Assembly: GCA_044892505.1 (NCBI GenBank)
Contig: CM097882.1
Span: 405,790,001 to 405,854,000, forward strand
Source: Schmidtea nova
Taxonomy: Eukaryota
Reading direction: 5' to 3'
Length of the DNA stretch: 64,000 bases
Of the stretch, positions 1 through 64,000 are shown one piece after another (the first letter of the stretch is position 1; the number at the start of each line of letters is the position of its first letter). The position numbers were made by a program, and so were the translations under genes. The notes beneath the pieces are model-generated. The model saw nothing but the letters and a program-made list of their open reading frames with translations, searched no databases and was not told the DNA's origin.

Positions 1-664
1 AGAGTATTTATATTTTCCAACCGAAAAATAAAGGGTATCAAGGGTTAAAATTGAAAAAGTTTCAAATGATGAATATTTTTGATTTTTTAATAATTTCGAC
101 ATTCCAAAATTGTGAATTACGTAATCACTAAGTTGCTAACCGGAATCAATAATCCTTGCCAATAATGAATGGAAGTTCTGAAAGTCAAAAATTCCATAGT
201 GATTGTGCCAAAACTAATAAAACCAGTCTGATAAAATTACCGGTTATGCTAATATCAATCTAAAAATGACAGAAATAACACAGAGTTCAGTTTTTATGAT
301 ATGTATTTTACCATTATGGATCCTTTTGAAAATATTTATAATTAAATAATTGCTAATTGAATATTTTAAAAAACTGCCAATCCCATTTAGCAAATAAATT
401 TTATGAACTTGTTAAATATGCATATATAAGAAAATGAAAATTTTCATTTAAAACAGAAAACCAATCTAAAAGTAATTCTATGAAATAATTGAAATAGTCA
501 AATTTTCAACTAATCGAATTCAGATGAATAACTTGAATAAAATTCAAACAACTCAACAAAACGACCAATCCAATAATTGTGTTAGTTCGGGTGAGAGAAT
601 TATTTATGGGTGACCAATAATGTTTTAATTGTCACTTATTCAAGGTGTAATGACAGATAAAGAT

Positions 665-1572
665 ATGGAGAATTTGTTTTTTGAAATTTTCAACAGTATG
701 TTTTTAATAAAGTCAATGATAACTTCAATTTATATTATTAGAAAATGATGATGAGTTAGTGGAAGAACCCAATATTGATTTTGAAAATTTTATTGATAAT
801 GATGAAGTAAAAAACTCTTTGATTGATATTTTTGGATGTAATTTATAATTTATTTGTAATAAATTGATTATTTTATTTAATATTTAGCTGACGACATCCG
901 CTTGGATGATACTGAAGACCCAGACAATGTGATTACTTATTTTCCAGGTTGCTAAAATTAATTTTTTATTGATATTTTTAATTTTAGTTGATCTTGATGA
1001 TGATATTGATGAAACAAATCCTATTGTAAATTCTTTTTCAGATATTATTAATGAAAGTAATTTAAGCGTAAATACTTTGAATTTCGGATACATTGCTACG
1101 CCGTCTCAATTACCCGTTTATAATAAAAATAATAATAATTATCATGATAATAATATTAATAATAATAATAATAATAATTATTATAATAATGATAATNNNN
1201 NNNNNNNNNNNNNNNNNNNNNNNNNNNNNNNNNNNNNNNNNNNNNNNNNNNNNNNNNNNNNNNNNNNNNNNNNNNNNNNNNNNNNNNNNNNNNNNNNNNN
1301 NNNNNNNNNNNNNNNNNNNNNNNNNNNNNNNNNNNNNNNNNNNNNNNNTAACTTTTGCTATCCGGTCAATCATCATCAAAACAGCATTAATTATCAAAAT
1401 TATAATTATCCTTATAACCAACCTATAAACTTTGAATTTCGGATACATTGCTACGCCGTCTCAATTACCCGTTTATAATAAAAATAATAATAATTATCAT
1501 GATAATAATATTAATAATAATAATAATTATTATTATAATAATGATAATATTAATAATTATATTAATAATAAT

Positions 1573-1606
<34 letters not shown>

Positions 1607-2886
1607 GTAATAGTAATAATAATTATATAAACTATCCAAATAACTTTTGCTATCCGGTCGATCATCATCAAAACAGCATTAATTATCAAAATTATAATTA
1701 TCCTTATAACCAACCTATAAACTATAATCATCAGAATATTTATAATGCTCAACTAATGTATTCCAACCAGCTATTGAATCAAAGTGGTTTCATGAGTCTG
1801 CCAACCCAAGCTAGCAATTTAGGCTACAATTTCCAAGTATATCCAAATTATAGTGAATATAATAGTGGATATCAAACATTGTTACGGTTCATGGTAACAA
1901 TGTTGGACTTCAATCTTTCGATGCAGTGAAGCCAGCCATTGAAACAAATTATGTTGAAAATAATTTAAACGAAACCTTGGACGATATTTGGAATTTAATT
2001 GCAGATGAAGAATGCAATAATTTGCAAACAACATCACCAAGAGATCATTCAGATAAACTCAATCACAAATATCCTAGTGAGGATCAATCGAAAATCGATG
2101 ATAATAACTCCGTAGGACCAAGGAAAGCAGTTAAGATTGCAATATATGAAGGTAGTGACAAGATTAAAGAGCAACAAGTGGATAGAAAATTTGATAAAAC
2201 ATTTTGGGTCAATGCAAATATAAATTCGAGTGGATTAGCGACATCCGGTTATATAACAAATAACAACATCCAAAATAATGGACATGGTTACCATAGCAAT
2301 GACAATTTTGTTATTTTGAACTCGCACGAAGATAAAGTCCAAGACTGGAGATCGCATTGCAAGAAGCCAACAAATTGTAAGTAGAATTTATTATTTATAA
2401 AAGTTGATAAATCGATAAATTAGTACAAAAAAAGTTAAACATCAATCGCAAAAAACCAATTCGAAAAATAAAAGTCAATTCGAAATTCTACTTTCAACTA
2501 TCTGAAGATCAAGTGAAACTTGTCCAACAAGCGAGAAATGAAACAGTAAAAAACAAAATGGAAATATGGCGATTCTTTCACTTTCTATTAACTGACAAAC
2601 GTGCTAGAAAGCACGACATGGGCATAGAATGGATCGATGAAAACGATGGATCATTTGTTCTGAAAAATACGAAACAAGTAGCAACTTTGTGGGGAATTTA
2701 TACATCTGTAGAAAACATGACTTTCCAAATTATAACAAAAGAATTTAAGTAAGACCAAATATAAAAATAAATTTATGTAAAATGTTTTCAAATAGACCCT
2801 ATATGAATAGCGGAATTTTGACAAAAAATCATAATGTTCGAAAAAGCTACATTTTACACAGAAAATGTTTGAACTGGTCAAGTTGA
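665..2886 (+). CDS. Multi-exon ETS-domain transcription factor-like gene (acidic N-terminus, N/Y/Q-rich middle, divergent C-terminal ETS domain); two apparent frame lesions in exon 4
   Basis: GT-AG introns of 40-50 nt join exons 665-695, 742-837, 888-947, 988-2376, 2424-2748 and 2796-2886 with consistent phases. The C-terminus reads IWRFFHFLLTD..GIEWIDENDGSFVLKNTKQVATLWG..MTFQIITKEFK|PYMNSGILTK, colinear with ETS LWQFLLELL.D..I.W....G.F.L.....VA.[17 protein letters not shown]. The last intron splits the helix-3 codon, where many ETS genes have an intron. Lesions: a 355-bp tandem duplication (1077/1432) and a frame change near 1875. Confidence 0.8.
1077..1720 (+). repeat. Tandem duplication (355-bp offset) of the Asn-rich part of ETS exon 4; first copy contains an N gap
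   Basis: TTGAATTTCGGATACATTGCTACG starts at 1077 and 1432; ACTTTTGCTATCCGGTC(A/G)ATCATC occurs at about 1351 and 1643; N run at 1197-1349. Confidence 0.9.
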
Positions 2887-3064
2887 AACAAACCGAAAAT
2901 TTGAGAAAATTTATTTTTATAATTTTATTTTATTTAAATTTTGATTGGACATTGTAACAATATTTTTTCATTGGTTTATAAAAATGTAAATCAGATTAAA
3001 ATTTTTCTGCGATCAAAATTTAAAGCAATTTTCGCGGTTAAAATTTCTAAGGGAAATTTTGATA

Positions 3065-3160
3065 TTTTAATTCGCGGATAGAATTATGATAATAAAAATT
3101 AATTAAGTTTTTAATTCGCGGATAGAATTATGATAATAAAAATTAATTAAGTTTTTATTT
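3065..3160. repeat. Short tandem duplication (about 47 bp x2)
   Basis: TTTTAATTCGCGGATAGAATTATGATAATAAAAATTAATTAAGTTTT repeated. Confidence 0.9.
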
Positions 3161-3344
3161 AGATTGGAAAACACGAACCTGAGCACTAAGATTACCTTGA
3201 ATTTTTACCTTGAATTAAAGTTTTTAGTATTTTAGTTAAATTTGATAACTTTTATTTAAATTAATTCTCTTTAGTATTTTATGAGTTATTATGATAAAAA
3301 TCGAAATATTCTTTCAGAAAACATGTAAAATTTTCCTAATTTAT

Positions 3345-6300
3345 TGTGTTTGTTGATCGCCAATATGACCTTGACGTTACTATGGCTAACATCAATAACT
3401 CAACACATAAAACAATGAATTAACCATATTGTTGCTCGTCACAATGTAACGTTGGTAATGCAACAAATGGGTGGGTATTCGCAATCAGTGAGCGTCAAAA
3501 AATTTGAAACTATGATTGACAGAATATCTCCATTTGAGTCCCTTATTCAATAAATAATCAAACAATATTCAACATGATTTCTGATCGGCAATTCAAAATA
3601 AATATTCACATCAATTTATTACCATTAAACCAGCCATCATAAACATTCAAATGAGTACATCAATCTAGAATTATATTTAGGTACATATATGCTATCCACA
3701 TACAAAATAAGATTAGTTTAAACATTCTCGGATCCAATTTTTGACAACCACCATTCACTTAGTAATAATGCGAGTGCGCTTTAAACCAACATTGCTTTGA
3801 ATTGATTGTTTAACCTGAAATCATCGGATTTCTTTCATCCACAGAAGTCCTTTGTTTTCCAAGACAATGACTACGACTGCAGGCCTTTCATCTGCGCATA
3901 TGCTATGATGATAGCGGCGAATGACAGAATTTTCCTGTTGACTTTATCGAAACCATCAGAAAAGATGTCCACCAATTATAATTGACTATGATGAATGAAT
4001 TTCCGAAATCATCTGGTGGTGGGGTACCAAAAGATACTGCCAAAAGGCAATCTAAAAAGGTGACAAAAGAAATTCTTTTGTTTCTTCCCTAATTGCGAAA
4101 TGGTTCAAAGACCATAAAAACATCTTGGTCTTGTCACACGAATTGATATTAAGTATGATTACTCAAAATGAGTTATTCATTAGAGAAAATGTCACATTCA
4201 AGCATTTTCTTGTGATTAACAATGTCATCAGCGTTATCCCAAATGAGAATTACTGGTGCCTATATTTCTTTTCTACGGCGTATGGTACCAACCACATTTT
4301 CAACAATCAAGAGAAACTTATTTCTGAACGCTTGCTTGGTATTAGCGGTCATCTAAACTTATTAAAATTAAGGGAATCGAATGAGATCTCTCAGAATTTA
4401 AATTTGTTAAACTCTAAAATCTCTGATAGAATAATAGAGCTTTGGCTTATCGTCTCTGATGATCCAATTCTCTTTGCGTCTGTCTTCATTGAGCTGCTTG
4501 AAAAGTTATTTTTCAATAAAGAGGCATATATTTCGAAGATCAGTGAGTCCCTAAACTTATTAAAATTAAGGGAATCGAATGAGATCTCTCAGAATTTAAA
4601 TTTGTTAAACTCTAAAATCACTGATAGAATAATCACAAAATTCTTTAAAAATTTTATTTTACCTAACCGATTCTAACAGCTGAATTCTACAATGTGGTTT
4701 GCGATTCTTGATGATTGTACTCAGCACCTAAACGAATTTTTAAACTTTGAGTGGGTCATCAAGTCACAAGTTATCTTCGCCATTGTTGCACCTCCGAAAC
4801 ATCGAGAAATTTTACTTATTCTCGACTATAGAGTTGATACTTATTATCTTATCAATCCAACATCTTTGACCGAAAACAACAATTATTTGTCAACTTGTCG
4901 ACTTCTCAGAAATAAAATCAATGAAATAAAAGAAACACCTGGCCGCGTTTTAAATTTTTAGGAATGTCCTCATAACATCCGCGGCTCAGGTCTAATAAGT
5001 AAAGTACTGTTATGTGCATTTATAAATAATTTTTCTTAAGACTTACTCCTCATAAATTTAAACTTGCGCGAGATAGGAAACATTGTCAGTTCTTTGGTCC
5101 TTCACGTAAAAGAACAAGATAAAATTTATGGACAGGAGAAGGCTAAACTCACTAATAATTCTGTTATAAGCGTTCCCATCAAACAGCTTAAAACTAATGG
5201 TGACTTACTTTTAATTAAATGGACAAGTTTCAACACCAACGAAATCATTAATGCCATCAATGAGCAATTCCCAGAAAAGCTGAAACCAATTAACAAACTA
5301 TACTTGGGAACCAGACCAAGAGCCACTAAAATTAGCAAAAATAAACTTATAGAAAAATTCACAAAAGACGAAATCGGCGGTCAGCATGATCATCAACAAC
5401 TTTGATGTACCGACTCGACCAACGTTTCAGAAAATAGTTAAATATTTTTTACACGAAACTCCAGCACGTGGACATTGAAAGAAATTACTCGACTTTTGTA
5501 AACATTCATAACGAATACTTCCTCTGGAATGCATCTCGAATAAGGAAGTTATGTAAGAACTTAGAAGGGCTGATGTATTGTTGCGTCCTGAGGGTCGTAT
5601 ACTTACTTTATTGTTCAACAAGATCATTACAGAAAAGTCAATACCTGACAGATGGAAGGCTTTTAAAACCCTTCTATCTCCTAAGCCTAATAAAAATAAT
5701 AAATATGCTATAGCAAATACTATAAGATTAGTATTTGGCGTCCAATTGCTTTGCTCTCTGTCATCCACAAAGTATTTGCTTCCTGCCTAGCCTCTCGCCT
5801 TACACGCTGGATAAACTCGAATAACCTTTTTGCATGTCGGGCAAAAATGTGGCTTCATACATGATGGTTGTGATGAGCACAATTCGATTCTGTCTGCAGG
5901 GCTTGAGAACTCCAAATATAGTAAGAGCTGTCCTCTTTCTATCGCTTGGCTTGATAAAAAGGATGCCTTTGGCAGTGTTACACATGCTTACATGTGGTCC
6001 TTACTCCGGTTCATTGGAGTAACTGAAGAGTTTGCTTTCATCTTGCAAATTTTATATTCTGACACAAGCTCCTTTTATAGTTGTGGTCCTATCGTAACTC
6101 CTAACGTCCCGATTAAAAAGGGCGCCAAGCATATGCTCCATCTCCATGATTCTGTTTGCCTTGGCGATTAATCCTGTATTGGAAGCTTTTTCCAGATCTA
6201 TCTGTGATGCTTTTACCATTAGAGAATCATCTGTCAAGATTCTCGCATATGCTGATGACATTTCCATTGTCGCTAAATCTGTAGTTGACCTACAAAAACT

Positions 6301-7400
6301 TGTCATCACGGCTGTTGCAACTGCCACTGAAATAGGCTTTGAATATCGTCCGGAGAAATGGGGCTATCTACAACTACCAAATGTCCACATTGACAGCAAA
6401 ATCTACATCAATAGTGTCAAAATTCACAAGCTATTGTCCAATGAATTCTATTGGTACCTTGGTGTGCCAGTGGGCGAGGAAACTGATCAGAGTCCGTATG
6501 ACATCCTCGAACAGGTTGTGAAAGACCCCAAAAACTTGCTGACTCTGATTTGCTTGGTTGGCAAAAACTAAAAACCTACAAGATCTTCATCCACTCTCGT
6601 TTGATCTTTCCTTTTCGAACTAGAGAGATTAAAACTAATGCCCTCTCAAAATCTGGCGGTAACATTAAAATTTCAGTCAACTTCACTAGCCAACTGAGGA
6701 ATCACTTGAGGAAAATGTTGCTTTTGCCTAATCACTCAGAAATGAGTTATTTTTACAACTCTACTGAAAATGGAGGGGCGAATTGTGTTGATCTTCTTGA
6801 TGAATATCATACCCAGACCATCACGCACTTTTTCCGACTCATAACGTCAAGATGTGACTTTGCTAGGAAAACTAATCTTGATTCTTTAGCTTTTGTCACT
6901 AGTCCACGTCTTAGGATCAAAAATCCAACTCTTCAGAAAAGTCTTGATTGGCTCAAAGGCAAAGAGACTCTTCCACCCATTCTGGAAGGAAAACTCGATT
7001 CCAAAGAGCTAGGATTGTGGTTGCTTTCTTTGAGAAGACGCGTGACATTAACATCACAGTCACAGTCACGAATCGAGAACCATGTTTCTACATCACCACG
7101 GCAGCGCGTGGTACTTGCATTGTAACTCTTGACGCACGTCAGACAACATGAAAAGTGTTACACATGGCGCTCTGCGATTCGTACTTGTCCAAGTGGGAAA
7201 AAAGCTGCATCTCCAACATCATCGCTTCAGCAACAAGACTTTCACCGAAAGTGAACTAAGCAATCTATCGTTGTGAATTGTCTGAATTTGCTTGGAATCT
7301 CGTTCAGAGCTCGCACTAACACTCTTTCCATTCTTGCGAAGCCTTAAAATTAGGGAGAGAAAAGACTCTGTCGTCGGTGTCATGAGGATGATTAAATCAT
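3345..7400 (+). mobile_element. Decayed RLE-clade (NeSL/R2-like) non-LTR retrotransposon: Ulp1-like protease motifs, RT, start of the CCHC knuckle; 3'-truncated
   Basis: QDNDYDC(R)PFIC at 3860-3895 matches the Ulp1 Q-x-N-x-x-DCG motif. RT motifs: QKCGFIHDGCDEH, AWLDKKDAFGSVTH, ILFALAINPVL and ILAYADD (YADD 6248-6259). Post-RT FRARTNTL, then CRRCH at 7369. Many stops and frameshifts; no PD-(D/E)xK nuclease follows. Confidence 0.8.
4353..4625 (+). repeat. Direct repeat of about 70 bp inside the retrotransposon ORF (LNLLKLRESNEISQNLNLLNSKI x2)
   Basis: CTAAACTTATTAAAATTAAGGGAATCGAATGAG...CTCTAAAATC at about 4353 and 4551. Confidence 0.9.
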
Positions 7401-7761
7401 AGTATTTGTCACCAAGATAATTTTAAGTTATTCAAATCATAAAACTTTTTTGTAAACTAATTTTGAAGGATAGCAAATATATAAGCCATTATTTATAATA
7501 GAAATTCAGTGTATATTAATACAATGACAAATACTATGGAAAATCAATCCTTTACAATTTTAATTGTAATTTTTTTTATTGAATAATTCTGCAATATAAG
7601 ATAGAACAGATTCAAAGATAATTAAACCCTGAGTTCCCAATCTTTTTATAGTACCTTGCCTGTATGTTGTAAACCATGTGATAACGTTTGATACTGGTAG
7701 ACCAAAAATTTTTAAATGGGGAATAAAATGCAATGGAGATCATTTTTTATAAAGACAACTT

Positions 7762-7765
<4 letters not shown>

Positions 7766-7796
<31 letters not shown>
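7766..7796. repeat. (TA)n microsatellite
   Basis: Direct reading of the sequence. Confidence 0.95.
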
Positions 7797-7798
<2 letters not shown>

Positions 7799-8481
7799 CT
7801 GACACGTGCCAATTTTTATGGGGTAGTAATAGATAAGACATTCAGGTATAGACGGCATCTTTTGAGATTAGGTTAATCCCAATAAAGTATTGTAAAACAA
7901 ACAATGGATAAAAAATTGCAAATTAAAATATTAAAATGTATGGGTTATTTTAGTCATTTCTTTTTTCGAAATACAGATTTTTAATATATTTGTTTTAAAT
8001 TGTAAAATTATTCGCGTACCGGTAAGCTGCTTGTCTATGTACTGGTGTTGGATGACGAAGGTAAGTCCATCGACACTTTCCTCCTATCAGAAAATTATAG
8101 TGTGGGGTTCAATAAGTACAGAGTCAAAATTTACGCAGAACCTGTTTGTCAATCAGCAACCAAAAATCATAACGAACAATCATGAACACCAATCAGTAAA
8201 TTAGTTCTTTCGTATACCAACAAATACAACCCTTCAATCAAACAAACTAGGATCCATTCAATTCAAACGATAGCAGCACCAGCATGACATTGACAATTAT
8301 TCTGAAATTGATATTCTAATTTGATATTATTTTGAATGTGCATATTATTATTTTTGTAAATGTTTTGACAATTGCAAACGCGTATCTTTCAAAAATGTGT
8401 ATCATACTCTATTTATTTTATAACTGTATATTATTATATTTATGTACTTTTTAATTACGAATGGGAATATAAAATTAATTG

Positions 8482-8582
8482 TAGAAATAATTAATTTGTT
8501 AATCAGGAAATTAAAAAATTGTTAGATAGAGTATAGAAATAATTAATTTGTTAAACAGGAAATTAAAAAATTGTTAGATATA
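8482..8582. repeat. Tandem duplication (about 53 bp x2)
   Basis: TAGAAATAATTAATTTGTTAA(T/A)CAGGAAATTAAAAAATTGTTAGATA twice. Confidence 0.85.
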
Positions 8583-9167
8583 GATTTATGAAAGTAAAAT
8601 ATAGAAATAATTAATAGGTATTTAATAACGAAAAAATTAGTATATAAAGGACTGAAAAATTTCAGATTTGCCCACAATTTTTTAGAATTTAAATTCTAGT
8701 AAACTTAGCGCAAACATTATTCTCAAAGGGTAATCCTGAGAGAAGTTTAACATATAGGACAGCACAAAAAGTTCCACCACATTTAGTTTAAAAAGATAAC
8801 TCAACAGAGATAAATAAAACGCAAACAATATGACACCTTTATAAAATAGAAAATTGTTTAAAAATCGAAAGGATAATTGATATTTGGTGTGATTTCAAGT
8901 ATTGTTATTGGTAAATTTTTATTGTTAATAAAAATATAAATTCAATATTCGACTTCGCATATCCTATGTTGAAATCCTTAAACGATTAAAATGCAACAAA
9001 ATGTATACAATTCCATTTTTCAAACCGTTTTAGAATAATATTATTACCGATAATTTATGCAAAGAAATACATTTCCAAAATAATGACAATATATTGGGAA
9101 ATATTTTAACTTACAGATTATATTTTCTATCAGACACATGTAACAAGAAAATTAATCATTCAGATAT

Positions 9168-9620
9168 AATGAGCCAACAAGATATTGATGATATTAACAA
9201 TTTTATAAAAAGTGATTATTAAATTTTTTAATTAAATTAATTGATTAATTAACTTAATTTCAATTAAGATCTTTTTGACAAACTTTTCGCCAAAAATGGG
9301 GGTAAACAATTTTTTAGGTATGCTATCTAAATTATTTAGTTTAAATTGTTTAGGATTTGACGAAGTCACTCAATTTTCATGGTAATATTTAAAAAATTAA
9401 TAATATCCTTAAATATATTATTGTAGAGTTCAGTAAATCACTATTCCTCAAGATTCATCGATACCGTCAATGCCAAATAATAACTTCTTTTATACTCCAT
9501 ACAGTCAGAATCATAATCAATATATTAATAATCATTATGAATCGACCGTTGGGAGCTAATAGTAACAATTTATTTCAAATTGATTATCACAATAATAATA
9601 ACCATTTAATGGCAATTCAA
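9168..9620 (+). pseudogene. Possible decayed multi-exon gene: short acidic exons followed by an N/Y/Q-rich exon
   Basis: ATG AGC CAA.. and two GT..AG introns of about 52 nt give MSQQDIDDINNFIKNLFDKLFAKNGGFDEVTQFS. The third splice lands on a stop, and the downstream TIPQDSSIPSMPNNNFFYTPYSQNHNQY is in another frame. Confidence 0.3.
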
Positions 9621-12476
9621 AATTTAATGAAAATTTAAAATTAGATCAAGTCAGGATATCGTAAAAGATACGGAAGAACTATAATATCCTGTTATAAATT
9701 ACTCTAATTATAAATTAGTGTTTTGATTTTAACGGAAGTTGTTTGGGTCGTAAATAATAGAGGAATGTAACACTGAACAATGAAACCGAAACTCATTTTG
9801 GATGACGTATAATTAAATGATTTTCTCGATTTCTTATCTCGATTTTCATATATTTCCCATGTTTTAATAAATCCTAAGTGTTCGCGCTAAAAGGAGTCGT
9901 GGTGTAGTCAATCCGAAGGACGTCTCAAGAGACGAATCCAAATACTAGAGACACTTTCCCTGCGTTTGTGAAAGAGTTGCAACAACGGTTGACAAGAGCA
10001 GATGAATAATAATTACTATTGATAAATAATAGTTACAAATAAATACTATAATAGGTAATAATTACTATTAATAGAAAATAGATAAAAATAAATAATACAA
10101 ACAGTAATAGTAATAATATATAAATTAAATAAATAAATAGTAATTAAATAATAACACTTAATTACTAGGAGTAAATGAGTTTTGATGTGGTTGACCACAA
10201 ACACAAAATGTTAATTATTGCAAATGTAGGACCATGAGGCCTACTACAAATTATAAATCTGTAAAGACTGATTGTAAATCAGTAACCTGGAGAGAAACAA
10301 TAGAGTATAAATCACAAGTTAAAAAATAAAATAACAGAGAAGTTAGACAGAACTTACAGAAAACTTAAAAGAAAACAGAATCAAAAATCGAGAGTTAAAA
10401 AATCACAAGCAAAAATCACGAGCAAACACACAATTTGGTACTTAGAATCACATTTGTTGTGCCATAAATTATTTTGGTAATCTCATTTTATTTGTAATAA
10501 ATATTTTAAGAGTATTATTATTATTTTTTTAATACTATTTTACTCATCCTATTTTAGGTAAAAATCTACAGAAGAAAAATTATAGGAAAAAATATCAACC
10601 GATTTCTGGGTAACCAATTTCTGGTAACCAAGTACGAAATCACGCATCAAGCCATTTTTCTCGAAGTAACCAAATCACAAAGTTGACAAAAATTGTTTTT
10701 CTTTTAAGATTAGAATAAATCCAGTAATAATAGTTCAACTCCTGATTTTTCGTAAAAAAATATTACGCTAATTTCTAAAACCCAAATGAAAAAAAAAATA
10801 AATCTGTTAACGATCTTTGTTATTTTAGCCATAGTAGAAAAGGGAAATAATAATGTTATAAAATTGTGAAATGTTGTGAAGCAGTTACAAACCGATAATT
10901 CTAAACCGACTATTGGATAAAATTATGTAAATGATTTGTAGATTGAATGTACAATACAGTACGAATGATCAATTTTAATATTTTTTTTGTTGTTGAATTA
11001 GATTATGGTTTAACTACTTTGACTAAGTTGTTAAACAAATTATTTAACTTTAAGTAGAGTCAAATTTTAATTATTGGTTATATTTTACCAAATGAATGAA
11101 TTAACAAAAATCACATTATGGATTGACGGAAATGTCAAGTCTGTCCAGAAGCACAACCGCAAATTGGAGAGCAATAAAAACAAATTAGTCCTAGAAAATA
11201 CCTAACTGAAGCAAAGCTTGAACAAACTTAAGGCGCGATGTCACAAAATGGAAGCGAAGTGGGTCAGTGCAGACAAATTAGATCTTTGTAGAAAACAGTA
11301 TCAGCTTCTATAAAAGCAGGCGGAAGATGCCGCAATCAAGAGATGATGCCCGCTAAAAACAGCTTATTTGGGCAACTGCGAACTTCCTTTGCCTAACATG
11401 GCAGATCATGCGGAATGCGAATGTCAAAGAAAATCTAAAATCAATTTTGAAAAAATTTCATAAAAGTATTCTTTTGGATGCCTGGAAATCAATTCAATAA
11501 GCTACATAACTTGATTATGTTTCTCAGAGATTGAAACAGAACACTAATGAGTGGAATTGATGAAAACTATGTGCGGAAGAGAGTTTTGTTTAAATCCCTA
11601 TTTATTGGTAACACTAGCGTGTAAAAAGTCAATACGCGTTAATCAAATGATACTTATAAGTTAGCTAACAATATACAAAAGTTAAAACAGCTGAAAGTAA
11701 GTCATGGGACCTGGTGTACCGCGAAGAAAATATTCATCTATACTCCAAGCAAGATAAGTCTGGCAGAAAAACTTACCCAGCCGATAAATAACTAATCAGT
11801 CAAATCCAAAATCAGAATAATCACATACAATAATTAAAACGAATGAAGATAAATTATATATTATGAAATTTAGTGCACCGAGCTGTAATTAATTATGTGT
11901 TTTGAATTGAGTATGCCAAAGGCAAATCAAGAAGTATAAAAAATCTACACAGCCTCAATTTGATTCATAATCCAGTCTAATTACGGTCACAGCTTAATAA
12001 ATAGTGCAAATAGACTCTAAGCATCAATAACATTTATAGATTATAACATTTGAATTGTATATGAAGATAATTTTATTGGTGTAGTAAAATTTATTAAAAA
12101 ATTCTTATTACAAAACATAATTAAACAAAATTAATTAAATATTAATGACTACCTTGGATATCAACTTTGTGTTGGGCTAGTACATAAACAGAAAGTGCAT
12201 GAACGAGATGAGTAATTTAATAATAAAAGAGGAACTAACAAGAAGTATTAAAAATAATAATGAAAGACACAAAAACATTCAAGAAACAATGATTACAGAC
12301 GGATAGAATAAATAAAATAAAATTGAAAAAAATCGGAGAAAAACGAGAAAAATTAAGAAAATGACTACAAATTAAGAAAATAACAGCCATTAAGATTTTA
12401 AATTAATAGGATAATGAAAAGAATAAAAAAAACAAGAATAAAAAAAAAATTTTAAAAATAAATTAAAATCCGGATT

Positions 12477-12771
12477 GATTGGCCAATAAATGGCTAACTT
12501 GATTCTGATTGGCTGCCTGATCGCCAAATTTACTATATAAAGAGGCGCTCATGTTAGTTTCTTAATTTCATTTTATACCAGTATTATCTGTCATTTTATA
12601 CACCCAAACGTCAATTTCTGTTCACACTTAGTAATTAAATTTTCGTTGAGCACTCGGAGGAACCAGACCTTTTGTTATCATTATCAATCGTATCGGAATT
12701 GAACTGTAAGTTTATGTCTTTATTCAATAAGTGATTTTAATTGAAAGCGTGTGACTTTTATTCTGGTAGCA
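12477..12771 (+). promoter_or_regulatory. LTR-like Pol II promoter module: CCAAT boxes, TATA, and an 8-nt iMet-tRNA PBS-like sequence
   Basis: GATTGGCCAAT (12477), GATTGGC (12507), TATATAAA (12534), TGGTAGCA (12764-12771). LTR termini not identified. Confidence 0.4.
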
Positions 12772-12779
12772 ATACTATT

Positions 12780-13690
12780 GGTGGGTTGTTGATCGTCAAT
12801 ATGACCTTGGCGTTTCTATGGCTCACATCAATAACTCAACACATAAAACATTGAATTAACTATCTTGTTGCCCGTCACAATGTAGCGTTGGTAATGCAAC
12901 AAATGAATGGGTATTCGCAATCAGTGAGCGTCGAAAAATTCGAAACTATGATTGACCGAATATCTCCTGGGTCCAAGGGCTACCAATAGAAGGTTTAATG
13001 CCCATTTTGTTCCTTCTTCAACAATTTATTCTTCTTCAACAATCATTCAATAATATTTTTATCGGAATTTCAAAATAAATAATCTACATCAATATAAATT
13101 TATTATTGCATCAAAATAACCCATTTTCCATCATCAAAACATCAATAATTCACGCAATGACCCATTTCAGGTACACATAGCACAACAATAAATAGAATAA
13201 AATCAACAAAATCAACAAAATCATTCGCTCAAAGAATATTAAAGTCCTTCGGGTTTTCGAGATGTTTTCGTACCCTACTGTCACCAAATTCTTGAGTTTT
13301 CCGATCAAGATCTAAAGCATAATAAAATCAATTATTTCGATCAATCGCTACACCCTATATTATCCAAAGACAAGCATTTCACGCATTTATTTCATTCACA
13401 AGATCATAACCAAACATATTATCACACTCTCAACTCGGGGATCGAACACTCCTTTAAAATGCATATATTCGGGGATCTTAAATCACTGTTACTTTTTATC
13501 TAAACGACTATTATCATCGCAATCTTTCAACATTATTATGTTTTCGATATTTAAAATCCAAGGACACTTTATTTAAGTTCTAGTCCTATTATTTATCTTG
13601 CTCTGAATTTATAATAGAATTTTTATTAAAAATTTAACATTTTTAGATTTTAAATTCTTGCCGCGGCCTTGAAAACGGTAACGGTTACTG
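12780..13690 (+). mobile_element. Short internally deleted relative of the NeSL-like element (copy 2)
   Basis: About 190 bp clearly similar to 3345-3530 and 21478-21660 (GTTGATCG(T/C)CAATATGAC...GAAACTATGATTGAC). Shares a 3' motif GATTTTAAAT..CCG(C/A)GGCCTT..G(T/C)AACGGTTA with copy 3. Confidence 0.6.
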
Positions 13691-13826
13691 TACATTGGAT
13701 TTTTATAATTAATCTATTTTTATTTTAAGTTAAAATAGTATACAAATTACCCTCAAAATTTTCGTTTAGTTTGTGGGAAATTATTGATCTTAAATAACTC
13801 CCCTCAAAAAAAAATGAAAGAGTTTT

Positions 13827-13829
<3 letters not shown>

Positions 13830-13889
<60 letters not shown>
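13830..13889. repeat. (CT)n microsatellite
   Basis: Direct reading of the sequence. Confidence 0.95.
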
Positions 13890-13891
<2 letters not shown>

Positions 13892-15955
13892 GTGCATTCA
13901 TATTCGGATATTCGGTTATTCGAATATTCGAATATTTTAGTAAATTTCATAGTATCCGTTATTCGAATATATTTAAATCACTATTCGCGAATATACGAAT
14001 ATTTTTATTGGCTTACTTTCCAAATTTTGCTCAATAAAAAGGAACGAAAAAAACGTTCCCCATTTGATTTTATCTAATACAAAGACAATCTAATACAATG
14101 ACATTTCATTTAAATAAAAATCGTTTATTTTGGAATATCAAGTTTACAAATCTATGTATTCAGAAAATTTTTTATAGATCATCAAAATCTTTATTTTTCC
14201 AACTAGAAAGTAGCTCATAAAGGTAATTAGAAAGTATTTAATTAGAAATTATTTAAATATAAATACCGATGTTATTTTTTTATAGCCTATATAATAAAAT
14301 ATAAAATGTTTCGTCAAAAAAAATCTGATGTGTGGAATTATTTCAAAAAGCTGGATAATAATAAGGAAGCAGTATGCTCTAAATGTTCTAAAATTCTAGG
14401 TTGCAAAGGATCAACTACCACTCCGTTAATAAACCATTTAAAAATACATGGCATTGTAATTGTTAGACAGTATGTTGAAGAAGAAGTTGTATCGAAAAAA
14501 CCCAAAATCGAAAATAGCACAATTTTAGATTTTATTAAACCAACAAAACCAAAATCTCTTGGTGCAATATTATCTCGATGTGCTGCTAAAGATGGCATGT
14601 CTGTTCGTGCAATAAGAAAATCAGCAGCAGTTAAAGGTTATCTTGAATATAAAAAATTAAAGATGCTAGCAAGTGAAGCAACAATATGGAAATATATTTA
14701 TGACTTTTATATTCAAATGAAAAAGGAAATGATTGTGCAAATTGAACTGTACAAAAAGGAAAATGGAAAATTTTCAATAACTGTTGATGAATGGACAGAC
14801 AATAGTGCTATTAGATATATAAATGTCAGTTTACGGGCATATCATAGTATCACAAAATTATTTGAGAATTTTGACTTAGGTTTGGTAGAAATTAAAGAAA
14901 AGGCTGATGCTAGAAACACTGAAATATATATAAAACAGAAGCTCAAAGATTTCAACATTGATATGGATGTAGATATTGTTGCATCAACTCGTGATGGTGC
15001 AGCGGTTATGGTGAAATATGAAAATAATATATCTGCTATTTCTCAACTATGTCATAACCACGCGTTACATTTAGCAATAGTTGATTCGTTATATAAGAAT
15101 AAATATTCAGAACAAACTTATAGTGGAGAAAGTTTTTGTTTAGAAAATGATGATAATTTATCTCCCGAATTAATTGACATTGACAGTGATAGTGAATATA
15201 GCTATAGCTCATTTAATGATGAAAATGATGACAACAAAACGGTTGATTATAGTGATTTTCGAATTGAAAATACCAATTTGAATTTACAAATTACAGAAGA
15301 TGATTGTTTAGTGGACTTGAATACAAAACTTTATTTTGTTGTTAACAAAGTTCGAAAAATAGTCAAAATGTTTCGAAAGTCTCCAGCTAAAAATAACAAA
15401 TTGCAAGAATATGTTTTGAAGCAAGAAAATAAAAAACTCCGCCTGCTAATCGATGTAAAAACAAGGTGGAATTCAATGGCTACCATGATAAGACGATTTT
15501 TGCGGCTCAAGGATTGCATTAATCATACACTAGTTGAAATAGGTATGCAAACTATGCCTGAGAGTGATGTATTAGTCTTACAGAACTTGCTTAATGTATT
15601 GACACCACTTGAAGTAGCAGTTAAAGAGCTCAGTAAAGATAATGTAACACTCGTGACAGCTGAAGGTGTTTATAAAATTTTATTCAATTCTCTTACAGGA
15701 ATTGATAATGATTTAAGTAATATATTACTTATAGAAATAATGAAAAGAATGGACCAACGAAGAGATAAAACAAATAACTACATTACTTATATATCTTGAT
15801 ACTGGAACTATACCGCGATCAACAGAATATTTCAATTATGCATCCAAAAGTTCTGCTAAAGATTTAGCAGAAAATATTATGCAAAGAATTTATCCAGCAA
15901 ATCTCAATAATAATAACAACAATAACACCAACACTGACAATGATGATGATGATGT
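13890..15955 (+). mobile_element. hAT DNA transposon with BED-finger transposase (ORF 14306-15799), 3'-truncated
   Basis: BED finger VWNYFKK..AVCSKCSK..STTTPLINHLKIH; catalytic FSITVDEWT; TRDGAAVM..CHNHALHL; DVKTRWNS. Frameshift near 15770, no C-terminal dimerisation domain; TATTCG subterminal repeats at 13900-13990. Confidence 0.9.
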
Positions 15956-16305
15956 ACTGCTTTCTGCCGAAACTGAAGACAAGCCACTGTTTCTCAATAT
16001 GAGATGAAGTGATCATGGATGTGTGGGCTTCACCTGAGGCGGAAATATGGGCTTGCCTGTTACGAACCGAACAGCGATCCAACCAGGCTACTTTCATTAG
16101 TACAGCTTGAGGCCGCACTGATGTCAGAATGTATGGAAGTGGTTTTAATAGAGTGCATAAAAATATAGATGTTTATATGATAAATAACAATAAAATGATA
16201 TTAGTTTATGAGAAAATGCGACAAGATTCAATGAAAAATTTTAATTTTTCAGATTTCCACTAATAACCGATATCAAATAAAAATTTCCACTGATTAATAC
16301 CTTAG

Positions 16306-16791
16306 ATGAATTTATATGTGATAATTGTAGTAATTAAGATGGAGCATATCTGTATTAAAACGAGTACGAACACCAGTGAACAATATCGAGAGATGACCGA
16401 ACTCGGTGGGACTGATAATTACTGTATAATGGCGGTCCTCTTACAAAACATCCCCACGGATCTCGCAAGGGAGATTCTACTGGAGCATCAAATGGCATTT
16501 GAAACAGGCGGCACTGTCCCGCCATTCAGTTTATTGCGAGCCAGTTCTGATACCATCATTTGGCATGTGAGTAGTGGATGGCCCATCGATGTAGACCAGT
16601 CATATCCGGACGATCTCCTGAGCTATTTTGTAGAAACCCCCACCGAGGTTCAATGTCGATACAAGATTTTCTATCAAGGAACCATTCCAGCTGAAGAGTT
16701 TCTGAGCTTAGGCAGAATATTATTTGGCCCTGCCCCACATGGAAATGCCACGGACTCTCTTCATAGTCCCGCTTACGCCCAGGAGCTATGA
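16306..16791 (+). CDS. Orphan ORF, 161 aa (alternative ATGs at MEHIC/MAVLL), unknown function
   Basis: Open frame of protein-like composition, followed by AATAAA near 16872. No motif recognised. Confidence 0.4.
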   Translation: MNLYVIIVVIKMEHICIKTSTNTSEQYREMTELGGTDNYCIMAVLLQNIPTDLAREILLEHQMAFETGGTVPPFSLLRASSDTIIWHVSSGWPIDVDQSYPDDLLSYFVETPTEVQCRYKIFYQGTIPAEEFLSLGRILFGPAPHGNATDSLHSPAYAQEL

Positions 16792-17155
16792 CCGGAGATA
16801 AGTCCTACCCCAGTGTAGTTCCCGAACTAAATCGTGTGCTAGTTTAAAATAATTTGAATGTATGTAGAATTGAATAAAATTTTTGTTGTACTATATCATC
16901 GTACTAGTTATGGGTTATTTTTGATCAATTTATATGTTGCGAAGGTTTACGACAGCAACTCTGGATTGTTTTTAGTGAGTAAATTCGAGAGGGTAATCAT
17001 GGAAAGACTCCAGTCAGGGGAGAATGTATTATATAATAATTCTTTTGAAGTGAGGAACGCTGGCAAGGCAACTACCTACTCCCATCTAAAATTTGCAATA
17101 ACGAGAGTATGTATTGTGCGGTTGCGGATTTATATATAATGTATTAGAAACCACG

Positions 17156-17593
17156 ATGGCCACAGAGAGAGAATTGGTAGGGCGATTGAAGCGGAGAATA
17201 ATCGAATTAGAAGATAGCTACTTCTCACTCCTCGAGATGAAAGAAAAAAGGGAGAAACTGAGGCGAGCCATTCGGACGATAGAGGAACAGCAGATCAAGC
17301 TGAATGCGGCCAAGATAGAAATGAACAACTGTAGGAGGTTTGTATCCAGGTGATTTGTAGCACAACAATTGGAGACCCTCATTCAACCGATAACACTCGA
17401 GAAGTGGTTTCCAACCTCGGAACCGAGGGAAAACATTGCAAAGGAAAGAACCCAACCCCCCCCCCCCAAGGAGAAGAGGAAATCGCCGAGGAAATCGCAC
17501 GCGCAACGTAGACACCAATTAAGACAGAAAATGACTACCGAATTAATTGAAATGTCCACGAATCAAATCCAAAAGTATAGGGATTCATGCTAA
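17156..17593 (+). pseudogene. Orphan coiled-coil plus Pro/basic-tail ORF with one in-frame TGA (17351-17353)
   Basis: MATERELVGRLKRRIIELED..KLRRAIRTIEEQQIKL (heptad-like) continues in the same frame into ..QPPPPKEKRKSPRK; AATAAA near 17636. Confidence 0.45.
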
Positions 17594-18142
17594 CTCTTCG
17601 TGTTTATTGCTAATTTATATATCCCGAATGAATCGAATAAAATTTGTTGCGTTTATTTAATTGTCATTAATATTACTCAAACCTCCGTAGTGTGAAAGTA
17701 GTTGAGATAATTAGTTAAAATATAGGAGCCGTTACGAGGCTAAAAGGGATAGTAGAATAGGCAAGAGGATCACAGTCACCCTAAAGAGAGACTTGTGACA
17801 GGGTGAGAAGTTAGAGTGTTAGACCTTCTATCAGTTAGAACCCGAAAGATGCGACAATTTAGGAGTAGTTCTTGAAGAGGAGCTTATCTGCTGACTTGCG
17901 ATCGGCTGTTATGCACACTACCAACGTGGAGGATTAGGGTAATCTACGGGTGCATGAACAGTAAATGTTTTGTGTGTATTGTAACCCTAGGAAGTAGAGC
18001 AAACAAAGGTATGGGTCGACGTAAGCTGTAGTAGCGAGGAAAAGCGTATCTTAGGAAATATATCTAAATTTTTGAAACATACAATACACCAACTTTTGGA
18101 AGCTAACATATTAATATTAGGTTCATAGTTTGATAATTTTAA

Positions 18143-19237
18143 TTTAATGCACATTTCCGAATTGTCTTCATTTAAGCGATTTCAGTATGGATTTCGCATG
18201 AATATGAAAGGGCATGCCGACACGATTGTTGGCATGCCTTTTCATGTCAGCATCTACTTTCTTAACATAAATTTTAATAATATGTAACTTTCGTGGCGTG
18301 CCATGAAATATTCTCGCGTGCCACTTAGTAACACGCGTACCATAGGTTGCCGACCGCTGACTTAGACCACCTCGAATGTCGATGCAGAACAACAATAACT
18401 ATTTTTAGACGACACTCATTCGAGGCTCACCAATTAGAAAACGTTGCATTAATTATTTAAATCAACTAGTCAGGAGTAATGACATTTGTATCTACTGGAG
18501 ACCAATTGCAACATGGACACGCCCCAGATATCGATTGTAGAAAAATCTGTACGAGTTGATAATACAGTGTAATTTATTTAACCGCTTAATGCACAGTTCC
18601 GTGACATATACGGGCAACGCTTACTCGCAGAATTGGACAACTCCGTGAACGTCACGGTCGTTGCAATTTTATATATATATTAAAATATTATAAAGCTCCG
18701 TATAAGTCACGGTTTATATTGAAATATTACTGTCCAAATATTTCAAGTCCGTATCTGTCACGTTGGATGGTAGATTATTTTCATTCTCGGATTTAGCGTT
18801 TGTTTACGTTACGTCGGTAAGTACTATCGATGTGTTTATTGATATATTACGCTAAGACTAAACCCAGACGTTTATGACTCAAAAAATATCACTCAAGCAC
18901 AAACATCAAAAAGGCAGGACGACAAAGACTTATGGGACCATTACGACTGACGGAAAGACATTTTCCGGATTTTATTCCTCCGACCGAAAAAAGGCTGTAC
19001 CTTACAGAAATTGTGCGGTATGTTGCACAAGAAAAGACAGCGCGGGCAAAAAAAATTAGAAAAGGGACAAGGTATTGGTGCGCTTGTTTTAAAACTTATA
19101 ATACGCAATTAAAATATTAAAAAAATATATTTTTTCTTTTATATGTGAGATAAAATAGGCATAAATAATAATTATTTGTAAAAAAATTAAATGTTTTTTT
19201 TAAACCTAAATTAATAAAATAAATGTGCATTAAGGGG
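18143..19237 (+). mobile_element. Non-autonomous piggyBac element
   Basis: Right end AAATGTGCATTAAGGGG|TTAA, degenerate left end TTAA|TTTAATGCACATTT. C-terminal Cys-rich domain remnant RLTERHFPDFIPPT..CAVC..RKGTRYWC..CFKTYNT at 18930-19120. Confidence 0.75.
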
Positions 19238-19436
19238 TTAAAGTTTTGTCAGTTTATTAATTTTAGTTTGATAAAATACATTTAGCTCAATGCATGGGTA
19301 ATTAATTATCAGAAGTTTAATTTTAACACAACGACAATTCATATCTGTCCTGTTAAATAAGCATTGGTTATACTCCGATAAACTAATTGCAGTCAGACAA
19401 AGTTAAAAGATTTTTAGTGTTAAATTTCTATATACG

Positions 19437-20151
19437 CTCTAGTATAGGTCTCCCAAAATATTTATTAAATATTTAGTAAATATTTAGTATATATAAATAT
19501 TTAGTATAGGTCTNNNNNNNNNNNNNNNNNNNNNNNNNNNNNNNNNNNNNNNNNNNNNNNNNNNNNNNNNNNNNNNNNNNNNNNNNNNNNNNNNNNNNNN
19601 NNNNNNNNNNNNNNNNNNNNNNNNNNNNNNNNNNNNNNNNNNNNNNAATAATATTATTTAAATAATAATAATAATTTAAATAATAATTTAAATAATAATT
19701 TAAAATAATAATTTAAAATTTAATAATAATTTAAAATTAATAATTAATAATTTAATAANNNNNNNNNNNNNNNNNNNNNNNNNNNNNNNNNNNNNNNNNN
19801 NNNNNNNNNNNNNNNNNNNNNNNNNNNNNNNNNNNNNNNNNNNNNNNNNNNNNNNNNNNNNNNNNNNNNNNNNNNNNNNNNNNNNNNNNNNNNNNNNNNN
19901 NNNNNNNNNNNNNNNNNNNNNNNNNNNNNNNNNNNNNNNNNNNNNNNNNNNNNNNNNNNNNNNNNNNNNNNNNNNNNNNNNNNNNNNNNNNNNNNNNNNN
20001 NNNNNNNNNNNNNNNNNNNNNNNNNNNNNNNNNNNNNNNNNNNNNNNNNNNNNNNNNNNNNNNNNNNNNNNNATAAATATTTAGTATATATAAATATTTA
20101 GTAAATATTTAGTAAATATTTAATTGATTTTTTGGGAGACCTATACTAGAG
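19437..20151. mobile_element. Foldback/MITE-like element with inverted termini around AT-rich satellite and N gaps
   Basis: CTCTAGTATAGGTCTCCCAAAA at the left, TTTTGGGAGACCTATACTAGAG at the right; internal TAAATATTTA units. Confidence 0.6.
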
Positions 20152-21081
20152 TGTCGCCGAAATTTTACAAGTCGGACGATCTTAGTAAAAAATATTCGTA
20201 AAATTTTCCCTAGTCGTAAATATTCAAGTTTATTAAATATTCAAACTATTAACACCATAATAATTAAATGGGTAAAGTAAATTTGAATCAAAAAACTAAA
20301 ATGAATTCTATTAATATCTCGTGAAACTAATAAAAATTATTTTACATGTTGAAAAAACTCAACGGTGAATTCTTAAATATCATAATTCGTGTTCGTCTAA
20401 TAACTTTTAATATACAAAAAGTGTTATTTTGTAATTTCCTACACTTTCACCATTTAAGTCATTAATACGAGACTTTCATCATGATCTTTTAAAAAGTTGT
20501 AAGTTGCCTAAGTGATACGAAGAATCCTTTTTACAATTCGCTATTATAATTCCAATATAATTTAATACGCAGTCTTTTGTATTTTCATTAATTATAAAAA
20601 ATAAAGATTACAGTAAAAAATAAAAAAATATAGAATTAATATCTTTCAAAACATTGAATAAATGTAATAATATGAATAATATTATTAGAAATTAATAATC
20701 ACCTAATTTTTATGCATACACTAATATTACAAATAATAAATAATAATAAATTTAACCTGTGTTCAATTAAAATTTCAAATTAATTTTAATTTTGAAATCT
20801 AAAATATGCGCTTAAAATCTCAATTTTAACAAATGGTATTAAGTAAAATTGTAATATGAAACTATTTCTTTATTTGATCTGAAATGTATCAAAAAATTTA
20901 ACAAATAAATAGTAGCAACATTATATATAAAATTAAGTTAATTTCTAATTAACAGTAAATCAGGTTGGGTATATTTTGACAAGGTATGATTGAAAATAAG
21001 CGTAAGTGAATGAAACTTAAGAGGTGGATGCAATGAGGAATATTATTGTCAACGAAGTTTACCTGTTAATTTATTCTTAGT

Positions 21082-21262
21082 CATAATGTACAGTTTTAAT
21101 GTATCTGCAAAGTAAAAGATATGTTCATAAAAATGTTGTTTGTATGCAAAATCTTGGAGGTATAATGTCAGTTTTTTCATAATGTACAGTTTTAATGTAT
21201 CTGCAAAGTAAAAGATATGTTCATAAAAATGTTGTTTGTATGCAAAATCTTGGAGGTATAAA
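21082..21262. repeat. Tandem duplication, 96-bp period
   Basis: CATAATGTACAGTTTTAATGTATCTGC...TTGGAGGTATAA at 21082 and 21178. Confidence 0.9.
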
Positions 21263-21477
21263 ATAATGTTTAAATGTTGATGTAATACAGGAACTATCAC
21301 TATAGCAACCTCGTATATATCGTGTAACCACTAGTAATCTATCATAAATTATATATTATTATAAATCATATATATGCAACTTATGGGTAAATTCTCTTAA
21401 AAGTGTGCGTTGTTTCCAGAATTATAATTGATCGAGTGCTGGGTTATGGTAGCTTGATTTTTATTGACTATATGGTG

Positions 21478-23398
21478 GTGGGTTGTTGATCGTCAATATG
21501 ACATTGACGTTTCTGTGGCTCCCATAAGCAACTCAACACAAAACATTAGCTTAACCATCTTGTTGCCCATCATAATGTAAAGTTGGTAATGCAACAAATG
21601 GTGGATGTCCGCTAACAGTGCGCGTCGAAAAATCGAAACTATGATTGACCGAACATCTCAGTGAGTTCAAGGGGTACCGATAGAAGGATTCATTTTCATT
21701 TGAGTCCCTCATTCATCAATTAATCTATACATATTAAATTCACTTTTTAATTGGCCATTCGAAATAAATAATCACATCAATAAGAATTTATTACTATTAA
21801 ATCAATCATCATTAACAATCAAATAAGAGCATCAATCCAGAATTATATCTAGGTACACATATATTACCCACAGACAAAAAAATTAATTCAAACATTCTCG
21901 GAAAATGTTAAGATTTTGAAGAGTCCTAGTAAGATATTCTTGCTGTCGACGTTGAGTGTCTCAAATTTGAGTTCGATATCGAATAAACGGATTTTTAATG
22001 TCTAAAAATTAAATATTCCACTCAATCTTAGTAATTTAAATACAAAACAGATCAAATATTCCATTCAATTGGTATGTGCTGAATCACACAAATACACAAA
22101 ACATCGTCCATGTATTCGTTTCATTCACAAAATCATACTCATAACATATTATCACAACTCAATTTGGGGTCCATTGCCACTGAAAACACTCGCTATTTAC
22201 CGATTTTCTAATATTACTTTACTGACCTTAAGCGGCCTAATTCTATTATTAATAAATTTTGGATTTAATATATATTTTTATTCAGTAAAAAAAATTTATT
22301 TAAGTACGGGTCTCCCTGAAATTAAACAGTAAACTTATTTTTATCATTAAATTTAAATTACCGTTTTTTGGTTATAAGGTGCAACTCCCTACTAAGGTAC
22401 GACATTATTAAAGTTTTTGAAAGCCCACGATATTTGTACTATCTTTACAAAGGTACCACTTTTTACTAAGGTACTAATTCTACGTTATAATATTTAATAA
22501 AATATTTTTTTAAAAATTAAGATACTAATAATAAATCAATAATTTTATTTAATTATATAATTAATTTAACAAATTCAAATCAAATTGAAAAATGGCAGAC
22601 AAAAAACGAAAAACATATACAATACAATTTAAAGAAGCTGATGTGAATTATGCTTTGAATTCATCCATTTCAAAAGCAGCTGAACATTATGGCTGTCACA
22701 TTCAATAGAAAATCACTTATCATGATCGATTCTGCCTCTGGTCATCGCACTGATGAAGTCAAATCTAAATTTACTGCAGTTGGGACACTGATTGGTATGA
22801 TTCCAGGTGGTTTAACAAAAAAATTATAAGTGAAAAAACTCATCTCCGACGTCATTGGGAGAGTTGGATGGTAAAAGGATATCAAGAATACACAAAGTCT
22901 GGAAATATGAAGCGAGCTTCCTACGAAGAGATTAGTCATTGGATATCTGAGGCATGGAAGGCAGGACCAGTTTCTTCAATAAAAAATGGTTTCAGATCGA
23001 CAACCATTGATTTTTATACAAAAGACTTGGATGATATTAATGAGCCAATGGTTGAGGAATTGTTGGATGATAAAGATGAAGAAGAAAAAGACGATAATGA
23101 TATTTGTGATCAGCTTATTGATATATTTCTTGATGGAGAAAACTTTGCTAGTGAAGAGGAAGTAGAATATTTTGAATAAGAATTTTTAAGACTTTTTATA
23201 TTTCCTAAGTGTAAATTCTTTTACCGTTTTTTTTCTAAGGTTCCACTTGATACTAAAGTACGATTCTTTACTAAGGTACCTTTGGGCTCAAAAAAAGCTT
23301 TTAAAGTTTACTAAGGTCGTACCTTATAACCAAAAAACGGGGTAAATTAAAATTGAGATTTTAAATGTGTACCGAGGCCTTAGCAGTAGCAACGGTTA
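21478..23398 (+). mobile_element. Short relative of the NeSL-like element (copy 3), interrupted by a pogo insertion
   Basis: Same 5' block as 3345 and 12780; Ulp1-like strand KHRPCIRFIHK..TYYHNS at 22100-22160; 3' motif CCGAGGCCTTAGCAGTAGCAACGGTTA at about 23371-23397. Confidence 0.55.
22361..23340 (+). mobile_element. Internally deleted pogo-family (DDE_1) transposon, 980 bp
   Basis: Perfect 20-bp TIR CCGTTTTTTGGTTATAAGGT / ACCTTATAACCAAAAAACGG, TA on the left, subterminal TACTAAGGTAC repeats. N-terminal MADKKRKTYTIQFK..SKAAEHYG joined to IMIDSASGH..MIPGGLT and WISEAW..IKNGF. Confidence 0.9.
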
Positions 23399-23399
23399 T

Positions 23400-24250
23400 C
23401 TTATAGAGATTTTCATAGTTATTTTTAGATGGAAATTCAAAACTTCGAGAATTTGTTTTGACCATTAAGGGTATTAGTAATTCGTTTCTATCGGGATTTT
23501 ATTGTTCTCTTTTCAGTTAGCAGGATCGTCTTTTCCAAATAAGAGATCAAAATTTCCTTGGAGAGTTTTCTGTTTCGATTGACTTAGTTCATGAGTAACT
23601 TGTTTATAAATTTCTAATTTGTCTATTGAAATCAATTTCAAATTTCAGTACTATAAATACTGTTCATTCCCACTTCAGTCACTTCTATAAACATTCTCAT
23701 CAATGTCTCAATGCTTCCGAACTGATTCCAGTTTGCCTTGGATTTTAGTTTGTGCTGATGGGAGATTACCTATCTAAATTGGACTCTTAGAACTTATTTA
23801 TATTTAAAAAATTTGCTAATTTCACTTCTTCGCACCTGAATTTCCTTGAAACAGACAAACTGGATTTTTATGAACCAAACTAAAATGAACTCCAATATGC
23901 AAATCCTCCTGATTGTTTTATAATGACAATGCAATGCAAAATAAGGGAGAGTCTGTGAGTGGCGTTGGTGTCTTTCTTTGTCACTGAGTGTGACATCAGT
24001 TTTCTTGGGCTTTGGTCAAGTAAAGCTGTATCTCAACCATTTTACATAGCAAGTTCTGCTTCCAATCTCAATAGCTAATTCTTATGGGTTGCTTTTATTA
24101 ATTTATAATTTTGGAGTCATGTGGATTTTATCTGTCTTTTTTTTTGTTTTTATGTATTTTTGGTGGAATAAATTTTGACTTTTCTCTTAATGTGATACTG
24201 AGTTTTCAATCGGACTAGATTTGCTGATGAAAGGATATCATAATATTGTC
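23400..24250 (-). mobile_element. Possible highly decayed non-LTR RT fragment
   Basis: Minus-strand KIPDR..LLIPL resembles the pre-RT IPDRWK..LLSPK segment of the element at 5640. Weak. Confidence 0.25.
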
Positions 24251-24662
24251 AATGATGATTAACAATAATCGTGTTAATCATCGTTTTAATATTTTGTTTT
24301 AATATCTAATCATTTTATAATAAATATAATTTGAATCTTAAAAAGTCTTGTGCGCGCATTATAACAGTCAGTGTGGCGATTGAAGTAGGTGATGTTTTAG
24401 AATGAAACAATGTAATTTATTGCAACTATAGATGAATGAATATTTATGAAAATTTCCTGAGTGTTGTATTAGATATAGATGATGTTATTAATTGTAGTGA
24501 TGTATTAATTTGCAAATAATGAGTTTTTGAGTTATTAATTTGATTTTAGGAGGGGTATTTTATAAAATAATAATATTTATGTAAAAAATTAATTTTAGAA
24601 ATAAAATAGTGAGCAATTAAATAATTTATAATTTTCAAGAATAGATTTATTTGAATATTTAA

Positions 24663-24783
24663 AGTTAAATCAAACTCGGTTTTAAAAGACTGAACTTCCT
24701 TCATAGATTTATTTAATTAAAATTTTATAAAAAGTGCCAAAATACTCAATTATTAAAACACCAGTTAATTTAAATATCCAACT
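24663..24783 (-). repeat. 3' LTR (121 bp)
   Basis: Direct repeat of 29167-29288, preceded on the minus strand by the PPT. Confidence 0.95.
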
Positions 24784-24792
24784 CTCCCCTTC

Positions 24793-36468: not shown

Positions 36469-38123
36469 ATGCAATCAGATACAAATCCTTCTCGAACAAT
36501 TAATTATGTGGGTATGATCAATAAATACACTTTAAACATCTACAAAACCCTACAGAATAAAATATGCACCGATGGAAATCCAGTCACCATCAGAAGTTTC
36601 CCAAATCAAGTGTGCATTACCAATGAAATGAAAGCGGAAATAGAAGAAAGAGAATAACATATTATCAAATTTAACGAGACTCGACGAACAAAACTAAAAG
36701 ATTTATTCGGAACCTTTGAGAAATACCCTAATGTCGATAAAGCGGTAAGTGAAGGAAAAAGGGTACCACACAGAATATTATTCCACGTGAAAAAGACCGA
36801 AGTATCAGTTTGCCAACAGAAAATACCAATAATCACAACAAGCAATTATTCAATAATCAGAAAAACAATCAGAAATAAAAGAAGCATGTCAGACGATTTC
36901 AATCACCTTACAATTTAAATGAAAAACCTACCATGTACCGTAGCAATCGAGGTACTCTTTATCCTTTTAATACCAAATCCATTTATTGAATTGCCGTCAA
37001 TCTCTTCAAAGATTCAATACGGTCAGAGCTGGTTAGAGGAAAAAGTCTATTTCACGCATAACGAACTATCTCCAGTAGAAAAGTACCGACTAATTATATT
37101 CCTAGATGCAAAATTTGCAGTCGATAAAAACGACAACATGCGACCAGTGGAAATATGCATAAGAAACTACAAAGGTGCGGTATTATACAACAAAAGGATA
37201 ACTCCAAAAGCAAAGATAAAAATCTTTTGCACATAAAAAACGATGATCACTAAAGAAAATATCATTGGAAACGAAGATGAGTACCAGGCCCTAGTGGATA
37301 TCTGAAAACGGTTATCTGGAAAAATAATCATAAGATTCGACATGATAGATAAATTTAAAATGTTAAGCCTTGGTCTGGACAACATCGCAGGAATGAGAGA
37401 AATGGCCAGAGATAAATTTATGTGTTCAATTGTCAAAAATGTATTAATGAAATTAAGCTATCTAACTTAGATTATAAAGAGATCAAATACCATAAAAAAT
37501 GGTACAAAGACAAGAGGCTTAACGAAGCATTACTAGAAAGTGAACCATTCTCTGCCAGAAAAACGACAACAATATTAAAAGTAATATATGGAATAGTAGA
37601 GGACAAATGGGAACCAATAATAAAATGGAATTCAGCAGCTTCAACACCGATTCTAAATAATACACGAATAACAGGTGACATCGAAATGGAAAAAGATACA
37701 CATCAAATGCAAAACAAAAAATCATTCTTGGAAGAGTTAGAAGAAAGCAAAGACGAAAGTATAATCATGAATCAACAGTCCGACATGGAAGAGACAATCC
37801 AAAATAATAGTGACGACGAGTAAATGATCACAAAAGAGGAAACACCACCAGAATGGCAACCAATGGTTAAAAAGGAACCGCAAATAGTGCAAAGATATAA
37901 ATAAGGAAAGAAAATATGCGATTTAGATTCGGACGACAAATATTTATCCCTCGAAGAAGACGAACAAAAAGAGCACGAAAATGAAATGGAGAATGCAAAT
38001 ATCGAGATAAGATCGGAAGACGAGCTAGGATCTGAACCAGATGTAGAAATGGATATAGAAGAGGAAGAGGAGCCTAGTTTCATAATAGGTGCTGATCAGA
38101 AGGAGATAACCGAAAAGCAATAA
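36469..38123 (+). pseudogene. Decayed ORF of about 550 codons with an ISG20/REX4-like DEDDh exonuclease fold and an acidic tail
   Basis: IIFLDAKF..RPVEICIRNYKGAVLYNKRITP..T(stop)KTMIT..LSGKIIIRFDMIDKFKML..MREMA..FSARKTTTILKVIYGIVEDKWE is colinear with REX4/ISG20L2 ([64 protein letters not shown]). Confidence 0.7.
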
Positions 38124-38420
38124 TGTACTCACTTCGGGAGATGAATTGAGGAGGATGATACCCTAAATCTAGCAATTAAGAAAAAGTTTAGAAAGGCAGT
38201 GATAAAATTAAAGATAAAGAAATTGAGATGGTTCTGAGCGAGAAAGGTAATGCGGACATTACCTTGACGGTTCTGGGAGGAATATTGGATGATCAGGGGA
38301 AGCCCATTCAGACATTCGTCCTGAATAAGTATTATAGAACGGGGCCTAACAGTTATAGAGTAAATATCTATGCGGAAGTTTAACCTGGGGACTCCCACAA
38401 CAGTAATTAATCTGTGCTTC

Positions 38421-39408
38421 TGTTAGGGATGGACCTTATGTCTTAACATAATCCTATAAAAAGAATAAATAATTAAATAAATGTAGATATAAATAGTAAT
38501 TATTAATTGTCATAAATAAGTATAAATATATAAATAGTAATTATTAATAAGTATAAATATATAAATAGTAATTATTAATAAGTATAAATATTATAAATAT
38601 ATAAATAGTGATTATTGAATGTTGTGGGTGAATGAAGTGTGAGTTTGGTAGTTGTGAGTTGTTTTCAAAAAAAATCAATTTTATTTGAGAGGGATCAGTT
38701 GCTGAGAGACCAGCTGTTGTGTGGCAGGAGAAAGATCAATTTTATTTAAGAGGAGTTAATTGCTGAAAGACCAGCTGTGAGATTAATCGTAAGATTGTTC
38801 AGTAGCTGCAGCTGTCGAAACCAGGACAATATTTAAGGAACGGAAAGGAATACCAGAATAAGTAAAGGCAGATCATTAGAAAAATTTTACGAAAGATTGT
38901 CAGAACAAATCAACTGAAAGAAGTGAAGTTACCGAATTAATTAAAAACAACAGAAAGACTATTCTCAAGCTTTTAAAGCATTTGGAAGATCCTTTACTAA
39001 CAAGTATTGTTGATTTTATTAATCAGTTAAATCAACTCTGGATTTTGTATTAGACAAATCCGTTTGTTGTTAAAATTAAATATTATAAAATCACCGTACG
39101 TCAATCGTCGGACAGATTGTACTTATCTGGGTAGCCCCAAAATCACTTTCTGACTTACCCCTCTGTTATTTTTAAACGGTGGGATCAATCAGTACCACCG
39201 GTCTCTTGATTGACCATAACTTCTGCGGTATTTAATACCATTATTTGTAAACCTTTTTTTAAATTTCTGTTCACATAATTATACAAAATAAAAGTATTTT
39301 TGAAGAGACTTTGTTTATTCGTTTATTCGATTGGAACACTTCCTTAATTAATTAATTATATTATTTGGAGTCAATTTTGTGTTAAGACCTTTATTTTTAT
39401 CCCCAACA
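38421..39408. mobile_element. Solo LTR (988 bp), TG...CA
   Basis: Imperfect inverted termini TGTT(A/G)GGGAT..GTCTTAACA; flanks CTTC/CTTT (4-bp TSD, one mismatch); 32-bp internal tandem repeats at 38490-38600. Confidence 0.6.
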
Positions 39409-39447
39409 CTTTTGTTTAATAAATATTTATAAATATTTGATTTATAT

Positions 39448-40456
39448 TGTATAGGTCTTAAAACTTCAAATGATCTCTTGTATATACATCAAACAATCCT
39501 CAATACATAAAATAATCCTCTCAATCAGATCAGCTCATCAAGATCCGTCCAAAAATCAATTCAAATCAGATCAACTCATCAAGACCCGTGCAAAAGACAT
39601 TCATTCTATATCTCAAATCTCTGTGTTGATAAACAATAATGTATATATTTGAAATAATCTTCATTTTATGAATTAACGGATTTTTTACTCTATATCATGA
39701 AGTTATATTTTATTATGTTATGTTATTATATTTGTGTTGCATATTATTCTTCATTACAATGTAATAATAAAAATATCAAAAATGAAAACATTTAAATAAA
39801 AAAATTGAACAGTTAATTATTAGGAAAAAGAATACATTAGTTAACTAAATAAAAACTAAATCCACTATTTAAAGGAAAATGAATATATTAGTTAAATAGA
39901 TAAAAAAGAGTAAATCCATTAATTAAATAAATAAATATTCCTTCTAAGTGTCTAAAGAAACAAAAAAAATCAGAACATGAGCCCAAAAATCATTTTAACT
40001 TTAGCGAAAAAAAGAAAAATTCCTTAGTTCTCAAGTCAATCTTGTGAACTAATTAAAACCCAGATCAGATTAAAATTAACAATATCTACAAAGCATTCAC
40101 AAGTATCATATAACACACACCTATTAAAGAAAACAAAATCAAGAGAATAAACAATATATATTTTTGAAAACTTAGTCATTGTGTGATTGGAATGACTCCA
40201 ATCTTGTGTAAAAATTTGGAAGTAAAAATTGGANNNNNNNNNNNNNNNNNNNNNNNNNNNNNNNNNNNNNNNNNNNNNNNNNNNNNNNNNNNNNNNNNNN
40301 NNNNNNNNNNNNNNNNNNNNNNNNNNNNNNNNNNNNNNNNNNNNNNNNNNNNNNNNNNNNNNNNNNNNNNNNNNNNNNNNNNNNNNTACTCTATTTATAT
40401 AAGAAACACCCCCAAGAGGTTGGGATTTCAAATAGCAAATATTTAAGACCTCAACA
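39448..40456. mobile_element. Solo LTR (about 1 kb, contains an N gap), TG...CA
   Basis: TGTATAGGTCTTAAA ... TTTAAGACCTCAACA with a perfect 4-bp TSD ATAT. Confidence 0.7.
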
Positions 40457-41439
40457 ATATTGTTGTAAAAATTTACCAATTATACGTATTATGTTGTAAA
40501 TTGTTTTGACTAGTTTTATATGAATTAGAAATAAACTCTCGAAATTAGATTTTGTTTTGCAATTAAATATTAGTTCTTTTGTTCTTTAAGCCGGTAAATT
40601 GCGAAAGTGAGTGACCAGCAAAAAAAGGATGAGAAAGGAAAGTTAAATGACCTTCTATCGGTTTTAAGAAACCAGCGAGAATGATAGAATTTGTAGAAGC
40701 TCACCTGCCGATTCACATTCGCCTGACCTATGCATTTCCAACGCAAGTACACAGGGTATTTACGGACATATATACAGTAATCATTTTATGTGTTGTGATG
40801 TGAACCTAGATAATCAAAGGTTAAATTAAAACGGAATTCAAAAAAATTTTAAAATAAAAATTACCACGCTCAACCAACATATGTTTGTTAATTTGTGGTA
40901 TACATAGTGCAATACATACATAGTATTTGAAACCTTTACATTTTTTATTTTATTTGTATTTTTATATACATTTATATATTATATTTTGTTTTGTTTGTTA
41001 ATACCTAAAATGCAATTACTTTTGCAATTAGTAAAAGTGATTGTTAATAATAAAAACTTATTTCGTGTTCCATTGATTGTTTTTTACCAAATGTCTGCGT
41101 CAAAAATTTTCCTAAGGTAATATAACTGGCTCAAACGTCTCTAGGGACATCTATTTTTAAAAATAACAACCGATAAGTTCGTTATAAAATTTTCAACAAA
41201 TCGAATTTTCTTAAAAATTAAAATAAAGATTAATCTTTATTTAATATCTATTATAATTTATATTAAAATATTTGAATTTGAATTATATAAATATAATATA
41301 TCATTATATAATCATTGATTTTTATTATATTATGTTTATCATAAAACGATTTTTAAAATGTTATCGATGGAATTTGTTTTACTAAATCTTTATTATATTT
41401 ATATATTTTATTCAAACATAGTTATAAAAGTCTAGGTAA

Positions 41440-42563
<1,124 letters not shown>

Positions 42564-43631
42564 ACAGTTTGAAAGCTTTAGTTTGGGATAGTTTAGATAT
42601 TTTTGAACCTGACTATAATTATTATATAAATTTAATGTGGTTTAGTTAAATAAATTTATTTGTCTCCTATGATTTATTTACTTTAATGAAATATTTATCA
42701 TTTTTATTGATTATATTATTGAACGTACTAATAATTTTTTTCTTTACATAAAAATTAATTAGTCTAGTTATAAATCTTTAAACTACTGATTTTTTAATGT
42801 CAAATTATTGTCGTGTTTTTAATATTGCTTTTTCATCGACCAATAAAAATTTAGGTGCATTAACTTGCACTTTATTCAATAAAAATTAACAATTTTTTAT
42901 TTGATATAAAAGCAAACTTTAAATATTTTACACTAAAATGTTTTTTTATTAAAGATTACAAACTGGAACTTGGCGTAAAAGATAATATTAGATGTATCCA
43001 AAATTTAAGTTTTGTAGTGTATACTTGTAGTATAACGCCAGACTTTGTAAATGTCTGCAAAAAGTATTTCGAGTGCAAAAGGTTATATCGTTTTCTAAAT
43101 TATTTTACATCAACCAATAACATTTCAGGTGCATTAATACCGATAGCAATTTTACAAATTATAAAAGGATAAACAATTATATTTTAAAATCTGTATTATT
43201 CTGTATTTTAAAATTATTTTGCATCAATCAATAAAAATCAGATTTGTACTTGTATCGTCAAAATTTTTAAAAATTCAAATTTGATTAACAATTTTATTTT
43301 TAAATCAGTTCAAATTTAAGTTAATTTATCCGAGATTTCATATAAAAACAAAATTACTGACCAAAAAATAAACAATGATAAAAACAAAAATTAAAAATTC
43401 AATTCACATAAAAGCTGAAATGGCCAAACACAGTTTAATATCAATAATAATAGAAAGCTGGCTGAAAAATTCAGCAAAGTTTTATAGATATATATATATA
43501 CAGAGAATAAATGACAAACTATATCTAGATGCCTTTCAGTGTAATATTTGATCATAAATATCGGGCAGTTTATTGCCAGAAGACTAGAGATCAAAATCAA
43601 ATGCTCAGCTCGGGTTTACTAGCGATGCAAA

Positions 43632-46600
43632 TTACAGTAGAATGTAAATCACAAACAGACTGAAAAACATAACAGGATAAAATTTTGTAATCGAAGACGT
43701 AGAATGGGGATTATTGAGAATCTGTCCGCGTGAATCGTAATCAACGACTCTTGGAATCCATATCTCACTCGGTATTTCTCCGGGTAAATCATTTGGCAAT
43801 AACACCGATTGACTGGTAACTTCAGCTGGGGCTAAGGTTGTTGTTTCTTGTTCAACTTTAGAAATAAATTCATTGGGTTTTCTTGGTGCTACTTCAACCT
43901 GTCCACTGCCTTCAGTAAAACTTGATTCATCATCAGGACGACCGCCTTTTGGAGGGTTAATTGGATCAGTAATAACAATTGGGACAACAGTAGTAGTTGC
44001 TTTTGTTGTAAATACTTTTAACGTTTTTGTTGATTTTTCTACCATATCAAACGATCCACTTCCCTGAAAATTAACATTTAAATAATAACATGAATCATTT
44101 CCACTGAAAATTCTCATTCAAATCTAGTGTAAATATTTGCATTATAAGAAAAGAATTTCCACAATTAGATCAGAAAATTTCTATTTTCAAATTATTAATT
44201 TTCAATATCATATACAGCAACGAATCTCAATCTTTTTCGTTGTTGTACCAAGTAAAAAAATATTTGTTGGTGTACCGAATAAATTGTTAGAAACGCATTT
44301 TGTTAATAAATTTAGTTGATTTAGTATTCATTTATTTTTGATTATTGTTTTTTTTCTCTACAAACATGTTCAAATTTCTTTCTTGTCTTCCACTGACTTA
44401 GAACCTCTGATATACAGTATAATTCATTTTTCCTACTTTTTCTACATCAAAATATATTTTTTACGACAAATTGAGGATTAAGGAATTTTTCAAAATGTAT
44501 ATTTTGATTACCATTATTCTTTTTTTCATTCTCTTGGAAGTTATACTTCTAGTAATCCATCTTTGTACGTCACTGACAAATAACAAAATTTGATTTTGTT
44601 ACAAAAAAATGATTTTAAGAACTAATGTTATTAATATAATATTATTTGATGTAATACAAAAGTCTTGCTAATTCTAAAAATGTGTTAACTATTTAAAATA
44701 TAAATTTATTCCTATTCAACACAACTTTTTACCACTGTTCCTTTTTCAAGTGTTTTTAACGATATAATAACACTTGAAAAGGGCAGTATCGAAATTTGTG
44801 TGGAATTGGAGAAAAAGAAATCTTTTTTGACATATCGTCTGAAAAAAGGAAAATAATAATTGGTATAATATGAAATACATTATTTCGTATACTGGTATTC
44901 CCATAATATTAAAGTTATTATATTATTTGAAAGATGACATGAAAGGAAAAATTACTTGTCGAATAATAGAGGACTTTTTTAAATGAATCAAAATTTTTTT
45001 GGTCCATCAAAGTGCTCAATTAATAGTAAAATTTATGTATGGTAAACTATCCGAATGAACCCCTAATGATTCGATTTAATTTTAAAATATGAACTGACTA
45101 ACTCATAAACACGGTTCCCTTGAAAGAGCCAAATAAATAATGAAGCAGAAATCTGCTGGAAATCACATAATAGATTTAATTGAAATTTCTGTTTAAACAA
45201 TTGAATAAAAAAATATTTTTCATATTCAAAACAAATTTTAATTTATTTTCTGAAAAAAGGAAATCAAAAAAGATCAAAGGTGAAAATTAAAATTTGTAAT
45301 CACGGTTAATATACATCCGCATTCTGAAACACAGAATAATCGCATAGATTTTCAGTAAATAAACTATTTATATACATATTAACAAAATTTATCATTGACT
45401 AATATGCAAATGTTTGATTCGCTGAATATTTTGTCTCTTTTGTGACAGCAAATATTATTATAAATATAATAAATTATAACCCGAAAACTCCACACTAAAC
45501 GACCATGCTACTGCACTATTCTCAGGACTTAAATTCTAAAAAAGAAACCGGATCATACGGAAAAGTGTCCATTTAATGTTATAAATTTAAGTGGTAGTCG
45601 ATATTAATCTTTAGAAGGATTCTCCTCATAATTTCTGCATTAAAATTTCCGAGATATTTTTATTTTTCGTTTCATAATATTTATTATTCAAAAAGACCTC
45701 ACACGTTACCTGTAAAATATCAATCAGTTAACTTGCAGTTTCCACTAGAAATATCCTCTTTTTATTTGCAATATAATATTAACAAATGTAAAATAAAGTG
45801 AATTTTAAATCTTTATCTAATTATATTTTATAATTTGTTTCTAAAAAATTGAATTTAACAGTTTTTTCTGGATACCTGAAGATGACAGAGTGTCGAAATA
45901 TATAGTTCTTATGGTATATATATATATATATAATTCTTTGTTAAATATTTTAAATCTGGAACTAATTTTCCATTGAACCGAAATCTAAATATCAGGAATA
46001 GTATACGAGTATCCTCCGGTATCCTATCATATAAAAGCAGAAATGGATCTACACACATTTTGTTAAATTTAAAATTTTAAAACAAATATTATATTTTATT
46101 TATTTTCAAATGTATCAAAAATTTGTATTTGAATGGAAAAATAAAACTATTTTTCAATAATCTGGAAATGAAATCAGAAAGAGATCAACAGTAAAGATTA
46201 AAGATTCTAGAACATTTTATTGTAAACTACCGTTAAATATTACCTCAATTTGGGGTTTCTTGGGTTCAGCAGGTTTTTGTGTTTTTTCATTCTCATTTTC
46301 ATTCTGATCAGTGGGTAAATCTTCATCGTCGGGAATCGGAGGTGATTTAGTTGTCTTTTCGGGTTTAGCAGTGTTGACATTATTCATCGGAAACTGTGGA
46401 AATGCCGGACGGCTTTTAGGAATTTGGTTGTCCGGTGTTTTAATTGCCCCACTGCCTTCAATTGTTTCATTTGGTTCTTTGATAGATTCTATAGTTGGTA
46501 ATTTCGGTTTACTTTTACTATTAGTATTTTCAATATCTACACCACCTTTCCCACTACCTTCAATTTGCTGACACATCAAAAAATAATTCCAATCACCATT

Positions 46601-47080
46601 TTAAATCCAATCTTACCTCCGAAATTCGAGATGGTCTCAATCGTGGAATTTCCGTTATTTTTGGTTTCTCCACGAATTTTATTTTAAAAGCGTCTGGATC
46701 GATAATTTTTTTAGACAGTATGTGATTAAGAATTGTCGTAATTTTTTGCAATTTCATTATTGACGTTTTCATTAATGGGCTGATTTCTAAATTCTTGTTG
46801 CCGCCTTTTTCTTTCATAATTGGTTTATATCTTAACAAAAAATAGGTTATTTACGAAAATCAATATAATATATTTTTCCTATTTATGATAATAATTTTTA
46901 TAAGTCTATTTGTCTAGAAGAGATTGTTTAAGTGTATAAATGAATGAAATGGATAAGTTGATTTTTATATTCCCAATATATATATTTATCAAACACCGCA
47001 TTATATTCTCATCAAAGAGGTTAGAACGGCATGTGAAATAAAAGAAAAATTATCTTAGAATAATTGGATTTTCTTTGCTT

Positions 47081-47137
<57 letters not shown>

Positions 47138-50100
47138 CCTCGCACAAATAAATAAAAAGAGATAAGAACGATTCAATGGACGGTATTAATATATGAAGAA
47201 AGTGTTACAAATTACAAAATTTTTTAACTTTTAACAACATATTTGCTTTTCAATTATTTTATTACTAATGACAAATGTAAATTTTTTTGTGTATTTTGTT
47301 AGTAATTTACAAAAAAATGTAATATTTTTCATAAAGAATGCTGTACGTTTAAAAAATATTTGAAATTTTTTTTCGGAATTCGAATATTTTTCCCAAATAA
47401 TTTAAATATGATGAAAATATGAAAAACTTATAGTTTTCTTTAATTGTTTTCATGTATAATAAAATGAAAATAATAAATAAAATGAAATAAACTCTAGCTA
47501 GTCTTTAAAATTGCGATTTTGTATCAAAATTAGAGTATTAACACAGAATTGAATGGGGAAGATCATTGCCAGTAAAAAGCATGATCGATGAATAAAATTG
47601 GCATTAAGAAAAATAAAGAGAATAATTAATTAAAAATTAAAAAAATCTCATTAAAATAACAAAGATAAGGACAAAAATATAAAAAGTTGGTTTTAATCAA
47701 TTAACGCGAGAAACATGGCACCATATTGGACACTAACATAAAAATAAATATTTAGAAAATAAATAATTTAAATATTAAAATAAATATACAAATTAAATTA
47801 TAAATATTTCTATTTACTTAACATAATGCGTAGGCGTAAAACAAAAATAGTATAAATAGACCTCCAAAAATCATTAACACACAAAAATATAAACCAATTT
47901 TGAACCTTAACGATTATTTTTGTGGACAGACGTTAAAGAAATTTTAAAATCCTTCTACCAGCCAGCATCAACATTATTCATTTTTGTGTAACGATTTGTG
48001 GACAGGAACCAGTGGGTACGCTTTGATATATTGTAATATTGTAACTATCAAGTTTTATTAAAATAAATATTTGAAGTACAAATTATGGTTTTGTTTTATA
48101 ATGCTGTCTCATTTGATTTCCATATTAAATTGATCGTAAGAGAGACTCTAAAGGCTACCCAACCCCGATGTACCCAATGCGTTCGAAAAACCGAACCGAA
48201 GAGTTGGAACGGGTTCTCAGACCATTGACTCATTAGATTATATAGATTGATAAGGGGGAAATGGAAATAAGGAGTAATTGCGAATAGAATTAGGAAGTAT
48301 TGGTGGGACGCTATTCAGATATTTTGGGAAAGAAATATATAACAAAGAAATGTTATATTAATTTAGCAGCTCAGAAATTTAAGAGGAACTTTAAAGCAGG
48401 GAGTAATTATGAGCGTAAATTCTTTATCGTCAGCAGGAACCCCGAAGAGAGAATACAGTGAGGATTAGTTTTAGCAACAAAGCTCATCTGTTCACTGAAT
48501 TCTCGCTCCACTGTGTACATTTCCAACATAGAGAACCAGAGAGTAACTATGGGTACACGAGTGAGGGAGTTTTAGCATTTTCATGATGGTGCGTGAGTTA
48601 CAGTAATCCCTAGTGACAACAATTTTTGACAACCCATATACTAACATTAGTTTTTTTCCCTACCTTTTATATTCTTAATTTGACTTTGAAATCTGTTCAA
48701 GCTTAATTAACTAAATAACTTTAATTGATTTTTAGTTTCGTATTCTACTCTACAACAACACTATTAATTATTTCTTTTGACGACAAAAAATAAAGATAAT
48801 TAATTATTATTTTGGGATTTAGCCAAATTCCAACATAATAATTAATTATTTTTTTTGTCTTTTTTCTTTTAATTCTCGTGAACTTTCTTTCCTAGGACTT
48901 TTTCCCTGTCTTTAATATATGTGAAATTTATTCCATTACACGTGCACTAATATTGATTGTTGAAGTTTATTACTGAAAACAGATTTTGACACTATCCTAA
49001 AAATAATACGACTCCCCAACTTTCAGTATAAGAACCTATAGGTCTAGAAACAACAAAACTTTCCATTTGATTCAGTTAAAAGTCGATCAGATGTTTCCTT
49101 TGATATTTTTTTCAATAAGATCTTTGAATATTCAATCAAAAAGTAACTTTCCTTTATTAGAGACCGAGACCTAGAAATTAGACATCTTATTGTACAACAA
49201 TTTTTTCATTGCAGTATATTTATTAATAGCAGCTATGTTTATTTATCCAAAATTTTCATTTCTTAATTTGATATTTATATTAAATTTATCGAAATTTAAA
49301 ATGTTTATACTAACTACCCAATAATTATTTTAGCTCTGACACTTTAATGTAACAAATATAATCGCTAATCTGTAAACTGAGGTGCCTTTATAGCGTATCT
49401 AGAATTAAAAGTGATATTAAAACGGAAAAATGATAACGTGTTGCGTAATATTTAAAATAGATAAATATTGCACAATTAATAATAATTGTGATTCCTACAA
49501 TCACCCATAGTATGTCACCGGATGATATTTGAGTCACCATTATTTATATTAAAAATACTAGAATTGCTTAACTTACCCAGTTGTGATTTCAGCTCCGTTC
49601 CAGCACTGATTTCCTTGTTTCGGTAATTTGAAGGTATTTGAACAAATCGTGTTCTTGTATTTTTGCAGGTGCAAAGTCATATCCTTCATCTGAAACAAAA
49701 AACATATAACTGCATTATTAAAGATTAATTATACGATTGAATATAAAATACTAAATTAATTTAGATTGTTATCCAAATATCAATTTAAATTTTTAAAGCT
49801 GAAACAAAGTACAAAATGAATTGATAAATCCATAAATATGATTGGGACATTGAATGACCAATAGAATTGTAATTAGAAGGCCACGATAACATCGATTGGG
49901 CACTTAGTTTTTACACTCAAATGCATAATTTCATTACTCTCTTCAAGCATATCTGCACAAATGCGGTATTGTAATTTGATTTACAATAATTATTTTTCCA
50001 GAGTTTTTTCAAATAGTTTAATATTGATAGTACAGCTTCGACCGCTTTTATCGACGAAAGGTGTCGCTCATGTCTAAGTGTCGCATTGTCATTATAATTT

Positions 50101-53100
50101 TTCAGTAGTAATTTCATGCTGCCAGAAAGATTTTTGTTTTTTCTCAATGAAATAATAATTTATTCATGAAGAGGTTGAATTAAAAAAAATCATTTATTTA
50201 TCGCTTCAATTAATTTATTGACTGTAATCATTGTCAATCTGAGCAGTCTTTTAATGAAATAATTCACTTCATTAACTGGTTCATAAATCTGATAAAATCT
50301 GCTAGTAGTTGTACATTTGATAACTCAATTCCAGTTGTCAAATCGAGTGTCATTATGATAGACATTATTTACCGGTGTCATTATGATTACACAATAGATT
50401 TGTAATTTATCAATCAATATTTACAGTGTCTCTGTAACTGCCAGCCGAGAATTTCTAGCTATAATTATTCAACACGCGTTTATCGGTCGATTTTAATATG
50501 GAAATTTATTTTAGCCTTTTTGAAATTTAAATTAGCCTTTTCTATGAATCTTTTTTCAAAAAATAACTCTTATAAAAACTTGCAATTTATCATAGGAAAG
50601 TAATATACAATAAACCGCTCGCAAGTACTGCTCCTTGGTAAGAGATGTAGATAATTATTTTTAGGTTATATGGCAGTTGGCCAAAATATGGTGCACAACC
50701 CACATGCGACTCTTGTGTTTTTCTATGGCTATTTGTAAATTAAAGATCTATAAAAATGAAATCATGATAATGTCTATTTTTACTATAAAAAATAAATAAC
50801 ACTAAATAATTATATATATTTTTAATAAAAGCCTTTTTGTTTTTTACTTAAAATTTTATTAATATTTGCTATATAATTCCAGTTCGAAAATTTTTTACGA
50901 ATATTTTTGATTTTTTTTTAAAAACTGCATATATTTTACGTAATATGCCGTTCTGTGTGTAACGCTATATAGTATTTTTAATTAAAAATTTTTTTTGATT
51001 CGCAAGTCTTCTTAAATTCGGAATTAAAATTTTAATGAAAAATAAAAGATATGATATATTTTACTTCTGTCATTTAAGACGGGACATTAGCTAGTAATAA
51101 TAAATCAATTATAATTAATTTACATATATTATTATTATCAATAATTCCCATAATGACTATGGATCAAAATTTCAATAAAAAAGTACACAATATTTCGGCA
51201 CAGCCTTTATCAAGTGTGTATTTTTTATAAAGGCTGTGTCGAAATATTGTGTACTTTTTTAAAGAAATTTTGATCTATAGTCATTATGGGAATTATTGAT
51301 AATAATAATAAAAAAAGATCAAAGGTGAAAAAATATAATTTACATATAAACAAATAAAGTTATGGCACTTTAATTTTTAGAAGTTGTCTTGTAGCTTTTA
51401 TACAAATGTTCTTGACCAATACATTGACCATACATTTTGATTATATAGACGATCAAATGCATGTAAAGTTGCAAGAATTTGTTCAATTATTACAAATAAA
51501 AATATTTTTGAATTGAATTCAACGTAAATAAAATTTTCTTCAAAGCTTGCCAAGAGGCTAATAAAAGTCCAGTAAATTAAAAAAAATATTCGGAAAAAGA
51601 TTAAATGCTGAAGTTACTGGAAGTTTATTTTACCTGCATTATTTTCAAGATCTTATTGAGAAATTTTCCGATTTACTGTAAATTTCAAATTTTAATACGA
51701 TCTTTTTAACGAAAATGGTATGTGATCAATTTACCAAATAAATGTCATTTATACAGTAATTTGCTCTATAAATTTAATAGAAAAAACAAACTGCCATAAC
51801 TATTCTGAATATGAGAAACGTTCGGAGATTGTATTCAAGGTTTTCTCGATAATATTATTACAATTCATGAGACACTACTTTCACTTTATGTTCTGCAGCT
51901 TAAAAAGGAATCAAAAGAGTGGAACTGCCTAGAGAGGTCTGTTTTTATGAAGATAATGTCATGAACAAATCACCGAAAGACGGTCATGTTTACTGTAAAT
52001 AGTGTTGGGGTTAGTATTTCTAAATAATTAATTCAAAAAAATAGAAAACTTGAACGTGTTGAATTTTTTTAAAAATTTCGCATAAAAAAGAGAATGCCCC
52101 CCAGGGGCTTGCTCGATTTCAATTGGTTATGACTCTTCGATTACTTTTTTTCATTTGTTGTGGAGTGTACATAATTTCCTATTGATGTGGGGCTCTATTA
52201 CTTGCACGATAACGCTACCATTCACACAAGAGCAGTTTCAATGGACACAACTGAGAGTTGTGGATATAACGTGCTTCCCCATCATTCCTACATTTGGCTC
52301 CATTGGACTTCTAATATTCTAATCACATCAAGACATGCTCGTGATGTCATCATTTTGCCACAAAAGACGATTTGAAAGATTCACAGACGTATTTTATGGG
52401 CGAAAAGCCTCAGAATTTCTTCAAAATCGCCTTCCAAAGCCTGATTACACACTAGAAGAAATGAAAATGGAAATTATTTTGAGAAATAAACCAAACATGA
52501 TTTGCTTATTGAATATATGAAATATATTTGCGATCATTTATTTATTTCTACAAGTCTCACTGCTTATTGGGCGCACCACGTACAACTCAAACTGAAATCT
52601 TTTTGAGCTCAAGTTTGTGCTTCAAAGATTTTGCATCCATTTCATTCCAATAGCAGCATATATTGCAAAACATTAGATTAGAAAAAGTCCGTGGTTGAAA
52701 TCTAACCGACCCGTGAAAATGACCAACAGGTAGTTTAAGGTTGATAAACACTGGTTTAGTATTTGGTGCAGGTCAGTGAATGAAATTAATAATATTATTA
52801 CCGGTCCGCGTAAGAAAAGTTAAATATTGTCCGGTTGAAAAACATTGATAAAATTAATTAAAATTTCTGAAATAGAAAAGAAAAGGTGAAAATTAAAAAT
52901 GTTAAAGATATAAAATTCTTGAAATAACAAAATTATCATTACGACCGGGAATTTAAAACTAACTACGCGCTGAATTTCACGATCACAAAAAGTGTAAATT
53001 AATCTATAAAGAGAATTTATGAAATTGTGCTAGACAGAAACAATATCATTAGATTGAGTTCGATAGAATTTGTGAAAATACTGTGCTAAATTTGTAAAAA

Positions 53101-53603
53101 AACTTTACTTGTTGAGTCTTATTTATTTGAATAATATAACACGTGGGTGTCGACAGTGACAGACAGCCTATCGAAGCCATTTGGAAACCCAACTGTGTAG
53201 ACATAAATATTTAAAATAAATATTCACTCTGATAAGCCAATAACGTCCCAATAAATGTCAAAATCATTTAGTTTTTAATTATCCAAAGTTTAAAGATTAA
53301 TAATAAATTTTATCCAAAATTTAAAATGATTCATAATCGTTTTCCTATTTTGTTTACACTTTCTTTGATTCATATAAAATTAATAATAAACACAAATTTC
53401 ATGTCAATATCAAATTGGTTATTGAAAATCCAAATAAAAAAACTCACCTTCGTTAACAATTTATCGACTAAATCATTCAAAAGAATCGGTTTCGGCTGGA
53501 AATTCTCCAACGTTTTCGGCACGCTTTCAAAATATTGATTTTCATTCTCGTCTTCCGAACGCCGCCGCTTTCGAATCAACTGATTTCCGCAAGTAGACTG
53601 TAG
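43632..53603 (-). CDS. gpc: Glypican-family heparan sulfate proteoglycan, 3' exons 53448-53603, 49577-49689, 46617-46830, 46244-46567, 43632-44063 (5' part not resolved)
   Basis: Phase-consistent GT-AG splicing gives LQSTCGNQLIRKRRRS..LNDLVDKLLTK|MKDM..TICSN..QCWNGAEITTG|YKPIM..ISP..IMKLQKITTIL. This follows the glypican CG..LDRLV..C..CWNG..Y..NPEV..I..L pattern. Four EGSG sites and a hydrophobic GPI-type C-terminus (FYPVMFFSLFVIYILL). Confidence 0.85.
45871..45908 (+). ncRNA. Minimal type I hammerhead ribozyme motif (Penelope-like element type)
   Basis: GATAC-CUGAAGA-U-GACA-gag-UGUC-GAAA-UAUAUA/GUUC: conserved core, 4-bp stem II, 2-bp palindromic stem III, weak stem I, followed by a (TA)n tail. 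Confidence 0.6.
47084..47133. repeat. (TA)n microsatellite
   Basis: Direct reading of the sequence. Confidence 0.95.
47987..48621. mobile_element. Solo LTR-like insertion in a glypican intron
   Basis: TGTAACG...GACAACA termini, GC content above flanks, flanked by ATTTTTG on both sides (7 bp, atypical for an LTR TSD). Confidence 0.4.
51128..51333. mobile_element. Palindromic MITE (family copy 1)
   Basis: Arms ATTATCAATAATTCCCATAATGACTAT.GATCAAAATTT..TACACAATATTTCG.CACAGCCTTT and their reverse complement; the right end carries AAGATCAAAGGTGAAAA. Confidence 0.8.
51800..52520 (+). mobile_element. Decayed mariner (DD34D) transposase remnant
   Basis: LHDNATIHT..CGYNVLPHHSY (HDNA..H..YSPDL pattern); KKESKEW upstream; RRFERF..FYGRKASEF downstream. 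Confidence 0.6.
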
Positions 53604-56600
53604 CTGAAAATTAGGGGGGGAAATTAAACAACATCAAAATATCAACAACAACGAAAAACCCCACGCATCGAAAATTATTTAATCCTAAATAAAATCAATT
53701 ATACAATGTGAACAAAAACTAAAAAAACATTTTCAAGTTTAATTAGATGACACCATTCTTTTTTTGCAAGACTGATTTGCAATGGTTGGATGTCTTGAAA
53801 AACAACGAAAGAAATATGACGACAGAAACTGGTTTTTTCCCTTTTTTTACCATTCGCCTTTTTTTCCTCCTGTCTAGATAGCAGGAGAAATTATAAAAAA
53901 ACACAGCTGTTAAAGGATGCAATTGAATTCTGTCGGGCTTGGCATTTGTGCTGCCAATCTGTTTACAGCACCGCCTACAGTAGCGCGGCTGTGCGCATCA
54001 GCACAGTCTGGACTGGTGTGAATAATACAGATAATCCGGTAATGAATACTACTAATAAATACCATCATGATACCACATAACATGGTATATTATTAATTCG
54101 TTCTTTTTTTCTCGATAAACAAGAAAAAAAATTATTTTTGAGAATAAAATCGAAAAAATATATTGACAGGATTTTGGGGAACGCAATTTAGAGAATTCTA
54201 TCACTGTTCTACATAGATGAAGCTAGAAAACGATTAAAAATTGAGAAATGGTAATCTCATTGGATTCATCATTCACACACACACGCAAACAAGATAATGA
54301 TATTTCAGTAAATTTTGGTTACCATGCCAATTTATCGGCAATTGAGCAAATTCTGAAATTACAGATATATTTCTGTAAATCGCCAACAGCATTATATGCA
54401 AATCTTTATGTTCTCTAATATATACATATATCTTTTCGTTATACTGGTTTCATTTCGATAGAATAAAACAATTAATATTTATTTCACAGAATTCTAGACT
54501 GATAAATCGAACATGGAAAATCCATCAATTTATGGAAAACATTTCAATTTGTTCAAACGATAACAACGACAAAAATCATTCAAAATATAAGTTTATTAGG
54601 AAAAAATCTGAAATATTTTCTTAACTAATTGATGTAATTTTTTCGATTTTTGAATGAATTAAATTAAAAACAATTAACATTAATTTCACAGAATTCGAGA
54701 CAGAGCATTCGATGCAAGGGACATGGAAAATCCATCAATGTTTGGATGAAAATTTTATTTTATTCAAGCGTTAACAATAAAAATTATTATAAAATATTTA
54801 AGCTTATTACAAACAAAACCAAACTGAAATATTTTCCGAAAATTTTACTAATTCTTTCAATAAATGAAACAAATTCCTTAATTAATTAATAAATTATTTT
54901 TTTTCGATTTTGGAATTAATCAAATTGCCAGATAAATTAATAATTCATTTCAAAATATGAAATTATGTAGATTTTGACAAATTGATCAATTAACTATTCA
55001 ACTGGAACAAGCTTTAAAACAAACAAATGGAAGCAGTTCTGAGGACAAACCAGGTTGACCGCAATTGAAATTAAGCTGTCAAGTCAAATACAAATAAAAA
55101 TTATACATTTTAAAAATAAAAGTAGCCTTTTAAAAGCATTTAAAATTTACCAATTTCCCTTAATTTAATGATGGGTTGAAAAGGGTGTAGTTACCGAGAG
55201 AAGAGAAACACTGAAGAAGTTTAAATCGAATATTGGAGATATCAAGTTTATATAAATGTTTAATTCACAGAGGGGTGTTGAGGATAAACTTCTAGAAAGT
55301 TATTCATAAAAAATTAGGTGTAGAATCGGTTCTAGAAGCAATGCTTTGTTTCCTCTTTTAATGGCTAACAATATTACGCAAGTAAAATAAGAGAAAAATT
55401 CATCCGTTGTAAAAAAATCCAGTGCTGAAAAATTTTTCCGAAAAAATTATATAATTGAACAACAAATATTATACAGAGCGGCTGAGATTATTCGGATGAC
55501 CATTATCGTTTGTGCTGACCCGGCAAGCTAATAACACCCGTTTTGAATAACAATTCACCAATAAATATCGCATGTTAAATCTATGAACTAAACCTTATTC
55601 TTCAAATTGAATTTGTTTGTAAGATGCTTCAAATGATTTGAGTGAATGCATAAATAAGTAATGGAGTTCCCGATTCCAAAATTGGAAGAAAGAACAGTGA
55701 AAGTGATGAAAGAGATTTATGAAAACTACGAAAGAGACAAATATACCTTAATTGCATTTTTCCCAATTATAAATCTTATAAAAATGCTAGTAAAATTGCA
55801 ATTGACGAAGTCTGAGCTTATGGCTGCTCATGTTATTTGTTTGGTTTGCGAACGCTCTTAAAATTTAGCTCAAAAGAAAATTATAAATTAATCTTTTAGT
55901 TTAATTTTATTCATAAATTCTTTTAGGGAGTTAAATAATGAGATACTGTTTCAAACATTCATTTTTTATAAAGACGATTAAATTTTTTTAAAAAAAAGTA
56001 CACGAATTTTCGGCAAATCCTTTTTCAAGTACAAACTTGATAATAGGTTGTACAGGAAATTTGTGTACTTTTATAAAAAATATTGATAGTCATTATAAAA
56101 AATAAAAATTTCTGAAATAGAAAAGATCAAAGATGATATTAAGGAAGAAATCATGGAAAAACCTTATCATCGATTATCATATTTCACGGCTGTTGCTGGT
56201 TTGGCTTTTAAAATATTCCGTTAGTCCAGTATGTTTGATAAGCTTCACCAATGTCAGTTGCGCCACATCTTACATAAGCATTTTTTATGCGATGATTTTT
56301 GGAAAAAACACTTATAATTATGAAAAAAAAAGAATTAATTAAAATTTTAATTATCTTCATGGTCACTTTTACATCTAAAATAAAAAATGACATATGTTTT
56401 GCAAATTATTTTTTTTTTGAAAAGAAGAAATTTTAGTCAACAAAATGTTTTAGTTATGACCAAAAATCTTTGTAATATTGTATTAATTTTTATATTTTTT
56501 AAATGGGGGGGGGTGTTCACTGCAGGTCAATGTTTTATATTTAACACAAATTTTCCTTTTCCGTGTAATAGTTTTGAAACGAAATTAAAATTCTCATTAA

Positions 56601-57520
56601 ATTGAATTATTTTTCAATTAGCTCTGTTACAATTATAGATAAAAAGGAAATTTATTTTATGCATAATTATAATTGTGAATAAAATAAAAAAATTCACATT
56701 AAAAGATTATTAACAAATAAATTCCCAGATTTGAAATTGAAAATTTACCATTATTTACAAAAATCAAATAAAATTCGCACAATAATTTAGGGAAATGAAT
56801 CGATAAAATTGTTAAATTTGAGAAGAGTTTTTATTTATCCCAATAGATATTTAAAATTCGGTAGTAACAATTTTATTCTTTAGAGTTTGAAAATAAATAA
56901 TAAATCATTATTTTTAATGATAAATTTTATTAATTATTATACCTAAAATCACAAAACTGGGAAATTTTCAATACCAGTATCAATGAGATTCGATAACAAT
57001 TTCGATACAGTAAAAAAAGATTAGATTAAAATTAGCATTTTCAAGCCAGTCTGCCACGGCTTGCAGTAGGGATGTCTCGGATTCTTGTCAAAAATTTATA
57101 TCCAATACTGAAATGGCAGATATTTCACCGACATTGTATTTGATAATAATTTTTATTATATATTTCATCACATATTTTGCAAACAATAATCGTTGGAAAA
57201 AATTAAAATAATAAAAAAAGTGTCTATTATGCTACTTTTTCTCAGTATCAATTACGACAGCAATCCGAAAATGCATTTATATTTGGAGCCTTTTTTAGTT
57301 ATAATCTCGTCACCGTTTCTTATTAACAAATAGTTTATCAAAATTAAAAAAGTTAAATAATATCAAGTTTTTTTTTAAAAAAATTAAAATTTTTGGATAT
57401 TAGGAAACACCAGCTGTTATTAGTTTACATTCTACCTGAAAGGATTTATTTTGAAAATATCCAAAATTATTAATAATAAAAGAAAACTTCGGGTTAAATT
57501 AAATAAAAAAATTAATTATA

Positions 57521-59529
57521 CAGTCAAATCTTGTTACTATACAACCTCGATACTATGCCACTCTCCATATTATACCACTTTTACTAGGTTCCAACAAAAT
57601 TAAATATAAAATAAAGTTACTATACCACTCTCTACTCTCGCTACTATGCCTTTATTGTGTAACTGTCAAAAGACACGAGTTTTTAAAAGCCTATGTTTTT
57701 GCACAATGCTCGATTATCACTCACGTCCCAAAGGTGAAGGGATAAATTAAGTCTAACTGCATACAACAACACTTAATACGTACATGCATAGAATGACTGT
57801 GTCAAAGTCAAACATATAATGCTTCTCGCAGATAACAACTACAACAAGCCAATCACAAGATGTACAGCAACAAATCTATAACCAAAGCTAATAAGAGCTT
57901 ATAAAAGCGCGAGCTTAGTTAAATACTCCCATAATAGTGACGTAATTTTTTTTCAAATTAAACCCATAATGTCAGCTCAGAAACGCCAGTGAACTAACTT
58001 TATTGATACTGCGAAGAGGGAGCCGAATCAAACCAAGTTGGCCAGGAAGATAAGCAGGAAATGGGGCGTCGAAGTTAAGAGAACCACGGTGAAGGGCATT
58101 CTCAGCAAAAAGGATGCAATCGAGACTGCAATGAAATCTGGTGTTCCACCGAAGTGCATGAAGTTGACACAAGCACACGACCCGAAGCTTGATGAGGGAG
58201 TGCTCATATGGCTGAAGCAAGCAAGAGAACAGAATTTGCCTGTCAGTGGTAATTTAATCAAGGAGAAGGCGATAAAACTGGCCTATAAAAACTGTATATT
58301 CCAGGATTCATGGCTAGCGAAAGTTGGTTAGACAATTTTAAAAAACGCCACGCCATCACGTTTAAGACGATGCATGGCGAAGCTGGAGCAGTATATTTAC
58401 AATCTCTTCTTGAGTGGCAACAGCAAATTCTCCGGCCATTACTCACACAGTTCTCTGCAGACGACATCTTCAACCTGAATGAGACAGGACTCTTCTGGCA
58501 ACTACTTCCGTACAAGACCATGACTTTCAGAGGATACCAGTGTACATGAGAAAAGAAAAGTAAGCAAAGGATCACTCTTTTAGTTAGGGCAAATATGAGT
58601 GGCATCGAAAAGTTTCCTCTTTTGGTAATTGGCGCTTCTAAAAGACCCCATGCTTTCAAGAATAAAGAGATCCCGGCCGAATACAAGGCGAACTCTAAGA
58701 CATGGAAGCTTTTTGAGGAAATATTGCGTGCGTGGGGCGGGAGACTTAGCCAGCAGGGGCGTAGAGAGCTGATTTGTTTTGATAACTTTGCTGGCCACCC
58801 TCCCGAACTCGAGCTGAACAGCATTCAACTAGTCTTCTTCCCACCCAACCCGACAGTCAACTCGCAACCAATGGATCAAAGAATCATAGAAAACCTCAAA
58901 CGCCACTACATGAAGTACAGGTCACCGAATTGAGGGCATGGATGAAGGAAATGAGTTTAAGTTTGCGTTGGTTTACGCTTTACATGTCGCCCGACGTGCT
59001 TGGTTGCAGGTCAGCATGTCGACGAAGGCTAAGTTTATTGAAGAGGAGATCCAAACTGAGGTACAGGATGCGGAGCTGCTCGATATCTGGGAAGCTCTGC
59101 CTGCCGATGAAAAGATGTACAAGAACGAGGAGATTGAGCTGTCTGACTTTCTCAAAGATAATGAGCGCCTCGCGACTGGTGGGACTTTTACACTGGAGGA
59201 GATGCTATGATGTGAAGAGCCAATGGGAAGCAAGGATGACGATATAACTGTTGAAGAGGAAGTCGTTTCATTCGAGGAAGCTCAGTGCACTTAGAGCACT
59301 GTACAGAAGTTAATGCACCATAAAAGTGGAAAGCCAGATGTGATGCAAACGTGCGATCAGTTAGATAACAACATGCACGTAATCCGCCAAAAGAAGATGC
59401 GACAACTGACAATTCTTGAGGGCTTTGGTAGGATAAGTAATTGAGAAAATAAATATATTTTTACAAACCCTCGCTACTATGCCACTCTTGCTTGATCCTG
59501 CCAGGTGGCATAGTAACGAGATTTGACTG
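57521..59529 (+). mobile_element. Tigger (CENP-B/pogo) transposon, 2009 bp, frameshifted transposase
   Basis: 22-bp TIRs CAGTCAAATCT(T/C)GTTACTAT(A/G)C with TA TSD on both sides; LDEGVLIWLKQAR..PVSG.LIKEKA; WLDNFKKRH; IFNLNETGLFW; RITLLVRANMSG.EK..LVIG.SK.P; DNFAGH; QPMDQRII. Confidence 0.93.
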
Positions 59530-61080
59530 TATTTGGTTCACGTCTGACGTGAAAGGTTTAATTTAATAAATATCCTAATTGTTGATAATAAAAGATAAAT
59601 TCGGTATAAATTTAGAAAAATTAAATTAAATAAAATCTTTAATTAAATTATATTGATGTACGTTAAAGGCTTTCTGTAAAAAAAGTAAAATATTTAGAAA
59701 GAAAAGAACTGTAGTTGCTTAAAATGTTAAAAGTAAATGGAATTACCAAAACAAGTCGTCTAAAATTACACCAAAAATACACACTTAATAAAGACTGTGC
59801 CGAAATATCGTGCACCTAACAAACAAAAATTATTAAATTAAGAAAACGAGATCAAGGGTGAAACCAAAAGATAATTATGATATTACAAAAATATTTTAAA
59901 GATTTATATAGTAAAAATGAATAATTCAGAAACTCACAACTCTGAAACTTTGAAAGTGAAATGAAGAAATATGATTATATATTATTACAAAGACCAAAAT
60001 AATGATGTCTATAAACCTTAAATTCATATACTAGTTATTTTTTTTATTTAGAAAAACTTCTCTAAATACATCAAAATAAATATTTTATTAATAACTTTTA
60101 AACCCCTACGCCTGAAATTTGTGAATCAGCCGACATTATTCATTTACTAAATGATTGCCTACCAAGAAATGAAATATCAAAACCATTTACAGACATCAAC
60201 AGCTCGATAACTACCCGACGTCGAGTCACAGTGTCTGCCGGATGCAATTTGAGAGATATTGATAAACTTATAAATTATCAAAATTGTCATTATGACAGAT
60301 TTAATCAAATACTGGAATTAATCACGAATTTCTAAGACGAAGTATAGATGAAAAATCAACTTGTCAGTTTCATAATTATTAGAAGCTTGTTATTTAACTC
60401 AACCGTGACTTATATATTATTATTGAAGAATTTTAGTGCCAAAATATGATTTAGTGCAATGAAAACTTGTAATTTTTAAATAGTAAAAATTACATTTTTT
60501 AGAGTTTTATTTTTCTAACCTTATTTGAAGTTTGTTATGTGATTATCAATAGATAATAGAGCAAAACGATTTTCATGGTTAATTAATGACTGAATAATTT
60601 TTGTTTACTAAATGAATATTTTCAGTAAATTGATGTGTTAAATGTGAGAAACATTCAAATTTGTATACTACGTGATGCGTTAAAAAAGTAACCGACACGA
60701 AATAGAAAACAATGTTTTATTAGCATCAATTTTTTCAAGAAAGAACACCAACATATATAGGTACTATTTTTCAACGCTAATTCAGAATTACGCGAATTGA
60801 GATATCAAAAATATTTTTTACTCGATCAACCTAAAATATAACGAAAAAATCTTAATTCAAAAGAAAACTTTTATAGAATTGCATTAAAAGAATTTCAAAT
60901 CTAATGGGTACCAAAATAAAAATCATTTATCGTAAATAAAATTTTGATAATATGTATATTATCCTTAAACAATTTTAAAATATTATTATCCCTAAAATAT
61001 TTCTAATCATAATAAAAACCATTTGATCTTTAATTGAAATTTAATAAAAAAATGCCGTAAATATCTGTAAATTTAATTCT

Positions 61081-61520
61081 ACGATTCCGTCAAATTGCTC
61101 CTTTACAGCAGTAGAAAGAGATAATAATTTGTGATATAATTTTGACACTGACATAAACGAATTAGGAAGTTCCTCGGTGATTTTTCGTTGTGAATTAGCG
61201 TGAAATGCTCTCACGTCGTAATGCTGTTATTGAATCGAATCTGCACATTTATAAACTCCGAATTTGTATCAGACAAAAAATAGAATAACTTTAATACTAA
61301 AAATAAATTATAGCCAACTTTGGAACTTTAATATTAGTTAGGCAGTAATTCATTTTAAATGTCGTTGCCAAAATGAAAATGTTTTCAAATAATTCCGGTA
61401 CGCTTAGATTTGATGGCAAAAACATAAAGAATTTAAATGTCAACCTAATCAGACAAAGAGATGTAGGTAAAGCAAGCCCTCCTACATAATAATTATAAAT
61501 AAATTTCCCACAATTTCGTC
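61081..61520 (-). CDS. Candidate further glypican exon(s), N-terminal helical core
   Basis: Minus strand YNYYVGG..VPELFENIF..NYCL and RAFHANSQRKITEELPNSFMSVSKLYHKL resemble GPC [45 protein letters not shown]. Splice donors are weak. Confidence 0.3.
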
Positions 61521-61594
61521 TAGAAAAAAGACAAAATAATTTACTGAATTTTAAAATTATAAAGGTTTTTTGATTTTCAATTATTTTCACTTAA

Positions 61595-61599
61595 TAATG

Positions 61600-61670
<71 letters not shown>
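61595..61670. repeat. (TAA)n microsatellite
   Basis: Direct reading of the sequence. Confidence 0.95.
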
Positions 61671-61671
<1 letters not shown>

Positions 61672-61682
61672 TCATAATTATC

Positions 61683-61858
61683 TTTTTTCACCTTTAATCT
61701 TTTTTTATTATTATTATCAATAATTCTCATAATGATGAATATAGATCAAAATTTTTTTTGTAAACAATAACACAATATTTCGACACAGCCTTTATCAAGT
61801 GTTGAAGGCTGTGCCGAAATATTGTGTTATTGTTTATAAAAAAAATTTTGATATATAG
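61683..61858. mobile_element. Palindromic MITE (family copy 2, right end in an N gap)
   Basis: Same arm sequence as 51128-51333, left end TTTTTCACCTTTAATCT. Confidence 0.75.
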
Positions 61859-62358
61859 NNNNNNNNNNNNNNNNNNNNNNNNNNNNNNNNNNNNNNNNNN
61901 NNNNNNNNNNNNNNNNNNNNNNNNNNNNNNNNNNNNNNNNNNNNNNNNNNNNNNNNNNNNNNNNNNNNNNNNNNNNNNNNNNNNNNNNNNNNNNNNNNNN
62001 NNNNNCTCAATCTTTGTAATTGACTAGATTCTAGGACAATGATTTTAATATATATATTGCTGATTAAAAATTAAATATGTTATTTATCATAAATAATTAA
62101 TAAACAAAAAATCCTGTGTTATTCATGTTTGAAAATCAAACATTAAAATGCAATAGTAAATTGTTGTTGGTTGAGAATTTATAAACCAGATAAGGTATAC
62201 GGAAAAGTATTAAAAAAGTTATAGATAAATTTTTGGTGGATGAATGATAAATTCATTATGTCTTTTTAGTCTTTTATGAATAAAAATAGTATTTTTAAAA
62301 AATGGTAAATTTTTTAAATTTTTATTCACAATTTACATTATATGTTGTATTTCATATA

Positions 62359-64000
62359 CACCTATCCCCCGATTTACACGGTACTTTTTTTTGCACGTTT
62401 TCGCTTTTACACGGTTTCGAAAATTATAATTTTTTTTATTTCACTCTTATCAATACATATTTATAATAATAATATGCATATGTATATACATATTTATTTA
62501 AAAATAAAAATATAAGCATAAACAGGTAATTGCCCATTTAAGTATTCGTGTTTTAACAAGTTATTATTGAAATTATTTTTTCAATTTCTGCGCATTACGT
62601 TCATTTGTTTTAAGTACGCGATAAGTAATACAAGTATAATTCCTTTGTCCAGTTTGATTGATACAACAGTAGATTTGTGTAATGTAATATTATTTTGAGT
62701 TTGATTACACAATTTTCGAGAATCATCATAACGGTAAGTATCCTATTAAGTCTTAATAGGATACTTACCGTTATGATGATTCTCGAAAATTGTGTAATCA
62801 AACTCAAAATAATATTACATTACACAAATCTACTGTTGTATCAATCAAACTGGACAAAGGAATTATACTTGAATTACTTATCGCGTACTTAAAACAAATG
62901 AACGTAATGCGCAGAAATTGAAAAAATAATTTCAATAATAACTTGTTAAAACACGAATAATTAAAATAATTTTATTACTTAATAATTAAGTAATAAAATT
63001 ATTTTAATTATTACATACATATGTGATTTTAAAGGTCTTAATGTCAAAAGAAATTCCGAAAAAACAATTAAAAGAAAAGTTATATCGTTGGAAACAAAAA
63101 TAAAAATATTAGATAGACTTTGCCATGGAGAAGGTTCATCAGCAGTTAGCAAATTATATGGTATGAATGAAGGTACTATTAGGTCAATAAAAAAATGAAA
63201 GCAATATTAGAAAGAGTGTATCAGCTGGAGTTTCTACCAATAAGCAAATCTCTTCATATGTCAGAGATGTTGGAATTGTTAAGATGGAGAAAGCATTAAT
63301 GATATGGATTGAAGATCAAACACAGAAAGACTACCTATTGATACTAGTGCAATTAAATATAAAGCTTTGAAAATTTTATCAAAAATAAAAGAACAACCAT
63401 TAACATCTGACAACCAAAAACCTGATTTTGCAGCAAGCCATGGCTAGTTTGAAAGATTTAAGACTTGACATTGTTTGCATAATCTTAAAATAAAAGGTGA
63501 ATTGGCATCTGGTGATAAAATTGCCGCAAAAGCGTATCCAGCCAAGCTTTCTGAAATTATTTAGGCTAACTCCTATTACCCAGATCAAGTTTTTAATGCG
63601 GGCGAGACGGGTTTATATTGGAAAAAATGTCAAGTTGTACATTTTTGGCAAAATCTCAAAAAACAGCTGGTGGACAAAAAGCAGCAAAAGATCGTGTAAC
63701 CTTATTCTGTAGTAATGCATCAGGTGATAGAATAATGAAACCTTTGGTTATAAATAAAGCGTTACCACCACGTGCATTTAAAGAAGTAAATGTGTCCACA
63801 CTTCCAGTACATTGGATGCCCAATAAAAAGGCATGGGTTACCACGTCCATTTTTAGCGAATGGTTCCAGAAGTGTTTTGTACCTGAAGCAAAAAAATATT
63901 TAACAGAAAAAGGACTGCCTTTTAAAGTCTTTCTGCTGCTGGACAATGCGCCCGGCCATCCAAAAAATTTAGAACATAAAAATGTACAGATTGCTTATTT
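62359..64000 (+). mobile_element. TIGD1/Tigger1-like transposon, frameshifted, runs off the window
   Basis: TA|CACCTATCCCCCGATTTACACGG left end; KRKVISLETKIKILDRL HTH; QVFNAGETGLYWKK; KDRVTLFCSNASG..KPLVI; NKKAWVT..F.EWF..FVP; LLLDNAPGHP. Confidence 0.88.
62537..62965. repeat. 429-bp near-perfect palindrome (214-bp arms, 1-nt loop at 62751)
   Basis: The arms are reverse complements with two mismatches; centre CCTATTAAG-T-CTTAATAGG. Confidence 0.97.

Follow-up and report, generated by a model that had tools for sequence, protein, structure and literature searches.

A retroelement of the planarian Schmidtea nova encodes, in its second open reading frame (ORF2), a domain that is predicted to adopt the fold of ISG20/REX4-type exonucleases, in which four of the five catalytic residues have been replaced and which evolves under purifying selection. 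A retained fold, lost catalytic residues and purifying selection together mark a DEDD-derived pseudonuclease, and all three are found here; we consider it very probable that the domain is a selected pseudonuclease. As far as its sequence allows a function to be proposed, this conserved accessory domain may well work as a non-cleaving RNA-binding module. The copy from which the analysis started lies in a stretch of 64,000 nucleotides (the window), within an old, 5'-truncated relic of a Burro-like, env-carrying Ty3/gypsy LTR element.

In the window, ORF2 (36469..38377; all features of the relic are on the forward strand) is decayed, with 10 stops in 639 aligned codons and several frameshifts, and corresponds to a protein of about 650 amino acids in open-frame sisters. 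The ISG20/ISG20L2-fold, DEDDh-derived pseudo-exonuclease domain, placed at 37081..37620 by profile and model matches, is itself broken by in-frame stops at 37234 and 37303 and by a frameshift near 37440-37447. Its five catalytic positions remain readable: Exo I (37105..37113) keeps Asp (37105) and has Lys for Glu (37111), the acidic position of Exo II (37351..37353) is Lys (37351) and the H-x4-D of Exo III (37548..37565) has become F-x4-T (Phe at 37548, Thr at 37563), so that the DEDDh positions read D-K-K-F-T; a Tyr of Exo III stands at 37587. Translation in frame 36400 gives IIFLDAKF, NYKGAVLY and GKIIIRFDMIDKFKML, and past the frameshift EPFSARKTTTILKVIY and then VEDKWE. The initial annotation had read four of the five catalytic residues as replaced and the scaffold as keeping its spacing, and both readings stand: D-K-K-F-T also occurs in open-frame copies, and the spacing of Exo I-III and the scaffold residues are as in ISG20/ISG20L2. 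Its statement that three of the four changes need at least two nucleotide substitutions holds in part; a change from Glu to Lys takes one base, and because Exo II has Glu rather than Asp in 25 of 41 intact relatives, only His to Phe and Asp to Thr surely need two. Although the window copy is a relic, most of the differences that separate its domain from that of an open-frame copy fall at synonymous sites (pN/pS 0.24), and the whole ORF2 shares 73% amino-acid identity with an open-frame sister (pN/pS 0.28). Farther downstream, an acidic low-complexity region of ORF2 (37640..38120, limits approximate) is under weaker constraint, with a dN/dS of 0.26-0.84 between subfamilies.

The domain of a single open-frame sister matched ISG20L2/ISG20 weakly (E about 1e-3) with Exo I unaligned, and a profile of 52 relatives matched ISG20L2 (7yw5) at E 2.8e-34, ISG20 at E 2.4e-21 and SDN1 at E 3.6e-18. 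The profile alignment brings Exo I, Exo II and Exo III into register, and aligning the domain directly with sister ORF2s of this genome that keep the motif supports that register. Pfam RNase_T matches 24 of the 52 relatives, and a Pfam scan of ORF2 from the D-K-K-F-T clade gave no match. When residues 1-392 of a sister copy with a natural open frame were modelled (pLDDT 88, pTM 0.88), the best structural matches were ISG20 (1wlj, Z 18.5, rmsd 2.3 over 160 residues) and ISG20L2 (Z 18.2), with rmsd 2.2-2.3 for the two and the next match at Z 14.7; the input alignment of the model was rich in motif-keeping rows, which may bias the shape toward ISG20. The model places the D/K pair on the first strand, the second Lys on the Exo II helix and the Thr on the last helix. 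Profile and model thus predict a DnaQ-like, ISG20/REX4-type fold with Exo I-III in register, and the five catalytic residues of the DEDDh class, D-E-D-H-D, are absent from the window copy and from its clade.

Copies elsewhere in the genome were collected by a DNA search (177 candidates, 40 scored) and a protein search (2050 candidates, 150 scored). Fifty copies, the window included, were read at the catalytic sites: 44 carry D-K-K-F-T and one carries N-K-K-F-T, an open-frame copy with Asn for the kept Asp, while the script left Exo I unread in the other five, four of which align as D-I-K and the fifth of which is broken there. Across the domain, 22 of the 29 nearest sisters are free of stops, four have one stop and three are frameshifted, and within sister copies the two LTRs show 0 differences over 1064 bases in one pair and 3 over 1215 in another. 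The family divides into five subfamilies whose domains share 59-77% amino-acid identity, with pS of 0.69-0.83 and dS from 1.9 to saturated; dN between them is 0.15-0.31 and dN/dS, where computable, about 0.05-0.14. Intact-motif domains show similar constraint, with synonymous sites saturated. The kept Asp, both Lys, the Phe and the Thr are each written with two codons across the subfamilies, so what is conserved at these five positions is the residues and not the DNA. D-K-K-F-T recurs in two library proteins at 48-52% identity, and since 60 of 196 columns are invariant in the seven D-K-K-F-T rows, all four replaced sites would be invariant by chance with a probability of about 0.009. The initial annotation had held that the loss predates the decay and that the ancestral protein was a selected pseudonuclease, and had proposed to read the active-site columns and dN/dS in genomic copies; the sister copies, the purifying selection and the synonymous codon variation at the replaced sites bear out the former claim and support the latter. 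Sisters that keep D-E-D-H-D, which it named as evidence to the contrary, do not occur in the D-K-K-F-T clade, and it is distant sister families that keep the motif.

The wider ORF2 family contains both intact and dead forms. A library search returned 71 relatives, to which 13 rows from the same genome were added; 83 were aligned and 69 could be read at all five sites. All five residues are present in 41 of the 69 and at most one in 26, and two are intermediate, one of which has an end that looks broken and was excluded from the trees. Seven sister ORF2 rows of the same genome carry D-E-E-H-D in the same slot after the integrase: a fetched copy of each of these seven families has an integrase just upstream, and their reverse transcriptase (RT), where present, is 47-56% identical to that of the D-K-K-F-T clade. 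The library proteins come without genomic context, so their origin in such elements is an assumption. In an unrooted tree the seven D-K-K-F-T rows group as a single clade, and they still do so when the catalytic columns are removed (98/98); without those columns at least two changes between intact and dead are needed (2-3 in bootstraps), which argues for few, deep losses followed by long survival. A first tree, with all intact rows on one side, was rejected since it depended on the catalytic columns. For an outgroup, a Pfam search of the genome returned only what we take to be an ERI1-like host candidate, too distant to align, and a homologue search found no named cellular REX4; the tree is unrooted for these reasons, and the direction from intact to dead rests on solved cellular relatives. 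At the Exo I Glu position, Lys or Arg occupies 17 of 27 dead rows, which are related and not independent; the 20 dead rows outside the clade show many different residues at the five sites, so the lysines are no general rule of dead forms. A second dead ORF2 type in this genome, D-K-N-Y-N (locus L095:8316-9998), sits behind long tandem arrays, and no pol was found within 8.8 kb upstream of it. Three intact-motif ORF2 copies (L061-L063) recur at a spacing of 15.85 kb, a tandem array of whole elements.

The nuclease-like domain follows an N-terminal domain (approximately 36496..36980 in the window) for which a sister model and an alignment of 57 relatives predict a double-stranded beta-helix of the cupin or 2OG-oxygenase-like kind. 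In the two-domain model its residues 9-170 match prolyl-4-hydroxylase 2jij at Z 11.2 and ALKBH proteins at Z 9.4-9.7; folded alone and without an alignment it reached a pLDDT of 30, and an ESM Atlas search with it gave no usable match. The HxD...H iron triad is absent, there being a single conserved His column among the 57 rows, and Y, P-N, H and E are conserved in 82-93% of these rows, dead and intact alike. Its dN/dS is 0.08-0.21. ORF2 as a whole is an exchangeable, mobile cassette: in one subfamily (L119-L126, eight of eight fetched copies) the integrase DNA is 99% identical to that of the reference subfamily (L031/L032) and the RT 91-92%, against 67-73% for ORF2, and the drop falls just past the ORF1 stop; two other subfamilies show 91-95% against 64-74% for ORF2. 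A near-identical integrase beside an ORF2 of 67-73% identity implies that ORF2 lineages long predate the backbones on which they now sit, and RT at 91-92% beside integrase at 99% that the backbones are themselves mosaics.

The remains of the host element were delimited by comparison with sister copies. In the window the element begins within the C-terminal integrase part of ORF1 (34611..35304), at 79-80% DNA identity to three intact sisters, and the parts upstream of the sister integrase tail had no match in the window. The end of ORF1 (35603..35986, from the list of open reading frames) includes a hydrophobic segment and has its stop at 35984-35986, the sister match resuming at 35819; ORF2 follows and runs into the 3' LTR. 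A polypurine tract (38275..38282), positioned as in sister copies, precedes this LTR (38283..40456), whose start overlaps the end of ORF2 and of which two ends remain, the middle having been replaced by another abundant repeat (38421..39461, perhaps reaching about 40390; 888 candidates in the genome, 40 scored) that is 90-91% identical to three other places. That repeat starts with TG and is perhaps a solo LTR of another family. The LTR pairs of three sister copies are 99.75-100% identical, and the two sisters in which both ends could be seen are 13.6 and 14.0 kb long and flanked by target duplications of 4 bp. Sister ORF1 is one polyprotein with a Gag zinc knuckle, a Bcl-2-like region (PF00452, E 2.4e-5, under the curated cut-off), a fusion glycoprotein of Monjiviricetes type (PF24664, E 5e-88) in frame between the Bcl-2-like region and the protease, and then protease, RT, RNase H and integrase; a Pfam scan of its 2877 aa did not find BIR, MATH or ankyrin. 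In many young copies a frame that overlaps the end of ORF1 (window 35946-36335; L006:450-1020) continues without a stop through a variable tandem repeat and into ORF2. ORF1 and ORF2 are possibly linked by frameshifting or read-through. Four sequencing runs of one study, of unrecorded kind, covered the contigs evenly and offered no informative joint.

Elsewhere, the window holds an intron-free open frame at 41440-42441, which we take to be GAPDH-like, and a 328-aa open frame at 32865-33851 on the reverse strand with no confident Pfam match, beside which lies a 272-nt tandem duplication (33900-34443, 97% identical). Gag-like frames with a zinc knuckle at 27895-29205 (reverse strand) belong to another, smaller LTR element, and a 104-nt repeat at 24680 and 29185 accompanies them. 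Long near-perfect inverted repeats occupy 62537-62965, 19434-20154 and 51127-51310.

We propose that an ancestral element acquired an exonuclease of the REX4/ISG20 type, placed behind a cupin-like domain, and that catalysis would have been retained in some lineages and abandoned altogether in others. In the D-K-K-F-T clade, two metal-binding acids may have given way to lysines and the metal site to a basic pocket, which could bind the 3' end or the backbone of an RNA and leave it uncut; a likely use would be to shield element RNA from 3' trimming by the host or to tie up host small RNAs, and the divergent, swapped ORF2 variants may reflect conflict with the host. Lys or Arg at the Exo I Glu position of many dead rows would fit such a basic pocket, and the shift in charge is weak: the median net charge of the domain is +5 against +1 in intact relatives, with overlapping ranges. 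As for the Phe and Thr, they might do no more than occupy the pocket. According to the accessible text of PMC6123492, change to any single residue among the five abolished the activity of SDN1; Exuperantia (Exu) and PML-1's PXL domain are, in the available parts of PMC13659232 and PMC5597691, DEDD-derived pseudonucleases that bind RNA; and EXD1 and Maelstrom are cited, in the accessible portion of PMC5408684, as dead DEDD domains in piRNA biogenesis.

Other explanations of the conserved dead domain deserve consideration. It is somewhat unlikely that the domain binds proteins instead of RNA, as a decoy that mimics a host REX4/ISG20-type nuclease or as a partner of intact-motif ORF2. The Bcl-2-like region in ORF1 puts host mimicry within the repertoire of the element, ORF2 variants are old and exchanged between backbones, and intact and dead forms coexist in one genome; yet lysines that are invariant exactly where metal ligands used to be are easier to reconcile with a phosphate-binding pocket than with a random surface. 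Quite unlikely is a passive role, in which selection would target either the N-terminal, cupin-like domain or the C-terminal part, the nuclease fold serving only as a scaffold and the replaced residues stabilising an empty site. Equal constraint on the N-terminal domain, with H, E, N and Y conserved in 82-88% of the 57 relatives, dead and intact, and the free variation of other dead lineages at the five sites would suit this, but the dead domain is under the same constraint as its N-terminal neighbour and roughly the same as intact-motif domains with comparable synonymous saturation, and two lysines at buried sites are unlikely as a purely structural choice. That the kept Asp and the new lysines cleave by a metal-poor route is very unlikely: all seven rows of the clade retain the first Asp, and the lysines show no variation, but three metal ligands and the general base His have been lost, Asn replaces the Asp in one open-frame copy, and PXL, with one kept Asp, is inactive (accessible text of PMC13659232). 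Neutral decay after insertion or mis-alignment, for which the stops and frameshifts of the window copy and the weak single-sequence ISG20 match might speak, is an extremely improbable source of the pattern and is ruled out by the same residues in young open-frame sisters and five deep subfamilies, the codon data, the 50-copy count, the profile match at E 2.8e-34 and the model match at Z 18.5.

Returning to RNA binding without cleavage as the preferred reading, we offer one extension, which we regard as fairly unlikely: a two-state anti-silencing cassette in which intact ORF2 would destroy host small RNAs 3'-end first, as SDN1 does with miRNAs, and disarmed ORF2 would capture them in its lysine-lined pocket, ancient variants being kept and swapped through conflict with the host piRNA system. 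If true, a retrotransposon would encode a suppressor of silencing that occurs naturally in an active and in a dead form, the two existing alongside each other. More generally, ORF2 offers a candidate answer to how env-carrying elements of very high abundance withstand silencing by host small RNAs, and the all-or-none split of this large family provides a natural matched pair for asking what an accessory gene does. The analysis also annotates a cupin-like plus ISG20-like reading frame that Pfam misses entirely in the D-K-K-F-T clade.

Among known systems, ISG20/ISG20L2 (1wlj, 7yw5) and SDN1 (5z9x) are the best profile and structure matches and share the fold, the spacing of Exo I-III and the scaffold residues; unlike them, the domain described here has four of five catalytic residues replaced, stands behind a cupin-like domain and is encoded by a retroelement. 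Exuperantia, PXL, EXD1 and Maelstrom likewise have a nuclease fold without catalytic residues (accessible portions of PMC13659232, PMC5597691 and PMC5408684), but they are host genes, and binding by the ORF2 domain is putative; Exu is a more distant structural match to the model (Z 10.8), and the SAM-like part carried by Exu and PXL is not apparent in the modelled residues 1-392 of about 650. The Burro and GYPSM1 elements and the GAG-ENV-POL errantiviruses of flatworms share with our element a Gag zinc knuckle, a Bcl-2-like region and an in-frame mononegavirus-like fusion glycoprotein before PR-RT-RH-IN (available text of PMC6431247 and PMC13524379), the same domain order of ORF1 being described for planarian Burro elements in PMC6431247 and for the flatworm errantiviruses in PMC13524379. 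However, Burro exceeds 30 kb, against about 14 kb here, and Burro-1 to -4 have an ORF1 of about 4900 aa with BIR, MATH and ankyrin domains that sister copies here lack in 2877 aa. An exonuclease-like ORF is absent from the description of Burro in the accessible parts of PMC6431247 and PMC13524379, and the literature available to us (including portions of these two and of PMC8532177, PMC11410931, PMC13238120 and PMC6338049) contains no account of an exonuclease ORF, whether of ISG20 type or dead, in Burro-like elements; one may be mentioned in the original description of Burro, in Repbase entries or in supplements. A further parallel is ORF3 of the bdelloid elements Juno and Vesta, an accessory 3'-5' exonuclease ORF that also follows pol and shows a DEED variant at Exo II (PMC5408684, accessible text). 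According to the same text, ORF3 is RNase D-like and of the DEDDy type, with its invariant residues intact and no significant departure from neutrality; the ORF2 domain, in contrast, is of the DEDDh/ISG20 type, with H-x4-D in its intact sisters. While the accessory nucleases of LTR retrotransposons described so far, in the sources accessible to us, have intact residues and no clear selection, here it is the dead form that is clearly under purifying selection.
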